Virus record (IMG/VR): IMGVR_UViG_2547132281_000014
Location: 1-40,471 of that record
Reading direction: 5' to 3' (one strand)
Source: a virus
Taxonomy: Duplodnaviria > Heunggongvirae > Uroviricota > Caudoviricetes
DNA: 40,471 nt
Part shown: positions 1-40,471 of the stretch, in pieces
How positions within the stretch are numbered: position 1 is the stretch's first letter
How the letters are laid out: every line of letters begins with the position of its first letter
The notes under the pieces: model-generated
Seen by the model: only the letters and a program-made list of their open reading frames with translations
What the model was told of the DNA's origin: nothing
The model's database searches: none
Program-made: the position numbers and the translations under genes

Positions 1-1254
1 ATGCTGGAACAAATGGGCATTGCCGCGAAGCAAGCCTCGTATAAATTAGCGCAACTCTCCAGCCGCGAAAAAAATCGCGTGCTGGAAAAAATCGCCGATG
101 AACTGGAAGCACAAAGCGAAATCATCCTCAACGCTAACGCCCAGGATGTTGCTGACGCGCGTGCCAATGGCCTTGGCGAAGCGATGCTTGACCGTCTGGC
201 ACTGACGCCCGCACGGCTGAAAGGCATTGCCGATGATGTGCGCCAGGTGTGTAACCTCGCCGATCCGGTGGGGCAGGTAATCGATGGCAGCGTACTGGAC
301 AGCGGCCTGCGTCTTGAGCGTCGTCGCGTACCGCTGGGGGTTATTGGCGTGATTTATGAAGCGCGCCCGAACGTGACGGTTGATGTCGCTTCGCTGTGCC
401 TGAAAACCGGTAACGCAGTGATTCTGCGTGGCGGTAAAGAAACCTGTCGCACTAACGCGGCAACGGTGGCGGTGATTCAGGACGCCCTGAAATCCTGTGG
501 CTTACCGGTGGGTGCCGTGCAGGCGATTGATAATCCTGACCGTGCGCTGGTCAGTGAAATGCTGCGTATGGATAAATACATCGACATGCTGATCCCGCGT
601 GGTGGCGCTGGTTTGCATAAACTGTGCCGCGAACAGTCGACGATCCCGGTGATCACAGGTGGTATAGGCGTATGCCATATTTATGTTGATGAAAGTGTAG
701 AGATTGCTGAAGCATTAAAAGTGATCGTCAACGCGAAAACTCAGCGTCCGAGCACATGTAATACGGTAGAAACGTTGCTGGTGAATAAAAACATCGCCGA
801 TAGCTTCCTGCCCGCATTAAGCAAACAAATGGAGGAAAGCGGCGTGGCATTACACGCAGATGCAGCTGCGCTGGCGCAGTTGCAGACAGGCCCCGCGAAG
901 GTGGTGGCTGTTAAAGCGGAAGAGTATGACGATGAGTTTCTGTCATTAGATTTGAACGTCAAAATCGTCAGTGATCTTGACGATGCCATCGCCCATATTC
1001 GTGAACACGGCACACAACACTCCGATGCGATCCTGACCCGCGATATGCGCAACGCCCAGCGTTTTGTTAACGAAGTGGATTCGTCCGCTGTTTACGTTAA
1101 CGCCTCTACGCGTTTTACCGACGGCGGCCAGTTTGGACTAGGTGCGGAAGTGGCGGTAAGCACACAAAAACTCCACGCGCGTGGCCCAATGGGGCTGGAA
1201 GCACTGACCACTTACAAGTGGATCGGTATTGGTGATTACACCATTCGTGCGTAA
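1..1254 (+). CDS. proA: Gamma-glutamyl phosphate reductase (glutamate-5-semialdehyde dehydrogenase), full length 417 aa
   Basis: Complete ORF from ATG at 1. The translation ([25 protein letters not shown]...[15 protein letters not shown]) matches E. coli ProA as I recall it. It is followed by thrW, as in the proBA-thrW locus. Confidence 0.97.
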
Positions 1255-1368
1255 ATAAAACCGGGTGATGCAAAAGTAGCCATTTGATTCACAAGGCCAT
1301 TGACGCATCGCCCGGTTAGTTTTAACCTTGTCCACCGTGATTCACGTTCGTGAACATGTCCTTTCAGG

Positions 1369-1444
1369 GCCGATATAGCTCAGTTGGTAGAGCAGCGCAT
1401 TCGTAATGCGAAGGTCGTAGGTTCGACTCCTATTATCGGCACCA
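1369..1444 (+). tRNA. thrW: tRNA-Thr (anticodon CGU)
   Basis: 76-nt cloverleaf: acceptor GCCGATA/TATCGGC, D-arm AGCTCAGTTGGTAGAGC, anticodon loop with CGT, T-arm GGTTCGACTCC, encoded CCA end. An integrase stop codon lies 14 bp downstream. Confidence 0.96.
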
Positions 1445-1458
1445 TTTAAATCAATAAG

Positions 1459-2622
1459 TTACACATCATTAGTACCTTCCTTATTTTTTGACTGGGACAA
1501 ATTTGGGACCGATGGGTTTAGGATCGAGTCTATTTGCCGTGCGTGTTCGGTAAGGTGATTAGGTGCAAGGTGAGCATATCGACGAACCATTTCGATAGAC
1601 TCCCAGCCTCCCATTTCCTGTAACACTGACAACGGGACTCCGGCTTGAACTAGCCAACTTGCCCAGGTGTGTCTCAAGTCGTGAAATCTGAAATCATCAA
1701 TACCAGCCCGTCTCAGCGCCGCTTTCCAGGCTGTGTTTGCGTCATACCGCATCTTCCTGACTGTTGGCGCTTTCGTTCCGTCTGGTTTGGTACAGCTTTC
1801 CTTGTACACAAATACCCAACGGTGATGATTCCCGATTTGTTTTTTCAATACGCGACATGCAGTATCATTCAGCGCAACGCCAATTGCGCGGTTTGATTTA
1901 CTCTCTTCCGGGTTTATCCATGCCACCCGGCGCTGCATATCTATTTGTTGCCATTCAAGGTTGATGATGTTCGAGCGTCTTAGGCCTGTTGCCAGTGCAA
2001 ATTCAACAACAGACTTTAATGGCTCCGGACATTCATCAATCAGCCTTTGTGCTTCATGGGGCTCCAGCCAGCGGATCCGTTTATTCTTTGGTTGGGGCAC
2101 TTTAATAATTGGTGCCTTATCCAGCATTTTCCATTCACGCTCTGCGGCTCTTAGTAGGGCCTTTATAAATGAAAGATGCGTAGCCTTCGTTGCAACGGAC
2201 GCTGGTTTTGGCGTGTATTCTGGAACAGGTTTCCCTTTTTTTCTGCATGCTTCTGCCCTGAGTTTCCAGTTTTCCTCATGACGCCGGTTCGTCATTTTCT
2301 GCATTGCTGAATAAATTTTTGATTCAGTAATGTCTCTTAGTTGCATTCCTGCGAAATGTTGAAGCCAGAATCCGATCCGGCTTTTGTCATCGTCCAGTGA
2401 TTTTTTATGTGCTTTCTCTTCAAGCCACCTGACACACGCTTCCTCGAACGTTATATCAGGTATTTCACCAAGTTTGCTGACCCGCCATGCTTCAGCCTTT
2501 AGCTTGTCATGGAGTTCTGTCGCCTGCCTTTTGTCCTTTGTTCCAAGAGACTGTTTAAATCTTTTACCGTTCGGCAATGTGAAACTGGCGTACCATATTT
2601 CACCTCTGCGGAAGAGTGACAT
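1459..2622 (-). CDS. int: Tyrosine integrase, P22/SfV-type (thrW-specific)
   Basis: 387-aa ORF. N-terminus [46 protein letters not shown] is near-identical to P22 Int as I recall it. C-terminal catalytic motifs [10 protein letters not shown] and [15 protein letters not shown] are present. Adjacent to a tRNA. Confidence 0.96.
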
Positions 2623-2849
2623 TTTCTTTCCTCTGTTATGCCATCACCCGCGCTCACCTGGACAGTATGCAGCGGAGACTGAAGAGCCGCAATGCAGGCT
2701 TGTCGTGTTGTGAGGTAAGGAGATTTATTCTTAGTGGGATCTTTGCGTGTTGCCTGAAGACGCCCTGTGCGTATCCAGTTAATGGCAGTCGGTCTGGATA
2801 TCTTGAGAAAATGACAGGCCTCATCGAGTGTGAGGCTGTATGGCTCCAT
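2499..2849 (-). CDS. xis: Excisionase, P22 Xis-like (116 aa)
   Basis: Internal ATG of the 144-aa track ORF gives [38 protein letters not shown]..., an HTH excisionase resembling P22 Xis. It overlaps the int 5' end, as in P22. Confidence 0.85.
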
Positions 2850-3154
2850 TATTTCACCTCTTGCTGTGACATTGTTGAAAAATGGATACCAGCTCGTTGC
2901 TGCCAGACGATCCAACCGAGAGTCATATCCCATGCCATGTATTCGTTATCGCCGTTTTTTGCTCTCCGACGATCTACTAAGTCACCGAAACGCTTTTCCA
3001 TGAATAATTCATAAGCTTCGCGTTCATCTGGTTCTACTTCCAGAGATAGGAGTGCGATTTCATAAGCACGGCGCTCAATATCGTCTCGCACGTCAAGGCT
3101 GCTGATACGCTCTTTAATTTCTTTAATCAGTTCTTTGTCGGTAAAAGTGGTCAT
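2849..3154 (-). CDS. yfdT: Hypothetical early-left protein, YfdT-like (101 aa)
   Basis: ORF abuts its neighbours (stop/start overlaps). Its size and its position after a DUF551 gene match my recollection of the CPS-53 yfdP-yfdT order. Function unknown. Confidence 0.55.
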   Translation of the reverse strand: MTTFTDKELIKEIKERISSLDVRDDIERRAYEIALLSLEVEPDEREAYELFMEKRFGDLVDRRRAKNGDNEYMAWDMTLGWIVWQQRAGIHFSTMSQQEVK

Positions 3155-3516
3155 TATGCTCCAGCCTCCGGTGCTTTTGGCATTACTGCCCAGTGAGTGA
3201 TATTGACGTTTTCAAGGTCCCCGACCTGAAATGTCCACTGCCATTCTCCGGTTTCTTTTTGTCCCCAGGTGTACCAGAGAGAACGCCAGCCAATTAGCCA
3301 GCCTTCTCCGTTAGCATCGAATAACAAAACACTTTCATTTGCTGGTGGCAGTTCAGTTGACACTGGTATTACTTTGTTTTCCTGTGCTGCACATTTAGCT
3401 TCAAGCGCATCGAATTTACGCACCAGGTATTCAGCATCTGTTTCATTTACTTTCAGATCTCGCGGTACACATCTCCCACGAAGAAACCCTTCCATTTCGA
3501 AAACATTCATGCGCAT
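3154..3516 (-). CDS. yfdS: DUF551-type phage protein, YfdS-like (120 aa)
   Basis: C-terminal WLIGWRSLWYTWGQKETGEWQW...ITHWAVMPKAP is the Trp-rich DUF551 signature. The ORF overlaps both flanking genes. Confidence 0.7.
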   Translation of the reverse strand: MRMNVFEMEGFLRGRCVPRDLKVNETDAEYLVRKFDALEAKCAAQENKVIPVSTELPPANESVLLFDANGEGWLIGWRSLWYTWGQKETGEWQWTFQVGDLENVNITHWAVMPKAPEAGA

Positions 3517-4043
3517 TTGCGTAACTCCGATAACTCGTTAAAGCGTTCCATAAACATCCCGTAGGCATGGCCCGGTGCCAGTGGAATCACGTTGAACATC
3601 TCTGTTGCCGGGATATCTTCCAGTACAGGCCAGAAAGAGCCATCATCAAGCCCGAGATCGCGGCGTTCGGTTGCCAGCATGATGAGATCGGCATATTTCA
3701 CGGGCGTACTCATAACTGGCGGTAACCCGTATTTCTCACGGATTACGGCGTCTATTTTTTCTTCCATTTGTTTATAGTCAGGAAGAAGGCGTTTCAGTGG
3801 TGCGGGAATGTCCTGGCAATACGCTTCTGTTGCATCATGCATTAACGCTTCAAAAGCAAATTCCTGCGGCACCAGCTGGCTGCAAAGAACCGCATGTTGG
3901 GCGACGCTGTAGAAGTGCGAAAGATGACCGGCAAAGCGACAGATATTTGAAAGGGAAACCGCGATATCGTTAATATCGATGTCGTCTTTATTTATCCTGT
4001 CATAATAAAAATGCTTCCCGGAAAAAGTTTTAATAAATGACAT
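3507..4043 (-). CDS. yfdR: HD-domain phosphohydrolase (5'-deoxynucleotidase-like), YfdR-like (178 aa)
   Basis: Start moved to the ATG at 4043, which is preceded by GGAGAA. HD-superfamily pattern RFAGH...HD(ATEAY). The 178-aa length matches my recollection of K-12 YfdR. Confidence 0.78.
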   Translation of the reverse strand: MSFIKTFSGKHFYYDRINKDDIDINDIAVSLSNICRFAGHLSHFYSVAQHAVLCSQLVPQEFAFEALMHDATEAYCQDIPAPLKRLLPDYKQMEEKIDAVIREKYGLPPVMSTPVKYADLIMLATERRDLGLDDGSFWPVLEDIPATEMFNVIPLAPGHAYGMFMERFNELSELRKCA

Positions 4044-4136
4044 TTTGTTCTCCACGTATATGCGCTGCACCGCGCTGAATTCTGGTAAAAAGAATCCCTC
4101 ACCATCCGGCGATTATTGAGTAAATTACGTTTCCAT

Positions 4137-4158
4137 AAATGCCCCCGCAGGGGCATTT
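4137..4158. terminator. Intergenic 9-bp perfect hairpin (AAATGCCCC-cgca-GGGGCATTT) between the yfdQ-like and yfdR-like genes
   Basis: Perfect inverted repeat read directly in the sequence. No strong U-tract on either strand, so it may be an intra-operon attenuator or RNA-stability element rather than a full terminator. Confidence 0.3.
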
Positions 4159-4170
4159 GCAGTAATGAAA

Positions 4171-4995
4171 TCAGGCGGTGAAAGTACCAATAAAGGTTTC
4201 TACTTTGCTGTCCTTGAATTTCTCAACAAGCAGATCACGAAATTCGTTAGCCATTTCTTCCTGCACCGCCTCCAGCTGAATAATGCGCAGAACCAGTACA
4301 GGACGATCGCCAGTGATAATACTGAGGCGTAATTTAAACGGACGTTCTTTCAGACCTTCAAACGGAACGCATTTAAATTCAAATGCCACTGGCATAATGT
4401 CTTTGGTCTTCGCTTCGACAGACTCCATCAGGGAGCGTTTGCCGCTGAAGTCATTATCTTCAAAATCAGCGGTCTGGTTTGCTTCAATCGTGATTTTACG
4501 GACAGCCGCAGCCGCTTTTGTTGCCTGAATAGCGTCACCATTAGCATCAAAGCCCACAAGATAGTCGGCCCAGTCTTCAATCCATTCTGCTAGTGACTTC
4601 TGGGAGTTACGCTCGCCGTTAACAGACAACAGAGCAGAGAACGGTGCTGTCTTTTTCAGTTTGAGTGTGGCGGTGTTATCTGCGTGACCTGGTTCATCAA
4701 TAGTACCCAGGTTAAGCACACTGACGGCACGCATATTATCAGCATCGATAAAGCAGCGGGTGCCTTCATCTGCAAGATCTTTAGAATAACGGGTAAAGTC
4801 ATCGATGCTGGCAGTGGAAAGCGCACCACGGAAACGGAAGCGATTTAAATTAAATTTTTCCAGATCATGAATGCGGAAATTCTCAGGCAATGCCACAGCA
4901 TCGGCACCAATCTTACTGATAATTTCATTAACACCCTGAGCAGAAATAAGGGCATGGATTTGATTAATTGCGGTTGCGTCTAAGTTCTGAGACAT
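4171..4995 (-). CDS. yfdQ: YfdQ-like (DUF2303-type) phage protein, 274 aa
   Basis: Clean 274-aa ORF preceded by an SD sequence (GAGGA). Length and position match my recollection of CPS-53 yfdQ. Function unknown. Confidence 0.7.
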
Positions 4996-5060
4996 AATAA
5001 GTCCTCACTATATAAAGATATTCAGTGATGAGATAAATAATCAGTTAATTAAAAACGATA

Positions 5061-5423
5061 TTAACGACCTGCTGCGCGGAGTTTTCCGTCAGGTTCACCG
5101 GCAAGAGTCAGTAACTGTCCCTGGTCTTCCTGCAGAATAGTCAGGCGACCACCGCGATTGACATACATCGGCGTTTCGGTGGTGTCTTCTTCGGAAATTT
5201 TCCCGCGGTTAGTCGGGCGAACATATGAGAGTTTGTGTTTGATTTTCACTCGGTTCTCATCAAACGGTTCGATTTCCAGGTTGAGCGAGACCTTACCTTT
5301 GGTTTTCGTGTTCATCACACCGGAAGCGACTTCACTGAGAACTGCGCCGATTTTGGTTTCAAATACGCCGCCGTCCAGCTCCCCGATAAATGCCTGCACA
5401 TCAGTACTGCGTTCGCTAGCCAT
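5061..5423 (-). CDS. yfdP: YfdP-like small phage protein (120 aa)
   Basis: The track ORF (226 aa) is trimmed to the ATG at 5423, which is preceded by GAGGAG. The downstream 120 aa (MASERSTDVQAFIGELDGGVFETK...) look protein-like. The upstream 106 codons are Arg/Pro/Cys-rich nonsense. Confidence 0.65.
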   Translation of the reverse strand: MASERSTDVQAFIGELDGGVFETKIGAVLSEVASGVMNTKTKGKVSLNLEIEPFDENRVKIKHKLSYVRPTNRGKISEEDTTETPMYVNRGGRLTILQEDQGQLLTLAGEPDGKLRAAGR

Positions 5424-5439
5424 TTTGCTGCTCCTCATC

Positions 5440-5760
5440 ATATCGACTCTGCAAGGTCGGTTAGTTTCTCCACAAAACAGAGAAGAACACCTGCGGTGAC
5501 TGCCGCCCGGATGGATTGGGTTATGAGCCCGTCGTCCGGTGATGCTCTTCTCTGTTTTGTAAAAAGGACGGTACCAGCCGGAAGCAAGGGTACAAGCTGG
5601 TACCGCCAAGACTACACACAGCATCAAGTTGTGGTGCCGGGTGCCTCCCGGTGCCTGGCGAAGGTTGCACACCAGGCGGGTGGGTATCCACAGAAGGTCG
5701 ACTGTCAGCCTCAACCTTAACCCGCGTGCGCTGAGCCGCATTCACCACAACGCTAAGGAT
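5440..5760. ncRNA. Candidate structured non-coding element (strand and class unknown)
   Basis: No credible ORF in any frame. Locally GC-rich inside AT-rich accessory DNA. Perfect helices: 15 bp (5472-5486/5546-5560), 10 bp (5569-5578/5596-5605), 5 bp (5637-5641/5647-5651) and 6 bp (5653-5658/5672-5677). Confidence 0.3.
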
Positions 5761-5824
5761 TCTCTCTGGTTGAAAATACTTAGCTGTTATGTGCCTGCTT
5801 TTAGCCACATCAGGCGAGGTGGAC

Positions 5825-5876
5825 CTGGTTATTCCCCAACAACAAGGATTCGGTTAATCTGGTTATCCCCAACAAC
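5825..5876 (+). repeat. Two direct repeats, CTGGTTAT(T)CCCCAACAAC, 34 bp apart, immediately upstream of the 144-aa ORF
   Basis: Copies at 5825-5843 and 5859-5876 differ by a single-T indel. A possible -10 element TAATCT (5855-5860) lies between them. Confidence 0.6.
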
Positions 5877-5891
5877 GCAAAAGGAAAAGAA

Positions 5892-6326
5892 ATGTCCGGT
5901 AATATCTATACGCTGTACAAATCCCACTGTGAAAATGTTGGAAAGTATCGGGGCATTGAAATCAGTGGGGTAGTGTCATCAGTCGAAATAAGCAAAGTTG
6001 AATCAAGGGCAACATTACTTACTCTTTTGGACCTTGTCTTACATGAGCACCGGAAGAAATTCGGCACTCCCTATAATCAGTTGAATGGGAAAAAGGCTCT
6101 GGTTCACCTTATTCTGATGAAGCATCACTGGATGCCAAAACAGATTAATGAGATGAAATTTGATGAACTTCTTCTTTCAATTCAGGATGAACTCACACTT
6201 GATAAAATAAGCGTAACCGCCCAGAAATTTTTAGATTATCGAGACTGGAGAGCACAAATTCATCACTTTGATGATTTTGACGAAAATGAATGGGATCCTA
6301 ATTTGTCTGCACAATATCTAAAGTAA
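5892..6326 (+). CDS. Hypothetical 144-aa protein, oriented against the early-left operon (moron-like)
   Basis: ATG preceded by AAGGA with 6-nt spacing. AT-rich codon usage unlike the phage core. Mostly helical-looking sequence with an acidic C-terminus (HHFDDFDENEWDP). No family recognised. Confidence 0.55.
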   Translation: MSGNIYTLYKSHCENVGKYRGIEISGVVSSVEISKVESRATLLTLLDLVLHEHRKKFGTPYNQLNGKKALVHLILMKHHWMPKQINEMKFDELLLSIQDELTLDKISVTAQKFLDYRDWRAQIHHFDDFDENEWDPNLSAQYLK

Positions 6327-6504
6327 CATCCTGTGATAAAACCGTGATTTCCTGATCCAGTTTTTTTAAGGAGTCTATTGTTTCCTGTCGATAAGACAGC
6401 ACTTCACGAAGCTGGTTTATAGCTGCCAGCTTCTTTGTCATCCACTCATAAATTTCCTCATCTGTGTAGCCAGGCGCGACGATTTTGGGTTCTGTTTTGT
6501 GCAT
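6298..6504 (-). CDS. Hypothetical 68-aa coiled-coil protein, first ORF downstream of pL
   Basis: ATG at 6504 is preceded by GAGGAG. The track start at 6519 is a TTG and is less likely. The 3' end overlaps the convergent 144-aa gene by 29 bp. Confidence 0.5.
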   Translation of the reverse strand: MHKTEPKIVAPGYTDEEIYEWMTKKLAAINQLREVLSYRQETIDSLKKLDQEITVLSQDVTLDIVQTN

Positions 6505-6563
6505 TTCACATCTCCTCAAGTTATCAGTTACTTGTTGATGGGGACCAGATTGTTAAAGAGCTA

Positions 6564-6586
6564 AGCGTCCTGTAGGGCGCTTTTTT
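6564..6586 (+). terminator. Rho-independent terminator, functional orientation on the + strand
   Basis: AGCGTCC-tgta-GGGCGCT followed by TTTTTT. The stem contains a G-U pair on the + strand that becomes a C-A mismatch on the minus strand. The minus strand also lacks a U-tract. Confidence 0.65.
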
Positions 6587-6668
6587 GTTGCTAACGAATC
6601 ATCCTGGACTTCATATGCCCCAGGCGGCTACTTCGTGGGCGTCCTGCCTGTTCGTTGTCGGCAAAATG

Positions 6669-6710
6669 ATATTGCTACTTAAAGTTGCAAAAATCAACTA
6701 CAAAAAGTAG
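6669..6710 (-). promoter_or_regulatory. Putative pL with two operators (OL)
   Basis: Minus strand: TTGATT (6697-6692), 17-bp spacer, CAATAT (6674-6669). Operators CTACTTAAAGTTG (6675-6687) and CTACAAAAAGTAG (6698-6710) are 23 bp centre to centre. This mirrors the pR/OR layout. Confidence 0.6.
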
Positions 6711-7016
6711 AAGTTAAGGGCATAAAAACGCATTTTGAAATTAATTCATTGAATTTACAGGTAAAATATTTTGGGGGCTATGATCAAAAAATTATATTGT
6801 GAAGTTAGCTGAGTTGTAGAACGTGATGGATTGTTTCATTGTGGCTGAGATCAGTATGTGATCTAGTTAATCATCAAGTGGGGAGAAGTCAATCATGAGA
6901 GTATTGTTGAGTTTTTGGAGGCTAAGTGTAAAACGGTAGGGAATTTACTACTCAATGGATTGTGTGATTTAGCCTCGATAGTAAGAAAACTAGGGCAGGT
7001 CATAGTCAAAAACTTA

Positions 7017-7424
7017 TCAAAACATAAATTTGGCGAGACCTAAAATCGCCAAGCCTGTTGCAACAGTCCATGCGATCTGTTTATTTACGGCTGATGAAAT
7101 AGCGCTGTTGACTTCACTTAGGCTAGGTTTTTTTGACAACTTTTCATCTATATCTATTTGTTTTTGAAGGATAACAGCGACATCGCGTCGGGTGTCGGAG
7201 AGAGCGTTTCGCAAATCACGAATGTCAGCTCTCATCTCTGCGAGATTTGTTTTTATATCCTCAACATTCGCTTCTAACTTAGCGACTCGGGCTTCAAGCA
7301 TGTCATCACCTCCGCCATCTCCACCGTGTCTTCTAATTGTGGGAAGTTCACTATTAAATGGTACTACATTATTTTGCGGCGTCGGCATTTTTTTCATCTT
7401 CCGTTTTTGCTGGGAACTTTTCAT
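7017..7424 (-). CDS. Tail-anchored coiled-coil membrane protein (up to 135 aa; start uncertain), last gene of the cI operon
   Basis: Heptad-like segment LEARVAKLEANVEDIKTNLAEMRADIRDLRNAL. Single hydrophobic helix at the extreme C-terminus (IAWTVATGLAILGLAKFMF). Alternative ATGs lie at 7397, 7388 and 7301; the one at 7301 has the best SD, GGAGGT. Confidence 0.55.
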   Translation of the reverse strand: MKSSQQKRKMKKMPTPQNNVVPFNSELPTIRRHGGDGGGDDMLEARVAKLEANVEDIKTNLAEMRADIRDLRNALSDTRRDVAVILQKQIDIDEKLSKKPSLSEVNSAISSAVNKQIAWTVATGLAILGLAKFMF

Positions 7425-7716
7425 TTACCCAGTTCAAAACTGAAAACGCATTTATATGAATTTCATTTCCACAATTGTTGCATATTAGTGAAAAGTAATA
7501 CTGGTTAGCAGTATCAGAATAAATGCTTTTTTCAGTAAAAACATTCACATAACTACCAAGTTTCATAGTACATGGCATGCCCACATTCGCGCTGACTTGA
7601 GGCACAGTCAATCTGTCGTGTCCACATAGTGTACATTTTAGATATATATTCTTTTCTGAGAAATAAGAGACCAACATATCCATGTTAATCTTTTCGAATC
7701 CCTGCTCACTAGCCAT
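7369..7716 (-). CDS. Zinc-ribbon-like 115-aa protein immediately downstream of cI
   Basis: ATG at 7716 is preceded by AAGGG and lies 15 nt after the cI stop. Two CxxC pairs are present (CTLC and CNNC). No family recognised. Confidence 0.6.
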   Translation of the reverse strand: MASEQGFEKINMDMLVSYFSEKNIYLKCTLCGHDRLTVPQVSANVGMPCTMKLGSYVNVFTEKSIYSDTANQYYFSLICNNCGNEIHINAFSVLNWVNEKFPAKTEDEKNADAAK

Positions 7717-7731
7717 TATATGCCCTTAGAA

Positions 7732-8472
7732 CTATAACCGATTGTATTTTATTGACTCATGAATCAACGCCTTGCCCATTACATAAAGCTGATCCTGCGA
7801 TTTTTCATCGATGTACCATTTCTCATAGGCAGGGTTATCCGAAAGAACGGCTAGCTTGTCACCTTGCATTTGAAGACGTTTAACATGAAAAGTCTTACCG
7901 TAAACGAAAGAGTAAATTCCATCAGTCTGGAAGTGACGAACAGAAATGTCGACAAACAGTCGATCTCCGGAAACGAGAGTAGGGGACATACTATCGCCAT
8001 TTACAGTCATAACCTTAATATCATCCTGAGAACGGTTACCGAAAAGAGAACGGGCATGTTCTGTTGTGAACTCAATGGCGTAGAGCACATCAACATAGTC
8101 TGAAAGCATATAGGTTCCAGGTCCTGCGCTAACGCTAAGATCTAAAACTTCTATCCTGTATACGTCGGGTTTTGTTGGATTGGGGATGCTTGCCATTTCC
8201 TTACATCCTTCTCTCTCGCCAACACCATATTCTAAATATGAAGCCGATACCCCCAGAGCCAACGCAAGTTTATTCATGACAGAGGCACGAGGCTTCGCTG
8301 CGCCGATTGTGTATCGCCGCGCCATTTCATATGTAACGCCAACAAGACTTTTGAGTTGGGTGACAGAAATTCCCTTGTTTGTCATTAACTCGTTTAGTCT
8401 CTTGGCGAAATCTGGATACTTCTGTTCTTCTACCATAGGTAGAAGATTACTCACATCACATACGCTCGTCAT
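7732..8472 (-). CDS. CI-like prophage repressor (XRE HTH plus S24/LexA-type autopeptidase domain)
   Basis: N-terminal HTH (FAKRLNELMTNKGISVTQLKSLVGVTYEMARRY). C-terminal GDSMSPTL...K(R)L Ser/Lys dyad pattern. Divergent from cro across operator repeats. The start is uncertain: ATG 8472 is possibly leaderless, and ATG 8436 is the alternative. Confidence 0.88.
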   Translation of the reverse strand: MTSVCDVSNLLPMVEEQKYPDFAKRLNELMTNKGISVTQLKSLVGVTYEMARRYTIGAAKPRASVMNKLALALGVSASYLEYGVGEREGCKEMASIPNPTKPDVYRIEVLDLSVSAGPGTYMLSDYVDVLYAIEFTTEHARSLFGNRSQDDIKVMTVNGDSMSPTLVSGDRLFVDISVRHFQTDGIYSFVYGKTFHVKRLQMQGDKLAVLSDNPAYEKWYIDEKSQDQLYVMGKALIHESIKYNRL

Positions 8473-8474
8473 TT

Positions 8475-8516
8475 CTATTTTAAGTAGTTGCAATTCGCTA
8501 CTTTAAGTAGCATTAT
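8475..8516 (+). promoter_or_regulatory. Putative pR with two operators (OR); probable divergent pRM
   Basis: TTGCAA (8488-8493), 17-bp spacer, CATTAT (8511-8516). Operators CTATTTTAAGTAG (8475-8487) and CTACTTTAAGTAG (8498-8510) are 23 bp apart. On the minus strand, TAAAAT lies just upstream of the cI ATG at 8472. Confidence 0.6.
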
Positions 8517-8543
8517 CCCCTCTGGATTTCAGAGGAGAAAGAT

Positions 8544-8807
8544 ATGTCATCTCAAAACTACACCGAGAAAGCAGTAAAGGCTGCGGGAAAGTCTTTATCT
8601 GAAGTAGCTCGTCGCTTTGGTTTTAAATCTACTCAATCTGTCGCTAATTGGGTAATTAACAATCAAGTCCCGTCGGAACGAGTTTTACAACTTTGTGAGC
8701 TGGGGAACTGGTCCGTAACCCCCCATGAGCTGCGTCCTGATATTTATCCAAATCCAAATGATGGATTACCAGAGTGCTATTCAAAAGTTAGCGGTTCAGT
8801 TGCGTAA
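8544..8807 (+). CDS. Cro/YdaS-type HTH regulator (87 aa)
   Basis: First gene downstream of pR, with SD GAGGAG. HTH segment SLSEVARRFGFKSTQSVANWV. Confidence 0.8.
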   Translation: MSSQNYTEKAVKAAGKSLSEVARRFGFKSTQSVANWVINNQVPSERVLQLCELGNWSVTPHELRPDIYPNPNDGLPECYSKVSGSVA

Positions 8808-8835
8808 ACGTAACCACAGAAACGAGGAGTTAACC

Positions 8836-9387
8836 GTGGGTAAGCATCACTGGAAAGTAGAAAAACAGCCTGAGTGGTACGTGAAAGCTGTCAGAAAAAC
8901 TATCGCGGCGTTGCCGGGTGGTTACGCTGAAGCTGCTGACTGGCTGGATGTAACAGAGAACGCATTATTTAACCGCCTTCGTGCCGATGGCGATCAGATT
9001 TTCCCGCTGGGATGGGCAATGGTTTTACAGCGCGCAGCTGGCACTCACTACATTGCTGATGCTGTCGCACAGTCTGCTGGTGGGGTGTTCGTATCGCTTC
9101 CTGAAATTGAGGAAGTAGAGAACGCCGATATAAACCAGCGCCTGCTGGAAGTCATCGAACAGATCGGGAGTTACTCAAAGCAGATTCGTTCGGCAATCGA
9201 AGATGGGGTAGTGGAGCCACACGAGCAGACAGCAATTAATGATGAGTTGTATCTGTCAATTTCGAAGCTCCAGGAGCATGCAGCACTGGTCTACAAAATC
9301 TTTTGCGCTCCAGAAAAGAGTGACGCCCGCGAGTGTGCAGCTCCGGGCGCCGTGGCGTGTCGTGACTGTGGAGAAACTAACGCATGA
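8836..9387 (+). CDS. CII-position regulatory protein, YmfL-like (183 aa)
   Basis: GTG at 8836 is preceded by GAGGAG. The track start at 8725 would overlap cro. The sequence [21 protein letters not shown]... resembles e14 YmfL as I recall it. Confidence 0.65.
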
Positions 9388-9722
9388 ACAGTTTAACAAC
9401 ACACTACCGTCGCTCGCAACTGATTGCGCTTCCTGTACCGGGTGGAAAAGCGAAGGTGGAGTATTGCTATGCAGTAAATGTACCAGGTGACAGGGAAATT
9501 GTAACCCACAGCTTTGCAGAGTGGGCTGTGGGTGATTTCAACCGGCAGAAGGAGACAGTCCTTTGCGACAAGTTAACCGCTGGTTCAAAGATCACTACGG
9601 AGTGCCCGTCAGAGTCATTCGTTGGGAGCCGGAAACACAACGGGTTATCTACCTCCGTGAAGGCTATGAGCATGAGTGCTTCAGCCCGCTCGAACAGTTT
9701 CGTCGTAAATTCAGGGAAATAG
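9384..9722 (+). CDS. YmfM-like hypothetical protein (112 aa); the 3' half is questionable
   Basis: ATGA overlap with the upstream stop supports the start. The C-terminal half is low-complexity. It is fully overlapped by a better-looking ORF in another frame (see 9563-9742). Confidence 0.4.
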
Positions 9723-9742
9723 AGGTCGGTCATGAGCACTAA
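9563..9742 (+). CDS. Unlisted 59-aa ORF (TTG start), possibly a DUF4222-like small phage protein
   Basis: AAGGAG lies 7 nt upstream of the TTG at 9563. Translation: [59 protein letters not shown]. Its stop overlaps the O-like gene start (ATGAGCACTAA). Confidence 0.4.
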
Positions 9743-10673
9743 ATTAACCGGCTATGTATGGGATGGTTGCGCTGCGTCAGGCATGAAATTATCCAGCGTG
9801 GCAATTATGGCCCGCCTGGCTGATTTCAGTAATGACGAAGGTGTGTGCTGGCCATCAATTGAAACCATTGCCCGTCAGATTGGCGCGGGGATGAGTACCG
9901 TCAGAACGGCTATCGCACGGCTGGAAGCAGAAGGCTGGTTAACGCGTAAGGCGCGTCGCCAGGGTAACCGCAATGCGTCGAATGTTTATCAGCTTAACGT
10001 TGCGAAGCTTCAGGCAGCGGCATTTTCTCAACTGTCAGATTCTGACCCGTCAAAATCTGACGCATCAAAATCTGACCCGTCAAAATTTGATGCGTCGAAA
10101 TCTGGCAAAAAAGCGGGTTTTCACCCGTCAGAATCTGGCGGGGATCCGTCAGTAAAATCAAAACATGATCCGTCAGATAAAAAACCTTCTCGTCCGGACG
10201 CTTCGCAACCGGACACGCAGACGGCTGAACAGGATTTTTTAACTCGCCATCCTGATGCGGTTGTATTCAGCCCTAAAAAGCGCCAGTGGGGAACGCAGGA
10301 TGATTTGACCTGCGCACAGTGGCTCTGGAAAAAAATCATCGCCCTGTACGAGCAGGCCGCCGAATGTGACGGCGAGGTGGTTCGTCCCAAAGAACCGAAC
10401 TGGACAGCCTGGGCAAACGAAATTCGCCTGATGTGTGTGCAGGATGGTCGTAATCATAAACAAATCTGCGAGATGTACAGCCGCGTCAGTCGCGATCCGT
10501 TCTGGTGCCGTAACGTGCTCAGCCCGTCGAAGCTGCGGGAAAAATGGGATGAGCTTTCCCTGCGCTTATCGCCGTCCATCAGCACATACACAGAAAAACG
10601 CGAAGACCCATATTTCAAATCCAGTTACGACAACGTGGACTACAGCCAGATCCCGGCAGGATTCAGGGGGTGA
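9732..10673 (+). CDS. Replication initiator, lambda O-like (winged-helix N-terminus, internal origin repeats)
   Basis: N-terminal wHTH segment (ARLADFSNDEGVCWPSIETIARQIGAGMSTVRTAIARLEAEGWL). Iterons lie inside the coding sequence, as in lambda O. Confidence 0.82.
   Translation: MSTKLTGYVWDGCAASGMKLSSVAIMARLADFSNDEGVCWPSIETIARQIGAGMSTVRTAIARLEAEGWLTRKARRQGNRNASNVYQLNVAKLQAAAFSQLSDSDPSKSDASKSDPSKFDASKSGKKAGFHPSESGGDPSVKSKHDPSDKKPSRPDASQPDTQTAEQDFLTRHPDAVVFSPKKRQWGTQDDLTCAQWLWKKIIALYEQAAECDGEVVRPKEPNWTAWANEIRLMCVQDGRNHKQICEMYSRVSRDPFWCRNVLSPSKLREKWDELSLRLSPSISTYTEKREDPYFKSSYDNVDYSQIPAGFRG
10035..10139. repeat. Origin iterons: five tandem 15-bp units (TCAnAnTCTGAC-type, internally palindromic) plus a spaced sixth copy
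   Basis: The five units start at 10035, 10050, 10065, 10080 and 10095. A further copy sits at 10128-10139, with degenerate copies near 10149 and 10172. They encode an SDxSK peptide repeat in frame. Confidence 0.75.
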
Positions 10674-11164
10674 GCATGAGTCTTTTGAATGAAGTTCAGA
10701 AATTCATTGAAGCCCATCCGGGCTGTACTTCCGGAGACATTGCGGATGCTTTTGCAGGTTACTCACGGCAGCGCGTTCTGCAGTCAGCAAGCAAGTTACG
10801 TCAGAGTGGGCGTGTGGCTCACTATTGTGAAGGGGATACACGCAGACATTTCCCGCGCCTGACTGAGAGAGCGCAGGAGCCGGAACCGCAACCAGTTCGT
10901 GAAACCAGACCTGTGCGCAATTTCTATGTCGGCACTAACGATCCACGGGTGATTTTGTGCCTGACCCGCCAGGCTGAAGAACTGGAGTCCAGGGGCCTAT
11001 ACCGTCGTGCTGCAACGGTGTGGATGGCGGCATTCCGTGAAAGCCACTCCCAGCCAGAACGAAACAATTTTCTGGCGCGTCGTGAGCAGTGCTTACAGAA
11101 AAGCAGCAAGCGCGCTGCATCGGGTGAAGAGTGGTATCTGTCAGGGAATTACGTGGGGGCTTAA
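10670..11164 (+). CDS. yfdN: YfdN-like protein with a C-terminal ANR/PerC-like regulator motif (164 aa)
   Basis: The size matches my recollection of CPS-53 YfdN. The C-terminal LESRGLYRRAATVWMAAF...NFLARREQC resembles PerC/ANR-family proteins. An alternative ATG lies at 10676. Confidence 0.55.
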   Translation: MSMSLLNEVQKFIEAHPGCTSGDIADAFAGYSRQRVLQSASKLRQSGRVAHYCEGDTRRHFPRLTERAQEPEPQPVRETRPVRNFYVGTNDPRVILCLTRQAEELESRGLYRRAATVWMAAFRESHSQPERNNFLARREQCLQKSSKRAASGEEWYLSGNYVGA

Positions 11165-11817
11165 TGAGTAATAAATATTGCCAGGCGCTGGTGGAACTGC
11201 GGAACAAACCAGCCCATGAACTGAAGGAAGTGGGCGATCAGTGGCGCACGCCAGATAACATTTTCTGGGGAATTAACACCCTGTTTGGTCCGTTTGTTCT
11301 GGATCTGTTCACTGACGGTGATAACGCCAAATGTGCCGCGTATTACACGGCGGAAGACAACGCGCTGGCGCATGACTGGTCAGAACGTCTTGCGGAGCTT
11401 AAAGGTGCTGCCTTTGGTAATCCCCCATACAGCCGCGCCATTCAGCATGAGGGGCAATACATCACCGGCATGCGTTACATCATGAAGCATGCCAGAGCCA
11501 TGCGTGATAAAGGCGGGCGCTATGTTTTCCTGATCAAAGCTGCCACCAGCGAAGTGTGGTGGCCGGAAGATGCAGATCATATTGCTTTTATTCGCGGGCG
11601 TATTGGTTTTGAACTGCCTGCCTGGTTTATCCCGAAGGATGAGAAGCAGGTGCCGACAGGCGCTTTCTTCGCTGGTGCTATTGCTGTTTTCGACAAGACC
11701 TGGAAGGGACCGGCAATCAGCTACATCGGGCGCGATGAACTTGAGGCATGTGGTGAGGCGTTTCTGGCGCAGGTTCGCCAGCAGGCGGAAAAACTGGTCA
11801 GGGAGATGGCGGCATGA
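11164..11817 (+). CDS. Phage DNA N6-adenine methyltransferase (Dam-type)
   Basis: ATG at 11164 (TAATG overlap with the upstream gene). Catalytic NPPYS motif (GAAFGNPPYSR). N-terminal WRTPDNIFW is typical of the phage N6A-methylase family. Confidence 0.88.
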   Translation: MSNKYCQALVELRNKPAHELKEVGDQWRTPDNIFWGINTLFGPFVLDLFTDGDNAKCAAYYTAEDNALAHDWSERLAELKGAAFGNPPYSRAIQHEGQYITGMRYIMKHARAMRDKGGRYVFLIKAATSEVWWPEDADHIAFIRGRIGFELPAWFIPKDEKQVPTGAFFAGAIAVFDKTWKGPAISYIGRDELEACGEAFLAQVRQQAEKLVREMAA

Positions 11818-12140
11818 CGACGTTAACTCAATGCCAGCAGCAGGTGCTGGATATGCTGATTTCTTACCAGAAAGAACGTGGCTTTCCGCCAACCAATCAG
11901 GAGGTGGCAACCATGCTGGGATACCGTTCAGTGAATGCAGCAGTGGAGCATCTTCGCGCACTGGAGAAAAAAGGCGTCATCACGATAAAGCGTGGCGTGG
12001 CCCGGGGGATAACGCTTCATACCGCGGTGAAGGCCGACGACAGCGAGGCGGTCGGGATTATCCGCGCACTGCTTGCCGGTGAGGAAAACGGCAGGCTGCG
12101 TGCAGCCCACTGGTTACATGAGAGGGGCCTGAAAGTATGA
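11814..12140 (+). CDS. LexA DNA-binding-domain-only protein (108 aa)
   Basis: The sequence aligns by eye with the E. coli LexA N-terminal domain (QQQVLDML / GFPPTNQEVATMLGYRSVNAAVEHLRALEKKGVITI / ARGITL). No S24 cleavage or catalytic domain follows. Confidence 0.75.
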   Translation: MTTLTQCQQQVLDMLISYQKERGFPPTNQEVATMLGYRSVNAAVEHLRALEKKGVITIKRGVARGITLHTAVKADDSEAVGIIRALLAGEENGRLRAAHWLHERGLKV

Positions 12141-12526
12141 AGCTGATCCTGCCTTTCCCGCCCAGCGTGAACACGTACTGGCGACACCCCAACAAAGGGG
12201 CGTTTGCTGGTAAGAGCCTGATAAGCACGGCGGGGCGAAAATTCCAGAGCGCGGCGTGCGCAGCAATAGTTGAGCAGTTACGTCGTCTGCCGAAACCAAC
12301 GTCGGCACCTGCTTCAGTGGAGATCGTGTTGTTTCCTCCGGATAACAGGATCCGCGATCTGGACAACTATAACAAGGCGCTGTTTGACGCCCTGACCCAC
12401 GCGGGGGTGTGGGAAGACGACAGTCAGGTGAAAAGAATGCTGGTGGAGTGGGGACCGGTTATCCCGGAAGGGAAGGTCGAGATCACTATCAGTAAGTACG
12501 AGAAACCGGCGGGTGCAGCCGCCTGA
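12137..12526 (+). CDS. rusA: Holliday junction resolvase RusA
   Basis: MKLILPFPPSVNTYWRH...RDLDNYNKALFDALTHAGVWEDDSQV is the RusA signature. The position in the nin region is typical. Confidence 0.92.
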   Translation: MKLILPFPPSVNTYWRHPNKGAFAGKSLISTAGRKFQSAACAAIVEQLRRLPKPTSAPASVEIVLFPPDNRIRDLDNYNKALFDALTHAGVWEDDSQVKRMLVEWGPVIPEGKVEITISKYEKPAGAAA

Positions 12527-12545
12527 TTAAGAGGAGAAACGAAGT

Positions 12546-13343
12546 ATGAATAATCTGATGGTTATTGATGGTATTGAAGTTCGTCGTGATGCTTATGGGC
12601 GTTACAGCCTGAACGATCTGCACAGGGCTGCCGGTTCTCTGGATAAACATAAGCCTGCATTCTGGCTCCGCAATGAGCAAACCGAACGTTTAATAAGCGA
12701 GTTGCAGATTTGCAACTCGGTCAATATAGCGCCAGTTAACGTTATTCGTGGCGGAAATAACCAGGGGACGTATGTCTGCAAAGAACTGGTGTATGCCTAT
12801 GCAATGTGGATCAGCCCGTCATTCCATCTGAAGGTGATCCGTACTTTCGATATGGTAACCAGCACACCGGAAAAATTATCCGGGCAGGCTGCTGACAAGA
12901 TGCAGGCTGGCGTGATCCTGCTGGACTTTATGCGCCGGGAGTTAAATCTGTCTAACTCATCTGTGCTTGGGGCCTGTCAGAAACTCCAGGAGGCTGTTGG
13001 CTTACCGAATCTGGCACCGCGCTATGCCATTGATGCTCCTGCTGACGCGCCTGATGGCTCAAGTCGCCCTACGCTGTCGCTGAGTGCACTGCTGAAACAG
13101 TATGGTATCCGCCTTACGGCTAATCAGGCATATCACCAGATGGCGAAGCTGGGGATCGTCGAACAGCGCGAACGATACAGCCGTACAGCGATTAACAACA
13201 TCAAAAAATTCTGGTCGCTGACGGCGAAAGGCTGCATGTTCGGCAAGAACATCACCAGTCCTGCAAATCCGCGCGAGACGCAGCCGCATTTCTTCGAATC
13301 CCGATTCCCTGAGCTGTTAAAGCTGCTCGATACCGTTCATTGA
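12546..13343 (+). CDS. KilA-N domain protein (265 aa)
   Basis: N-terminal KilA-N pattern (YSLNDLHRAAG...KPAFWLRNEQT...GTYVCKELVYAYAMWISPSFHLKVI). SD GAGGAG upstream. Confidence 0.82.
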   Translation: MNNLMVIDGIEVRRDAYGRYSLNDLHRAAGSLDKHKPAFWLRNEQTERLISELQICNSVNIAPVNVIRGGNNQGTYVCKELVYAYAMWISPSFHLKVIRTFDMVTSTPEKLSGQAADKMQAGVILLDFMRRELNLSNSSVLGACQKLQEAVGLPNLAPRYAIDAPADAPDGSSRPTLSLSALLKQYGIRLTANQAYHQMAKLGIVEQRERYSRTAINNIKKFWSLTAKGCMFGKNITSPANPRETQPHFFESRFPELLKLLDTVH

Positions 13344-13344
13344 G

Positions 13345-14340
13345 GTGACCGTGAGAGCACTACTGACCCCTGAAATTGCCCCGCGTATGGGGATCGTATT
13401 GTTCAGGCCTGGTTCAGAGCTGATGCCCCTGTTTATGCAGGGGCGTGTCCTGCTGGAGCCTGAGCCGGAAAGTTATTCATCTTTCGCCAGTGGTGCCGTT
13501 CCGGCGGCATCACAACCGCTGGCGGATGATCCTGCCGTTCGGGCCGTGTTCCGCAATGAGGCAGTGATCCGTCGTGCTGGTGGCGTGGAATGTCTTGAAA
13601 GCTGGTTACTTCGTGAAAAGGGCTGCCAGTGGCCTCATTCCGACTGGCACAGCGAGAACATGACCACAATGCGACACGCTCCGGGCGCAATCCGTCTGTG
13701 CTGGCACTGCGATAACCAGCAGCGCGATCAGTTCACGGAACGGCTGGAATCAATGGCAACGGATAACTGTGCCCGCTGGGTGTTGTCTGTTGTGCGTCGG
13801 GATCTCGGTTTTGATGACAGTCACGTTGTGACAATGCCGGAACTGTGCTGGTGGCTGGTTCGTAATGACCTGGCGGGTGCCTTGCCGGAAAGTGCAGCCC
13901 GTAAGGCACTGAGATTACCGAAGCCTGTTGTGCCGTCTGTCACCCGGGAAAGTGACCTTGTTCCTTCGGTTCCTGCCACCAGCATCATCCAGGATAAAGT
14001 GAAAAAGGTGCTGGCGCTGAAAGTGGATCCGGAGTCGCCGGAGTCTTTTATGTTACGCCCAAAACGTCGCCGCTGGGTTAACGAAAAGTACACGCGCTGG
14101 GTTAAGACACAGCCGTGTGCATGTTGTGGAAAGCCTGCTGATGATCCCCACCACCTGATAGGCCACGGTCAGAGGGGAATGGGTACAAAAGCGCATGACC
14201 TCTTTGTGTTGCCTTTGTGCAGAAAGCATCACGACGAGCTGCATGCGGATACCGTGGCATTTGAAGAGAAGTATGGCTCCCAGCTGGAGCTGATATTTCG
14301 TTTTATCGATCGCGCGCTGGCAATTGGCGTGCTGGCCTGA
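13345..14340 (+). CDS. DUF968-type (YdfU-like) nin-region protein with a C-terminal HNH-like Cys/His cluster
   Basis: C-terminus QPCACCGKPADDPHHL...LCRKHHDELH. Position directly upstream of Q. Confidence 0.75.
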   Translation: MTVRALLTPEIAPRMGIVLFRPGSELMPLFMQGRVLLEPEPESYSSFASGAVPAASQPLADDPAVRAVFRNEAVIRRAGGVECLESWLLREKGCQWPHSDWHSENMTTMRHAPGAIRLCWHCDNQQRDQFTERLESMATDNCARWVLSVVRRDLGFDDSHVVTMPELCWWLVRNDLAGALPESAARKALRLPKPVVPSVTRESDLVPSVPATSIIQDKVKKVLALKVDPESPESFMLRPKRRRWVNEKYTRWVKTQPCACCGKPADDPHHLIGHGQRGMGTKAHDLFVLPLCRKHHDELHADTVAFEEKYGSQLELIFRFIDRALAIGVLA

Positions 14341-14355
14341 TTTTTTCGGAGAAAG

Positions 14356-14721
14356 GTGATGCGTGATATTCAGATGGTTCTGGATCGTTGGGGAGCATGG
14401 GCGGCGAGTGATAGTTCAGGAGTAGATTATTCTCCTATAGCTGCTGGGTTTAAAGGGCTTCTTCCCTATACAAGCAAAACACGTCAGGCTTGTTCAGATA
14501 GTGATGCATTAATTATTGAAGGTTGTCTTGCTCGTCTAAAGCAAAAAAGGCCGGACGAACATTCGCTTCTTGTTGCCCATTACCTATACGGTATCTCTAA
14601 AAGAAAGCTCGCCAAGGCTAGTAAAAAGGATGAGAAACTAATACGCATTGAGATACAGATGGCTGAGGGATTTATCGATGGTTGCCTTAGTATGCTCGAT
14701 ATACGTTTAGAATGTGAATAG
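14356..14721 (+). CDS. Late-gene antiterminator Q family protein
   Basis: 121-aa ORF with the DRWGAWA... motif typical of one Q family. It is the last gene before the lysis region. The ATG at 14359 is the likelier start. Confidence 0.78.
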   Translation: MMRDIQMVLDRWGAWAASDSSGVDYSPIAAGFKGLLPYTSKTRQACSDSDALIIEGCLARLKQKRPDEHSLLVAHYLYGISKRKLAKASKKDEKLIRIEIQMAEGFIDGCLSMLDIRLECE

Positions 14722-14725
14722 ATAC

Positions 14726-14755
14726 AACAACGGCTCTTAGAGAGCCGTTGTTTTT
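14726..14755 (+). terminator. Rho-independent terminator directly after Q; it also abuts the 3' end of the convergent minus-strand unit
   Basis: AACAACGGCTCT-tag-AGAGCCGTTGTT followed by TTT. A 12-bp stem read directly in the sequence. Confidence 0.7.
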
Positions 14756-14933
14756 AGAAACTGTTTTTTATGACTGAACCTGTGGTGCAACTTAAAAAGT
14801 TACTGTAGCCATTGACGCCATTGTTGCTTGTTTTTTGAGCAGTGGATGGAATGCTTGCTGGCTTAGGCGCAGCTGTAGTTGTATGCCTGTTAGTATAGAC
14901 TACAAAGTTACCTGTAGATGATTTGTTATCCAT
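14754..14933 (-). CDS. Unlisted 59-aa ORF translationally coupled to the protease gene (Thr/Ser/Asn-rich)
   Basis: The ATG at 14933 overlaps the protease stop (cATGGATAA). Translation: MDNKSSTGNFVVYTNRHTTTAAPKPASIPSTAQKTSNNGVNGYSNFLSCTTGSVIKNSF. The stop abuts the 14726-14755 hairpin. The sequence is low-complexity, so coding status is uncertain. Confidence 0.3.
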   Translation of the reverse strand: MDNKSSTGNFVVYTNRHTTTAAPKPASIPSTAQKTSNNGVNGYSNFLSCTTGSVIKNSF

Positions 14934-15921
14934 GTCGAGCCCACCCCTCTGAGATAAGGTTATGATTTATGCCGAACTGACCTGGGACGCCTGGAACTTG
15001 CAAACGCTGTAACATCCCCTCAGTGCGGAATTGATATGAAAACGTGTCTGGAGCCTCTAAAATGCTTCTGACAGATACGTACGATGCCTGGTTAACTGTT
15101 CCTAAGATAGCATTTGGGTCAAAAGGTTCACCCAGATGCATCTCAGTTTTGAAATCTTCATAAATTTCTTTGATCAGACTGTAAAGGTGCTCATCTGGTT
15201 TTTCCACCGTAAGACCTAAATCGTTTACCGCTTCAATCCTATTTATAGTGTAGTCATGGCTACCAGAATCACTACAAAGGAAACTTACAATTTTCTCAAT
15301 GCTTTCACTATCAGTGAGTTGGTGAGACAGTAGTTTTCTTGCGAGCATTTGAATCTGCGCTTTAGCTCGATAGACTTTTCCAAGTACCAAGGGATGAACC
15401 TTTTCACTTAATGCAAGGAGGATCTGTGCAAGTGAGGCATCATCTTTGATATTCAAATCATGCTTAACTACTTCAAGATAGCCATTGATTTCTTCAACAC
15501 TGACTGGAAGTTGAAGTGGCTGCCCATTGATTATGGCCGAAGGGTTAAGTGGTGTATTCACACTTGGATCGATTGGCCCTAAGGTTGCCTGCTTGGTCAT
15601 AACCAAGTTGTTCGCGCCAAGGCACATTATCGTCCCAGAACTATGGCATTTTGATGGGATTATGATTTCGAGTTCTTTACAAAACTGACGAAGCAGGTTT
15701 ACAAGGCTCCATGCTGTTAAAGTGTCGCCGCCTCGCGTATAGAGCACGAGGCTAATTTTTTGAACATCACCTATCACATCAAGATGATTGACGAACAGAT
15801 CGAATACATCAGCGCTGATTTGAGCTTCTTGGTTTGGTCTATCACCTGTTACATAGCATAATACTTTTGAATTGCGTGCTTGTTCCAGTTGCGCATACAG
15901 GGCTTTACGCTGCTCAAACAT
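14926..15921 (-). CDS. SDH-family / Clp-fold (S49-like) serine protease, 331 aa, reverse-strand moron between Q and the lysis genes
   Basis: N-terminal half VLCYVTGDRP...ISLVLYTRGGDTLTAWSLVNLL...PSKCHSSGTIMCLGANNLVM fits the ClpP/SppA-like fold, with a candidate nucleophile Ser in HSSGT. SD AGGA. AT-rich relative to its flanks. Confidence 0.7.
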   Translation of the reverse strand: MFEQRKALYAQLEQARNSKVLCYVTGDRPNQEAQISADVFDLFVNHLDVIGDVQKISLVLYTRGGDTLTAWSLVNLLRQFCKELEIIIPSKCHSSGTIMCLGANNLVMTKQATLGPIDPSVNTPLNPSAIINGQPLQLPVSVEEINGYLEVVKHDLNIKDDASLAQILLALSEKVHPLVLGKVYRAKAQIQMLARKLLSHQLTDSESIEKIVSFLCSDSGSHDYTINRIEAVNDLGLTVEKPDEHLYSLIKEIYEDFKTEMHLGEPFDPNAILGTVNQASYVSVRSILEAPDTFSYQFRTEGMLQRLQVPGVPGQFGINHNLISEGWARHG

Positions 15922-16201
15922 TCAGATGTCCTTATGTTAAGAATTTTCAAACCAAGAGGTAACATTCATTCAGAACTTACCACACAAGTGGTTAGATTCT
16001 ATCGGCAAAAAAAGTCCAAAAATTAGCGCATTTACAAAACTCAAAGAGAGCAATGAGATTTTGCAAACGTACAGTGTGGATAACTTATGTGCAAAGTGGC
16101 GTTGATTTTACTCATTCGCTTCAAAAAAACCATAGTTTTCCTCACGCGGTCCGCATTTTATCGTGTAATCTGTTAAGAGTGGTTACTTCGCCACACAGCT
16201 T

Positions 16202-16232
16202 AAACCTGCCGTCGAGCGGGTTTTGTCATTTC
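16202..16232 (+). terminator. tR'-like terminator in the late-operon leader
   Basis: AAACCTGC-cgtcga-GCGGGTTT followed by a T-rich tract, about 150 bp upstream of the holin. By analogy to lambdoid pR'-tR' leaders. The pR' position itself is not resolved. Confidence 0.5.
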
Positions 16233-16375
16233 TGGGCCTTGGTATTCGTTGGGCTTGGTCTATCTAGCACTTATCCATTGGCTCGGCTTCTTTTACGTTT
16301 CCGCTTCTGGTTTGCGGTTCGTGGTACTCCCTCAATTTGCACCTCCTGTATCGGCGAGGTGAGAGATAACTACAA

Positions 16376-16702
16376 ATGCCTCATAACCCAAATACCTGGC
16401 TGGAGTTGGTCCAGAGCTGGTGGCGTGGAGACACACCGCTGGGCGCAGTGATTATGTCGATCGTTATGGCTGGCTTGCGCATTGCCTATTTTGGCGGTGG
16501 TGGTGGCTGGAAACGAAAAACGCTCGAGATTTTGCTCTGTGGTGCTCTGACGCTGACTTTTGCATCCGCTCTTGAGTATGTCGGATGGCCTAAATCTCTT
16601 TCTGTTGCCATTGGTGGCGGCGTTGGGCTGATCGGGGTCGATGCTATTCGTGGGGCTGCAATGAGAGTAATCGGTAATAAGTTTGGTGGCTCTAAGGAGT
16701 AA
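16376..16702 (+). CDS. Holin (class I, three predicted TM segments)
   Basis: 108 aa with hydrophobic segments (LGAVIMSIVMAGLRIAYF, ILLCGALTLTFASAL, SVAIGGGVGLIGV) and a charged C-terminus. Sits directly upstream of the endolysin. Confidence 0.85.
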   Translation: MPHNPNTWLELVQSWWRGDTPLGAVIMSIVMAGLRIAYFGGGGGWKRKTLEILLCGALTLTFASALEYVGWPKSLSVAIGGGVGLIGVDAIRGAAMRVIGNKFGGSKE

Positions 16703-16705
16703 TTT

Positions 16706-17182
16706 ATGCAGGCACTAAATTCCCAGCGTAAAGCTTTCCTTGATATGGTGGCATGGTCAGAAGGAACGGATAACGGGCGACAACCGACACGTAACCACGG
16801 TTATGACGTTATTGTTGGTGGTGAACTGTTTACTGATTACTCCGATCATCCTCGCAAACTTGTCACGCTAAACTCCAAACTCAAATCAACAGCCGCCGGA
16901 CGTTACCAGCTTCTTTCACGTTGGTGGGATGCTTACCGTAAACAGCTTGGTTTGAAAGACTTCTCCCCCAAAAGCCAGGACGCTGTGGCATTGCAGCAGA
17001 TTAAAGAACGTGGCGCTTTACCGATGATTGATCGTGGTGATATTCGTCAGGCTATCGACCGTTGCAGCAATATATGGGCTTCATTACCCGGTGCAGGTTA
17101 CGGTCAGTATGAACATAAAATCGGTGACCTGATTGCCCGATTTAAAGAGGCTGGTGGGGTGGTAAATGAAGTTGAGTTATAA
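16706..17182 (+). CDS. R: Endolysin, lambda R-type lytic transglycosylase
   Basis: NSQRKAFLDMVAWSEGTDNGRQPTRNHGYDVIVGGELFTDYSDHPRKLV... is near-identical to lambda R as I recall it. Confidence 0.95.
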   Translation: MQALNSQRKAFLDMVAWSEGTDNGRQPTRNHGYDVIVGGELFTDYSDHPRKLVTLNSKLKSTAAGRYQLLSRWWDAYRKQLGLKDFSPKSQDAVALQQIKERGALPMIDRGDIRQAIDRCSNIWASLPGAGYGQYEHKIGDLIARFKEAGGVVNEVEL

Positions 17183-17558
17183 GCTGACTATCTCTGCTTT
17201 CTTCTTTACTGTTATTGGCTCTTTCATCTGGTCAGCGAATCACTACTACAGCAAATATCAGCACGAAAAGAAACGTGCTGATGAGGCTGTACAAAATGCC
17301 AAATCGGCAACTGCCATTACCAATAACGTCCTGCAATCACTGCAAATCGTCAATACAGTACTGGAGGCTAACCAGCATGCAAAACAGCAGATCGCACTGG
17401 AGTCACAGAGAACCCAGGAAGATATCAAAATGGCTGTTGCGGATGATGATTGTGCTTCACGTGCTGTGCCTGCTGCCGCTGCTGACCGGTTGCGGAAGTA
17501 CGCGGACAGTTTACGTGAGCGTTCCGGTGGCACCACTGCCACCCAGCCTGACTTCTGA
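17166..17558 (+). CDS. Rz: i-spanin Rz
   Basis: N-terminal TM segment (ISAFFFTVIGSFIW) followed by a coiled-coil periplasmic domain. Overlaps the endolysin 3' end. Confidence 0.85.
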   Translation: MKLSYKLTISAFFFTVIGSFIWSANHYYSKYQHEKKRADEAVQNAKSATAITNNVLQSLQIVNTVLEANQHAKQQIALESQRTQEDIKMAVADDDCASRAVPAAAADRLRKYADSLRERSGGTTATQPDF

Positions 17559-17700
17559 TACTCCTGTACCGTTTATACCTAATCCGCTGACGTATGGTGC
17601 CAGTCTGGAGCTGAATGTGAGTCTGTTGTCTGCGCTGGCTAACTGCAATCGGGATAAAGCTGATATTCGTAAAATAGATGCAGAGAGAACTAACCATTAA
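17443..17700 (+). CDS. Rz1: o-spanin Rz1 (lipoprotein), overlapped rather than embedded architecture
   Basis: In the +1 frame inside Rz: MMIVLHVLCLLPLLTGCGS, with lipobox LLTGC, then a Pro-rich mature part. It extends 142 nt beyond the Rz stop. Confidence 0.8.
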   Translation: MMIVLHVLCLLPLLTGCGSTRTVYVSVPVAPLPPSLTSDTPVPFIPNPLTYGASLELNVSLLSALANCNRDKADIRKIDAERTNH

Positions 17701-17721
17701 GCAATAAAATTGTCAAATTAA

Positions 17722-18348
17722 TCAGTTGTCAAATGAATATACGTTAAAGGTATATGTCGACATAATTTCACCAAGTACCTCAATACATACACTTTTTTTA
17801 TGAAAATTACTGGGAAATGAACTTAGCTCCTCAAGACATTGCACATAAGTGCTGATATCACTTGCATCACGTTCAAGGAATTTCACTTGACCAAAAGAAG
17901 GAGTTTTAATCTTGGTTCTTTGCTGGATTATATGGATAAAGTGTGTAGTTGGTGAAACTATTACTCTTGAAATATCGGAAATGATGTCTTCTTGAACTTG
18001 CCGATAAAGTAAATCCTTTGGGTAATGGTGTTTAATCTCGATGGTTGCAACATTGCCATTATGTTCAGACGTTAATATCGACTGGTTATAAAGTGATATG
18101 TCAACAGCGCCGATACCGAGTTTTGGATGCTCACTTAAAGCAGTTAGTGTGCTGATTTGATTGAGTATAACAACTAACTCATCACGTATTTGTGTTTCAT
18201 GTTTGCGATTGTAGAAGTAGCCATTCAGTTCATTTAACTTTTTATGCATCCTATCGTGACTAATTGCTTCGATCAGTAAATCCTGAATCATACTTTTCTC
18301 TAGATAATCCGAACGGTTGTAAGTGACAGTATTGTGCTGGCATGTCAT
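17722..18348 (-). CDS. Putative PD-(D/E)xK-fold nuclease (208 aa; start may be ATG 18291)
   Basis: The motif order fits the restriction-endonuclease-like core: helix with E (ETQIRDELVV), then GAVDISLY (D), then ATIEIKHH (ExK). The gene is strongly AT-rich. Confidence 0.5.
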   Translation of the reverse strand: MTCQHNTVTYNRSDYLEKSMIQDLLIEAISHDRMHKKLNELNGYFYNRKHETQIRDELVVILNQISTLTALSEHPKLGIGAVDISLYNQSILTSEHNGNVATIEIKHHYPKDLLYRQVQEDIISDISRVIVSPTTHFIHIIQQRTKIKTPSFGQVKFLERDASDISTYVQCLEELSSFPSNFHKKSVCIEVLGEIMSTYTFNVYSFDN

Positions 18349-18391
18349 TAATATGTAAAGGTATTGTGAATGCCAGAAAGATAACGAAGTA

Positions 18392-18727
18392 TCATCGATA
18401 GAAAAACTTTACAGCCCACTCGTAAACAGCTTTGTAAATCGGTTCATGGTAAATACTATCGATACTATTCAGATGTGCGATCATCGCCTCCACAGTTGTA
18501 GTGGTTGTTTCTAATATTTCGATTATTGCAGGGCGGTCATCATCTTCATCGAAGTATTCGAACAGCAGTACAGGTTTACCATGCAATTCAGCATCTGAGA
18601 CTCTAAGGTTACAACTACCGCTCAACTCAAAGTGAATTTTGTAATTACCTTCTACAGAATGGCCTACGGGGAAAAAGTATAGGGTGTCATCTTTGTTCAA
18701 AAGCCATTCCCATTCATAACTATTCAT
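18392..18727 (-). CDS. Hypothetical 111-aa acidic protein, first gene of the AT-rich two-gene operon
   Basis: The ATG at 18727 is preceded by AGGAG with 7-nt spacing. The track start at 18745 has no SD. Contains an acidic stretch FEYFDEDDDRP. No family recognised. Confidence 0.55.
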   Translation of the reverse strand: MNSYEWEWLLNKDDTLYFFPVGHSVEGNYKIHFELSGSCNLRVSDAELHGKPVLLFEYFDEDDDRPAIIEILETTTTTVEAMIAHLNSIDSIYHEPIYKAVYEWAVKFFYR

Positions 18728-18877
18728 TTGTGAACTCCTGTTCATTGAGTTTCAACAACTATCAACTACATCCAGCGAAGCATAAAAGATCGTTTATGGC
18801 AAAACCGGAATGGAGTGCGATTCGATTCTGAGAAGGGTGCCACGTATCGTACGCGAACCATCCAAGAGGATTATGCA

Positions 18878-19228
18878 ATGCCCCTACGAACCCCAAAAGC
18901 CTGCCGCGTTCGCGGCTGCCGTAATACCACTACAGACCCGTCAGGCTACTGCGAAAGCCACAAAAACGAAGGCTGGAAACAATACAAGCCGGGGCAATCT
19001 CGTCATCAGCGCGGTTATGGTTCGAAGTGGGACAGTATCCGCGCGCGTGTGCTGAAGCGTGACAAAGGTTTATGTCAATTATGTCTGCATGCTGGTGTGG
19101 TGGGTGAGGCGAAAACCGTTGACCACATCATTCCCAAAGCGCATGGCGGCACCGATGCCGACAGTAACCTGCAGAGTCTGTGCTGGCCGTGTCATAAGGC
19201 GAAGACGGCCCGTGAACGGCTGAAGTAA
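18878..19228 (+). CDS. HNH endonuclease (terminase-associated, HK97 gp74-like)
   Basis: The ATG at 18878 is preceded by AAGAGGA. HNH motif CQLC...VDHIIPKAHGGTDADSNLQSLCWPCHKAKT. Lies directly upstream of the terminase genes. Confidence 0.88.
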   Translation: MPLRTPKACRVRGCRNTTTDPSGYCESHKNEGWKQYKPGQSRHQRGYGSKWDSIRARVLKRDKGLCQLCLHAGVVGEAKTVDHIIPKAHGGTDADSNLQSLCWPCHKAKTARERLK

Positions 19229-19353
19229 GAACCAGTTCCCATTGCCAGAGGGGAGGGGCGGGTCAAATCCCTGTGACCTGACGTCTTCCGGACTGCCCGC
19301 CCCATCGTTTTTTTATACCCGCGAAAAATGAAATTTAACCAGGAGTGCCGCAT

Positions 19354-19848
19354 ATGGCTGGAACGGCGGGGCGTTCCGGGCGTCGCCCCAAGCCAACGGC
19401 GCGCAAGGCGCTGGCCGGAAACCCCGGCAAGCGAGCCCTGAATAAAGATGAACCTGTTTTTACGCCCATCAAAGGTGTTGAGCCACCGGAGTGGTTCGCA
19501 GAAGAAAATCTCCCTCTCGCCACGATCATGTGGCAACTGACAACCAAAGAACTCTGCGGTCAGGGCCTGTTGTGCGTGACTGACCTCGCGGTGCTTGAGC
19601 GGTGGTGCGTGGCCTATGAGTTCTGGCGACGTGCCGTGAAAAATATTGCCATACAGGGCAACACCATCACCGGTGCAATGGGCGGCAGGGTCAAAAATCC
19701 GGAGCTGACCGCCAAAAAAGAACAGGAGTCCGAGATGAGCAGCACGGGGGCAATGCTCGGACTCGACCCCAGCAGCCGCCAGCGTCTGATTGGCCTGGCG
19801 GGGCAGAAGAAAGCCACTAACCCGTTTCTGAAAATCATCGAGTCATGA
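19354..19848 (+). CDS. Terminase small subunit (P27 family-like)
   Basis: The ATG at 19354 follows AGGAG. N-terminus [34 protein letters not shown] is typical of P27-family TerS. ATGA overlap with terL. Confidence 0.85.
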
Positions 19849-21578
19849 GCCGGAAATCTTACCCCAACGTAAATGCTGCCAATCAGTATGCCCGTGATGT
19901 TGTGCGCGGAAAGATTGTGGCCTGCCAGTTTGTGATTCAGGCCTGCCAGCGCCATCTTGATGACCTGATGGCGGAAAAAAGTAAGTCGTTTCGTTACCGC
20001 TTCGACAAGGACCTGGCTGAACGGGCCGCCAAATTTATTCAGCTGTTGCCGCACACCAAGGGTGAGTGGGCATTCAAGAGGATGCCCATCACGCTGGAGC
20101 CGTGGCAGCTATTTGTGGTCTGCTGTGCGTTTGGCTGGGTCAATAAAGGGTCCCGGCTGCGCCGCTTCCGGGAGGTGTATACCGAAATCCCCCGTAAGAA
20201 CGGCAAATCGGCAATCTCTGCCGGTGTTGCCCTGTATTGTTTTGCCTGTGATAACGAGTTTGGCGCGGAAGTGTATTCCGGTGCCACGACAGAGAAACAG
20301 GCGTGGGAAGTCTTTCGCCCGGCGCGACTGATGTGTAAACGCACACCCATGCTGACGGAAGCGTTCGGGATTGAGGTTAACGCCTCAAACATGAATCGTC
20401 CGGAGGATGGCGCGCGGTTTGAACCGCTGATCGGTAACCCCGGTGATGGTTCATCACCCCACTGTGCGGTGGTGGATGAATATCACGAGCACGCCACCGA
20501 TGCGCTTTACACCACGATGCTTACCGGGATGGGGGCGCGACGTCAGCCACTGATGTGGGCCATTACTACTGCCGGGTACAACATTGAGGGGCCGTGCTAC
20601 GACAAGCGACGGGAAGTTATCGAGATGCTCAACGGGTCGGTACCCAACGATGAACTGTTCGGGATCATCTATACCGTTGACGAAGGCGATGACTGGACCG
20701 ACCCGCAGGTGCTGGAAAAAGCTAACCCGAATATTGGCGTGTCGGTTTATCGCGAATTTTTGTTAAGTCAGCAGCAGCGTGCGAAAAATAACGCCCGTCT
20801 GGCAAATGTCTTTAAAACAAAACACCTCAATATCTGGGTGTCGGCGCGTTCGGCGTATTTCAACCTGGTGAGCTGGCAGAGCTGCGAGGATAAATCACTG
20901 ACCCTTGAGCAGTTCGAGGGGCAGCCGTGCATTCTGGCCTTTGACCTGGCCCGTAAGCTGGATATGAACAGCATGGCGCGACTTTATACCCGCGAGATTG
21001 ACGGTAAAACGCATTACTACAGTGTGGCCCCGCGTTTCTGGGTACCGTATGACACGGTGTACAGCGTCGAGAAAAATGAAGATCGCCGGACAGCCGAACG
21101 CTTTCAGAAATGGGTGGAAATGGGCGTCCTGACCGTTACCGATGGTGCAGAGGTGGATTATCGCTACATCCTCGAAGAGGCCAAAGCGGCGAACAAAATC
21201 AGCCCGGTCAGCGAGTCACCCATCGACCCCTTCGGGGCGACCGGGCTGTCACATGACCTTGCTGATGAAGACCTGAATCCCATCACCATCATTCAGAACT
21301 ACACCAACATGTCCGACCCGATGAAAGAGCTGGAAGCGGCAATTGAATCGGGGCGCTTTCATCATGATGGCAATCCCATCATGACCTGGTGTATCGGCAA
21401 CGTGGTCGGCAAAACCATTCCGGGTAACGATGATGTGGTGAAGCCCGTCAAGGAGCAGGCGGAAAACAAAATTGATGGTGCAGTTGCGCTGATTATGGCG
21501 GTTGGCAGAGCCATGCTGTACGAGAAAGAAGACACGCTGTCTGATCACATTGAGTCCTACGGGATCCGCTCGCTTTAA
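19845..21578 (+). CDS. Terminase large subunit
   Basis: 577 aa. Walker-A-like EIPRKNGKS, a Walker-B/helicase-like motif (AVVDEYHE), and a C-terminal nuclease region. Position between terS and portal. Confidence 0.93.
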
Positions 21579-21589
21579 CTGAGGTAATT

Positions 21590-21772
21590 ATGATCATGCT
21601 GATTCTCGCGCCTCTGGTGGGCGTGCTGGGTGCGCTTTTGCTGGCGTATGGTGCCTGGCTGATTTATCCCCCGGCGGGGTTTGTTGTTGCCGGGGCGCTG
21701 TGCCTGTTCTGGTCGTGGCTGGTGGCGCGATATCTCGACCGTACACAGCCGTCTGTCGGCGGAGGTAAATAG
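21590..21772 (+). CDS. Small two-TM membrane protein (60 aa) between terL and portal
   Basis: SD GAGG. Two hydrophobic helices ([23 protein letters not shown] and [17 protein letters not shown]). The stop overlaps the portal GTG by 1 nt. Confidence 0.5.
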
Positions 21773-23013
21773 TGTTCTTTTCGGGATTATTTCAACGAAA
21801 AAGTGACGCACCGGTGACCACGCCAGCAGAGCTGGCGGATGCTATCGGGCTGTCATATGACACCTATACCGGAAAGCAGATCAGCAGCCAGCGGGCCATG
21901 CGACTGACGGCGGTTTTTTCCTGCGTCAGGGTGCTGGCGGAGTCGGTCGGGATGTTGCCCTGCAACCTGTATCACCTGAACGGCAGCCTGAAACAGAGAG
22001 CCACCGGCGAACGTCTGCATAAGCTGATCTCCACGCATCCCAATGGCTATATGACGCCGCAGGAGTTCTGGGAGCTGGTGGTCACCTGTCTGTGCCTGCG
22101 GGGAAACTTTTACGCCTACAAAGTGAAAGCATTTGGCGAAGTGGCTGAACTGCTGCCCGTCGACCCAGGTTGTGTGGTACCGAAGCTTAACAGTAGCTGG
22201 GAACCGGTTTACCAGGTCACATTCCCGGACGGCTCCACGGATGTACTGAGCCAGGAAGATATCTGGCATGTGCGCACGCTGACGCTGGACGGTCTGGTGG
22301 GACTGAATCCCATCGCCTATGCCCGCGAGGCAATATCGCTGGCAGCTGCGACCGAAGAGCACGGGGCCAGACTGTTCAGCAATGGTGCGGTGACGTCCGG
22401 TGTGTTGCGTACAGAGCAGACGCTGTCGGATCAGGCTTATGAGCGTCTGAAGAAAGATTTTGAGGAGCGTCACACCGGGCTTGGTAATGCTCACCGCCCG
22501 ATGATCCTTGAGATGGGGCTGGACTGGAAGTCGATGGCGCTGAACGCCGAGGACAGCCAGTTCCTGGAAACCCGCAAGTTTCAGCTTGAAGAAATCTGTC
22601 GTCTGTTCCGTGTTCCATTGCACATGGTGCAGAACACCGATCGCGCCACCTTCAACAATATCGAAGAACTGGGGCTGGGATTTATCAACTATTCACTGGT
22701 GCCGTATCTGACCCGCATTGAGCAGCGGATCAACACCGGACTGGTACGAAAAAGTAAGCAGGGCGTTTATTACGCCAAATTTAACGCCGGGGCGTTACTG
22801 CGCGGGGATATGAAGTCCCGTTTTGAAGCCTACGCCACCGGGATTAACTGGGGAATTTACTCTCCCAATGACTGCCGCGACCTGGAAGATATGAATCCGC
22901 GTCCCGGTGGGGATGTCTATCTCACACCGATGAACATGACCACGAAACCCTCCGATGGCAGTAAAGCCGGTAAGCAGAAGGATAACGCCAATGCAGACGA
23001 AACAACGTCTTGA
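21772..23013 (+). CDS. Portal protein (HK97 family)
   Basis: 413 aa. The GTG start follows GGAGGT. Position and size fit the HK97 order portal-protease-capsid. Confidence 0.9.
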   Translation: MFFSGLFQRKSDAPVTTPAELADAIGLSYDTYTGKQISSQRAMRLTAVFSCVRVLAESVGMLPCNLYHLNGSLKQRATGERLHKLISTHPNGYMTPQEFWELVVTCLCLRGNFYAYKVKAFGEVAELLPVDPGCVVPKLNSSWEPVYQVTFPDGSTDVLSQEDIWHVRTLTLDGLVGLNPIAYAREAISLAAATEEHGARLFSNGAVTSGVLRTEQTLSDQAYERLKKDFEERHTGLGNAHRPMILEMGLDWKSMALNAEDSQFLETRKFQLEEICRLFRVPLHMVQNTDRATFNNIEELGLGFINYSLVPYLTRIEQRINTGLVRKSKQGVYYAKFNAGALLRGDMKSRFEAYATGINWGIYSPNDCRDLEDMNPRPGGDVYLTPMNMTTKPSDGSKAGKQKDNANADETTS

Positions 23014-23641
23014 TGTACCGCTGAGTCTGAAATCTGTCAGTGACTCCGGTGAGTTTGAAGGGTATGGCTCCGTCTTTGGTGTAAAGGACAGCCACGATGA
23101 TGTGGTGATGTCCGGGGCATTTGCTGCTTCCCTGCGGGCGTGGAGTGACAGAAAAGCGTTACCTGCGCTGCTCTGGCAGCACCGCATGGATGAACCCATC
23201 GGTGTTTACACCGAAATGAAGGAAGACGATGTCGGGCTTTACGTCAGGGGACGGTTGCTTATTGATGATGATCCCCTCGCAAAACGCGCACATGCACACA
23301 TGAAGGCCGGTTCGTTAACCGGCCTTTCTATTGGGTACGTCCTGAAAGACTGGGAATACGACCGGAGCAAAGAAGCCTTTCTGTTGAAAGAAATCGACCT
23401 CTGGGAAGTCAGTCTGGTGACGTTTCCGTCTAACGACGAGGCGCGGATCAGCGACGTCAAGAACGCGCTGGCCCGCGGGGAAATCCCCGAACAGAAAAAA
23501 ATCGAAAGAGTCCTGCGTGATGTCGGACTCTCCCGTACCCAGGCCAAAGCATTCATGGCCGGGGGCTATGGCGCACTGTCCCTGCGCGACGCTGAGGATG
23601 TGAGCTCTGCACTGAATGCACTGAAAAATCTGAACTTCTAA
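22991..23641 (+). CDS. Prohead serine protease (HK97/S78 family)
   Basis: Start at the ATG at 22991. EFEGYGSVFGVKDSHDDVVMSGAF and LSIGY motifs are typical of HK97 gp4-like proteases. Confidence 0.9.
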   Translation: MQTKQRLDVPLSLKSVSDSGEFEGYGSVFGVKDSHDDVVMSGAFAASLRAWSDRKALPALLWQHRMDEPIGVYTEMKEDDVGLYVRGRLLIDDDPLAKRAHAHMKAGSLTGLSIGYVLKDWEYDRSKEAFLLKEIDLWEVSLVTFPSNDEARISDVKNALARGEIPEQKKIERVLRDVGLSRTQAKAFMAGGYGALSLRDAEDVSSALNALKNLNF

Positions 23642-23655
23642 TCAGGAGAAATACG

Positions 23656-24861
23656 ATGGCGGTAGATATTAAAGATGTCGAACAGGTCGCGCAGGAGCTG
23701 CAGCAGAAGTTTGACGACTTCAAAGCAAAGAACGACAAGCGCGTGGATGCGATTGAGCAGGAAAAAGGCAAGCTTGCCGGGCAGGTGGAAACCCTGAACG
23801 GGAAACTCAGCGAGCTGGAAAACCTCAAAAGCGATCTTGAAAAAGAGCTGCTTGAGCTGAAACGTCCGGCAGGTGGTGCGCAAAATAAACTGGCCACCGA
23901 GCATAAAGAAGCGTTTGTGGGCTTCCTGCGTAAAGGCCGTGAAGATGGTCTGCGCGATCTGGAGCGCAAGGCATTACAGGTGGGCACCGATGAAGACGGC
24001 GGCTATGCCGTGCCGGAAGCACTGGATCGCAACATTCTCACCCTGCTGAAAGATGAAGTGGTGATGCGCCAGGAAGCCACGGTGATCACCGTTGGTGGTT
24101 CCGACTACAAAAAACTGGTGAATCTGGGCGGCACGGCTTCCGGATGGGTTGGCGAGACTGACGCGCGCTCCCAGACTGCCACCTCAAAACTGGGCCTGAT
24201 TGAACCTTTCATGGGGGAAATCTACGGTAACCCGCAGGCCACCCAGAAAATGCTGGATGATGCCTTTTTCAACGTGGAAGCATGGATCAACAGCGAGCTG
24301 GCAACCGAATTTGCCGAACAGGAAGAAATTGCCTTTACCACCGGCGATGGTACCAAGAAGCCGAAAGGGTTCCTGGCGTATGAATCCACGGATGAAACCG
24401 ATAAGGTCCGGGCGTTCGGCAAACTTCAGCATATTGTATCCGGCGACGCGACGGCGGTGACCGCAGACGCCATTATCAAACTGATTTACACGCTGCGTAA
24501 GGCACACCGCACCGGCGCGAAGTTCATGATGAACAACAATAGCCTGTTTGCCATCCGTCTGCTGAAAGACAGCGAGGGTAACTATCTGTGGCGTCCGGGG
24601 CTGGAGCTGGGGCAGCCGTCCTCTCTGGCGGGTTACGGTATCGCTGAAAACGAACAGATGCCCGATATCGCCGCTGATGCGAAAGCCATTGCATTTGGTA
24701 ACTTCAAACGGGGTTACACCATCGTTGACCGTATCGGCACCCGCATTCTGCGTGACCCGTACACCAATAAACCGTTTGTCGGTTTTTATACCACCAAACG
24801 CACCGGCGGCATGCTGGTCGATTCGCAGGCCATCAAACTGCTGAAGATTGCAGTGGCGTAA
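23656..24861 (+). CDS. Major capsid protein (HK97 family) with an N-terminal coiled-coil delta domain
   Basis: 401 aa with SD AGGAG. A coiled-coil N-terminal region of about 100 aa is followed by the HK97-fold region. Follows the protease. Confidence 0.92.
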   Translation: MAVDIKDVEQVAQELQQKFDDFKAKNDKRVDAIEQEKGKLAGQVETLNGKLSELENLKSDLEKELLELKRPAGGAQNKLATEHKEAFVGFLRKGREDGLRDLERKALQVGTDEDGGYAVPEALDRNILTLLKDEVVMRQEATVITVGGSDYKKLVNLGGTASGWVGETDARSQTATSKLGLIEPFMGEIYGNPQATQKMLDDAFFNVEAWINSELATEFAEQEEIAFTTGDGTKKPKGFLAYESTDETDKVRAFGKLQHIVSGDATAVTADAIIKLIYTLRKAHRTGAKFMMNNNSLFAIRLLKDSEGNYLWRPGLELGQPSSLAGYGIAENEQMPDIAADAKAIAFGNFKRGYTIVDRIGTRILRDPYTNKPFVGFYTTKRTGGMLVDSQAIKLLKIAVA

Positions 24862-24866
24862 TCACT

Positions 24867-24890
24867 CAGGGGCGCGGAACCGCGCCCCTG
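24867..24890 (+). terminator. Strong 10-bp GC hairpin after the capsid gene (attenuator or terminator)
   Basis: CAGGGGCGCG-gaac-CGCGCCCCTG. Only a weak U-tract follows. Confidence 0.45.
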
Positions 24891-24909
24891 TTCTGACGGG
24901 TGAAGAATC

Positions 24910-25110
24910 ATGATCCTGAAACAAGATCTGAAATGGTCACCGGACGGTATGCGTGTTGAGGTCATTCGGGCCGGTGAGTATGACGACGGGGCGCTTCCTG
25001 CCCGGGTGCAGGAGATTGCACTTCAGGCCGGGTTAGCAGAGCGCGGAACCAGTGCAAAAAGCAGTAAAGCGACAAAAGAGAAAAAAGCCACGACCAGTAA
25101 AGAGGGCTGA
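24910..25110 (+). CDS. Small head-module protein (66 aa), Lys/Ser-rich C-terminus
   Basis: ORF with an SD-like GGTGAAG, lying between the capsid and connector genes. Function unknown. Confidence 0.5.
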   Translation: MILKQDLKWSPDGMRVEVIRAGEYDDGALPARVQEIALQAGLAERGTSAKSSKATKEKKATTSKEG

Positions 25111-25112
25111 GT

Positions 25113-25436
25113 ATGCTTCTGACAATGGAAGAGATTAAAGCCCAACTCCGGCTGGATGAGGATTTCGATGCTGATGACCGCCATCTGCAACTGCTGGCCT
25201 GTGCGGCACAAAAGCGGACGGAAACGTATCTGAACCGGAAGCTCTATGCACCGGATGAAACCATTCCGGACAGCGATCCGGACGGGCTGCACCTGCCGGA
25301 TGATATTCGTCTGGGGATGCTGATGCTTATCAGCCATTTTTACGAAAACCGCTCGTCGGTTACGGAAGTGGAGAAACTCGACATGCCGCAGAGTTTTGGC
25401 TGGCTTGTCGGCCCGTACAGGTACTTTCCGCAATGA
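25113..25436 (+). CDS. Head-tail connector (gp6-like, DNA-packaging/adaptor protein)
   Basis: 107 aa. MEEIKAQLRLDEDFDADD... is typical of gp6-like connectors. Position is consistent. Confidence 0.75.
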   Translation: MLLTMEEIKAQLRLDEDFDADDRHLQLLACAAQKRTETYLNRKLYAPDETIPDSDPDGLHLPDDIRLGMLMLISHFYENRSSVTEVEKLDMPQSFGWLVGPYRYFPQ

Positions 25437-25843
25437 AAATTCGTCAGGCGCAGACCAGCGCAACCTACATTCTGCCGGACCCCGGTGAACTGAATAAACG
25501 CGTCCTGATCCGCCAGCGGGTGGATATGCCCGCGGATAACTTTGGCGTGGAGCCTCAATACCCGGTTACGTTCCGGACATGGGCGAAGGTTATCCAGACC
25601 AGTGCCACCACCAGGCAGGAAACCGCGCAGACCGGGGACGCCATCACCCATTACATCACCATTCGTTACCGCCGGGGGATCACTGCTGATTATGAGGTGG
25701 TCTGTGATGACAGTGTGTACCGGGTGAAACGTCAGCGTGATCTGAACGGGGCGCGGCGCTTTCTGCTGCTGGAGTGTACGGAGCTGGGCGAATGTAGGCA
25801 GAGTCACGGAGGCAGCAATGGCGACTCCCTTTTTTCACGTTGA
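25433..25843 (+). CDS. Head closure / head-tail joining protein
   Basis: 136 aa with an ATGA overlap with the upstream gene. Order as in HK97-like head modules. Confidence 0.65.
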   Translation: MKIRQAQTSATYILPDPGELNKRVLIRQRVDMPADNFGVEPQYPVTFRTWAKVIQTSATTRQETAQTGDAITHYITIRYRRGITADYEVVCDDSVYRVKRQRDLNGARRFLLLECTELGECRQSHGGSNGDSLFSR

Positions 25844-26324
25844 TGTTCAGCAGCCCGCCGAGATGCGCTTTAACCGCGCCCGTGTCCGGCGGGCGTTTGT
25901 CATGATTGGGCAGCGTCATATGCGTGATGCCCGTCGGCTGGTGATGCGCCGTGCGCGGTCGGCACCGGGTGAAAACCCCGGTTATCAGACCGGACGCCTG
26001 GCTCGTTCGATTGGTTATATGGTGCCGAGAGCCAGTAAAAAGCGAGCCGGTTTTATGACACGCATTGCCCCTAACCAGCGCAACGGGAAGGGGAACCGGA
26101 TGATCTCTGGTGACTTCTATCCGGCGTTTCTGTTTTTTGGTGTCCGGGGAGGAGCAAAACGTCGTCGTAGTCATCATCGTGGTGCATCCGGTGGCAGCGG
26201 CTGGCGACTGGCTCCACGTAATAACTTCATGGTGGAAACGCTTGAAAAGAACCGCAGCTGGACACGCTATTTTCTGGCGCGGGAATTGCGTAAATCACTG
26301 AAGCCGGAGCGACGACACAGATGA
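25818..26324 (+). CDS. HK97 gp10-family neck/tail-completion protein
   Basis: 168 aa, basic. Position after the head-closure gene. Confidence 0.6.
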   Translation: MATPFFHVDVQQPAEMRFNRARVRRAFVMIGQRHMRDARRLVMRRARSAPGENPGYQTGRLARSIGYMVPRASKKRAGFMTRIAPNQRNGKGNRMISGDFYPAFLFFGVRGGAKRRRSHHRGASGGSGWRLAPRNNFMVETLEKNRSWTRYFLARELRKSLKPERRHR

Positions 26325-26881
26325 AACTGACGCCTGTTATTGCTGCACTGCGTGCCCGTTGTCCGTATTTTGAAAACCGGGTTGCAGGCGCGGCCCAGTT
26401 CAAAAATCTGCCGGAGGTCGGAAAACTGAAACTCCCGGCGGCATATGTTGTACCGGGTGATGATTCTCCGGGAGAAAACAAAAGCCAGACCGACTACTGG
26501 CAGGAGCTGAAAGAGGGTTTCTCCGTGGTTGTCATACTGAGTAACGGGCGTGATGAGCGCGGTCAGTTTGCCTCGTATGATGTGGTGGACGATGTCCGGC
26601 AGATGCTCTTTAAGGCTCTGCTGGGCTGGAACCCGGAGGCGTGCGGTAACCCGATTACCTATGACGGCGGCACGCTGCTGGATCTGAATCGTCATGAGCT
26701 GATTTATCAGTTCGATTTTTCGGTCATCAGCGAGCTGACTGAAGACGATACCCGCCAGCAGGATGATCTGAACAGTCTGGATGAACTGCAAACGCTGGCG
26801 ATTGATGTTGATTATCTCGAGCCCGGTAACGGGCCTGACGGCGATATCGAACATCACACCGAAATAACCCTTCCTTCCTGA
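26321..26881 (+). CDS. Tail terminator / neck protein (Mu gp37-position)
   Basis: 186 aa with an ATGA overlap with the upstream gene. Lies upstream of the sheath module. Assignment is by position only. Confidence 0.5.
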   Translation: MKLTPVIAALRARCPYFENRVAGAAQFKNLPEVGKLKLPAAYVVPGDDSPGENKSQTDYWQELKEGFSVVVILSNGRDERGQFASYDVVDDVRQMLFKALLGWNPEACGNPITYDGGTLLDLNRHELIYQFDFSVISELTEDDTRQQDDLNSLDELQTLAIDVDYLEPGNGPDGDIEHHTEITLPS

Positions 26882-26889
26882 GGATCCTC

Positions 26890-27060
26890 ATGTTTGTCAA
26901 ACCTGTTAAAGGGCGGTCAGTGCCTGACCCTGCCCGCGGCGACCTTTTGCCCGCCGAAGGGCGAAATGTTGACGAGAACAACTACTGGCTGCGCCGTGAA
27001 GCAGCGGGTGATATCCGGCGCGTGAATAAAAAGGTGAACACCGATGACGATAAGCTTTAA
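26890..27060 (+). CDS. Unlisted 56-aa ORF, DUF2635-like (Mu gp38-position)
   Basis: The ATG at 26890 follows AGGA. Translation: MFVKPVKGRSVPDPARGDLLPAEGRNVDENNYWLRREAAGDIRRVNKKVNTDDDKL. It overlaps the sheath start. I recall an MFVKP... small protein preceding the sheath in Mu-like tails. Confidence 0.55.
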   Translation: MFVKPVKGRSVPDPARGDLLPAEGRNVDENNYWLRREAAGDIRRVNKKVNTDDDKL

Positions 27061-28540
27061 CACCATTCCGTCGAATACGCTGGTTCCGTTGTTTTATGCG
27101 GAAATGGATAACCAGGCGGCGAATACTGCACAGGACAGCGGAGCATCGCTGCTGATTGGTCATGCCAATAACGGTGCAGAGATTGTTGCCAACAGTCTGG
27201 TACTGATGCCGTCGGCAGACTATGCACGCCAGATTTGTGGTGCGGGAAGTCAGCTGGCGCGTATGGTCGAGGCTTATCGCCAGACCGACCCGTTTGGCGA
27301 GCTGTATGTGATTGCCGTTCCGGAAGCCACAGGCGCGGCGGCAACGGTTACGCTGACGGTGACCGGGGCGGCAACCGAAACCGGCACGGTGAATGTTTAT
27401 GTGGGACGTACCCGCGTGCAGGCACCGGTGACCAACGGCGATAACGTCGCGACGATTGCCAGCAGTATCAAAGATGCCATTAATGCCGTTCCGGCCCTGC
27501 CGTTTACGGCCTCATCTTCGGCAGGCGTGGTCACGCTGACCGCGCGTCATAAGGGGCTTTGCGGGAATGAAATTCCTGTCAGCCTCAATTACTACGGCTT
27601 TGGTGGGGGCGAAGTGCTGCCAGCGGGCGTACAGATTGCTATGGCGACGGGGAGCGCCGGAACGGGCGCTCCTGTTCTCACCGGCGCGGTGGCTGCAATG
27701 GCGGATGAGCCGTTTGATTATATCGGCCTGCCGTTCAACGACACGGCCTCCGTTAACACGCTGGTGACCGAGATGAACGATACCAGCGGTCGCTGGAGCT
27801 ATGCGCGTCAGCTGTATGGTCATGTGTATACGGCAAAGATCGGCACGCTGTCAGAACTGGTGACCGCAGGTGACCAGTTTAACCAGCAGCACATTACCCT
27901 GGCGGGGTACGAAAAAGAGACCCAGACGCCTGCCGACGAGCTGGCGGCAAGCCGTACCGCCCGCGCAGCGGTGTTTATCCGCAACGATCCGGCACGTCCC
28001 ACGCAGACCGGTGAGCTGGTGGGTATGCTGCCTGCGCCGAAGGGGAAACGGTTCACGATGACCGAACAACAGACCCTGCTGTCTCATGGCGTGGCAACGG
28101 CGTATGTCGAAAGCGGGGTACTACGCATTCAGCGTGATGTCACCACGTACAGGAAAAACGCTTACGGGGTTGCGGATAACAGTTACCTCGACAGTGAGAC
28201 GCTGCATACCAGCGCGTATGTACTGCGCAAACTGAAATCCGTCATTACCAGTAAGTACGGGCGTCACAAGCTTGCCAGTGACGGTACCCGCTTTGGTCCC
28301 GGTCAGGCGATTGTCACCCCGGCGGTGATCAAAGGGGAACTGCTGGCAACCTACCGTCAGCTTGAGCGTGCGGGGATCGTGGAAAACTACGAACTGTTTA
28401 AGCAGTACCTGGTTGTGGAGCGTGATGCCAGCGATCCGAACCGCCTGAACACGCTGTTCCCGCCTGACTATGTTAACCAGCTGCGTGTCTTTGCCGTGGT
28501 TAATCAGTTCCGTCTTCAGTATTCAGAGGAGTCTGCATAA
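27044..28540 (+). CDS. Contractile tail sheath protein (Mu gpL-like)
   Basis: 498 aa, followed by tube, chaperone and tape-measure genes in the canonical myovirus order. Confidence 0.88.
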   Translation: MTISFNTIPSNTLVPLFYAEMDNQAANTAQDSGASLLIGHANNGAEIVANSLVLMPSADYARQICGAGSQLARMVEAYRQTDPFGELYVIAVPEATGAAATVTLTVTGAATETGTVNVYVGRTRVQAPVTNGDNVATIASSIKDAINAVPALPFTASSSAGVVTLTARHKGLCGNEIPVSLNYYGFGGGEVLPAGVQIAMATGSAGTGAPVLTGAVAAMADEPFDYIGLPFNDTASVNTLVTEMNDTSGRWSYARQLYGHVYTAKIGTLSELVTAGDQFNQQHITLAGYEKETQTPADELAASRTARAAVFIRNDPARPTQTGELVGMLPAPKGKRFTMTEQQTLLSHGVATAYVESGVLRIQRDVTTYRKNAYGVADNSYLDSETLHTSAYVLRKLKSVITSKYGRHKLASDGTRFGPGQAIVTPAVIKGELLATYRQLERAGIVENYELFKQYLVVERDASDPNRLNTLFPPDYVNQLRVFAVVNQFRLQYSEESA

Positions 28541-28896
28541 TGGCCCGTATCGGGGGAACCTGTTATTTCAAAATTGACGGTCAGCAGCTATCGCTGACCG
28601 GCGGCATTGAGGTGCCCATGAACAAAACGGTTAACGATGACATCATCGGCCTGGACGGTTCAGTGGACCGCAAGGAAACTCACCGTGCGCCTTATGTCAA
28701 AGGGACCTTCAAGGTGCCGAAGAATTTTCCGGTAAGCAAAATCACCTCGTCTGATGAGATGACCATCACTGCCGAGCTGGCGAACGGTCAGGTCTATGTA
28801 CTGTCGTCTGCCTGGCTGCACGGCGAAGCGAACCATAATGCCGAAGAAGGCACGGTTGATCTTGAGTTCCACGGTGAAGAAGGGGATTACCAGTAA
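28540..28896 (+). CDS. Tail tube protein (Mu gpM-like)
   Basis: 118 aa with a TAATG overlap with the sheath gene. Position is consistent. Confidence 0.85.
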   Translation: MARIGGTCYFKIDGQQLSLTGGIEVPMNKTVNDDIIGLDGSVDRKETHRAPYVKGTFKVPKNFPVSKITSSDEMTITAELANGQVYVLSSAWLHGEANHNAEEGTVDLEFHGEEGDYQ

Positions 28897-29165
28897 TGAA
28901 AGAGCTTGAGTTAAAGAAACCGATTACTGCTCATGGCGAGACACTCTCCGTACTGGAGTTTGATGAACCCACCGGGAAGGATGTCCGCGAGCTGGGGTAT
29001 CCCTACCAGATGAATCAGGATGAGTCAGTCAGACTTCTGGCGCATGTGGTGTCGAAATACATTGTGCGGCTGGCGAAAGTGCCGCAAAGCTCTGTCGACC
29101 AGATGTCTCCGGCAGACCTGAATGCAGCGGCGTGGCTTGTGGCCGGTTTTTTCCTCCAGGCCTGA
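28896..29165 (+). CDS. Tail assembly chaperone (short form)
   Basis: 89 aa, directly upstream of the tape measure. Contains a slippery site near its 3' end. Confidence 0.75.
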   Translation: MKELELKKPITAHGETLSVLEFDEPTGKDVRELGYPYQMNQDESVRLLAHVVSKYIVRLAKVPQSSVDQMSPADLNAAAWLVAGFFLQA

Positions 29166-29320
29166 CGGCTGAATACCTCACTGATCGCTTCTTTGACTGC
29201 GCCAGCTACTGGCGCATTAATCCTTTCGAATTGCTGAATATGCCGATCAGTGAAATTCCCTTGCTGGTCAGTCAGGCAAACAGGATAGAGCAGGAGAAAC
29301 GCACACATGGCGGAATTTGA
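28896..29320 (+). CDS. Tail assembly chaperone, predicted -1 frameshift long form
   Basis: Slippery heptamer T TTT TTC at 29147-29153, in the correct phase. The -1 frame continues as FFPPGLTAEYL... to the stop at 29320, overlapping the tape-measure start. Confidence 0.6.
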
Positions 29321-31142
29321 GCTTAAGGCGTTGATCACCGGTGTCGACAGGCTTTCTCCCGCGCTGTCGAAAATGCAAAAGAAAATCCGGGGATTTAAAC
29401 GCCAGGCGGAAGAAGCGTCACAGGGTGGGCTGGCGCTTGGTGGCGGACTGGCAGCGGGTCTGACGCTTTCCCTGAAATCTTATGCCGATCAGGAAAACGC
29501 CGCCACCGGGCTGAAAGTCGCCATGATGGATGCGAACGGCGAGGTTGGAAAGCGCTTTCAGGACATCAATAAACTGGCTATTGGCCTGGGTAACCAGCTA
29601 CCCGGTACAACGGCTGATTTCCAGAACATGATGCAGATGCTGGTGCGTCAGGGGATCCCGGCAGAAAACATTCTTGGCGGTGTGGGTAAAGCGACAGCTT
29701 ATCTTGCGGTACAACTGAAAAAAACACCGGAAGCGGCTGCTGAGTTTGCTGCAAAGATGCAGGATGCTACCGGAACGGCGTCAGAAGACATGATGGGGCT
29801 GTTCGACACTATCCAGAAGGCGTTTTATCTGGGTGTTGACGATACCAACATGTTGTCCTTCTTCACTAAAACCAGCTCTGTTCTGAAGATGGTGAACAAG
29901 GACGGTCTTCAGGCTGCACAGAGCCTTGCCCCCATCAGCGTCATGATGGATCAGATGGGGATGAACGGGGAGTCGGCAGGTAACGCCCTGCGAAAAGTTA
30001 TTCAGTCCGGATTAAGCGTTAAGAAAATCAGGGACGTCAATAAAATCATGGCCCGCCAGAAACTCGGGGTACAGCTCGATTTTACTGACGGCAAAGGAAG
30101 TTTTGGCGGTCTTGATAACATGTTCAGGCAACTGGCAAAGCTGCGAAAACTGACCGACGTTAAGCGAACAGGTGTACTTAAGGCAATATTTGGTGATGAT
30201 GCCGAAACCCTTCAGGTGGTCAATGCACTAATCGATAAAGGAAAGGATGGCTACGATCAGATCCAGCAGAAGATGAATAAACAGGCCAGCCTGAATAAAC
30301 GTGTTCAGGCCCAGCTTGGTACGCTGTCCAACCTGTGGGAGGCAATGACGGGGACCGCAACTAACGGCCTTGCGGCTATTGGCGGCGCATTTTCTGGTGA
30401 CGCCAAAAATATCACGCAATGGCTGGGGGAGTTAGGGGAAAAATTCACGAAGTTTGCGGATGAAAATCCCCGGGTTATTCGCGGCGTCGTCGGGCTTGCT
30501 GCCGGTCTTGCGATTCTGAAACTGGGATTGATGGGCGTTGGCGGTGCCATCAGTATTGTCAGCAGGATCATGTCGATGACGCCGATTGGAATGATTGCGA
30601 CGGCGATAGCCCTGGCTGCGGGATTAATTATCACTAACTGGGATGTTGTCGGACCTTATTTCAAGAAGCTCTGGGAAACCATTGGTCCTTATTTTGAGGC
30701 TGGCTGGGAACTTCTGAAGAAGGTTTTTGCCTGGTCGCCGCTGGGGATGGTAATCAATAACTGGGGACCGGTTGTTAAGTGGTTTCAGGATATGTGGGAC
30801 AAACTGAAGCCAATTATTGAGTGGTTTACCGACAGTTCCGGTGACACGGTCGATGCCATTAACTCTGCGCAGTGGGGCGCGGGTGCTTATGATGCTTATG
30901 GGACGGGAATACCGGCACGGGGATACACACCTTATCAGGCGGTAGATCCGGCTCAGTCAAACAACGCCTCCGGTGCCACAGGCCCGAATCCCTTCATGAT
31001 TAACAAAGCTTCTGCGCCAAAAGTTGATGGTGAGATCAAGGTCTCTTTTGTGAATTCGCCTCCGGGTATGCGGGTTATGGAAACGCGATCCAGCGGTTTT
31101 GATGTCAGCCATGATGTTGGCTATACGCGCTTTGGCAGGTAA
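29307..31142 (+). CDS. Tail tape measure protein
   Basis: 611 aa, largely helical. Central hydrophobic Gly/Ala-rich segments. Position after the chaperone pair. Confidence 0.9.
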   Translation: MAEFELKALITGVDRLSPALSKMQKKIRGFKRQAEEASQGGLALGGGLAAGLTLSLKSYADQENAATGLKVAMMDANGEVGKRFQDINKLAIGLGNQLPGTTADFQNMMQMLVRQGIPAENILGGVGKATAYLAVQLKKTPEAAAEFAAKMQDATGTASEDMMGLFDTIQKAFYLGVDDTNMLSFFTKTSSVLKMVNKDGLQAAQSLAPISVMMDQMGMNGESAGNALRKVIQSGLSVKKIRDVNKIMARQKLGVQLDFTDGKGSFGGLDNMFRQLAKLRKLTDVKRTGVLKAIFGDDAETLQVVNALIDKGKDGYDQIQQKMNKQASLNKRVQAQLGTLSNLWEAMTGTATNGLAAIGGAFSGDAKNITQWLGELGEKFTKFADENPRVIRGVVGLAAGLAILKLGLMGVGGAISIVSRIMSMTPIGMIATAIALAAGLIITNWDVVGPYFKKLWETIGPYFEAGWELLKKVFAWSPLGMVINNWGPVVKWFQDMWDKLKPIIEWFTDSSGDTVDAINSAQWGAGAYDAYGTGIPARGYTPYQAVDPAQSNNASGATGPNPFMINKASAPKVDGEIKVSFVNSPPGMRVMETRSSGFDVSHDVGYTRFGR

Positions 31143-31165
31143 TGAAAAATTAATCTGTTAATGAG

Positions 31166-31187
31166 TCCCACTCCGGTGGGATTTTTT
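31166..31187 (+). terminator. Rho-independent terminator-like hairpin inside the tail operon
   Basis: TCCCAC-tccg-GTGGGA followed by TTTTTT. Lies between the tape-measure stop and the next gene's SD. Confidence 0.55.
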
Positions 31188-31202
31188 ATGTACGGAGTTT
31201 AT

Positions 31203-32531
31203 ATGACGTGGAAAGACAGACTTCAGGACGCGTCATTTCGCGGTGTGCCGTTTAAGGTTGAAGAAGAAAGTGCGGGAACCGGTCGTCGTGTGGAAACGCA
31301 CGAATACCCGAACCGCGACAAACCCTATACCGAAGACCTGGGGAAAATCACTTTCCGCCCGTCCATCACAGCTTATGTGGTGGGAGATGACTGCTTTGAC
31401 CAGCGCGATCGCCTGATTGACGCGCTGAATAAACCCGGTCCCGGCACGCTTGTCCATCCGACTTACGGTGAGCTGAAAGTCTGTGTTGACGGGGAAGTTC
31501 GGGTCAGCACATCGAAGAGTGAAGGACGTATTGTCCGCTTTGACCTGAAGTTTGTCGAAGCGGGAGAACTCTCTTACCCCACTTCAGGTGCGGCGACGGC
31601 GCAGACGCTGATGTCATCCTGTTCTGCACTGGATGACTGCATCAGTGACAGCTTCAGTGGTTTCAGTATCGATGGCGTGGCAGATTTTGTGCAGAACGAC
31701 GTCGTCGGTAATGCCAGCACAATGCTTGGGTATGTTTCTGATGCGATGAAAGTGGTGGATTCTGCCGTATCGGATGCCGCCAGGCTGTTGCAGGGGGATA
31801 TCTCGGTACTTCTGCCGCCACCATCGTCAGGCAAAAATTTCGTTGAGCAGGTGCAGAAAATGTGGCGTACCGGGAAACGCCTTTATGGTAACGCCAGCGA
31901 CCTGGTCACCATGATCAAAACGCTTTCCGGTGTCAGCCTCGGCAGCGATCTGCAACCGCGCGGCGTCTGGAAAACGGACAGTAAAACTACCGCCACGGCG
32001 ACGCAGCAGCGTAACGTGGTTGCCAGCACCCTTCGTACGACCGCAATCAGCGAAGCGGCGTATGCCGTCACACGATTGCCTGCGCCCACAACTTCCGCGG
32101 TGATGCAGAATGCCACAGTAGGGCAGTCAACAACACCCGCGCAGAGCACCGGCTGGCCTTCTGTCACGCATCCGGCACTGAACAATGCACCGGCGGTGAA
32201 AAACACGGTTGACCTGCCAACGTGGGAAGAACTGACCGACATTCGCGACACACTGAATACGGCAATTGATAAGGAGTTGTCCCGTACAACCAGTGATGCG
32301 CTGTTTCTGGCGCTGCGCCGGGTGAAAGCAGATCTGAATGCGGATATCAACACGCGCCTTGAACAGTCTGCACGGATCATTCAGCGCACGCCGGATGAGG
32401 TTTTACCCGCGCTGGTGCTGGCGGCGACCTGGTTTGATAACGCGGCGCGTGACGCGGACATTATCCGGCGTAATGCCATTACGCATCCCGGCTTTGTGCC
32501 GGTGATCCCTCTGAAGGTGCCAGTGCAATGA
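31203..32531 (+). CDS. DNA circularization protein N-like (Mu gp43-like)
   Basis: Start moved to the ATG at 31203, after GGAG. MTWKDRLQDASFRGVPFKVEEE... is the typical N-terminus of Mu gpN-like proteins. Confidence 0.8.
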   Translation: MTWKDRLQDASFRGVPFKVEEESAGTGRRVETHEYPNRDKPYTEDLGKITFRPSITAYVVGDDCFDQRDRLIDALNKPGPGTLVHPTYGELKVCVDGEVRVSTSKSEGRIVRFDLKFVEAGELSYPTSGAATAQTLMSSCSALDDCISDSFSGFSIDGVADFVQNDVVGNASTMLGYVSDAMKVVDSAVSDAARLLQGDISVLLPPPSSGKNFVEQVQKMWRTGKRLYGNASDLVTMIKTLSGVSLGSDLQPRGVWKTDSKTTATATQQRNVVASTLRTTAISEAAYAVTRLPAPTTSAVMQNATVGQSTTPAQSTGWPSVTHPALNNAPAVKNTVDLPTWEELTDIRDTLNTAIDKELSRTTSDALFLALRRVKADLNADINTRLEQSARIIQRTPDEVLPALVLAATWFDNAARDADIIRRNAITHPGFVPVIPLKVPVQ

Positions 32532-33607
32532 ACGACAATGTCACGCTACGGGTAAATGGCCGGGAGTGGAATGGCTGGACATCAGTGCGCATCGGTGCCG
32601 GTATTGAACGGCTGGCGCGGGATTTCAGTGTGGAGATCACTCGCCAATGGCCGGGAGATGAGGGTATCACCACGCTTCAGCCGCGCATTAAAAACAGTTC
32701 AAAAGTGGAAGTGCTGATTGGTGATGAGCTGGTGATCACCGGCTGGGTGGAGGCGACTCCCGTTCGTTACGATGCCCGTTCGGTCAGCACCGGTATTGCC
32801 GGACGTAGTCTGACGGCTGACCTGATTGACTGTGCAGCCGAACCGACACAGTTTAACGGACGCTCGCTGGTGCAGATCGCGCAGGCGCTTGCTGCGCCTT
32901 TCGGCATTGAGGTGGTGAACAGCGGTGCGCCGTCGGGTGTTATTCCTGATGTTCAGCCTGATCACGGTGAAACGGTGATTGAGGTAATCAACAAAATACT
33001 CGGTCAGCAGCAGGCGCTGGCTTACGACGACCCGCACGGCAGGCTGGTGATTGGCGGTATTGGCTCAACGCGGGCACATACCGCGCTGGTACTTGGGGAA
33101 AACATCCTTTCCTGTGATACGGAGAAGAGTATCCGGGAGCGGTTTTCTGTTTACCAGGTGGCGGGGCAGCGTGCCGGAAACGACGATGATTTCGGTGAGG
33201 CCACCACCACCGCGCTGCGGGCCCGCACAGAGGACGCATTTATTGCCCGTTACCGTCCGATGTATATCAGGCAGACAGGGCAGGCCACGGGGGCTGGCTG
33301 TATTGCGCGTGCTGACTTTGAAGCCCGAAAACGGGCGGCGCGGACGGATGAAACCACCTATGTGGTGCAGGGCTGGCGACAGGGTAACGGTACGCTGTGG
33401 CAGCCCAACCAGCGGGTGATTGTCTTCGATCCGGTCTGTGGTTTCGACAATACCGAACTGCTTGTCTCGGAAGTCACGTTTACTCAGGACCAGAACGGCA
33501 CCCTGACGGAAATCCGTGTCGGCCCGCCTGATGCTTATCTGCCTGAACCCGAAGCCCCCGGCGCGCGGAAAAAGAAAAAAGCCAGAGTACAGGAGGACCC
33601 GTTCTGA
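32528..33607 (+). CDS. Baseplate hub / tail protein P-like (Mu gp44-like)
   Basis: 359 aa with an ATGA overlap with the upstream gene. Order as in the Mu baseplate module. Confidence 0.78.
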   Translation: MNDNVTLRVNGREWNGWTSVRIGAGIERLARDFSVEITRQWPGDEGITTLQPRIKNSSKVEVLIGDELVITGWVEATPVRYDARSVSTGIAGRSLTADLIDCAAEPTQFNGRSLVQIAQALAAPFGIEVVNSGAPSGVIPDVQPDHGETVIEVINKILGQQQALAYDDPHGRLVIGGIGSTRAHTALVLGENILSCDTEKSIRERFSVYQVAGQRAGNDDDFGEATTTALRARTEDAFIARYRPMYIRQTGQATGAGCIARADFEARKRAARTDETTYVVQGWRQGNGTLWQPNQRVIVFDPVCGFDNTELLVSEVTFTQDQNGTLTEIRVGPPDAYLPEPEAPGARKKKKARVQEDPF

Positions 33608-34155
33608 TGAGGACGATTGAAGCCATGCAGCGACAACTTCTCGGCCTGATTGGGCGGGCAGTGGTGAAAAGCATCAGTGCCGCCACGAAATGTCAGACCG
33701 TGGATGTGTCCCTGATTGCCGGTGAACCCAAAGCCGGGGTTGAACATCTTGAACCCTACGGTTTTACCGCAAGGGCAAACAGCGGTGCGGAAGCGGTGGT
33801 GTTGTTTCCGGATGGCGACCGTTCTCATGCGGTGGTTGTTACGGTGTCGGACCGGCGCTACCGCCTGAAAGGGCTGCAAACGGGTGAGGTGGCTGTCTAT
33901 GACGATCAGGGGCAGTCTGTGACGCTGACCCGGGAGGGGATCGTGGTGGACGGTGCAGGGAAAACGATCACGTTTCGCAATGCACCTGAAGCACGTTTTG
34001 AAATGGATCTGGAAGTGACCGGACAGGTGAAAGACCTGTGCGACTCCGGCGGTACCACCATGTCAGCGATGCGGCTTGCCTATAACGGGCATCGTCACAG
34101 AGAGAACGGTCAGGGCAGTAACACCGACAAACCTGATAAAGCGATGGAGGCATGA
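33607..34155 (+). CDS. Baseplate assembly protein V / spike (Mu gp45-like)
   Basis: 182 aa. OB-fold-like N-terminal region. Position is consistent. Confidence 0.78.
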   Translation: MRTIEAMQRQLLGLIGRAVVKSISAATKCQTVDVSLIAGEPKAGVEHLEPYGFTARANSGAEAVVLFPDGDRSHAVVVTVSDRRYRLKGLQTGEVAVYDDQGQSVTLTREGIVVDGAGKTITFRNAPEARFEMDLEVTGQVKDLCDSGGTTMSAMRLAYNGHRHRENGQGSNTDKPDKAMEA

Positions 34156-34580
34156 TGGAACTGTGGCTGACGGTGAACGGTAAACGCACCTGCGCCAGCG
34201 CACCGCTGGATCCGCTGACCCGCGCCGTGGTGATTTCCCTGTTCACCTGGCGGCGGGCGGAGCCTGATGACAATGCCGACGTCCCGATGGGATGGTGGGG
34301 GGATACCTGGCCTGCGGTACAGAATGACCGTTACGGCTCCCGACTGTGGTTGCTTCAGCGCAGCAAACTGACCAATCAGCTGGTGCAGACGGTAAGGGGA
34401 TATATCCGCGAATGCCTGCAATGGATGACTGATGACGGCGTGGTGTCCCGTATTGATCTGGATATCCGCCGCACCGGGATTAATGAGCTGGGTAACAGTA
34501 TCACCCTCTGGCGTCGTGATGGACCAGTAATGATTTCTTTTGATGATCTGTGGAGTGCGATAACGCATGGCGGACAGTGA
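34152..34580 (+). CDS. GP46-family baseplate protein (Mu gp46-like)
   Basis: 142 aa with an ATGA overlap with the upstream gene. Position between the V-like and J-like genes. Confidence 0.72.
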   Translation: MMELWLTVNGKRTCASAPLDPLTRAVVISLFTWRRAEPDDNADVPMGWWGDTWPAVQNDRYGSRLWLLQRSKLTNQLVQTVRGYIRECLQWMTDDGVVSRIDLDIRRTGINELGNSITLWRRDGPVMISFDDLWSAITHGGQ

Positions 34581-35625
34581 ATTTCAGCGCCCGACGCTGG
34601 CAGAAAATATCAGTATGCTCCGTAACGATTTATTCGCCAGGCTGGACGTCAGCGACACGCTCCGGCGCATGGATGAAGACGTGCGGGCAAAGGTGTATGC
34701 GGCGGCGCTGCATACGGTCTACGGTTACATCGATTATCTGGCAATGAATATGCTGCCTGACCTGTGCGATGAGTCCTGGCTGGCGCGACATGCTGCGATG
34801 AAACGGTGTCCGCGCAAGGGGGCCACGGTTGCCAGCGGGTATATGCGCTGGGAAGGTGTCAGCGATGGCCTGAAGGTGACTGCCGGGAGTGTTATTCAGC
34901 GCGATGACCTGGTGCAGTACACGACAACTGACGATGCAATCAGCTCCGGTGGTGTCCTGCGCGTGCCGATCGCCTGCTCAAGTGCAGGTGCGGTCGGTAA
35001 CGCTGACGACGGTACGGCATTAATCCTGGTCACGCCGGTGAATGGTCTGCCGTCTTCCGGTGTGGCTGACACCCTTACAGGCGGATTTGATACTGAAGAG
35101 CTGGAAACGTGGCGCGCCCGCGTCATTGAGCGGTATTACTGGACGCCTCAGGGCGGGGCTGACGGGGACTATGTCGTCTGGGCTAAAGAAGTGCCCGGCA
35201 TTACCCGCGCATGGACATACCGTCACTGGATGGGAACGGGAACTGTCGGTGTGATGATTGCCAGCAGCGACCTGATTAATCCCATTCCGGAAGAATCAAC
35301 GGAAACGGCGGCAAGGCTGCATATCGAGCCACTGGCCCCGGTGGCAGGCTCTGATTTGTATGTGTTCAGGCCGGTGGCGCATACGGTGGATTTTCATATC
35401 CGTGTGACGCCGGATACACCAGAAATACGGGCTGCCATCACCGCCGAGTTGCGTTCGTTCCTGCTGCGTGATGGTTATCCGCAGGGAGAACTGAAGGTGT
35501 CGCGTATCAGTGAAGCGATTTCCGGTGCGAACGGGGAATACAGCCATCAGTTGCTTGCACCGGCAGACAATATCTCCATTGCAAAAAATGAACTGGCGGT
35601 ACTGGGGACGATTTCATGGACGTGA
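34567..35625 (+). CDS. Baseplate J-like protein (Mu gp47-like; e14 JayE-like)
   Basis: 352 aa. Position and size fit baseplate wedge J. Confidence 0.82.
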
Positions 35626-36200
35626 CAAACGATGATTACATCCGTCTGTTGTCGGCACTGTTGCCCCCCGGTCCGGCGTGGTCAGCCAGCGATCCGTCGA
35701 TTGCCGGTGCGGCACCGTCATTAACCCGCGTTCATCAGCGTGCGGATGCCCTGATGCGGGAGCTGGATCCGCGCACCACCACTGAACTGATAAACCGCTG
35801 GGAGCGTCTGTGCGGTCTGCCGGATGAATGTATTCCCGCAGGGACACAGATCCTTCGCCAGCGTCAGCAACGGCTGGATGCGAAGGTTAACCTGGCGGGC
35901 GGCATCAACGAGGATTTTTACCTTGCACAGCTTGCTGCCCTGGGCAGACCAGACGCTACCATCACGCGATACGACAAAAGCACGTTCACCTGCTCATCGG
36001 TCTGTACTGACGCTGTGAACGCGCCTGAATGGCGGTATTACTGGCAGGTCAACATGCCAGTCACCACCAACACCACCTGGATGACATGTGGCGATCCCTG
36101 TGATTCCGCGCTGCGTATCTGGGGCGACACCGTCGTCGAATGTGTGCTTAACAAACTCTGCCCTTCGCATACCTACGTAATTTTTAAATATCCGGAGTAA
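35616..36200 (+). CDS. Tail protein, Mu gp48 / YmfQ-like (DUF2313-type)
   Basis: 194 aa. Lies directly upstream of the tail fibre gene, as in e14 (ymfQ-stfP). Confidence 0.75.
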
Positions 36201-36203
36201 TCC

Positions 36204-36986
36204 ATGCATCGTATAGACACGAAAACCGCGCAGAAGGATAAGTTCGGCGCGGGTAAGAACGGTTTTACCCGTGGTAACCCCCAGACTGGCACGCCTGCCA
36301 CCGATCTGGATGATGACTACTTTGACATGTTGCAGGAGGAGCTTTGCAGCGTGGTGGAGGCATCCGGTGCCAGTCTGGAGAAGGCGCGGCACGACCAGCT
36401 GCTTACCGCGCTTCGTGCGCTGCTGTTAAGCCGCAAGAATCCGTTTGGCGATATCAAATCGGATGGCACGGTGAAAACGGCTCTCGAAAACCTTGGTTTG
36501 GGAGAAGGCTCTGCATTACCTGTTGGTGTCCCTGTTCCGTGGCCTTCAGCCACTCCGCCGACAGGCTGGCTGAAATGCAACGGTGCGGCTTTTTCTGCTG
36601 AAGAATACCCGGAACTGGCAAAGGCTTACCCGACAAATAAATTGCCTGATTTACGCGGTGAGTTTATTCGTGGCTGGGATGACGGACGTGGAGTGGATAA
36701 CGGAAGGGGATTATTAACGCTTCAGGACGGTGCGATTGTCAGTCATAACCACTATTGGGGAATCTGGACTTCACGAACTAACGACCAGACTCTGGAAAGT
36801 TTTACAGGCACCACGATTTTAAAACAAATCACGCCCCTGTCTCCGGCCATTGACTTCGATAATTACCCAATTCCCAACCCGGCTATTACAGAGGGTGGTG
36901 TTGTTGCGGCAACGACTAAACCTGCTGGTGCGAATGAAACACGCCCACGAAATGTCGCTTTTAACTATATTGTGAGGGCTGCATAA
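36204..36986 (+). CDS. Tail fibre protein: constant N-terminus fused to the currently expressed variable C-terminus (collar-domain type)
   Basis: 260 aa with SD GGAG. The recombination site lies inside the gene at codons ~93-101 (ENLGLGEG). The C-terminal part [10 protein letters not shown]...GWLKCNGA...YPELA is tail-collar-like. Confidence 0.85.
36481..36506. repeat. Invertase crossover site (left), pix/gix-like 26-bp site
   Basis: CTCTCGAAAACCTTGGTTTGGGAGAA. It contains TTGGTTTGGGAGAAG (36493-36507), which is a perfect inverted copy of 38330-38344. Confidence 0.8.
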
Positions 36987-37588
36987 TGAATAACGCAGAA
37001 TTAAACAGTGAATTAATTGCCACTATGGCAGGAGAAATTACTGTTTATAACTTTGATGTCATGAGTCGGGAATATATTTCAGCTTCAACTGAATATCTTG
37101 CTATTGGTGTCGGCATTCCGGCATATTCCTGTTTAGATGCCCCAGGCGCATACAAAGCTGGTTATGCAATCTGCCGATCTGCAGATTTTAACTCATGGGA
37201 ATATGTGCCAGACCATCGCGGTGAAATCGTCTTTAGCACCGAAACAGGAGAATCAAAAGAAATCACAGTTCCGGGTGATTACCCTGATAATACAACCACT
37301 ATCGCCCCGTTAACGCCATACGATAAATGGGATGGTGAGAAATGGGTGACGGATACCGAGGCACAGCATAGCGCCGCAGTAGACGCGGCAGAAGCACAAC
37401 GTCAGTCACTGATTGATACTGCAATGGCTTCCATTAGTCTGATTCAACTGAAATTGCAGGCCGGACGGAAGTTGACGCAGGCAGAAACAACCCGACTTAA
37501 CGCCGTGCTGGATTACATTGACGCGGTGACGGTAACAGATACCAGCACCGCGCCGGATATCATCTGGCCTGAACTGCCGGAGGCGTAG
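36986..37588 (+). CDS. Tail fibre assembly protein (Tfa), expressed orientation
   Basis: 200 aa with a TAATG overlap with the fibre gene. Conserved Tfa C-terminus ...DTSTAPDIIWPELPEA. Confidence 0.85.
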   Translation: MNNAELNSELIATMAGEITVYNFDVMSREYISASTEYLAIGVGIPAYSCLDAPGAYKAGYAICRSADFNSWEYVPDHRGEIVFSTETGESKEITVPGDYPDNTTTIAPLTPYDKWDGEKWVTDTEAQHSAAVDAAEAQRQSLIDTAMASISLIQLKLQAGRKLTQAETTRLNAVLDYIDAVTVTDTSTAPDIIWPELPEA

Positions 37589-37979
37589 GCCATTCAATAT
37601 CTGGCGCACTGGAAGTATCGACCAGCTCCAGTGCGTCCAGATAATCCAGCCACAAATTATATTGCGCCAGTTCCTCACCTTTCAGACGACCAATAGCCGC
37701 TTTACCAGGCCATTGCCTGCTGTTCATGTGCTCGTTGGCTTCATTAATAAGTTTTCCTTTTTTCAACTCTGCCAATGCAATAAGGTTTTCTTTTGATAAA
37801 GGTGGTTGCTCTGTCAAAACCGGATATCCCTCCTGATTGCTGACTATTTTCATGCCATTATCCTGACCATCCAGTAGTGATAGCCATTCATCCGTGGTTA
37901 TCTCAACAGCATCTGAAGGTGCTTTATTTAAATCGGTAAAAAAACCATTTTCTTTTTGTGAATAGAAGTATCTGTCCAT
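37560..37979 (-). CDS. Alternative tail fibre assembly protein (silent orientation)
   Basis: 139 aa with C-terminus ...DTSSAPDIEWPTPP. Convergent with, and overlapping, the other tfa gene by 29 bp. Confidence 0.8.
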   Translation of the reverse strand: MDRYFYSQKENGFFTDLNKAPSDAVEITTDEWLSLLDGQDNGMKIVSNQEGYPVLTEQPPLSKENLIALAELKKGKLINEANEHMNSRQWPGKAAIGRLKGEELAQYNLWLDYLDALELVDTSSAPDIEWPTPPAVQAR

Positions 37980-37982
37980 TTA

Positions 37983-38343
37983 TTAATCTCCAAAAGCAAT
38001 CCAGTAAGCAAAAGGATTTATTCCTTGCTCAGTCACAGATGACATCAGGGAAAATTGCGATGGTGAAACAGGTAATGCTGCAAAACTAACCATTGTTGAC
38101 ACACCTGACCGTGCATTATCGTACGATGCAACAACACAATAATTGGTATTGCTGAAAGATATCGGCAGGGTGATATTTACAGGTGAGCCTAATGGCCCTG
38201 ATGCTGATATTCCCATTTGAATGATGGTTCCATCAGGCAATTTTCTCCAGCGATTAGAACTCGGATTTCTTTTCCAGGCTGACATATCCGGTATCTGATT
38301 TTCTCCTGTACCCACATCCCTTTTCGCCGCTTCTCCCAAACCA
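37983..38343 (-). CDS. Promoterless alternative tail-fibre C-terminal cassette (expressed only after inversion)
   Basis: The reading frame runs in from the right crossover site (...NVGLGEAAKRDVGTGENQ...), matching the ENLGLGEG junction of the expressed gene. The 5' extension in the track ORF (to 38384) lies outside the segment. Confidence 0.7.
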
Positions 38344-38356
38344 ACGTTTATGAAAA
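38331..38356. repeat. Invertase crossover site (right)
   Basis: TTCTCCCAAACCAACGTTTATGAAAA. Its reverse complement matches the left site at 21 of 26 positions, with an identical 15-bp core. Confidence 0.8.
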
Positions 38357-38410
38357 TGCAGAAATAACGAGCAAATGGCATCATTCCTGCTTTTGTCAGG
38401 GAGATCTACC

Positions 38411-38965
38411 ATGCTTATTGGCTATGTACGTGTGTCAACAAATGACCAGAACACAGATCTACAACGTAATGCGCTGAACTGTGCAGGATGCGAGCTGATT
38501 TTTGAAGACAAGATAAGCGGTACAAAGTCCGAAAGGCCGGGACTGAAAAAACTGCTCAGGACATTATCGGCAGGTGACACTCTGGTTGTCTGGAAGCTGG
38601 ACAGGTTAGGGCGCAGTATGCGGCATCTTGTTACGCTGATAGAAGAGTTGCGCCAGCGTGGCGTGAATTTCCGAAGCCTGACTGACAGTATTGATACCAG
38701 TACCCCAATGGGCCGTTTCTTTTTTCATGTCATGGGTGCCCTGGCTGAAATGGAACGAGAACTGATTGTTGAACGAACAAAAGCTGGACTGGAAGCTGCT
38801 CGCGCACAGGGACGAATTGGTGGACGTCGTCCCAAACTTACACAAGAACAATGGGCGCAGGCCGGGCGATTAATTGCATCAGGCGTTCCTCGCCAGAAGG
38901 TGGCGATCATCTATGATGTTGGTATATCGACACTGTATAAGAAGTTTCCGGTCGGAGATAAATGA
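38411..38965 (+). CDS. pin: Serine DNA invertase (Pin/Gin/Cin/Hin family)
   Basis: Start at the ATG at 38411. MLIGYVRVSTNDQNTDLQRNAL... carries the catalytic Ser, and a C-terminal HTH is present. Near-identical to e14 Pin as I recall it. Confidence 0.95.
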   Translation: MLIGYVRVSTNDQNTDLQRNALNCAGCELIFEDKISGTKSERPGLKKLLRTLSAGDTLVVWKLDRLGRSMRHLVTLIEELRQRGVNFRSLTDSIDTSTPMGRFFFHVMGALAEMERELIVERTKAGLEAARAQGRIGGRRPKLTQEQWAQAGRLIASGVPRQKVAIIYDVGISTLYKKFPVGDK

Positions 38966-39006
38966 AACCGTAGCACGTCGTATGCAAGAAGATCGTGCTG
39001 CGGTTT
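38965..39006. terminator. 13-bp hairpin between the convergent pin and GIY-YIG genes
   Basis: AAACCGTAGCACG...CGTGCTGCGGTTT (one G-U pair, 16-nt loop). Both U-tracts are weak, so it is a possible bidirectional terminator. Confidence 0.4.
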
Positions 39007-39025
39007 ATGCTTATCACTTAAAGAC

Positions 39026-39895
<870 letters not shown>

Positions 39896-39952
39896 CTAAC
39901 CCTTTGAATTTACATAGCGCAAAAAGATACCTTTCCTCATAATGTGAGCTAA

Positions 39953-40471
39953 GGTAATGACTCCAACTTATTGATAGTGTTTTATGTTCAGATAATGCCC
40001 GATGACTTTGTCATGCTGCTCCACCGATTTTGAGAACGACAGCGACTTCCGTCCCAGCCGTGCCAGGTGCTGCCTCAGATTCAGGTTATGCCGCTCAATT
40101 CGCTGCGTATATCGCTTGCTGATTACGTGCAGCTTTCCCTTCAGGCGGGATTCATACAGCGGCCAGCCATCCGTCATCCATATCACCACGTCAAAGGGTG
40201 ACAGCAGGCTCATAAGACGCCCCAGCGTCGCCATAGTGCGTTCACCGAATACGTGCACAACAACCGTCTTCCGGAGCCTGTCATACGCGTAAAACAGCCA
40301 GCGCTGGCGCGATTTAGCCCCGACGTATCCCCACTGTTCGTCCATTTCCGCGCAGACGATGACGTCACTGCCCGGCTGTATGCGCGAGGTTACCGACTGC
40401 GGCCTGAGTTTTTTAAGTGACGTAAAATCGTGTTGAGGCCAACGCCCATAATGCGGGCAGTTGCCCGGCAT
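39953..40471 (-). mobile_element. IS1 insertion sequence (right end and insB; truncated by the window edge)
   Basis: Terminal inverted repeat GGTAATGACTCCAACTTATTGATAGTG starts at 39953. The following sequence matches IS1 as I recall it. Confidence 0.95.
39968..40471 (-). CDS. insB: IS1 transposase InsB reading frame (167 aa)
   Basis: [64 protein letters not shown]... is the InsB sequence. The upstream insA and frameshift region lie beyond the window. Confidence 0.93.

Follow-up and report, generated by a model that had tools for sequence, protein, structure and literature searches.

The minus strand of positions 5775-5464 in the 40,471-nucleotide virus DNA analysed here (IMG/VR record IMGVR_UViG_2547132281_000014, hereafter the window) is a non-coding structured RNA module, and the region 5424-5891 around it is not coding. 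The module lies in the leader of the prophage early-left operon and comprises a pseudoknotted core, a DicF-like terminator and a hairpin formed on read-through. Judged by its sequence and fold, the core is homologous to the 5' domain of STnc100, EcOnc27 and PasD. We give a probability of roughly 55% to the reading in which the three parts act as a minus-strand leader module in the way proposed below.

Table 1. Positions of the module, its parts and its flanks in the window.
Feature	Positions	Strand	Details
Variable spacer upstream of the 144-aa gene	5776..5891	+	Outside the RNA module; direct repeat 5818-5836/5852-5870
Conserved 5' flank	5752..5775	-	CCAGAGAGAAUCCUUAGC; E. coli/ST64B similarity starts ~25 nt before P1
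Pseudoknotted core, STnc100/PasD type	5628..5751	-	124 nt; RF02076 match and covariation
P1 closing helix	5751-5743 with 5636-5628	-	9 bp; repeat search
Junction AAU	5742-5740	-	Directly after the P1 5' strand
P2 hairpin	5724..5739	-	GCGGC-UCAGC-GC(A)CGC; 5 bp, one bulged A, UNNGC loop
Pseudoknot 5' strand	5712..5718	-	AAGGUUG; pairs with CAACCUU 5667-5661 in the P4 loop
P4 hairpin	5653..5677	-	GCCUGGUG / CGCCAGGC; loop 5661-5669 holds the pseudoknot 3' strand
P5 hairpin	5637..5651	-	CCGGG-AGGCA-CCCGG; abuts the P1 3' strand; almost invariant in the family
Single-stranded linker	5608..5627	-	UUGAUGCUGUGUGUAGUCUU; candidate seed
Linker stretch of interest for host-mRNA complementarity		-	GCUGUGUGUAGUCUUG
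Intrinsic terminator, DicF-like	5559..5607	-	12-bp stem 5607-5596/5578-5567, 17-nt loop, then CUUUUUAC
Long hairpin	5467..5565	-	25-bp stem 5565-5541/5491-5467; branched interior 5540-5492
3' (right-hand) module boundary	5464..5473	-	GUGGAGAAAC; homologous phages diverge straight after
yfdP Shine-Dalgarno and start codon	5421..5436	-	GAGGAG 5436-5431, ATG 5423-5421; next gene, same transcript
Verified helices of the earlier note	5472-5486/5546-5560; 5488-5491/5538-5541; 5569-5578/5596-5605; 5637-5641/5647-5651; 5653-5658/5672-5677		Exact reverse complements

An earlier note, made from the letters of the sequence, had treated the whole 467-bp gap between yfdP and the gene for a 144-aa protein as one GC-rich, hairpin-dense element. 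The conserved RNA module covers only ~5464-5775 of it and the remainder is variable spacer; BLAST coverage breaks at ~5767, 5822 and 5876 in different phages. The GC-richness was found locally (peak of 59% in 5500-5699, 36-41% rightward) but not overall, with 52.8% for 5424-5891 and 50.9% for the window. All five helices that the note had listed were confirmed by direct check and recovered independently in a repeat search, as were the three occurrences of GGTGCC on reading (starts at 5633, 5640 and 5650). The repeat search revealed a further 9-bp perfect helix, 5628-5636/5743-5751, which was absent from the note and closes the entire structured domain. The density of pairing was indeed beyond chance: the minus strand of 5424-5800 folded with -158.1 kcal/mol (z = -6.05, 0 of 100 shuffles as good), and the plus strand folded more weakly (-144.5 kcal/mol, z = -3.4).

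That no credible gene lies in the gap was borne out by family search, frame conservation and anchor spacing. The open reading frames of the gap gave no match in PHROGs, Pfam or NCBIfam, no reading frame was open in more than 20 of the 43 relatives, and the spacing between two conserved anchors was spread evenly modulo 3 (17/14/12 among the 43), the indels not being multiples of three. A decayed or frameshifted protein gene could be argued from the RefSeq/PGAP annotation of E. coli strain D6 (NZ_CP010148), where a 'frameshifted hypothetical protein' pseudogene is called over the equivalent of 5438-5748, and from the few stop codons, which leave open reading frames of 95-226 aa. We consider this explanation exceedingly improbable, because no frame has a protein-family match or stays open throughout the relatives, and the substitutions compensate one another within RNA helices. 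The suggestion of a structured non-coding RNA held; that of a single-strand DNA site found no support, since RNA pairing, G-U pairs included, accounts for the compensatory changes and the asymmetry in folding energy favours the minus strand.

The earlier note had matched the element to no RNA family. In our analysis the minus strand 5769-5558 aligned end to end with the Rfam model of STnc100 (RF02076, model positions 1-206) at 43.0 bits, with E values of 5.9e-8 (local search) and 3.4e-6 (entire window). The gathering cut-off of RF02076 is 47 bits, just above this match, and the default Rfam scan was silent for that reason. The same model gave 35.1 bits for ST64B and 34.4 bits for the K-12 Qin prophage. 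Besides the full-length model alignment, the window shares with STnc100, EcOnc27 (sRNA103), PasD1 and PasD2 the fold, the near-identical motifs GUGGUG-AAU, UNNGC-loop P2, P4 and CACCGGGAGGCACCCGGCACCAC, an intrinsic terminator ~20 nt after P1, the host range and the lambdoid prophage setting. It differs in location, as classic STnc100 lies between Q and the lysis (holin) genes or after stx2B whereas the window's core lies in the early-left operon, and classic members have their own promoter whereas the window's branch has none. Copies of STnc100 are transcribed in EHEC, and STnc100_4 was confirmed by Northern blot (PMC5331693). EcOnc27 overlaps an STnc100 copy and binds Hfq (PMC12711010), and PasD1 and PasD2 are Hfq-dependent structural relatives of STnc100 with many RIL-seq partners (PMC8550237; bioRxiv 10.64898/2026.05.13.724894). 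Matches to the window's version were seen in 2860 of 5426 complete E. coli genomes, and the Qin version, from the dicF-dicB spacer of K-12, matched 4389 complete E. coli genomes. The core in the dicF-dicB spacer of E. coli K-12 is unannotated.

The core is built of five helices, P1, P2, P4, P5 and a pseudoknot, which are backed by covariation across 43 diverse relatives. In these, P1, P2 and P5 together were 92% paired and showed 11 pairs with changes on both sides, values reached by 0 of 500 shuffles. P2 was 99.5% paired; three of its five pairs switch from C-G to G-C between the classic branch, with a CCCCC stem, and the GCGGC branch of the window. P5 was 100% paired, with rare double changes to CCUGG/CCAGG (Qin) and UCGGG/CCCGA (Enterobacter), its exact 20-mer was found in more than 120 viral contigs, and its loop in the family always presented GGA or GGAGG. 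Both P1 and P5 of the window match the family consensus exactly; elsewhere P1 is 6-9 bp long in most members and 21 bp in Qin. P4, in which the 6-bp helix of the earlier note is lengthened to 8 bp, occurred as 38 distinct stems among the 43 relatives, always at the same position. The pseudoknot and P4 were assessed with a permutation script on these 43 relatives. The 16 nt after P2 paired over at least 6 bp with their own P4 loop in 81% of the relatives, compared with only 22% for the loops of other sequences, and 0 of 2000 permutations reached the observed mean; 37 distinct duplexes were seen. By direct sequence reading, ST64B has kept the pseudoknot pairing but not the competing local hairpin. 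The pseudoknot is absent from the Rfam structure line and is unmentioned in the paper linking PasD to STnc100. Near-invariant nucleotides of P1, P2 and P5 thus stand beside freely covarying P4 and pseudoknot sequences. We suggest that the core is a compact base-paired 5' domain, whose invariant loops point to recognition by a conserved host factor.

The terminator starts 20 nt after P1 and has a perfect stem followed by U5. Compared with ST64B, five stem pairs have changed on both sides and the U-tract is retained. A consensus terminator scanner allows loops of up to 8 nt and consequently missed this terminator with its 17-nt loop. Among the 148 cores whose loci were fetched, 109 had a terminator-like hairpin within 170 nt after P1. 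The linkers of E. coli and ST64B have GCUGUGUG.AGUCUUG in common though the terminator stem that follows is entirely different; because the linker was kept while the stem was replaced, it is seed-like. A complementary site for the linker was not found within the window, nor was a second copy of the module or a complementary target within these 40 kb. The sequence GGCGGUA in the 5' arm of the terminator resembles the RfaH ops site (GGCGGTAG). We rejected this candidate, as it is without the G at position 8 that is presumably needed for the ops hairpin.

DicF had been listed as dissimilar in the earlier note. With K-12 DicF (the 53-nt RNA including UUGGCGGUA.CAG and the U-tail), the linker and terminator were identical in 46 of 54 aligned positions, with several gaps, although the Rfam DicF model (RF00039) gave only 19.4 bits (E 0.13, over 5620-5566), below its cut-off of 48 bits, and gives 76.7 bits with the genuine K-12 DicF. 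The window's linker aligns with the 5' part of DicF, yet the 5' seeds differ (UUUCUGGUGAC vs UGAUGCUGUGUGUAG). DicF itself is characterised by complementarity to the ftsZ, xylR and pykA mRNAs. The dicBF operon of Qin is, like that of the window, an early-left-type operon under a cI-like repressor, and the copy of the core in K-12 comes right behind DicF, ahead of dicB. The two arrangements are inverted: the window has the core, then the DicF-like terminator and the long hairpin, whereas in Qin DicF precedes the core. DicF is produced from its operon by termination together with RNase E and RNase III cuts (PMC5069750; bioRxiv 10.1101/2023.04.14.536235), and this maturation route is the scheme that we propose for the window's module. 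The published 72-nt DicF species, which RNase III produces, would terminate within the 21-bp P1 of Qin.

The stem of the long hairpin takes in the U-tract of the terminator and consists of 25 consecutive pairs including G-U, is present in the minimum-energy fold and contains the 15-bp helix of the earlier note as its middle part. In an RNAalifold analysis of 13 variants the 25 stem pairs were recovered; one G-C was replaced by A-U and two pairs were altered only via G-U wobbles, the lone fully compensatory pair stemming from a single lineage. Support from covariation thus extends to the terminator and, to a lesser degree, to the long hairpin. Because the 5' arm of the 25-bp helix begins with the U-tract of the terminator, the helix would form only on terminator read-through. 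It exceeds the at least 20 bp (about two turns) taken as the criterion for an RNase III site of the lambda N leader, sib and T7 type and is probably an RNase III-type substrate, where we infer cleavage from helix length alone. A long helix accompanies the DicF-like terminator in three arrangements, those of the window, Pantoea and Qin. In phage lambda, the sib/tI helix of retroregulation overlaps a terminator and needs read-through for its completion, and sib lies downstream of int. The long hairpin of the window likewise depends on read-through and overlaps the terminator, but lies upstream of the genes that it would regulate. The RNase III site in the lambda N leader is located past the early-left promoter and ahead of the first gene, and the putative site of the window has the same placement.

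The early-left operon of the window runs leftward from cI (8493-7732, minus strand) towards yfdP, yfdQ, yfdR and int; the neighbouring genes are all on the minus strand except the inserted 144-aa gene, which belongs to the ECs1072 family (NF033230). YfdP matched phrog_204 and is annotated as yfdP in RefSeq. A scan of the region found no promoter at the core: the best sigma-70 match ending near P1 was 6/12, compared with 8-10/12 in many classic members (e.g. TTGACA-18-TAAATT). As no promoter adjoins the core, the RNA depends on a promoter ~1.1 kb upstream, and its transcript must run antisense to the 144-aa gene. The proposal of a stand-alone RNA on either strand was thus right as to a non-coding RNA, but it is on the minus strand only and sits inside the early-left operon without a promoter of its own. 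The proposal of a partner or leader for the 144-aa protein failed, for gene and RNA are on opposite strands, and SfV, SfII, ST64B, Pantoea and Qin have the module but not the gene. Gene Q of the window is at 14356-14721, and neither near it nor in the Q-to-lysis region was a copy of the core found.

In relatives the core keeps its place: ST64B, Pantoea and Mixta have it between cI and the first gene of the early-left operon, and K-12 Qin has it between DicF and dicB. The boundaries of the module are sharp and independent of the flanking genes, which marks it as a unit of exchange. At least four different sequences follow GUGGAGAAAC among homologous phages, and a leader specific to yfdP was rejected on this ground. 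Both Qin and Pantoea have a terminator upstream of the core. In Qin, Pantoea, Enterobacter and an Escherichia sp. a gene comes straight after the core with no terminator between, and the core is therefore not merely the body of a small RNA. It might have a function of its own as an RNA domain, either as a sensor or as the docking site of a conserved host factor (candidates being CsrA, the ribosome, RNA polymerase and ribonucleases), an idea that we hold only tentatively and rather doubt.

For the leader module as a whole we propose the following working. When the repressor is lost, leftward early-left transcripts would reach the module and a fraction of them would stop at the terminator, with the RNA 3' end at ~5560. 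The terminated RNA would be ~190-210 nt long if its 5' end is just upstream of P1, and an RNase E cut in the linker may give a DicF-sized RNA of ~65 nt. Such a small RNA would carry the usual Hfq module (conserved linker, GC-rich stem, U-tail) and would act in trans. Read-through transcripts would form the long helix, and its cutting by RNase III would trim the small RNA and create a new 5' end for the yfdP message. In addition, the terminator would limit the expression of yfdP and of the early genes beyond. Most likely, we infer, derepression of the early-left promoter leads to an Hfq-type small RNA.

Comparable RNAs are found in other lambdoid phages. In the lytic cycle of lambda, the terminator tL2a of the early-left operon gives rise to the Hfq small RNA PreS (LPR1; bioRxiv 10.1101/2024.10.31.621285); PreS and lambda 6S RNA resemble the proposed small RNA in being Hfq-bound with 3' ends at operon-internal terminators. 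PreS, of 68-88 nt, is without a large structured 5' domain, and a sequence relationship between it and the window was not noted. The HK022 RNAs putL and putR are, like the window's RNA, structured early-left leader RNAs with a terminator downstream in a seemingly N-less lambdoid phage. The put RNAs are ~70 nt long with two stem-loops, and two related copies follow the leftward and rightward early promoters (PMC9378689), whereas the window has a 124-nt five-helix pseudoknot domain in a single copy in 40 kb. A put-like element was rejected because its size, its fold, the number of copies and the placement with respect to terminators all differ, in agreement with the earlier note; the comparison rests on the published description, put being unannotated in the HK022 record. 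Two further small RNAs recently reported from prophages, svsR/co293 at the 3' end of cI (PMC12803456) and HnrS, a 66-nt late-region RNA (PMC13502914), were, like PreS, set aside as belonging to different loci.

Several features of the core are also what a cis-acting leader would have, be it riboswitch-like or bound by CsrA or the ribosome, which controls downstream termination or translation and leaves the small RNAs as terminated by-products. The closing helix, multi-helix junction and pseudoknot make up an aptamer-like build in which AAU, UNNGC and AGGCA are invariant while P4 and the pseudoknot drift freely. In the window's branch the core stands directly before genes (dicB, a TerB-like gene, Pantoea early genes), and in the classic branch it is the very 5' end of the transcript, before the terminator and at several loci before a holin gene. 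The GGA or GGAGG of the P5 loop fits with PasD2 being a dominant CsrA-associated RNA (bioRxiv 10.64898/2026.08.12.744399), and in Pantoea the bases of P1 are also claimed by the hairpin that follows the terminator. Nevertheless we judge such a leader unlikely, if deserving of serious attention. A conserved alternative pairing between core and terminator was not seen by eye, so that a classical riboswitch expression platform with its antiterminator pairing was rejected; the E. coli and ST64B terminator stems are wholly different without a matching change in the core; and a core that comes after the terminator, as in Qin and Pantoea, cannot control it. The distance and the sequence between core and start codon vary, and gene content points to no ligand or protein partner. 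Distinctly less probable to us is a processing or stability module, in which P1 would serve as punctuation, of RNase III or RNase P type, between upstream RNA and downstream message, so that the processed RNA keeps a protected, fully paired 5' end. By arithmetic, the 3' end reported for the 72-nt DicF, an RNase III product, falls inside the 21-bp P1 of Qin (PMC5069750), and the long helix beside the DicF-like terminator in the three arrangements named above would agree with processing. The direct stacking of P1 on P5 recalls that of an acceptor stem on a T arm (direct sequence reading), and in classic members transcription begins at P1 itself, so that the 5' end is paired. However, with 9 bp in the window and 6-9 bp in most members, P1 lacks the length that RNase III needs; neither ARAGORN nor the Rfam tRNA model reported anything tRNA-like here, and a simple hairpin would suffice for 5' protection, leaving the conserved pseudoknot and loops unexplained.

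A processive antiterminator in the manner of HK022 put, which would ride RNA polymerase through the terminators that follow and depend on the beta-prime zinc-binding domain, we regard as very unlikely. Its appeal lies in the position of the core in the early-left leader of phages in which no N-like gene was found, where the terminator after the core (window, ST64B) must be passed for expression of yfdP to int and the ST64B leader has a second terminator-like hairpin. Yet the core is present in a single copy in the window with none after the rightward promoter, it shares neither the size nor the two-stem fold of put, and the terminator precedes it in Qin and Pantoea. Classic members are discrete terminated RNAs on Northern blots (PMC5331693, PMC8550237), and some classic copies immediately precede a holin gene, so that constitutive read-through there would kill the cell.

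The leader module that we favour has consequences for annotation as well as for phage gene control. A whole branch of the STnc100/PasD family sits just under the Rfam cut-off and so escapes routine annotation. The 5' domain of the family, with its covariation-backed pseudoknot and unusually invariant loops, has more structure than a base-pairing small RNA requires. With the module, transcripts from the early-left promoter meet a terminator and a probable RNase III site before they reach the genes from yfdP to int, which suggests that it is a control point for delayed-early expression in phages of the SfV/ST64B type, in which no N-like or put-like antitermination element was found. If the core is a distinct functional domain, then enterobacterial prophages would have placed it ahead of early-left genes and of toxic genes (dicB, and the holin gene in several late-region loci), and the copy in the dicF-dicB spacer of K-12 would be one such element that has been overlooked.

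The gap at 5424-5891, between the start of yfdP and a 144-aa ORF, had been described in the earlier note as ORF-free and dense in hairpins, and this observation is confirmed. The five helices listed there and the three GGTGCC copies were all present in the sequence exactly as positioned; a repeat search recovered every helix and added a perfect 9-bp one, 5628-5636/5743-5751, that encloses most of the others. The ORFs in the gap had no match in PHROGs, Pfam or NCBIfam. GC content was maximal (59%) in 5500-5699. Over 5424-5800 fold quality was unequal between the strands, the minus strand being the stronger (-158.1 kcal/mol, z = -6.05, with no shuffle as good; plus strand -144.5 kcal/mol, z = -3.4).

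The interpretation as a non-coding structured RNA was kept, but not the proposal of a new RNA class or the statement that no RNA family is matched. In an Rfam check the minus strand at 5769-5558 aligned over the whole STnc100 model (RF02076) and scored 43.0 bits, the cut-off being 47 (E = 5.9e-8 local, 3.4e-6 for the whole window). With the curated thresholds a tRNA alone was reported in the window, and the STnc100 match appeared with E-value reporting; no further copy of the core was found in the window. STnc100 is already known as a family of prophage small RNAs: for E. coli O157:H7 EDL933, 11 copies have been listed, transcriptome reads exist for all of them, and a Northern blot verified one, STnc100_4 (PMC5331693). 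EcOnc27, which binds Hfq, is overlapped by a copy located downstream of stx2B (PMC12711010, PMC12370729), and a 2026 preprint links STnc100 structurally to the Hfq-dependent PasD1/PasD2 of EPEC (bioRxiv 10.64898/2026.05.13.724894; PMC8550237). The element is a sub-threshold new variant of this known family in an unusual genomic setting.

Relatives were gathered with the 20-mer CCGGGAGGCACCCGGCACCA from the element, which matched over 120 viral contigs. Of these, no more than about 21 were window-type; the remainder fell into 16 other clusters, sharing only a 5' motif, GUGGUGAAU-CCCCCUnnGCGGnGGGGC, and a 3' motif, CACCGGGAGGCACCCGGCACCAC, around a variable middle. More members turned up in Pantoea, Mixta, Enterobacter, Citrobacter, several Escherichia species and Shigella when a single genome of each species was scanned for the 5'-motif variant of the window, AAUGCGGCUnAGCGCACGCGG. 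When 43 non-redundant cores were aligned, the helices P1, P2 and P5 were 92% paired, with 11 pairs altered on both sides; none of 500 shuffles reached the observed value by any measure, and slid controls were 37-49% paired. The P2 hairpin has 5 bp, one bulged A and a UNNGC loop; three of its pairs are switched from C-G to G-C between the classic and the window branch.

A pseudoknot is formed between the strand directly behind P2 and the loop of P4, the penultimate hairpin (in the window AAGGUUG, 5718-5712, with CAACCUU, 5667-5661). At least 6 bp were formed with the own P4 loop in 81% of sequences, versus 22% with the loops of other sequences, and 0 of 2000 permutations reached the observed mean. 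There were 37 different pseudoknot duplexes and 38 different P4 stems. The Rfam STnc100 structure line contains no pseudoknot and the PasD/STnc100 preprint (bioRxiv 10.64898/2026.05.13.724894) does not mention one; the pseudoknot of the STnc100-type core appears to be a new structural point.

No reading frame was open in more than 20 of the 43 relatives, and the spacing between conserved anchors was evenly spread modulo 3. On this ground the RefSeq/PGAP pseudogene "frameshifted hypothetical protein" in E. coli D6 (NZ_CP010148; locus L001, 12059-12369, corresponding to window 5438-5748) is most plausibly an annotation artefact; covariation also speaks against coding.

The window is a prophage of lambdoid, SfV/ST64B-like type, inserted beside a tRNA-Thr gene. 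From the strands and positions of the surrounding genes, the gap lies inside the leftward early operon, and the 144-aa gene looks like an inserted accessory gene.

Features of the prophage's left part and of the RNA module
Feature	Position	Strand	Remark
Integrase-sized ORF, 387 aa	1459-2622	-	homologous ORF annotated integrase in E. coli D6
yfdR	3507-4070	-	
yfdQ	4171-4995	-	
yfdP	5061-5423	-	
Long hairpin, 25-bp helix	5565-5541 with 5491-5467	-	5' arm is the terminator U-tract plus the next 20 nt
Terminator	5607-5559	-	follows linker
Linker	5627-5608	-	after P1; core GCUGUGUG.AGUCUUG identical in E. coli and ST64B
144-aa ECs1072-family gene	5892-6326	+	sole plus-strand gene within the leftward early operon
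73-aa gene	6298-6519	-	
Two further genes	7017-7716	-	
cI-like repressor	7732-8493	-	
CII-like gene and replication genes	from 8725	+	

A region scan placed promoter-like sites for the leftward operon at about 6790-6930 (-), roughly 1.1 kb upstream of the element. The stretch 6700-6999, between the 73-aa gene and the next minus-strand gene, is AT-rich (33-39% GC) with a very strong GC skew (+0.45 to +0.49); as it holds the best minus-strand promoter-like sites (6820-6791 and 6932-6903), it is probably the early-left promoter region. Immediately upstream of the 144-aa gene an imperfect direct repeat, GGTGGACCTGGTTATTCCC / GGTTAATCTGGTTATCCCC, was seen at 5818-5836 and 5852-5870 (+) with 34 bp spacing, and may be its promoter or operator. 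At the prophage left end tRNA-Thr (CGU), 1369-1444 (+), directly adjoins the integrase-sized ORF, a probable attachment site; the closely related D6 prophage lies at a tRNA-Arg gene, not tRNA-Thr.

Most members of the classic branch are stand-alone genes. Many carry a good sigma-70 promoter, frequently TTGACA-17/18-TAAATT, with its end 3-14 nt ahead of P1. The distance from P1 to the terminator behind it is 17-60 nt. At several loci a holin gene lies directly downstream of them; one locus (L112) carries two copies, of 78 and 69 bits, between a P21-type holin and an ORF at the expected position of Q, which had no Pfam match. Tandem classic STnc100-type genes, 2-3 units about 250 nt apart and most with their own terminator, were seen in three IMG/VR contigs (L020 374-1000, L028, L065).

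The window's branch is located in early-left operons, and no promoter of the classic type was found before its P1. In ST64B cI and the yfdP homologue are separated by 815 nt, and the core (Rfam 35.1 bits) lies in this gap. A second terminator-like hairpin, CUGGCGG...CCGCCAG then CUUUUU, was seen at 5385-5435 (-) of the ST64B locus L002, some 60 nt upstream of the core, with about 250 nt of GC-rich non-coding RNA between this hairpin and the putative leftward promoter. In Pantoea/Mixta prophages the core lies directly ahead of the first leftward gene, at a distance of 450-950 nt downstream from cI. In K-12 Qin it follows DicF immediately, before dicB (34.4 bits). This copy occupies 2495-2646 of the MG1655 locus L162 (from NZ_CP032667), within the 175-nt DicF-dicB spacer, where no feature is annotated; its closing helix has 21 bp, with 4 nt between the end of the 3' strand and the dicB Shine-Dalgarno. 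The stretch was matched in 4389 of 5426 complete E. coli genomes, and the copy of the core in this spacer appears to be a new structural point. The 3' end of the 72-nt DicF species is made by RNase III (PMC5069750) and, by arithmetic on published lengths, would fall inside Qin's 21-bp P1.

Alignment of 23 window-type variants showed that the module is a unit with sharp edges, starting about 25 nt before P1 and ending at GUGGAGAAAC (5473-5464); outside either edge the phages differ. The terminator stem of ST64B is completely different and yet paired, with five pairs altered on both sides. Aligned with K-12 DicF, linker and terminator of the window agree at 46 of 54 positions, but score only 19.4 bits with the DicF model. 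The DicF-like terminator lies downstream of the core in the window but upstream of it in Pantoea, Mixta and Qin. One pair of the 25-bp helix is fully compensated and two others vary through wobble pairs only; this helix can form only in transcripts that read through the terminator. A long helix accompanies each arrangement (window, Pantoea, Qin). In Pantoea/Mixta the similar hairpin after the terminator overlaps with its 3' arm the P1 5' strand, and therefore both structures would exclude each other. The early-left leaders of these prophages (L138 856-975, L135 3690-3815, L149 4640-4760) carry, in this order, a small ORF, a DicF-like terminator (GCUGUGU..UUGGCGGU...CCGC-U run) and the long hairpin.

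The element is a conserved non-coding minus-strand RNA module of the early-left operon, in which an STnc100-family pseudoknotted core is joined to a DicF-like terminator and a long helix. Upon derepression some leftward transcripts would stop at the terminator, yielding a small RNA of the Hfq type; its length would be about 200 nt, or some 65 nt if the linker is cleaved. Transcripts that continue past the terminator would be cleaved by RNase III within the long helix, and the terminator would restrict the expression of yfdP and of the genes that follow it. Precedents are DicF maturation (PMC5069750; bioRxiv 10.1101/2023.04.14.536235) and lambda PreS at tL2a (bioRxiv 10.1101/2024.10.31.621285). 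A role in cis-regulation or in binding a factor stays a serious rival, because other members have the core directly ahead of genes. That the core acts as a put-like antiterminator is unlikely, given its copy number, its fold and where it lies with respect to terminators, and because other family members give discrete terminated RNAs.

The module 3' edge at 5464-5473 (-), UUUGUGGAGAAAC, resembles the start of the core, GUUGUGGUGAAU. The mosaic junction there may fall within a second, truncated core; this would point to the conserved motif serving as a recombination joint as well.

Follow-up and report, generated by a model that had tools for sequence, protein, structure and literature searches.

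A putative two-gene accessory module with convergent genes in a lambdoid prophage slot downstream of pL

RESULTS AND DISCUSSION

Organization of the early-left region

The DNA examined here (the window) is the whole 40,471-nucleotide stretch of IMG/VR record IMGVR_UViG_2547132281_000014, and it carries an SfV/SfIV-like lambdoid prophage integrated next to a tRNA gene (positions 1369-1441). The features of the locus are listed in Table 1. The leftward early genes are ordered from a yfdP-like gene through DUF2303/yfdQ, an HD hydrolase gene and eaE-like genes in the direction of int. Positions 6668-6724 are identified as oL by a 57-nt stretch that recurs in inverted orientation between cI and cro, and the two operators present there, CTACTTAAAGTTG (6675-6687) and CTACAAAAAGTAG (6697-6710), both match oR. 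By analogy with pR (TTGCAA-17-CATTAT), the proposed pL is TTGATT-17-CAATAT on the - strand, and its transcript would begin near position 6655. Mapping oL/pL to this site places the 68-aa gene first among the ORFs of the pL operon, as had been claimed in an earlier reading of these letters (the original prediction). Its neighbor, a 144-aa ORF on the opposite strand, is referred to below as the large gene.

Table 1. Features of the locus, in order of position within the window
Feature	Coordinates	Strand	Description
yfdP-like gene	5061-5423		Leftward early gene, first of the run towards int
STnc100-like sRNA	5558-5769	-	Own strong intrinsic terminator (5569-5605); directly follows the cassette when read from pL
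Left frame	5778-5860		Contains ...CCTGGTTATTCCCCAACAACAAGGATTCGGTTAATCTGG...; common to all framed cassettes
Repeat copy 1	5825-5843	+	CTGGTTATTCCCCAACAAC; part of the conserved left frame
Left arm of cassette-flanking inverted repeat (= copy 2)	5856-5876	+	AATCTGGTTATCCCCAACAAC; PhiR29_1 homology breaks at 5876
Repeat copy 2	5859-5876	+	CTGGTTATCCCCAACAAC
144-aa ECs1072-family ("large") gene	5892-6326	+	ATG start, AGGA Shine-Dalgarno; antisense to the pL operon
68-aa partner gene	6298-6504	-	GGAG Shine-Dalgarno; PHROG 1744
Second hairpin	6408-6433	+	Inside the partner gene; -15.6 kcal/mol, z = -4, tail UUUGUCAU
Inverted third copy = right arm	6531-6551	-	27 nt upstream of the 68-aa start
Right frame	6545-6659		Contains ...CCAGATTGTTAAAGAGCKAAGCGTCCTGTAGGGCGCTTTTTTG...; includes the terminator
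Intrinsic terminator (predicted)	6563-6588	+ only	Hairpin 6563-6582 + U6; in the conserved right frame of all framed cassettes
Structured pL leader RNA	6590-6658	-	Covariation; conserved across all cassette types
oL/pL	6668-6724	-	Spans the 57-nt inverted match to the region between cI and cro; two operators that match oR (8475-8510)
cI	7732-8493	-	
cro	from 8544	+	

The original prediction also held that a one-way terminator at 6564-6586, the only convincing one for the large gene, would stop transcription just before pL. The hairpin has a predicted stability of -11.5 kcal/mol on the + strand, where it precedes six U residues, versus -7.5 kcal/mol on the - strand, which has no U-tract. It is located about 70 nt from pL, and its one-way character and its position are both confirmed. 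However, it does not stand alone, since a second + strand hairpin is a candidate for an alternative or weaker terminator.

The pL transcript begins with a three-helix RNA of 69 nt. Covariation analysis finds 91% of the cells paired and compensatory changes at nine of the 14 pairs, a result equaled by none of 500 shuffles, and slid controls reached at most 42%. This leader has no match in Rfam and is single-copy in the window, where a search for a second, putR-like copy found none. Beyond the cassette, the STnc100-like sRNA aligns with Rfam RF02076 at full length, terminator included, with 43 bits (gathering score 47) and an E-value of 1.5e-7. STnc100 is a known prophage-encoded sRNA that has been grouped with the Hfq-bound sRNA PasD (bioRxiv 10.64898/2026.05.13.724894). 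No N-like gene came to notice in passing in this prophage. As a speculation, the leader could therefore be a cis-acting element that lets pL transcription pass the terminator of this sRNA.

Two proteins from uncharacterized families

The description of the large gene as an AT-rich ORF with a good Shine-Dalgarno sequence is accurate, with a GC content of 36-41% for the ORF versus 45-59% for its flanks. The claim that its product belongs to no recognizable family is wrong. The 144-aa protein matches NCBIfam NF033230 (ECs1072) with 157.1 bits, where the curated cut-off is 70 bits, and residues 4-144 align with positions 2-142 of the 142-position profile. It is a full-length member of this family and is also assigned to PHROG 5286. 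An exhaustive HMMER search yields 76 representative clusters of ECs1072-family proteins, which are about 145-155 aa long and conserve L50, R54, L64, G66, A69, H72 and W134. An HEPN motif (Rx4-6H) and an HD motif were considered and dropped, because the candidate residues are not among the conserved ones.

Annotation offers little guide to what either protein does. NF033230 is a label only ("hypothetical equivalog"), with no described function, partner or context, and the one paper mentioning ECs1072 has it as an entry in a microarray table, with a regulated signal in the O157 Sakai lysogen (PMC2241611). Neither protein obtained a function from Pfam, PADLOC or PHROG annotation. Specifically, Pfam has no family match for the 144-aa protein, including the SieB family PF14163, and the PADLOC-DB v2 defence models give zero matches for the 144-aa or the 68-aa protein.

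Structural modeling of both proteins, as proposed with the original prediction, was carried out with AF2. The model of the 144-aa protein (pLDDT 94) is all-helical and compact and predicts a soluble helical bundle, for which no fold relatives are found in PDB or BFVD. The 68-aa protein (pLDDT 86) is modeled as 14 extended N-terminal residues followed by one long helix spanning residues 15-60. Its homologues conserve an N-terminal motif, EPxIxAxGxSxEELxxWMxxK. The C-terminal half is unconserved and is largely dictated by the antisense sequence of the large gene.

Conservation of the convergent gene pair

The main new result, which comes from comparative sequence analysis, is the conservation of a convergent pair composed of an ECs1072-family gene and a small partner. 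In the window, the two ORFs converge, and their 3' ends share 29 nt. Homologues of the partner converge on, and overlap at the 3' end, ECs1072 homologues with 25-40% identity in about 11 contexts, which represent pL, pR and late operons and the genera Escherichia, Klebsiella and Xenorhabdus.

The pair is recovered starting from either gene. Adjacent to large-gene homologues of 25-40% identity, a small convergent homologous ORF is present in loci L016, L138, L139, L141, L142, L143/L144, L145 and L146. The small ORFs of L138, L139, L141, L142 and L146 are homologous to the 68-aa protein (pairwise E-values as low as 1e-11), and an HMM built from the small ORFs reveals uncalled partner copies in L145 (6.5e-31) and L143 (1e-6). 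The L143 pair occupies a late-operon moron site beside a holin gene, and in L145 a SieB gene (PF14163) adjoins the module in the same orientation. Starting from partner homologues, a convergent ECs1072 gene is found in L147 and in L148-L152. In Xenorhabdus and Klebsiella-type phages, each of three partner homologues faces a convergent ECs1072 gene (E-values of 1e-53 to 1e-55), and these modules belong to the pR operon, where they separate cro from the replication genes.

The 3' overlap ranges from 29 to 194 nt in every case measured. Furthermore, the large gene is always antisense and the partner always sense to the lytic operon, regardless of whether this operon is pL (window, L141, L146), pR (L148-L152) or late (L143). 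The identity matrices of the large and small proteins are correlated (Mantel r = 0.84, p = 0.0002), a signal that is partly driven by two close locus pairs. The partner is not always needed, as indicated by an Escherichia albertii locus in which it is frameshifted after residue 48. In L015, whose large-gene homologue is 55% identical to that of the window, the partner is absent.

The two genes had originally been suggested to act as a convergent toxin/antitoxin-like pair. The functional pairing in this idea is backed by co-conservation at 25-40% identity, in fixed orientation, across about 11 contexts, but a classical toxin-antitoxin operon is not what is observed. Type II systems have adjacent, co-directional genes in one operon, whereas here the genes are convergent with a 3' overlap in all contexts. 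The cassette is carried by 406 of 5426 complete E. coli genomes (about 7%), and its flanks by about 1900. The module is also present in prophages of Shigella, Salmonella, Klebsiella, Yersinia and Xenorhabdus.

A proposed role for the pair

Genes that are antisense to lytic operons are a recognized signature of lysogen-expressed accessory loci (PMC7067206). This placement, together with the microarray signal of ECs1072 (PMC2241611), suggests that the large protein is made in the lysogen. In this phage lineage, the one-way terminator would halt the transcript of the large gene before it reaches the pL start. Because the partner is sense to the lytic operon, it would be made only when that operon fires, upon induction or infection.

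The explanation we prefer for this arrangement is a lysogen-expressed effector paired with an antagonist that is expressed from the lytic operon, and we give it a probability of roughly 0.45, or slightly less than even odds. The large protein would be the lysogen-phase effector, most plausibly active in exclusion or abortive infection, and the small protein would be its cognate antagonist. Transcription from pL could then serve as a double off-switch, in that the antagonist would be made while convergent transcription and antisense RNA pass across the effector gene. As a result, the lytic cycle of the prophage itself would escape the effector. The pair is a good candidate for a lysogen-expressed exclusion or defence function whose antidote is made only during lytic growth.

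The co-conservation and orientation data fit equally well with a reversal of these roles, in which the small pL protein is an early lytic effector (a host takeover or kil-like function) and the ECs1072 protein neutralizes its leaky expression in the lysogen as a "safety catch." The partner is the very first pL ORF in this prophage, and small proteins made of a single helix are frequent among the early host inhibitors of phages. Nevertheless, we consider the reversal unlikely. Where the partner is absent (L015) or frameshifted (E. albertii), the large gene remains intact, a pattern that fits the loss of an antidote less well and does not fit the loss of essential cargo. Moreover, the unconserved half of the partner is mostly dictated by the large gene opposite it, and the slot otherwise holds + strand cargo genes, as described below.

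A cassette-exchange slot next to pL

The gene pair resides in a segment of the prophage that is exchanged between relatives. When the region was compared by megablast with phages and E. coli genomes, positions 5000-6659 were found to be common to SfIV, Kati and others. PhiR29_1 shares only 5000-5876 and 6545-6658, its homology breaking off where repeat copy 2 ends and again within the inverted copy. With SfV and mEp460 the shared segments are 5000-5822 and 6593-6659, and Lys8385Vzw, which is one of many related phages without any cassette, shares only 5000-5609.

The sequences that border the cassette (the frames) also surround other genes. The same frames hold at least eight unrelated + strand genes, encoding proteins of 63-189 aa, in 80 IMG/VR loci and eight additional E. 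coli prophages. Indeed, in every frame-keeping related prophage that was examined, a + strand gene lies in the slot that separates the yfdP-like gene from the repressor gene. Since the frames are constant around unrelated genes that all lie on the + strand, they belong to the + strand unit. These observations support the transcription-unit model of the original prediction, in that the frames would supply a 5' region and a one-way terminator common to all cassettes, even though a promoter is not visible.

The unit had been described at the outset as a reverse-oriented moron, and the comparisons agree with this description. Its presence or absence among close relatives is documented by the breakpoints with PhiR29_1, SfV, mEp460 and Lys8385Vzw, its GC content deviates from that of its surroundings, and a predicted + strand-only terminator follows it. 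As judged from these sequence features, the two genes form a self-contained, mobile accessory module of prophages that occupies a cassette-exchange slot a short distance downstream of pL.

The location of the slot invites a different interpretation, namely that the locus is a lysis-lysogeny device in which transcription convergent with pL stabilizes lysogeny by interference or antisense action and the two proteins modulate a repressor or antirepressor. The module adjoins the immunity region in most contexts, and its + strand terminator is positioned just before the pL start. Phage 186, with its face-to-face promoters, provides a precedent for such control. OOP/cII of lambda is another (OOP in PMC7067206). 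However, the L143 module occupies a late-operon site far from the immunity region, the same slot can be taken by unrelated cargo genes, and many related phages such as Lys8385Vzw have no cassette at all. These three observations imply that the module is not a core component of the switch, and we regard this interpretation as quite improbable.

Repeats and the inverted repeat that flanks the cassette

The two near-identical direct repeats noted in the original prediction are present at the expected positions. With up to three mismatches allowed, 0.02 matches are expected per window, and therefore the repeat pair is not due to chance. A third copy is inverted and lies on the far side of the cassette, where it forms an inverted repeat with copy 2. 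The duplex formed by these arms in the window has a predicted stability of -26 kcal/mol, versus -11.4 ± 2.9 kcal/mol for shuffles.

The repeats had been proposed to be operator or activator sites that bracket a regulated promoter with TAATCT (5855-5860) as its -10 element. The repeats are real and non-random, and copy 1 is invariant in all framed cassettes, as would be expected for a protein-binding site or a promoter element. However, the promoter match itself is weak. Paired with TTCCCC as the -35 element, TAATCT agrees with the consensus at six of 12 positions, and no sigma70-like site with at least eight of 12 consensus positions exists in the 300 nt upstream of the large gene. Copy 1 is part of the frame, and copy 2 and the inverted copy are complementary arms whose inner sequences are specific to the cassette type, such as AATCTGGATGACT/AGTCATCCAGATT in CFT073, GTAACCCTC/GAGGGTTAC in L107 and AATCTGGATATCC... 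in PhiR29. Among 22 distinct arm combinations, the arms vary yet stay complementary, with duplexes of -19 to -34 kcal/mol compared to about -12 ± 3 kcal/mol for shuffles. This pattern argues for base pairing, possibly as a long-range stem in the + strand mRNA or the pL transcript, or for repeats that mark cassette ends, rather than for a sequence-specific operator. An operator function for the repeats is accordingly rated as rather improbable. A tally made by eye of G·U versus A·C on the arms, meant to tell which strand's RNA would form the long-range stem, is 4:1 towards the pL strand, from too few cases for a decision.

The inverted repeat was not found around distant homologues of the module, with the exception of L015, where a related motif is retained on either side. 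Its absence from distant contexts makes it a property of the slot, and the notion that it is a feature of the module itself was rejected. An invertible segment was also rejected, because the orientation is the same in 80 of 80 framed loci and no recombinase is encoded nearby. The neighboring sRNA was considered as a pairing partner for the repeat motif present in both 5' UTRs, and this pairing is no better than that of shuffles.

Finally, the repeats could be the antitoxin RNA of an RNA-based toxin-antitoxin system, either of type I or of the ToxIN-like type III. Such a system would account for the 34-nt-period repeats that precede a gene of about 150 aa and for the convergent, overlapping transcripts, but it is highly improbable and is largely refuted by the comparative data, since the repetition covers just 18-19 nt of each 34-nt unit, the terminator and the full-length array of ~34-45-nt repeats expected before a type III ToxN/AbiQ endoribonuclease gene are not seen, there is no ToxN or Abi match, the repeats belong to the slot frame (they also precede unrelated genes and are absent from distant contexts of the module), and the large protein is unlike the small hydrophobic toxins of type I systems.

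Implications and comparison with known systems

The effector-antagonist interpretation can be extended tentatively, and with less assurance than the interpretation itself, to a previously unrecognized two-component prophage system. In this system, a lysogen effector with a new fold would block superinfecting phages or kill infected cells, an antagonist wired to the lytic operon would provide self-immunity, and convergent overlapping transcription would be the on/off switch. SfV-type prophages would add a reusable expression slot made of the 5' frame, the cassette-spanning inverted repeat and the one-way terminator. A self-immunity logic, in a prophage accessory module built from two uncharacterized families, is probable.

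The module is common, has no known fold relatives and follows a simple design rule, with the effector antisense and the partner sense. If it provides defence with self-immunity, then it adds a new family to such systems, and gene orientation alone might offer a general way to find them. The slot frame and the covarying leader RNA additionally bear on the organization of the early-left operon, and on read-through, in N-less lambdoid phages.

The closest functional precedent appears to be SieB/Esc/sas of P22. In P22 and lambda, this is a lysogen-expressed accessory gene in the pL region, and a second product together with an antisense RNA lets the phage's own lytic growth escape it (PMC12197685, PMC7067206). 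The module described here resembles it as a pL-region accessory gene with a proposed escape of its own lytic program, and a SieB-family gene sits beside the module in L145. However, there is no sequence or Pfam relation, as PF14163 does not match the 144-aa protein. Esc is an internal translation product of sieB, whereas the partner here is a separate convergent gene, and SieB is a membrane protein, whereas a soluble, helical protein is predicted for the large gene.

BstA likewise is a lysogen-expressed prophage defence gene in the neighborhood of the immunity region, with a built-in escape for the resident prophage. Its self-immunity mechanism, aba, was reportedly worked out by Owen and colleagues in 2021. 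In that case self-immunity is conferred by a DNA element inside the gene and not by a protein. Furthermore, BstA is not homologous to the 144-aa protein and is much larger. Its location, next to the repressor locus of prophage BTP1, and its signature of lysogen expression have been described (PMC7067206).

Two other comparisons concern architecture. Morons of the Hendrix type are promoter-gene-terminator insertions in lambdoid phages, and the module shares with them its deviant GC content, own terminator, opposite orientation and presence or absence between close relatives. It differs in having a second gene on the other strand that is part of the host operon's transcript, and in occupying a reusable slot frame (shared 5' region, flanking inverted repeat and shared terminator) in which the cargo is interchangeable. 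OOP and cII of lambda are also convergent units with overlapping 3' ends, so that the two RNAs are mutually antisense (PMC7067206). The OOP RNA is 77 nt long and non-coding, whereas both partners of the pair described here encode conserved proteins.

A structured leader RNA on the pL transcript

The pL transcript begins, at its extreme 5′ start, with a structured RNA identified by covariation. Its model comprises 14 pairs in three helices. In the alignment, 91% of the cells are paired, compensatory changes occur in nine of the pairs, and none of 500 shuffles was as good. The element is kept across all cassette types, including those of SfV, mEp460, L141, L145 and L146 (the last three being related loci in our comparison), and is present as a single copy within the window. 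A search of Rfam with this RNA gave no match. It may act in cis, either in antitermination (put-like) or as a leader element.

An STnc100-like sRNA beside the cassette

A second RNA candidate lies between a yfdP-like gene and the cassette. This STnc100-like sRNA scores 43 bits against Rfam RF02076 (E = 1.5e-7), which is below the gathering score of 47 bits. It ends at a strong intrinsic terminator, and its 3′ end is DicF-like. Long ORFs called over this GC-rich region are probably spurious CDS calls on non-coding RNA. They include ORFs of 226, 161, 114 and 95 amino acids, as well as the annotated SfIV_34, SfIV_35 and PGAP “frameshifted hypothetical protein” pseudogenes. The SfV annotation of the region holds only a 120-aa yfdP-like gene.

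Coordinates of features in the window and in related loci (L numbers)
Feature	Location	Strand
STnc100-like sRNA	window 5558-5769	-
sRNA terminator	window 5569-5605	
Region of suspect long ORFs	window 5424-5973; L001 3062-3974; L007-L013 about 68-379	
226-aa suspect ORF	window 5061-5741	
Slot cargo genes	L004, L007-L014, L098-L112; homologous to window 5877-6544	+
pL leader RNA	window 6590-6658	-
TCTACA-18-TATAAT	window 6820-6791	-
Genes in rexAB position	window 7017-7424 and 7369-7716	both -
81-aa ORF, unannotated	L002 (SfV) 3862-4107	+
orf33, 98 aa	L002 (SfV) 4025-4321	-
ClpX-type zinc-finger gene	L013 (UPEC 26-1) 939-1142	-
Flanking motif, upstream and downstream	L015 3960-3985 and 4540-4585	
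Region of mosaic junction in partner gene, E. albertii	L016 1070-1312	
CsrA homologue	L138 2-169; L147 3214-3411	

Exchangeable cargo in the slot

The same frames enclose at least eight unrelated cargo genes. These encode, among others, a coiled-coil plus zinc-ribbon protein of about 165 aa in several alleles, a 167-aa protein and 2-TM membrane proteins (159-189 aa) whose genes follow a short leader ORF rich in proline. In CFT073, the cargo product has a signal peptide and a weak LprI-like match. None of the cargo genes tabulated had a match in a PADLOC search.

In SfV, the 81-aa ORF has a similar ribosome-binding context (AAAAGGAAAA) and is convergent with orf33, which it overlaps. This convergent pair is distinct from the ECs1072-family gene and its partner; it lies in the slot too, where it has neither the frame nor the terminator. 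The same 81-aa ORF is present in UPEC 26-1, where the convergent zinc-finger gene lies about 200 nt downstream of it.

The ECs1072-family gene and its partner elsewhere

The large protein of an E. albertii prophage (L016) shows only 71% identity, and the partner is 98% identical over its first 48 codons and frameshifted beyond. This is a mosaic junction within the partner gene. Locus L015 carries a 55% identical ECs1072 homologue without the partner, in a different leftward operon that contains an Exonuc_VIII gene, yet a related motif flanks it on both sides (CTGGATATCCACAGCAA upstream; the inverted form plus TTTAAAGAGC downstream). In the Xenorhabdus-type context (L138 and L147), a phage-encoded CsrA homologue directly adjoins the module.

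Genes near cI

The top promoter-like site of the region, TCTACA-18-TATAAT (10/12 match), has oL on one side and the end of the cI operon on the other. Downstream of cI, two genes occupy the rexAB position. One encodes a 115-aa CpXC-like zinc-ribbon protein; the product of the second, 135 aa long, is a coiled-coil protein whose C-terminus is hydrophobic (PHROG 3556/4293). The architecture of this pair resembles that of the coiled-coil plus zinc-ribbon cargo in the PhiR29-type cassette.

Follow-up and report, generated by a model that had tools for sequence, protein, structure and literature searches.

The window analysed here, a stretch of 40,471 nt of phage DNA, carries a conserved two-gene cassette in the position that rexA-rexB occupies in phage lambda. 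The cassette is composed of a small zinc-ribbon-type protein (gene 1) and a coiled-coil protein ending in a membrane anchor (gene 2). It belongs to a family in which the anchored module is combined with unrelated partner genes, and in which a second, internal start appears to give gene 2 two in-frame products. The cassette may well represent a lysogen-expressed anti-phage exclusion or abortive-infection system, a reading proposed here with slightly less than even confidence.

Organization of the immunity region

The lysogenic operon begins with the gene for a cI-type repressor, which contains the Pfam domains PF00717 (Peptidase_S24, 8e-17) and PF01381 (HTH_3) and is assigned to phrog_4. Its maximal open reading frame spans positions 7732-8493 on the minus strand, with a TTG start at 8493, while PGAP places the start in strain GB089 at the ATG at 8436. 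Because the TTG codon falls within the OR operator stretch (8475-8510), ATG 8436 is probably the true start.

A 57-nt inverted repeat pairs the two operator regions listed in Table 1, with two CTACTTwAAGTAG palindromes in each copy. The repeats behind these operator calls are the inverted repeats I1 and I6 (OL versus OR) and the direct repeat D5 in OR/PR. Promoter hexamers can be read beside them: TTGCAA-N17-CATTAT for PR, pointing to cro (8544-8807, plus strand), and TTGATT-N17-CAATAT for PL on the minus strand. Together, the repeat copies and hexamers form the predicted OR/PR and OL/PL, the latter closing the immunity region downstream of the cassette. As the inverted operator repeats flank the region, the two genes lie inside it, between cI and OL, like lambda rexAB; the rex position proposed in the initial annotation is thus borne out.

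The same annotation had described two small genes following cI on its strand, with a 15-nt gap and mutual overlap, and had expected them to be co-transcribed. All of these elements are present. The gap between the cI stop and the start of gene 1 is 15 nt, and gene 2 overlaps gene 1 by 20-56 nt, depending on which gene 2 start is used. A pattern scan found no terminator-like site between cI and the gene 2 stop, so that the geometry favors co-transcription and the cassette is, by its placement, positioned for transcription with the repressor in the lysogen. No terminator was found after gene 2 by the same type of scan, and the 301-nt tail that follows shows no more stable folding than shuffled sequence does (z −0.99). 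The only Rfam match in the window is a tRNA-Thr.

Table 1. Features of the cassette and of the surrounding immunity region (positions in the window).
Feature	Position	Strand	Remarks
OL/PL region	6668..6724	.	Operator copies 6675-6687 and about 6698-6710
Gene 2, maximal ORF	7017-7424	-	135 aa; stop codon 7017-7019
Gene 2, conserved core, putative short isoform	7017..7301	-	94 aa; coiled coil and TM; from alignment, AF2, heptad/hydropathy
Gene 2, tail-anchor TM	7020-7076	-	Residues 117-135; hydropathy
Gene 2, coiled coil	7137-7298	-	Residues 43-96; eight heptads; heptad analysis
Gene 2, N-terminal peptide (MPTPQNNVVPF...) and Gly/Asp linker	7302..7388	-	Partner-linked; predicted long isoform only; start overlaps gene 1 stop
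Internal Shine–Dalgarno GGAGG (putative)	7309..7313	-	7 nt 5' of ATG 7301-7299 (Met42); within Gly codons
Gene 1	7369..7716	-	115-aa predicted soluble zinc-ribbon-type protein; partner family A, phrog_4293
cI-type repressor gene (HTH_3 and S24 peptidase)	7732..8436	-	First gene of the lysogenic operon; probable start
OR/PR region	8461..8517	.	Operators CTACTTwAAGTAG at 8475-8487 and 8498-8510

Protein products of the cassette

Gene 1 carries two CxxC knuckles, C28xxC31 (nt 7624-7635) and C79xxC82 (nt 7471-7482), and contains no hydrophobic segment. It matches phrog_4293 (E 5e-31), a PHROG without functional annotation, and an exhaustive HMMER search of 1.84 billion proteins recovered 30 representatives of its family. 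Across 31 gene 1 sequences, with identity falling to about 21%, the four cysteines C28, C31, C79 and C82, together with W96, are invariant. Both CxxC pairs are therefore conserved throughout the family, in line with the zinc-ribbon likeness suggested earlier. The nearest Pfam entry, CpXC (PF14353), scores 18.3 bits (E 0.0025), under its gathering threshold of 25.4 bits.

Gene 2 combines a heptad coiled coil with a single C-terminal TM helix, and three lines of evidence agree on this architecture, which the initial annotation had already recognized. Between L43 and L96 there is a single clean heptad register, in which the a/d positions are occupied by L, I, V or M at 14 of 17 sites, compared with at most 8 in the other registers. 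The only hydrophobic stretch comprises residues 117-135 and reaches the C-terminus. In the AF2 model, residues 1-39 are disordered and are followed by a helix at 40-97 and another at 102-134. Such a tail-anchor topology predicts that nearly the whole protein is cytoplasmic.

Gene 2 matches phrog_3556 (E 1.5e-47), likewise without functional annotation. Its family comprises 84 clusters, nearly all of the named ones from Enterobacterales, and one UniRef cluster among them bears the name ‘Hemolysin XhlA’. The members share a common plan: a variable N-terminal peptide (~25-45 aa), a Gly/Asp linker, a conserved Met, the coiled coil and the C-terminal TM helix. Conservation begins at the linker (GGxGGGDD-MLEARVAKLE...), while the preceding 25-45 residues vary with the partner gene.

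The cassette is found at 98-100% identity in 16 of 5,426 complete E. coli genomes (14 of them at 99% or above), where PGAP calls both genes as hypothetical proteins. The PHROG matches, the invariant residues, the 84 clusters and the PGAP calls in these 16 genomes indicate that both genes are more than chance open reading frames.

Start codons of gene 2 and the internal Shine–Dalgarno sequence

Four possible starts of gene 2 (7424, 7397, 7388 and 7301) had been left undecided by the initial annotation. The most distal one, 7424, is rejected: it is not conserved in close relatives, and the corresponding Met is a Lys in a locus (L098) whose gene 1 is 89% identical. PGAP chooses 7397. The Met at 7388 is common to the cassettes with a family-A partner, in which the NV[VI]PF motif following it is also conserved. 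Position 7301, corresponding to Met42, looks like a second, internal start rather than a competing one.

The codon Met42 is nearly invariant among gene 2 relatives, and a GGAGG sequence with a 7-nt spacer precedes it in 26 of 45 unique relatives. The codon at position −4 is GGA in 31 of these 45, compared with about 21% GGA at the other Gly codons of the run; these counts come from related sequences, hence they are not independent, and the Met42 junction is also a point of recombination. Shared ancestry of this recombination-prone junction could contribute to the codon bias. Upstream of Met42, every one of the 45 unique relatives has 26 or more open codons in this frame (median 39; the other two frames have 0 and 28), which indicates that the long form of gene 2 is coding. 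The GGAGG-N7-ATG arrangement and the always-open upstream frame are, at the level of sequence, compatible with a holin-type dual start. A conserved internal ribosome binding site at Met42, giving a long form that bears the putative docking peptide and a short form of 94 aa, is therefore the probable reading. This conserved internal GGAGG, suggesting two in-frame products from one gene, is a new element of the present analysis.

Pairing of the two genes and exchange of modules

The distribution of the family was examined in 82 loci, comprising 80 IMG/VR loci with gene 2 relatives and two E. coli loci. In every non-truncated locus, a small partner gene lies directly upstream of the gene 2 relative, overlapping or abutting it. 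The reverse also holds: in all 13 additional loci that were detected by means of gene 1 only, a gene 2-like open reading frame starts at the gene 1 stop. This search used a closer subset of the gene 1 alignment, the full alignment being too divergent. Pairing is thus obligate in both directions.

The partners belong to at least four unrelated families. Family A is the zinc-ribbon type (phrog_4293), represented in the window by gene 1. Family B is Cys-poor, with a length of about 130-175 aa, and consists of phrog_5893 and divergent forms. Family C1 corresponds to phrog_4231, and family C2 to phrog_12039, which includes HK544c104.

Natural recombinants reveal how these parts are combined. In locus L011, the coiled-coil/TM module of the window is present at 86% identity, but the partner belongs to family B and the N-terminal peptide is unrelated. 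Locus L097 shows the opposite combination, as its gene 1 is 97% identical and its gene 2 has the same N-terminal peptide through MLEARV, followed by a different, shorter class of coiled coil and TM helix; DNA homology with the window ends at position 7285. In loci L097-L099 the N-terminal peptide co-segregates with gene 1. The two recombinants, L011 and L097, indicate that the partner and the N-terminal peptide constitute one unit, and the coiled coil with its TM helix the other. In effect, the coiled-coil/TM module is exchanged independently at the Met42 junction.

Genomic slots occupied by the family

A same-strand repressor gene precedes the gene 2 relative in 70 of the 82 loci, separated from it by one small gene; two loci end at a contig edge. 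The remaining 10 carry the pair outside a repressor operon, as a moron: nine lie within virion or tail gene clusters, whereas L039 has it in an immI-like arc/mnt-ant region. For instance, in Salmonella phage S107 the pair sits two genes upstream of the tape-measure gene.

A group of loci carries lambda cI itself, and three of them (L073, L075 and L080) align to lambda at 93-98% nucleotide identity. Homology covers cro, OR and cI until 4 nt before the cI stop, then restarts at the rexB stop and continues through OL. These breakpoints indicate that an 812-bp pair replaces rexA-rexB precisely. A related pair occupies the rex slot in the wild lambda-immunity phage HK544, whose depositors annotated Timm after it, and in the Stx1 phage VT1-Sakai (ECs2991/ECs2992). 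The partner gene ECs2991, from Sp15, is listed among the proteins of an O157:H7 proteome (PMC3936929). In the P22-like Salmonella phage UPF_BP1, the pair is located downstream of mnt and fills the P22 orf59a-sieA slot between mnt and gene 16. With relatives in the rexAB slot of lambda-immunity prophages, in HK544 and VT1-Sakai, and in the P22 sieA slot, the positional argument for an exclusion function is stronger than in the initial annotation.

Relatives of the window phage with other immunities, SfV and vB_EcoM-689R6, have a terminator only, or nothing, between cI and OL. As these phages carry no genes in that interval, the pair can be regarded as accessory cargo. A scan of GTDB genomes with the family alignment gave no confirmed relative, and a rerun with the core protein retrieved only 4 species representatives.

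Comparison with known systems

Scans of Pfam, NCBIfam and PADLOC returned nothing above threshold for gene 1 or gene 2, only weak CxxC matches and noise from coiled coils. The same collections likewise gave nothing above threshold for partner families B, C1 and C2, with no match at all in PADLOC. Profile searches of PDB sequences with both proteins found only coiled coils or CxxC noise of the Fur/S27e type. The initial annotation had read the pair as the soluble sensor and membrane effector of an abortive-infection cassette, a reading that derives from position. No known defence system in PADLOC-DB 2.0.0 was matched by either gene, the hits being coiled-coil noise (LmuB, 9e-05, over the gene 2 coiled coil). 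The literature surveyed contained no functional study or phenotype for any family member; in the Tai paper, HK544 serves as a test phage only.

The earlier impression that neither protein resembles RexA/RexB or SieB was upheld. The PADLOC RexA and RexB models matched neither gene 1 nor gene 2, while the same models score the lambda proteins at 9e-110 and 9e-61. BLASTP against RexA and RexB gave E values of only 3.0 and 0.52. Neither gene matched a Sie family in PHROG or Pfam; PADLOC holds no SieA model.

Like lambda RexA-RexB, the cassette lies between cI and OL, where it would be carried on the repressor transcript and where family members replace rexAB in lambda-immunity prophages. The order of genes is also shared, a soluble protein first and a membrane protein second. 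The proteins themselves differ, as there is no sequence similarity and the partner families of the cassette are interchangeable. RexB has four TM helices and is polytopic, whereas gene 2 has one tail-anchor TM helix and a long cytoplasmic coiled coil. RexA is a 279-aa, RdgC-like protein (PMC11077077), in contrast to the 115-aa zinc-ribbon-type gene 1. The cassette is like the Rex type in logic and location, yet it belongs to no shared family.

Similar partial parallels exist with other systems. In UPF_BP1 the pair fills the slot of P22 sieA and, like sieA, encodes a predicted inner-membrane protein beside the lysogen-expressed mnt. SieA is, however, a single polytopic membrane protein (PMC10883804), whereas the cassette consists of two genes with a tail-anchored product and has no similarity to it. 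The internal Shine–Dalgarno sequence and ATG of gene 2 predict long and short products sharing a membrane module, as in P22 SieB/Esc and lambda S107/S105, although these proteins show no sequence similarity to gene 2. BstA acts as one protein with a KilA-N domain, lacks a membrane anchor, and has no similarity to gene 1 or gene 2. The likeness lies in the arrangement, since for BstA and other repressor-linked defence genes (PMC8585504) the defence cargo is found directly downstream of the repressor.

Resemblance to XhlA or to holins had been suggested in the initial annotation, and it stands for architecture but not for sequence. XhlA (PF10779), a lysis-associated membrane protein of PBSX, also has an N-terminal coiled coil and a C-terminal TM helix. 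Gene 2 does not match its model, whose gathering threshold is 34.7 bits, and none of 28 gene 2 relatives matched at E ≤0.01 in the family scan. Two relatives, of class 2 and class 3, reach 16.1-17.9 bits (E 0.0035-0.013), which is below the threshold. Weak PHROG matches of gene 2 to ‘hemolysin’ and ‘holin/anti-holin’ entries have E values of 0.004-0.011 (0.011 for holin). The cassette also differs from XhlA in lying outside the lysis cassette.

Proposed mechanism and alternative explanations

As no homology to a characterised defence, exclusion, toxin or holin protein was found, position and architecture have to carry the functional argument. In the proposed mechanism of exclusion, the partner would act as the specificity (sensing) subunit, docked on the N-terminal peptide of the long gene 2 isoform, while the tail-anchored coiled coil would be the constant membrane effector. 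A cue from an infecting phage would alter the complex of partner and anchor. The gene 2 coiled coils would then come together in the inner membrane and damage it, leading to Rex-like abortive infection. The product started at Met42, devoid of the docking peptide, might be a free effector or an in-frame regulator, comparable to lambda S107/S105 or P22 SieB/Esc, where in each case one gene gives two in-frame products. Within this mechanism the membrane-lesion step is rather doubtful, as one tail-anchor TM helix hardly suffices to argue for a pore. Moreover, lambda RexA also modulates the lysis–lysogeny switch (PMC11077077; bioRxiv 10.1101/2021.04.19.439022); this additional role means that occupancy of the rex slot does not guarantee a function in defence.

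The cassette might instead act in superinfection exclusion at DNA entry, in the manner of SieA or HK97 gp15, with the partner-anchor complex at the cytoplasmic face of the inner membrane blocking genome delivery through ejection or tape-measure proteins and leaving the cell alive. Its presence in the P22 sieA slot, adjoining the ejection-protein gene 16, and its place near the tape-measure gene (two genes upstream) in S107-type phages agree with such a block, for which SieA, an inner-membrane injection blocker acting through E-proteins, is the precedent (PMC10883804). Interchangeable partners could set the specificity for the target. This explanation is nevertheless unlikely, because 70 of 82 copies reside in repressor operons and not beside injection genes, gene 2 has essentially no periplasmic part, and no similarity to SieA was found in PHROG (the family being absent from PADLOC). 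A module for prophage maintenance or for the switch, which would adjust cleavage of the repressor or influence induction, in the manner of 434 Hex or of RexA in its second role, or would form an addiction pair of toxin-antidote type, is quite unlikely. It would fit a location inside the immunity region, placed for co-expression with cI, and it has precedents in the same slot, namely 434 Hex (PMC3564112) and the RexA bias of the switch. A small membrane protein and its shorter in-frame isoform could also be a toxin and its regulator. Against it, the cassette also occurs away from repressors, in virion or tail clusters and immI-like regions; its interchangeable, fast-evolving partners are more typical of conflict systems; and no DNA-binding or RecA-related domain was found.

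It is very improbable that the cassette assists lysis in the phage's own lytic cycle, as an accessory resembling XhlA or a holin/antiholin. The coiled coil followed by a C-terminal TM helix, the sub-threshold PF10779 matches of relatives, the weak PHROG matches and a dual-start motif typical of holins all point in that direction, but every match lies under the curated cut-offs, and the absence of an XhlA match among the 28 relatives adds to this. Furthermore, a separate cluster of a lambda-type holin, a GH24 endolysin, a DUF2570 protein and an Rz1-like LysC is annotated in a 99% identical genome, from which it maps to about 16.4-17.7 kb of the window, on the plus strand, opposite to the cassette. 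A lysis factor would do harm in the lysogen, in which the cassette is placed to be expressed; this argues in the same sense.

Implications

Taken one step further, the exclusion reading leads to a broader proposal, which is doubtful as a whole although it has some real chance of being correct. The cassettes may form an unrecognised, modular family of exclusion systems in Enterobacterales prophages, in which a conserved internal start allows a constant anchored effector to be made in two in-frame isoforms, with one regulating the other. Recombination at Met42 would join this effector to interchangeable sensors carrying their own docking peptides. Such cassettes would compete with rexAB and sieA for their slots. 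In HK544 and other wild phages with lambda immunity, as well as in the Stx1 phage of O157:H7 Sakai, they would be the natural ‘rex allele’.

Should the cassette prove to act in defence, the few repressor-linked exclusion systems would gain a new protein family. The lambda rex and P22 sieA slots would then be interchangeable hotspots fed by one pool of cargo. HK544 is cultivable and has lambda immunity, and its relative of the cassette replaces rexAB, which makes isogenic swaps with lambda straightforward. If the function is not defence, the cassette would still be a widespread, conserved and unexplained component of the immunity region. The modular layout and the conserved internal start may provide handles on how small membrane effectors, including those of the RexB type, are silenced in lysogens.

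Candidate accessory genes of the prophage

The early-left region of the prophage contains a 144-aa ORF on the strand opposite to its surroundings, and terminator-like hairpins are present on the plus strand near it, at 6408-6433 and 6563-6582. This ORF is annotated as hypothetical in the related phage vB_EcoM-689R6, which has a different immunity, and is without a PGAP call in E. coli GB089; it may be a further moron beside the immunity region. Another moron-like insertion, in the late-operon leader, is a gene annotated as 'SDH family Clp fold serine proteinase'. This gene is flanked by the Q antiterminator and the holin, on the opposite strand. At the integrase end, the position of tRNA-Thr agrees with the proA-tRNA-Thr integration site in GB089.

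Features of the prophage and of related cassette loci
Feature	Position	Strand	Remark
tRNA-Thr (CGT)	1369-1444	+	adjoins integrase end
144-aa ORF	5892-6326	+	phrog_5286, full length, E 3.5e-90
Hydrophobic-Pro motif	gene-2 N-terminal peptides (7340-7388 in the window)		examples NVVPF, NVIPF, VFNLP, AQLRP, FGDFP
Serine proteinase gene	~14.9-15.9 kb	-	homology to related sequence L111, 827-1822
49-aa ORF, hydrophobic helix	L021/L022 4169-4318	+	between cI and C2-type cassette
117-aa predicted lipoprotein	L017 5383-5736; L088 4380-4733		phrog_7441, unknown function

Repressor start and sequence downstream of gene 2

Two candidate starts exist for the repressor ORF, TTG at 8493 and ATG at 8436. The longer of the two forms, beginning at the TTG codon, shares sequence with the operators at 8475-8510. 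Repressor length in PGAP annotations varies by genome (234 vs 253 aa). The stretch of approximately 290 nt from the gene-2 stop to OL/PL (6725-7016) was searched for a convincing ORF, an Rfam match and an intrinsic terminator, none of which was found there; its fold z-score is -0.99.

Cassette neighbors and the gene-2 N-terminus

The loci with the 49-aa ORF are of the Klebsiella type, and this ORF possibly encodes a third small membrane component. In the tail-cluster copies resembling that of Salmonella phage S107 (L017 and L088), Rha/KilA-N-type genes are followed by the cassette and then by the predicted lipoprotein; as a group they make up a small island of accessory genes that lies upstream of the tape-measure gene. 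The gene-2 N-terminal peptides repeatedly carry, 15-25 residues ahead of the Gly linker, a short motif of the hydrophobic-Pro type, which is seen with both partner families and could serve as a short linear docking motif.

Follow-up and report, generated by a model that had tools for sequence, protein, structure and literature searches.

A prophage of E. coli carries, between its Q antiterminator gene and its late leader, a two-gene unit that pairs an SDH-type Clp-fold serine protease gene (P) with a small, previously unannotated gene (S). The same pairing recurs in every homologous locus with enough downstream DNA, and the domain encoded by S also appears at the N-terminus of longer, antitoxin-like proteins whose genes stand directly before toxin genes. 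S is probably the dedicated tag or pseudo-substrate of P, in a toxin-antitoxin (TA)-like cassette expressed by the lysogen. The window, by which we mean the whole stretch of 40,471 nucleotides analyzed, is the IMG/VR virus record IMGVR_UViG_2547132281_000014, and the RefSeq twin of the prophage carries the e14-type gene names ymfT, ymfL, and ymfR. The features relevant to the unit are as follows.

14356 to 14721, plus strand: Q antiterminator (PF06530, E = 6e-53)
14726 to 14752: GC-rich hairpin with a 12-bp stem, between the convergent S and Q genes (terminator scan: minus strand)
14754 to 14933, minus strand: S, Ser/Thr/Asn-rich partner gene, 59 aa, ORF with an ATG start
14926 to 14933, minus strand: 8-nt overlap of P and S, ATGGATAA, with the S start codon within the last P codons
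14926 to 15921, minus strand: P, SDH-type Clp-fold serine protease gene, 331 aa, ORF with an ATG start
15922 to 16140, minus strand: leader upstream of P, with an AAGGA ribosome-binding site 8 nt ahead of the ATG
16376 to 16702, plus strand: lambda-type holin (PF05106)
22955 to 23641: S78 prohead protease, adjoining the capsid gene

A preliminary description of this region, made from the letters alone, had reported two minus-strand ORFs forming an AT-rich unit at a moron position, the second opening inside the stop of the first (cATGGATAA) and ending at a hairpin. The coordinates of both ORFs were verified, the 8-nt overlap is present, and the annotated flanking genes, Q on one side and the late leader and holin on the other, agree with the moron position; all neighboring phage genes lie on the other strand. 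The GC content of the unit is 0.38-0.44 versus 0.51-0.59 in the flanks. The pair is cargo at the Q-to-lysis site, which in related phages is occupied by Shiga toxin genes. The S stop codon (14754-14756) lies 1 nt off the hairpin stem, and Q stops at 14721 on the other side. The folding energy of the stem is -18.7 kcal/mol (z = -6.3, with 0/200 shuffles folding as well), and a five-T run follows it on the plus strand, so that the hairpin is likely a bidirectional intrinsic terminator serving both S and Q. One element of the description did not hold, namely a promoter belonging to the unit: scans of the 219 nt upstream of the P ATG for a sigma-70-like promoter were negative under the 9/12 rule and under a relaxed 8/12 rule, and only the AAGGA site is present there. 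Judging from gene orientation, transcription would start from the P leader. No Rfam family was found within positions 14300-16800.

P scores 54.2 bits against the Pfam family PF01972 (SDH_protease; E = 1.4e-14), above the gathering cutoff of 31.3, over a match limited to P residues 53-124, which correspond to profile positions 91-162 of 286. Its score against the NCBIfam equivalog NF047768 is 69.8 bits, below the cutoff of 250, while the match to phrog_11747, a family of unknown function, has an E-value of 4.5e-93. PGAP labels an identical protein "SDH family Clp fold serine proteinase". The AlphaFold2 model of P (pLDDT 88.6, pTM 0.85) has its Clp domain at the N-terminus (residues ~1-140), followed by a helical stretch (142-273) and, at the C-terminus, a beta meander of three strands (278-330). 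The best Foldseek matches in the PDB were 1510-N/NfeD (6m4b, 3viv), ClpP, and SppA, all of them weak, with TM-scores of 0.35-0.54 and 14-16% identity; the C-terminal half, including the beta meander, had no match among solved structures. A sequence search of the PDB with P returned only apolipoprotein B, which we discarded as a chance match.

The serine of the HS*GT motif, S94, is invariant in 63 P homologues and sits in the model after strand 81-88 and before helix 95-101, that is, at a strand-helix elbow. K110, D118, H176, H222, and D223 are also invariant in these homologues and are candidates for the catalytic partners of S94. The Pfam score, the AlphaFold and PDB matches, and the invariance of S94 bear out the initial assignment of an SDH-family Clp fold with a nucleophile in HSSGT, and they support P as a cytoplasmic SDH-type Clp-fold serine protease with putative activity and a nucleophile-type S94. 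Neither P nor S has an obvious signal peptide on reading of the sequence. Identity among P proteins is 50-60% across phyla. Some relatives reach 370-420 aa, and a fused S domain was ruled out as the source of the extra length, which consists of Q/A-rich insertions.

P does not appear to be the head-maturation protease of this phage. No similarity was found between P and the S78 prohead protease of the window, and its matches to head-protease models are weak (28.3 bits against NF045542, with a cutoff of 120, and E-values of 0.003-0.009 against head-protease PHROGs). Prohead proteases belong to the head module, whereas P lies outside it, on the opposite strand and between Q and the holin. The argument that virion morphogenesis has no need of P, given a separate protease for that task, held, and the possibility that P might be a degenerate duplicate of that protease found no backing in the comparison with the S78 enzyme.

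The relationship between P and the ORF behind it was examined across homologous loci. An ORF of 45 aa or more on the same strand as P, starting between -140 and +45 nt relative to the P stop, is found in 147/147 distinct genome and viral loci, compared with 8/147 for an off-frame control. The partner ORF is also present in all 74 independent metagenome loci, which brings the total to 221/221 distinct homologous loci, drawn from many phyla and extending far enough downstream to be scored, and an intact P lacking the partner ORF was not seen in any of the 221. In two remnant loci (L153 and L155), the catalytic half of P is gone but S is intact. Of 114 loci in other taxa that were validated by profile, 89 have an S start overlapping the 3' end of P, most commonly by 4, 8, 11, or 14 nt, and in the other 25 the start lies no more than 45 nt past the P stop. 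A purine-rich, Shine-Dalgarno-like stretch is contained in the conserved EGW codons (GAGGGGTGG), and the overlap is a predicted translational-coupling junction. One candidate for a natural P-S fusion (P0120), whose C-terminal tail resembled S, was rejected: in the corresponding DNA (L162), S is a separate ORF in another frame that overlaps the 3' end of the protease gene by ~85 nt. On its own, the pair is spread over hundreds of sequence clusters from different bacterial phyla, and at least one genome bin of an archaeon has it too. E. coli accounts for 46 carriers, strain LP50-1 among them, and homologues number roughly 4,000 in all.

Evidence for S as a gene comes from its evolution as well as its position. 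Among close relatives, S has a dN/dS of 0.04-0.10 (12-30 synonymous changes), with both the length of 59 aa and the -8 overlap kept, and every relative at 76-93% identity in the databases is likewise 59 aa long. The codon-level check proposed for the small ORF and its overlap therefore came out in favor of the gene. P is under purifying selection as well. A profile built from 94 partners of proteases less than 60% identical ranked the S of the window first among 288 window ORFs (E = 3.4e-4), and a profile from the 60-70% group detected it with an E-value of 1.4e-5. Under two-fold cross-validation, the profiles recovered the ORF next to P in 35 of 47 and in 30 of 47 held-out loci, with zero true false positives in ~5,800 ORFs, and a profile whose training set was confined to the earlier loci matched 62 of the 74 metagenome loci. 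Because low dN/dS, positional conservation at 221/221 loci, and specific profile detection coincide, we conclude from sequence comparison that S is a genuine gene and belongs, as a diverged member, to a family of small proteins always encoded directly behind P, as its initial detection as an unlisted ORF had suggested. Its low-complexity composition (44% Ser+Thr+Asn), its omission by PGAP, and the lack of a match in Pfam, PHROG, or PADLOC would suit an ORF that is open by chance or a 3' stretch of the protease mRNA that is never translated, a reading to which the selection on its codons, the contrast with the off-frame control, and the specificity of the family profiles leave practically no chance.

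In the window, S consists of a domain of ~50 residues and ends directly after it. S evolves far faster than P; a conserved protein next to a fast-evolving one is the usual asymmetry between toxin and antitoxin. We infer from the acidic to neutral, Ser/Thr-rich consensus that DNA binding is not its role, and set that possibility aside.

Approximately 90% of the loci contain only P and a short S, without a separate toxin gene. In the remaining ~10%, P is followed by a longer protein and then by a toxin gene (PIN, MazF, YafQ, or Fic), and most of these longer proteins begin with an S domain that scores significantly (alignments over residues 2-57 or a similar span). A profile trained on stand-alone S sequences only recognized these N-termini with E-values of 1.8e-13 (L081), 1.2e-11 (L057), 1.4e-11 (L120), and 1.8e-10 (L030), and more weakly in L124 (3.2e-5), L079 (4e-4), L206 (9e-4), L234 (5e-3), and L072 (6e-3). 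The next gene encodes a PIN protein in L057, PemK/MazF in L081, L120, and L124, YafQ in L048, L079, and L206, and Fic/Doc in L072 and L234. Four loci have a Panacea antitoxin instead (L063, and by sequence L056, L065, and L228). The Panacea-type partners and those of L031 and L041 did not reach significance against the S profile (E = 0.01-3) and were not counted as S-domain carriers; the case for a shared tag is thus made by fusions of the PIN, MazF, YafQ, Fic, and L030 types. The C-terminal parts of the longer proteins have no Pfam match, and we call them antitoxin-like on account of their position before a toxin gene and a short motif resemblance. With the term used in this sense, the S domain is portable and can sit on antitoxin-like proteins. 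Two possible roles had been offered for the unit, a defence or exclusion effector and a protease with its substrate or pro-peptide; for the second, comparative genomics strongly supports the pairing, and the fusions give it a sharper form.

The genomic surroundings of the pair vary and include restriction-modification parts, integrases, prophage genes, and housekeeping genes. Clustering of the neighbors revealed no conserved third gene; a RiPP or secreted-peptide role was rejected on this ground, since neither a modification enzyme nor an exporter accompanies the pair consistently, and because no obvious signal peptide is seen in either protein. Defence genes are only modestly enriched among the immediate neighbors, without a strong defence-island signal. 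The position beside Q recurs in seven enterobacterial loci and in L158-L161. No homologue was found by DNA or protein search among 50,697 deposited phage genomes, and plasmid homologues are rare (11/72,556 records, two of the 11 being a circular copy of this phage). Such rarity on plasmids is unusual for an addiction module.

The P-S pairing is new with respect to the papers, PADLOC models, and named families searched. No PADLOC model matches P or S, and the pairing is not described in the full texts examined, which included papers on Panacea, NetFlax, an E. coli pangenome screen, HicA, and RelE/ParE, and came mostly from outside the subscription journals. The main texts of the Panacea and NetFlax surveys, and those parts of their supplementary tables that could be searched as text, mention no SDH or Clp-type partner.

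The reading that we prefer, at slightly less than an even chance, is that P and S form a self-contained two-gene cassette carried as prophage cargo, in which S inhibits P or is consumed by it and so acts like an antitoxin. That S is a tag or inhibitor of P is probable because the S domain is sometimes fused to classical TA antitoxins, and since S in the window ends right after its domain, P is the only enzymatic component and the sole possible effector. S would be co-translated with P, which would specifically recognize the ~50-residue domain, and S would then occupy P or be consumed by it as a pseudo-substrate or inhibitor. If the resupply of S stopped, or if infection or loss of the element triggered P, the protease could attack other proteins, and this could arrest the cell or block the incoming phage. 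In the three-gene relatives, the S domain would replace the N-terminal domain of an ordinary antitoxin, which may tie the fate of the tagged antitoxin, and hence of the PIN, MazF, YafQ, or Fic toxin, to P. Binding of S by P, its cleavage or inhibitory effect, the toxicity of P, and a role in defence or addiction are what we infer for the cassette. The silence of PADLOC, the rarity on plasmids, the absence from deposited phage genomes, the negative promoter scans, the modest defence-gene neighborhood, and the weaker points of the fusions count against a TA-like cassette.

A broader form of this proposal, possible but doubtful, is a portable proteolytic switch of a hitherto undescribed kind. Here, S would be a degron or decoy that no protease other than its cognate P recognizes. 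In the two-gene form, the protease would be the toxin and its preferred substrate the antitoxin; the three-gene forms would be classical TA systems with a dedicated antitoxin protease of their own; and in lysogens the switch would serve abortive infection or exclusion. If this were true, there would be three-gene TA systems that are independent of host Lon/ClpXP and transferable between phyla.

Alternatively, P may be a dedicated, nontoxic regulatory protease and the S domain purely a degron or docking tag, so that P would set the level of stand-alone S, itself a small regulator or decoy, and a lethal output would arise only in the three-gene forms. A protease dedicated to antitoxins would directly fit the occurrence of the domain on the partners of toxins from four families, and Clp-fold enzymes devoted to one partner are known, 1510-N, the closest structural match, being specific for stomatin. 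However, ~90% of the loci leave no room for an effector beyond P and the short S, which in the window stops where its domain does, and a functionless 59-aa substrate would be hard to maintain under strong selection in hundreds of clusters. We regard this alternative as rather unlikely.

It is less plausible still that P depends on S for folding, oligomerization, or activity, with S as a pro-peptide acting in trans, an assembly factor, or an obligate cofactor. Absolute pairing and translational coupling would be expected of a stoichiometric subunit, and the C-terminal beta meander of P, which has no known homologue, could take strands from S. Yet the much faster evolution of S is unusual for a structural subunit, the remnant loci keep S after losing the catalytic half of P, and there is no obvious rationale for fusing a folding cofactor to antitoxins beside toxins.

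A role in the cycle of the phage itself, such as the processing of a repressor, lysis regulator, or virion protein, is very improbable. The pair does lie beside Q and the lysis cassette, and this placement is the one that recurs in the enterobacterial and L158-L161 loci, but its strand and composition differ from those of the neighboring phage genes, the phage already has the S78 prohead protease, homologues stand beside restriction-modification and housekeeping genes in nonphage contexts, and none was found in the deposited phage genomes.

Several known systems invite comparison with the pair. With the SDH-type proteinases (PF01972/NF047768), P shares the Pfam score, the Clp fold, and the invariant serine elbow, and in P too invariant Asp and His residues follow the motif serine. 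The 1510-N/NfeD (STOPP) protease is, like P, a Clp-fold protease dedicated to one partner protein, and its stomatin partner is encoded in the same operon. In contrast, 1510-N is membrane-bound with a stomatin/PHB-domain partner, while the partner of P is a 59-aa low-complexity peptide, and P scores only 11.8 bits against NfeD1b_N (PF25145; cutoff 40), which places it outside the NfeD family. The Lit protease of prophage e14, a zinc metalloprotease encoded by a single gene and activated by a phage peptide, mediates abortive infection. P resembles it as a prophage protease that would be expressed in the lysogen and could halt the cell on infection, but the two are unrelated in sequence and fold.

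Like type II TA systems, the pair is a small coupled operon in mobile or variable DNA, its genes never occur singly, and a conserved large gene is joined to a fast-evolving small one; some loci attach genuine PIN, MazF, YafQ, or Fic toxins or Panacea (PanA) antitoxins. The difference is that the operon's own protease would be the toxin, the antitoxin degrader, or both. Neither P nor S matches a known toxin, antitoxin, or defence family, and toxin-family matches are confined to the extra genes of the three-gene relatives. In TA systems, the removal of the antitoxin that releases the toxin is usually ascribed to host Lon or ClpXP and has long been an open point. Operons with a protease gene directly before a tagged, antitoxin-like protein bring this question within direct reach of experiment, since both protease and tag are defined and the four toxins are familiar. 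The analysis also proposes a likely role for a large named protein family without a recorded function and adds an unannotated small gene to the annotation of an E. coli prophage.

A parallel for the fusions is found in the toxin-antitoxin-chaperone (TAC) systems with their ChAD tag, in which an accessory protein reads a short portable extension on varied antitoxins (PMC5105189, PMC6377645). The S domain on the partners of PIN, MazF, YafQ, and Fic toxins resembles such a portable tag. The accessory protein of TAC is a SecB-like chaperone, whereas that of P-S is a Clp-fold protease; the TAC tag is a C-terminal extension, whereas S is N-terminal and replaces the N-terminal domain of the antitoxin; and TAC is tripartite, whereas the dominant form of P-S has no separate toxin.

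The preliminary description had placed a protease gene and a translationally coupled small ORF on the reverse strand between the Q antiterminator gene and the late leader of the prophage, with a hairpin at the end of the small ORF, and all three were recovered. We refer to the protease as P and to its Ser/Thr/Asn-rich partner as S. The relevant features are the following:

14926..15921, minus strand: P, 331-aa ORF
14754..14933, minus strand: S, 59-aa ORF
14726-14752: hairpin between S and the convergent Q, with a 12-bp stem, 1 nt past the S stop
end at 14721, convergent with S: Q antiterminator (PF06530, E 6e-53)
22955-23641: S78 prohead protease, adjoining the capsid gene

P and S overlap by 8 nt, the ATG of S lying within the final codons of P (cATGGATAA). 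The unit is AT-rich (GC 0.38-0.44 versus 0.51-0.59 in both flanks), and on its other side lie lambda-type holin, endolysin, and spanin genes. The hairpin has a folding energy of -18.7 kcal/mol (z = -6.3), and because five T follow its stem on the plus strand, it could also end rightward transcription from Q before the late promoter region is reached. Around 16164-16224, 60 nt are 91-96% identical to unannotated DNA of Stx2 phages, phiP27, the cdtI phage, and others, and overlap a terminator-like hairpin at 16202-16223 on the plus strand; this stretch is probably a conserved late-leader and tR' element, consistent with the late leader proposed earlier. Upstream of P, an AAGGA ribosome-binding site was the sole evident signal: consensus scans found no sigma-70-type promoter at 9/12 or 8/12 matches, and no Rfam family matched the P-S region. 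Just past the spanin genes, a second AT-rich reverse-strand block (17722-18745, GC 0.35-0.39) encodes a 208-aa ORF (phrog_12494, function unknown, E 1e-126) and a 117-aa ORF. Both are labeled hypothetical in RefSeq and had no Pfam or PADLOC match above threshold; they look like another cargo pair of the same prophage.

P, named "SDH family Clp fold serine proteinase" in RefSeq, scored 54.2 bits against the Pfam SDH_protease model (cutoff 31.3), which covered only residues 53-124, and 69.8 against the NCBIfam equivalog model, below its cutoff of 250. Residues 1-286 are spanned by phrog_11747 (function unknown, E 4.5e-93). An AlphaFold model built from 63 homologues (pLDDT 88.6, pTM 0.85) predicts a Clp-type alpha/beta domain at the N-terminus, followed by a helical region and, at the C-terminus, a meander of three beta strands. 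Its nearest PDB structures by Foldseek are the stomatin-specific protease 1510-N, ClpP, and SppA, all weak matches (E about 1e-5, TM-score 0.35-0.6). The nucleophile candidate suggested previously in the HSSGT motif, S94, proved invariant and is located at a strand-helix elbow of the model; K110, D118, H176, H222, and D223 are also invariant and are candidate active-site partners. By the Pfam criterion and the predicted fold, P is therefore placed in the SDH/PF01972 group outside the NCBI equivalog, as a separate subfamily whose C-terminal half is its own and whose partner is obligatory.

The P family comprises 4,106 database proteins at E <1e-3, and 397 clusters at 50% identity when restricted to E <=1e-30. 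Relatives 50-60% identical to P occur in Proteobacteria, Bacteroidota, Firmicutes, Spirochaetes, Chloroflexi, Patescibacteria, and one methanogen bin; this is a large family spread by horizontal transfer. The exact P-S unit is present in 46 of 5,426 complete Escherichia coli genomes, and deposited phage genomes contained no P homologue. Two circular E. coli records of ~43.7 kb listed as plasmids (NZ_CP081704.1 and NZ_CP081794.1) carry the unit with Q and holin; in strain AH02, the P-S unit is on the chromosome (NZ_CP081701.1) too, so this prophage seems to have been assembled also as an extrachromosomal circle.

S is a real, conserved gene. Among relatives with 12-30 synonymous differences, its dN/dS is 0.04-0.10, compared to 0.02-0.04 for P; its length and the -8 overlap are unchanged in close relatives, and all database copies at 76-93% identity have 59 aa. 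In the same pairs (window 14754-15921 versus L088-L093), dS was consistently higher in S (0.40-0.61) than in P (0.23-0.32), a difference that recombination or small-sample noise might explain. An ORF of 45 aa or more, on the strand of P and starting between -140 and +45 nt of its stop, was found in 147/147 distinct loci from genomes and viruses that had 260 nt or more of downstream DNA, against 8/147 for an off-frame control 600 nt upstream, and in all 74 loci of an independent metagenome set.

These downstream ORFs form one recognizable family, with a consensus of roughly M..n.s..g..i.Y.(D/N)..TSSA....f..S.A.PDSLAsimKN..iii. Of the loci held out in twofold cross-validation, profiles recovered the adjacent ORF in 35/47 and 30/47. 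Four matches counted as "elsewhere" all lay just 3' of the P stop, beyond the ±120-nt criterion, leaving no real false positives in ~5,800 ORFs. A profile restricted to partners of proteases sharing below 60% identity with P put S at the top of the 288 ORFs of 40 aa or more in the window (E 3.4e-4; runner-up 0.05), and partners from the 60-70% identity group gave E 1.4e-5. Enterobacterial S retains the N-terminal half of the domain (..NFVVYTNR.TTAAP..), the C-terminal half having diverged.

The pairing of P and S is obligate, and the two are co-translated. The S start lies within the 3' end of P in 89 of 114 validated loci, and 7-19 nt upstream of it the invariant EGW codons of P contain a purine-rich stretch; the GW motif is kept in distant relatives, so the protein sequence is constrained as well. 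In a gut Firmicutes/Bacteroidales subgroup (L010, L018, and L162 3477-3686), the partner shares 85-134 nt with the P 3' end in a different frame (usually 4-14 nt), and these proteases have a matching C-terminal extension. The L162 cassette is flanked by a DpnII restriction-modification system and an ArdC-like gene.

A longer downstream protein and a further, usually overlapping gene were found in 22 of 221 loci. A profile trained on stand-alone S proteins only matched the N-termini of these longer partners as listed here, with the third gene where it encodes a classical type II toxin:

L081: E 1.8e-13; PemK/MazF
L057: E 1.2e-11; PIN
L120: E 1.4e-11; PemK/MazF
L030: E 1.8e-10
L124: E 3.2e-5; PemK/MazF
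L079: E 4e-4; YafQ
L206: E 9e-4; YafQ
L071: E 1.5e-3
L234: E 5e-3; Fic/Doc
L072: E 6e-3; Fic/Doc

YafQ is also the third gene in L048. Antitoxins normally have an N-terminal domain, whose place the S domain occupies here. The C-terminal parts of the fused partners had no Pfam match, and we call them antitoxins from their position before a toxin gene and from short motifs (e.g., ..DFDDALPDEFW in L057). S is a fast-evolving, one-domain small protein whose domain is portable onto antitoxin-like proteins beside P. In four further loci, the downstream protein has a Panacea antitoxin domain (73.6 bits in L063). In other variants, the third gene codes for a DUF7689 protein or a functionally uncharacterized one of 183 aa; the family as a whole has no conserved third gene. 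In three metagenome contigs (L182, L189, and L196), P precedes a ~190-200-aa protein that lacks a significant match to the S domain, and a DUF7689 protein (E 1.8e-41) comes next. Immediate neighbors are mixed, including scattered restriction-modification components, integrases, RadC, and prophage and housekeeping genes. Two remnant loci (L153 5001-5637 and L155 4433-5653) keep the C-terminal 130-140 protease residues and an intact partner ORF, the catalytic domain being lost; a 166-aa ORF beside the L155 remnant looks HNH endonuclease-like.

From these sequence patterns, we infer that the S domain is what P recognizes. The window's S has no room for another function, which would leave P as the only enzymatic effector. 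Our leading reading, held at somewhat short of even chances, is a toxin-antitoxin-like cassette in which S restrains P. S would occupy P or be consumed by it, keeping it in check; once S supply was lost or P activated, P would act on other proteins, and in three-gene forms the same recognition would couple an ordinary antitoxin, and hence its toxin, to P. The Q-to-lysis interval is a classic cargo site of prophages, and the position of the unit there, opposite the late-gene strand, suggests expression in the lysogen and a role in defense, exclusion, or retention. The interpretation in the preliminary description is, overall, supported, with the lysogen-expressed effector and the protease-substrate pair that it offered as candidate roles. 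Against the restraint of a toxic P by S, however, PADLOC had no match for P or S, the family is rare on plasmids (homologues in only 11 plasmid records), nearby defense-gene enrichment is only modest, and the S profile gave no significant score on the N-termini of Panacea-domain partners. P could instead be a nontoxic protease with a regulatory role, S serving only as a degron, an unlikely alternative that nonetheless keeps appreciable weight. S as an assembly factor or cofactor of P, a role the obligate pairing would suit, is improbable; its domain also stands on antitoxin-like proteins. More improbable again is a role in the phage's own cycle, which the location in a prophage would suit; the phage has its own S78 prohead protease, which shows no similarity to P. 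As for S being a chance ORF, the positional conservation leaves that practically no probability.

The P-S pairing is undescribed in the literature searched, an incomplete coverage that included the Panacea, NetFlax, E. coli pangenome-screen, HicA, and RelE/ParE papers; in the parts covered, the Panacea paper mentions only unnamed "proteases" as occasional third genes. The protease family already has a name; its conserved partner gene, and the service of the S domain as a tag on antitoxin-like proteins, seem not to have been described before. With NfeD/stomatin systems, P-S shares a Clp-fold protease with a dedicated partner, although P is not itself a member of that group. In toxin-antitoxin-chaperone systems (PMC5105189, PMC6377645), an accessory protein recognizes a portable tag that diverse antitoxins carry. 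Although their defining SecB chaperone and C-terminal tag are absent from P-S, they share with it an accessory protein and a portable tag and, together with NfeD/stomatin, are the two known systems that it would work most like. P-S would then follow a toxin-antitoxin or abortive-infection logic in which the operon itself encodes a protease.

Follow-up and report, generated by a model that had tools for sequence, protein, structure and literature searches.

In phage lambda, the bor gene is located between Rz/Rz1 and the packaging genes. The Tai defence genes likewise sit 'upstream of the packaging module' of lambdoid phages, and the lysis-packaging slot has been described as a location of moron and immunity genes (PMC11364771). 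This study examined a 40,471-nucleotide stretch of viral DNA (IMG/VR record IMGVR_UViG_2547132281_000014; hereafter the window), in which this slot holds a gene for a 189-aa predicted PD-(D/E)xK (restriction-endonuclease-like) protein and a gene for a 111-aa acidic protein. Like bor, other morons between Rz/Rz1 and the packaging genes, and the phi80-like Tai genes, these two genes run leftward, are AT-rich and show presence/absence polymorphism.

Results and Discussion

Composition and boundaries of the accessory block

The Rz-like and Rz1/LysC genes of the window end at 17700, and the HNH gene (18878-19228, plus strand) is followed downstream, on the same strand, by the genes for a P27-type TerS and then TerL. 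Two minus-strand genes were found between these spanins and the HNH/terminase module, as a first-pass annotation of the DNA had described. The interval 17701-18810 has a GC content of 36.5% relative to a window mean of 50.9% (sd 5.6%, 1110-bp windows) and is the lowest-GC 1110-bp block of the whole window; the AT-richness that had been claimed for it is thus confirmed, and the count of 17 G+C in positions 17761-17820 is exact. The prophage that carries the block is lambdoid and SfV/e14-like, and it is integrated in E. coli at tRNA-Thr beside proA. An Rfam scan of 17300-19300 gave no match, and a repeat scan of the locus gave only short repeats at chance level.

Alignment and translations revealed an 11-codon terS start remnant of the Terminase_2/Sf6 type at 18796..18831 on the plus strand (MAKPEWSAIRF, then a stop codon), which aligns with loci that have the small gene directly beside a real terS (MAKPDWG...). 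The phage's own TerS is P27-type and is encoded further downstream of this remnant. On the alignment, the remnant is a recombination footprint, and it would mark the left boundary of an imported cassette. Truncated terS 5' remnants flank modules both in the window and in Enterobacter. Additionally, the alignments of loci place a junction, CCCCAGTCCGGTTTTGCCAT, upstream of both the nuclease gene and the small gene, and each gene also occupies this slot by itself, adjacent to the start codon of terS. The proposal of horizontally acquired accessory DNA in a lambda-bor-like slot is supported as far as the block is concerned.

Extent of the two genes

The longest minus-strand reading of the larger gene, at 17722-18348, is 208 aa, the length given in the first-pass annotation. 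This length has been corrected to 189 aa; the second ATG, at 18291, is almost certainly the real start because all homologues begin MIQDLL or MIxxLL there, because PGAP and PHROG use the same start, and because the 19 upstream codons (18292-18348), the source of the 208-aa reading, are not conserved in other genera, where the matching stretch is promoter and terS-remnant DNA. The gene so delimited (17722..18291, minus strand; phrog_12494) has a product identical to WP_000613842.1, a RefSeq 'hypothetical protein'. The gap of 43 nt previously reported between the two genes is right for the 208-aa open reading frame as drawn, but with the start at 18291 it becomes 100 nt. This intergenic or leader region (18292..18391, minus strand), delimited by alignment and by homologue N-termini, may contain a degenerate, poorly aligned copy (TGTCACTTACAACCGTT) of the terS-start/-10 junction that other genera have ahead of the nuclease gene.

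The open reading frame of the small gene spans 18392-18745 on the minus strand, and its 111-aa form (18392..18727, minus strand; phrog_14397), the product of which is identical to WP_001089763.1, begins with the ATG at 18727. A Shine-Dalgarno sequence, AGGAG, lies 7 nt upstream of this ATG (18735..18739, minus strand), in agreement with the strong ribosome-binding site noted earlier. The protein is indeed acidic, with a pI of 4.56 (20 D+E, 8 K+R), and its AlphaFold2 model is unreliable (pLDDT 53).

Nuclease fold and active site

The AlphaFold2 model of the 189-aa protein (pLDDT 84, pTM 0.85) has a core of the order alpha-beta-beta-beta-alpha-beta, formed by helix 29-46, strands 50-53, 65-68 and 80-89, helix 91-107 and strand 117-127, which is the PD-(D/E)xK core fold; two N-terminal helices and a C-terminal beta-hairpin make up the rest of the protein around this nuclease core. 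In an alignment of 31 sequences, reaching down to 19% identity, the only invariant columns are K30, E32, D64, E85 and K87. In the model, E32 lies on helix 29-46, D64 starts strand 65-68, and E85 and K87 lie on strand 80-89, an arrangement that matches the PD-(D/E)xK catalytic signature of a Glu on the first core helix, an Asp at the start of beta2 and a (D/E)-x-K on beta3. The corresponding putative catalytic codons span 18031..18204 on the minus strand (K30, 18202-18204; E32, 18196-18198; D64, 18100-18102; E85, 18037-18039; K87, 18031-18033). The motifs on which the nuclease had originally been recognised, ETQIRDE, GAVDISLY and ATIEIKHH, are present and contain the family-invariant E32, D64, E85 and K87. 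Combined, alignment and model show the 189-aa protein to belong to the PD-(D/E)xK superfamily with a putative active site, E32...D64...E85-x-K87 (plus K30), that is intact.

The initial PD-(D/E)xK call is supported not only by the modelled core and the invariant residues but also by a relative, P0084, which matches the nuclease family profile at E 3e-42 and passes Pfam PDDEXK_4 with 24.1 bits (gathering cut-off 22.3). For the window protein itself there was no Pfam or NCBIfam match, only sub-threshold noise, and PF14281 was absent from it and from nine other relatives at E values up to 0.1-1. Judging from these profile comparisons, the nuclease family is effectively an unmodelled sister group of PDDEXK_4. 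The best structural neighbours of the model were SwaI, BglI, EcoRV, MspI, NgoMIV, BamHI and HincII, all of them type IIP enzymes, and by this comparison the predicted fold most resembles R.SwaI and other type IIP restriction enzymes of the EcoRV class. Foldseek searches against the PDB and BFVD returned nothing below E 0.01, and PDB sequence-profile searches with both window proteins returned nothing significant.

Distribution of the nuclease family

A search of 1.84 billion proteins gave 42 representatives of the nuclease family at E<=1e-3, and the gene is present in 79 of 5426 complete E. coli genomes (~1.5%). Close homologues occur exclusively in the prophage moron slot; they occupy the same lysis-terS slot in phages whose backbones are unrelated and whose packaging modules are of the P27, Terminase_2, Sf6/P22 and DUF2280 types, in Enterobacter, Yersinia, Citrobacter, Proteus, Klebsiella and Pectobacterium. 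Insertion sequences have inactivated the gene in some genomes, which shows that it is dispensable. The cargo of the Q-holin slot also varies among E. coli carriers, and the DNA methyltransferase of strain 40EC was rejected as a cognate partner, being absent from the window and from other E. coli carriers.

Neither window protein was matched in 50,697 phage genomes by megablast and tblastn, and PADLOC-DB v2 gave no match for either of them or for four distant relatives. The PADLOC check that the first-pass annotation had called for therefore recovered no known defence system, and its statement that neither protein can be assigned to a named family holds across Pfam, NCBIfam and PADLOC. In the literature, no paper mentions DUF6508, none of the searched accessions is present in the DefensePredictor supplements, and none of six RefSeq accessions was found in full text, the coverage of which excludes Brenes & Laub 2025. 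By these searches, the nuclease family is uncharacterised and very small, a predicted new member of a known superfamily.

Defence context of the nuclease relatives

Several relatives of the nuclease are found among defence genes. The Proteus homologue adjoins LmuA (Lamassu), and one relative (P0106) lies inside a type I R-M operon together with SMODS-SLATT and AbiEi/AbiEii. The neighbours of other relatives include WYL-WCX regulators, GmrSD_N, an AriA-like ATPase, WapI immunity and RHS genes, and some relatives are carried on small Rep3 plasmids; the neighbourhood of a further relative (P0083) was uninformative. This defence association amounts to a handful of loci and carries no enrichment statistic. 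The 189-aa nuclease is probably an anti-phage defence gene, a reading to which both gene neighbourhoods and the predicted fold contribute.

Moron features and transcription signals

The features expected of morons were observed for the block, namely a position between conserved modules, atypical GC content, orientation on the opposite strand and presence/absence polymorphism, and in related phages other cargo fills the slot. Six loci outside E. coli share a perfect TATAAT ~35 nt upstream of the nuclease gene, where it overlaps the divergent terS start. In the window this -10 element is degenerate (TATAAT to TACAAC), and a weak promoter-like TTTACA-17-CACAAT is located at 18359-18331. In consensus scans, the result of which was below shuffle expectation, neither a sigma-70 promoter ahead of the small gene nor an intrinsic terminator after the nuclease gene was detected.

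Co-occurrence of the nuclease and the small gene

The first-pass annotation had suggested that the two genes form a toxin-immunity, sensor-effector or defence pair, which in its strictest form would be an obligate two-component system with the acidic protein neutralising or regulating the nuclease. The gene order in E. coli agrees with such a pair, since the two neighbours share a strand and the small acidic gene leads, as it does in type II TA modules, and 78-79 genomes carry both genes together; the degenerate -10 element of the nuclease in the E. coli cassette may also make read-through from the small gene necessary. However, the two genes are found together only in this one E. coli cassette, and its members share at least 94% aa identity, so their co-occurrence counts as a single evolutionary event. 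None of 24 diverged nuclease loci has the small gene, none of 10 diverged small-gene loci has the nuclease (IMG/VR, tblastn), and in the genomes of six other genera the two genes are likewise never together. The observation named beforehand as speaking against a pair, that homologues never co-occur, is therefore essentially what was found outside the one cassette.

Individual loci point in the same direction. In two E. coli-type contigs (L056 and L057) the nuclease is intact, but the place of the small gene is taken by an unrelated 151-aa membrane protein encoded on the other strand. The nuclease gene stands immediately beside terS in Citrobacter and Klebsiella, the stretch upstream of it in Yersinia contains no conserved small ORF, and elsewhere the small gene is found alone next to terS. 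Enterobacter homologues do have a different small acidic gene upstream (77 aa, pI 4.46), but its product was rejected as a divergent homologue of the 111-aa protein (BLASTP E 0.25). The 100-nt gap also argues against a pair, since typical TA pairs are overlapping or tight. An obligate two-component system is very unlikely given this distribution. From the comparison of loci, the two genes are instead most likely independent accessory 'moron' genes stacked in one slot and not a two-part system, and the 111-aa protein, as separate cargo, is an independent moron rather than an obligate partner.

Proposed explanation and alternatives

We propose, with confidence somewhat better than even, that two independent morons are stacked here and that the 189-aa protein, predicted to be active, is a solitary nuclease with a role in defence, expressed in the lysogen. 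The nuclease gene would be transcribed leftward from the prophage in the lysogen, and its product alone would act as a Mg2+-dependent DNA endonuclease restricting superinfecting phage or other incoming DNA. As the nuclease would work without a dedicated methyltransferase or antitoxin, self-sparing would come from substrate preference, for which a modified, unmethylated or structurally unusual target is a candidate, or from activation on infection. The small gene would normally occupy the slot by itself; in a single lineage of E. coli phages, recombination at the terS 5' end would have put it ahead of the nuclease gene, and the nuclease -10 would since have decayed from TATAAT to TACAAC, so that the two genes may now be co-transcribed.

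Among the alternatives, a sequence-specific type II restriction enzyme, with methylation provided in trans by host Dam/Dcm or by a prophage methyltransferase encoded elsewhere in the genome, is unlikely but has several observations on its side. The best structural neighbours are type IIP enzymes, the size of the protein fits small type II enzymes, methyltransferases, Dam-like ones among them, are found in lambdoid prophages of the same type, and the Yersinia locus encodes a D12 methyltransferase together with Mom. Dam or Dcm is present in these Enterobacterales, and the close homologues are all in Enterobacterales that we take to be Dam+. No methyltransferase is consistently linked to the nuclease, however: none stands beside the gene in any locus examined, as a type II R-M system would require, none was called in the 4-6 kb flanks on each side of the Enterobacter and Klebsiella loci and of the Pectobacterium remnant, and none was called beside the distant relatives on small plasmids and islands; the hsdM adjacent in locus L020 belongs to a type I system. 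The nuclease fold could otherwise serve inter-bacterial conflict, as an orphan toxin/immunity-type protein, or be catalytically inert, with no anti-phage role in either case. No PADLOC model matches the protein, and the neighbours of distant relatives on gut-metagenome contigs include an RHS-repeat fragment, a WapI-like immunity protein and DUF6892/DUF7738 proteins; for such relatives in RHS/immunity-gene arrays, a toxin or immunity role in inter-bacterial conflict is equally possible. The catalytic tetrad is nevertheless invariant across the family, which argues for an active enzyme, the 189-aa protein has no secretion or delivery domain and no Pfam match, and its close homologues are restricted to the prophage moron slot, making this role quite unlikely for the window protein.

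PD-(D/E)xK homing endonucleases exist, and the gene might also be a free-standing, homing-endonuclease-like selfish element that targets the conserved terS 5' end and spreads by gene conversion between co-infecting lambdoid phages. Such an element would be consistent with the repeated position of the gene at the terS start codon, with the common junction CCCCAGTCCGGTTTTGCCAT, and with the truncated terS remnants flanking the modules in the window and in Enterobacter, as co-conversion or recombination predicts. The small, non-nuclease gene has exactly the same junction, though, suggesting a recombination hotspot rather than targeting by the nuclease. Additionally, the right-hand boundary is variable, the E. 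coli cassette lies beside an HNH/P27-type module without that target, distant relatives occur in chromosomal islands and plasmids, and the orientation and placement of the gene are those of a lysogen-expressed moron; a homing element is the least probable of the alternatives. It is also highly doubtful that the two genes are opposing players that as a rule travel apart, in one and the same slot, with the 189-aa protein as a methyltransferase-independent lysogen restriction nuclease, the 111-aa protein as a nuclease inhibitor (DNA mimic/anti-restriction) of rival temperate phages, and the E. coli cassette as a stack, 'weapon plus self-immunity', with which the prophage could replicate once induced. 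If true, this would represent a new way of self/non-self discrimination for a solitary restriction-type enzyme.

Should the solitary defence nuclease be shown to block phage, a minimal single-gene PD-(D/E)xK family, which no current detection tool recognises, would be added to the prophage-borne defences, and the question would arise of how the host is spared by a restriction-like enzyme that lacks a methyltransferase. The lysis-terS junction of lambdoid phages is documented here as a site of cargo exchange whose recombination footprint, the first terS codons, is defined and could guide a search for further cargo genes. As regards annotation, the gene start is corrected, and adjacency in one clonal cassette should not be equated with a functional pair.

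Comparison with known systems

The E. coli cassette superficially resembles type II TA and abortive-infection pairs in gene order and sizes, but this pairing is not conserved, each gene also exists without the other, and a 100-nt gap separates them. Compared with the Cap4/LmuA, NucC and GmrSD nucleases, the 189-aa protein lacks a sensor, ATPase or cyclic-nucleotide-binding domain and is matched by no PADLOC model. Its likeness to R.SwaI and other EcoRV-class type IIP enzymes (PDB 5TGQ, 1EO3, 1DMU) comes with 13% identity only and no sequence-level match, and, in contrast to these enzymes, no methyltransferase stands next to its gene or is consistently linked to it. The uncharacterised PD-(D/E)xK family PDDEXK_4 of Pfam (PF14281) is linked to the nuclease family through P0084 by transitive homology. 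With bor and the Tai genes, the window genes share the slot without homology; Bor is a lipoprotein and Tai a tail-assembly block, whereas the 189-aa protein is a predicted nuclease.

Two accessory genes in an E. coli prophage

Lambdoid and SfV/e14-like, the E. coli prophage that makes up the window combines an HK97-type head with a Mu-like contractile tail; its integration site is tRNA-Thr, next to proA. Two minus-strand ORFs lie between its spanin genes (ending at 17700) and the HNH endonuclease/P27-type TerS/TerL module (from 18878), and the 1.3-kb region around them is 100% identical in strain 40EC and three other complete genomes. The AT-rich block described here in the first-pass annotation was confirmed: 17701-18810 has 36.5% GC against a window mean of 50.9%, is the lowest-GC 1.1-kb stretch of the window, and includes exactly the 17 G+C counted in 17761-17820. 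The second AT-rich block of the window (about 6050-6900, about 37-39% GC) is near a gene of the ECs1072 family (5892-6326); it also lies upstream of a minus-strand ORF of 135 aa (7017-7424) with only weak coiled-coil-like PADLOC matches.

The small gene (18392-18727, minus strand) encodes a 111-aa protein of pI 4.56, and the strong Shine-Dalgarno sequence noted for this acidic gene is present as AGGAG 7 nt before the ATG. The larger, nuclease gene (17722-18291, minus strand) had been read as 208 aa; the ORF allows this, but translation almost certainly begins at ATG 18291 (189 aa), because MI(Q/R/H/N)xLL at this position is the N-terminus of every homologue, PGAP and PHROG both place the start there, and the counterpart of the extra 19 codons in other genera is non-coding promoter DNA. 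A consensus scan of this region of the window gave no convincing promoter or terminator, and Rfam gave no match.

Fold and family of the predicted nuclease

The 189-aa protein was not recognized by Pfam, NCBIfam, PADLOC or PDB sequences. From 17 homologues, AlphaFold2 produced a confident model (pLDDT 84, pTM 0.85) with the canonical alpha-beta-beta-beta-alpha-beta core (helix 29-46, strands 50-53, 65-68 and 80-89, helix 91-107, strand 117-127). Of 1.84 billion cluster representatives searched exhaustively with HMMER, only 42 proved to be relatives at E<=1e-3; when 31 of these were aligned, down to 19% identity, the sole invariant columns were K30, E32 (the helix glutamate), D64 (the beta2 aspartate), and E85 and K87 (the beta3 E-x-K). 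One relative, P0084, scores above the gathering threshold of Pfam PDDEXK_4. Because of the modelled core, the invariant E32, D64, E85 and K87, which are the residues picked beforehand by eye, and the P0084 match, the PD-(D/E)xK assignment is accepted and the protein is a predicted nuclease. The family is unmodelled, rare and unstudied; the accession numbers of the two proteins occurred in no paper found and are absent from the DefensePredictor supplements. Some relatives from Acinetobacter and metagenomes (P0089, P0091, P0092, P0094 and P0098; contig L019) are about 310 aa long, with the nuclease core fused to a C-terminal, uncharacterised DUF6508, a domain with no mention in the literature searched; at least one of these fusions is on a Rep3 plasmid contig.

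Distribution of the two genes

Within E. coli, the two genes always occur together. They form one cassette, 95-100% identical in nucleotide sequence, which 78-79 of 5426 complete genomes carry, in every case within the same phage backbone; this co-occurrence counts as one evolutionary event. The nuclease and small partner had been proposed as a pair, an association that vanishes outside this cassette: among diverged IMG/VR loci (<90% identity), the small gene is absent from 24/24 nuclease loci and the nuclease from 10/10 small-gene loci, so that homologues essentially never co-occur. Genome and metagenome loci of Enterobacter, two Yersinia species, Citrobacter, Proteus, Pectobacterium and Klebsiella electrica have the nuclease gene but lack the small gene; the small gene is present and the nuclease missing in one Pectobacterium remnant and in at least four distinct phage backbones. 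In two E. coli-type contigs (L056 and L057), the nuclease is intact, and upstream of it the small gene's place is taken by a predicted membrane protein of 151 aa, which is unrelated, is encoded on the other strand (L056 2369-2824, minus strand) and has no Pfam or PADLOC match. In several E. coli-type prophages, three contigs among them (L087-L089; about 3117-4312 of L087), the nuclease gene is interrupted after about codon 57 by an IS3-family element, with the small gene left intact. In the E. coli genome set, hits H67 and H68 show the nuclease gene in two places.

An antitoxin or obligate partner would not show such a pattern; the distribution refutes an obligate pair, save in the case that some other partner is always there, and this model is given very little credence. 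The small acidic protein is an independent moron, of a family confined to about 15 clusters in Enterobacterales, and its structure model is unreliable (pLDDT 53). It is very improbable that it circulates as an inhibitor of the nuclease, which would make the E. coli cassette a weapon-plus-self-immunity stack. The narrower claim that the nuclease gene is a stand-alone PD-(D/E)xK accessory gene is very probably correct.

The terS junction and the origin of the cassette

When alone, each gene directly adjoins the start codon of a divergent Terminase_2/Sf6-type terS (protein MAKPDWG...). The junction sequence CCCCAGTCCGGTTTTGCCAT is common to nuclease and small-gene loci, and at nuclease loci it is continued by a perfect -10 hexamer (CATGTATAATCC), which lies some 35 nt upstream of the ATG. 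Upstream of the small gene, the window retains an 11-codon terS remnant (MAKPEWSAIRF*, 18796-18831, plus strand) as the left boundary of the cargo module, although this phage packages with HNH and P27-type TerS. The same boundary in Enterobacter is a 17-codon remnant (MTKPDWSVLQHRLTVVV*, about 5940-5995 of contig L002), located right upstream of the nuclease gene except for an unrelated 77-aa gene in between. These remnants suggest that recombination recurs at the terS 5' end, where morons are exchanged and stacked, and the simplest reading is that cargo modules swap and occasionally stack there; the E. coli cassette would be a stack of two formerly separate modules. Upstream of the window's nuclease gene there is a possible degenerate junction, a weak and poorly aligned match with TACAAC for TATAAT. 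Loss of its own -10 element suggests that the nuclease gene may now be transcribed from the small gene's promoter.

Neighbourhoods and predicted function

Cargo in the lysis-packaging slot varies among the examined loci: a Lamassu LmuA nuclease adjoins the Proteus homologue, a ClpP-like protease lies downstream in Klebsiella, and an aspartyl-protease-like gene follows the small gene in contig L013. Distant nuclease relatives have conflict-system neighbourhoods. P0106 lies inside a type I R-M operon (L020 755-11938), where the series hsdM, hsdS ... hsdR is interrupted by SMODS and SLATT_4, a protein of 228 aa predicted to have a membrane segment, P0106 and AbiEi/AbiEii, forming a compact nested defence island. 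Others are on small Rep3 plasmids, or adjoin WYL-WCX regulators, a GmrSD-type enzyme, an AriA-like AAA_15 ATPase, a serine recombinase, RHS fragments or WapI-like immunity genes. In L146 (3986-6358), an AriA-like AAA_15/AAA_21 ATPase lies 18 nt downstream of a 43%-identical relative, with a gene of 139 aa after it; in some cases the family may be coupled to an ATPase as partner.

A second variable slot lies between antiterminator Q and holin, where the window has a minus-strand gene (14926-15921) for a 331-aa protein that has no PADLOC match and contains a serine protease domain of the ClpP-like SDH type (PF01972). Similar E. coli prophages carry here an NYN-domain gene and a DNA methyltransferase (L001), TIR-domain and caspase-family genes (L035), a hypothetical gene of 248 aa (L034) or nothing but a hypothetical gene of 59 aa (L033).

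On balance, the somewhat favoured reading is that the nuclease acts alone as a DNA endonuclease, is expressed by the lysogen and restricts the DNA of incoming phages or from other foreign sources. Self-DNA could be spared through modification dependence, host Dam/Dcm protection or activation on infection. A true type II enzyme, with protection in trans from Dam/Dcm or from a prophage methyltransferase located far away, fits the fold and the Dam+ host range but is unlikely, as linkage gives it no support: no methyltransferase is consistently linked to the nuclease among the loci compared, that near the lysis genes of 40EC being replaced in the window by the ClpP-like protease gene and in other carriers by TIR and caspase genes or nothing. 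A homing-endonuclease-like element aimed at terS is very improbable; the use of the same junction by the non-nuclease small gene argues for a recombination hotspot instead. A role of the nuclease-fold protein in inter-bacterial conflict, or an inert one, is quite unlikely.

In phage lambda, bor sits in the slot between the lysis and packaging genes, the same slot that holds the window's two genes. The Tai anti-phage genes of phi80-like phages also lie there (PMC11364771). As a type of gene, the predicted nuclease is nothing unusual: it is a PD-(D/E)xK nuclease moron, and its location is an established prophage hotspot.
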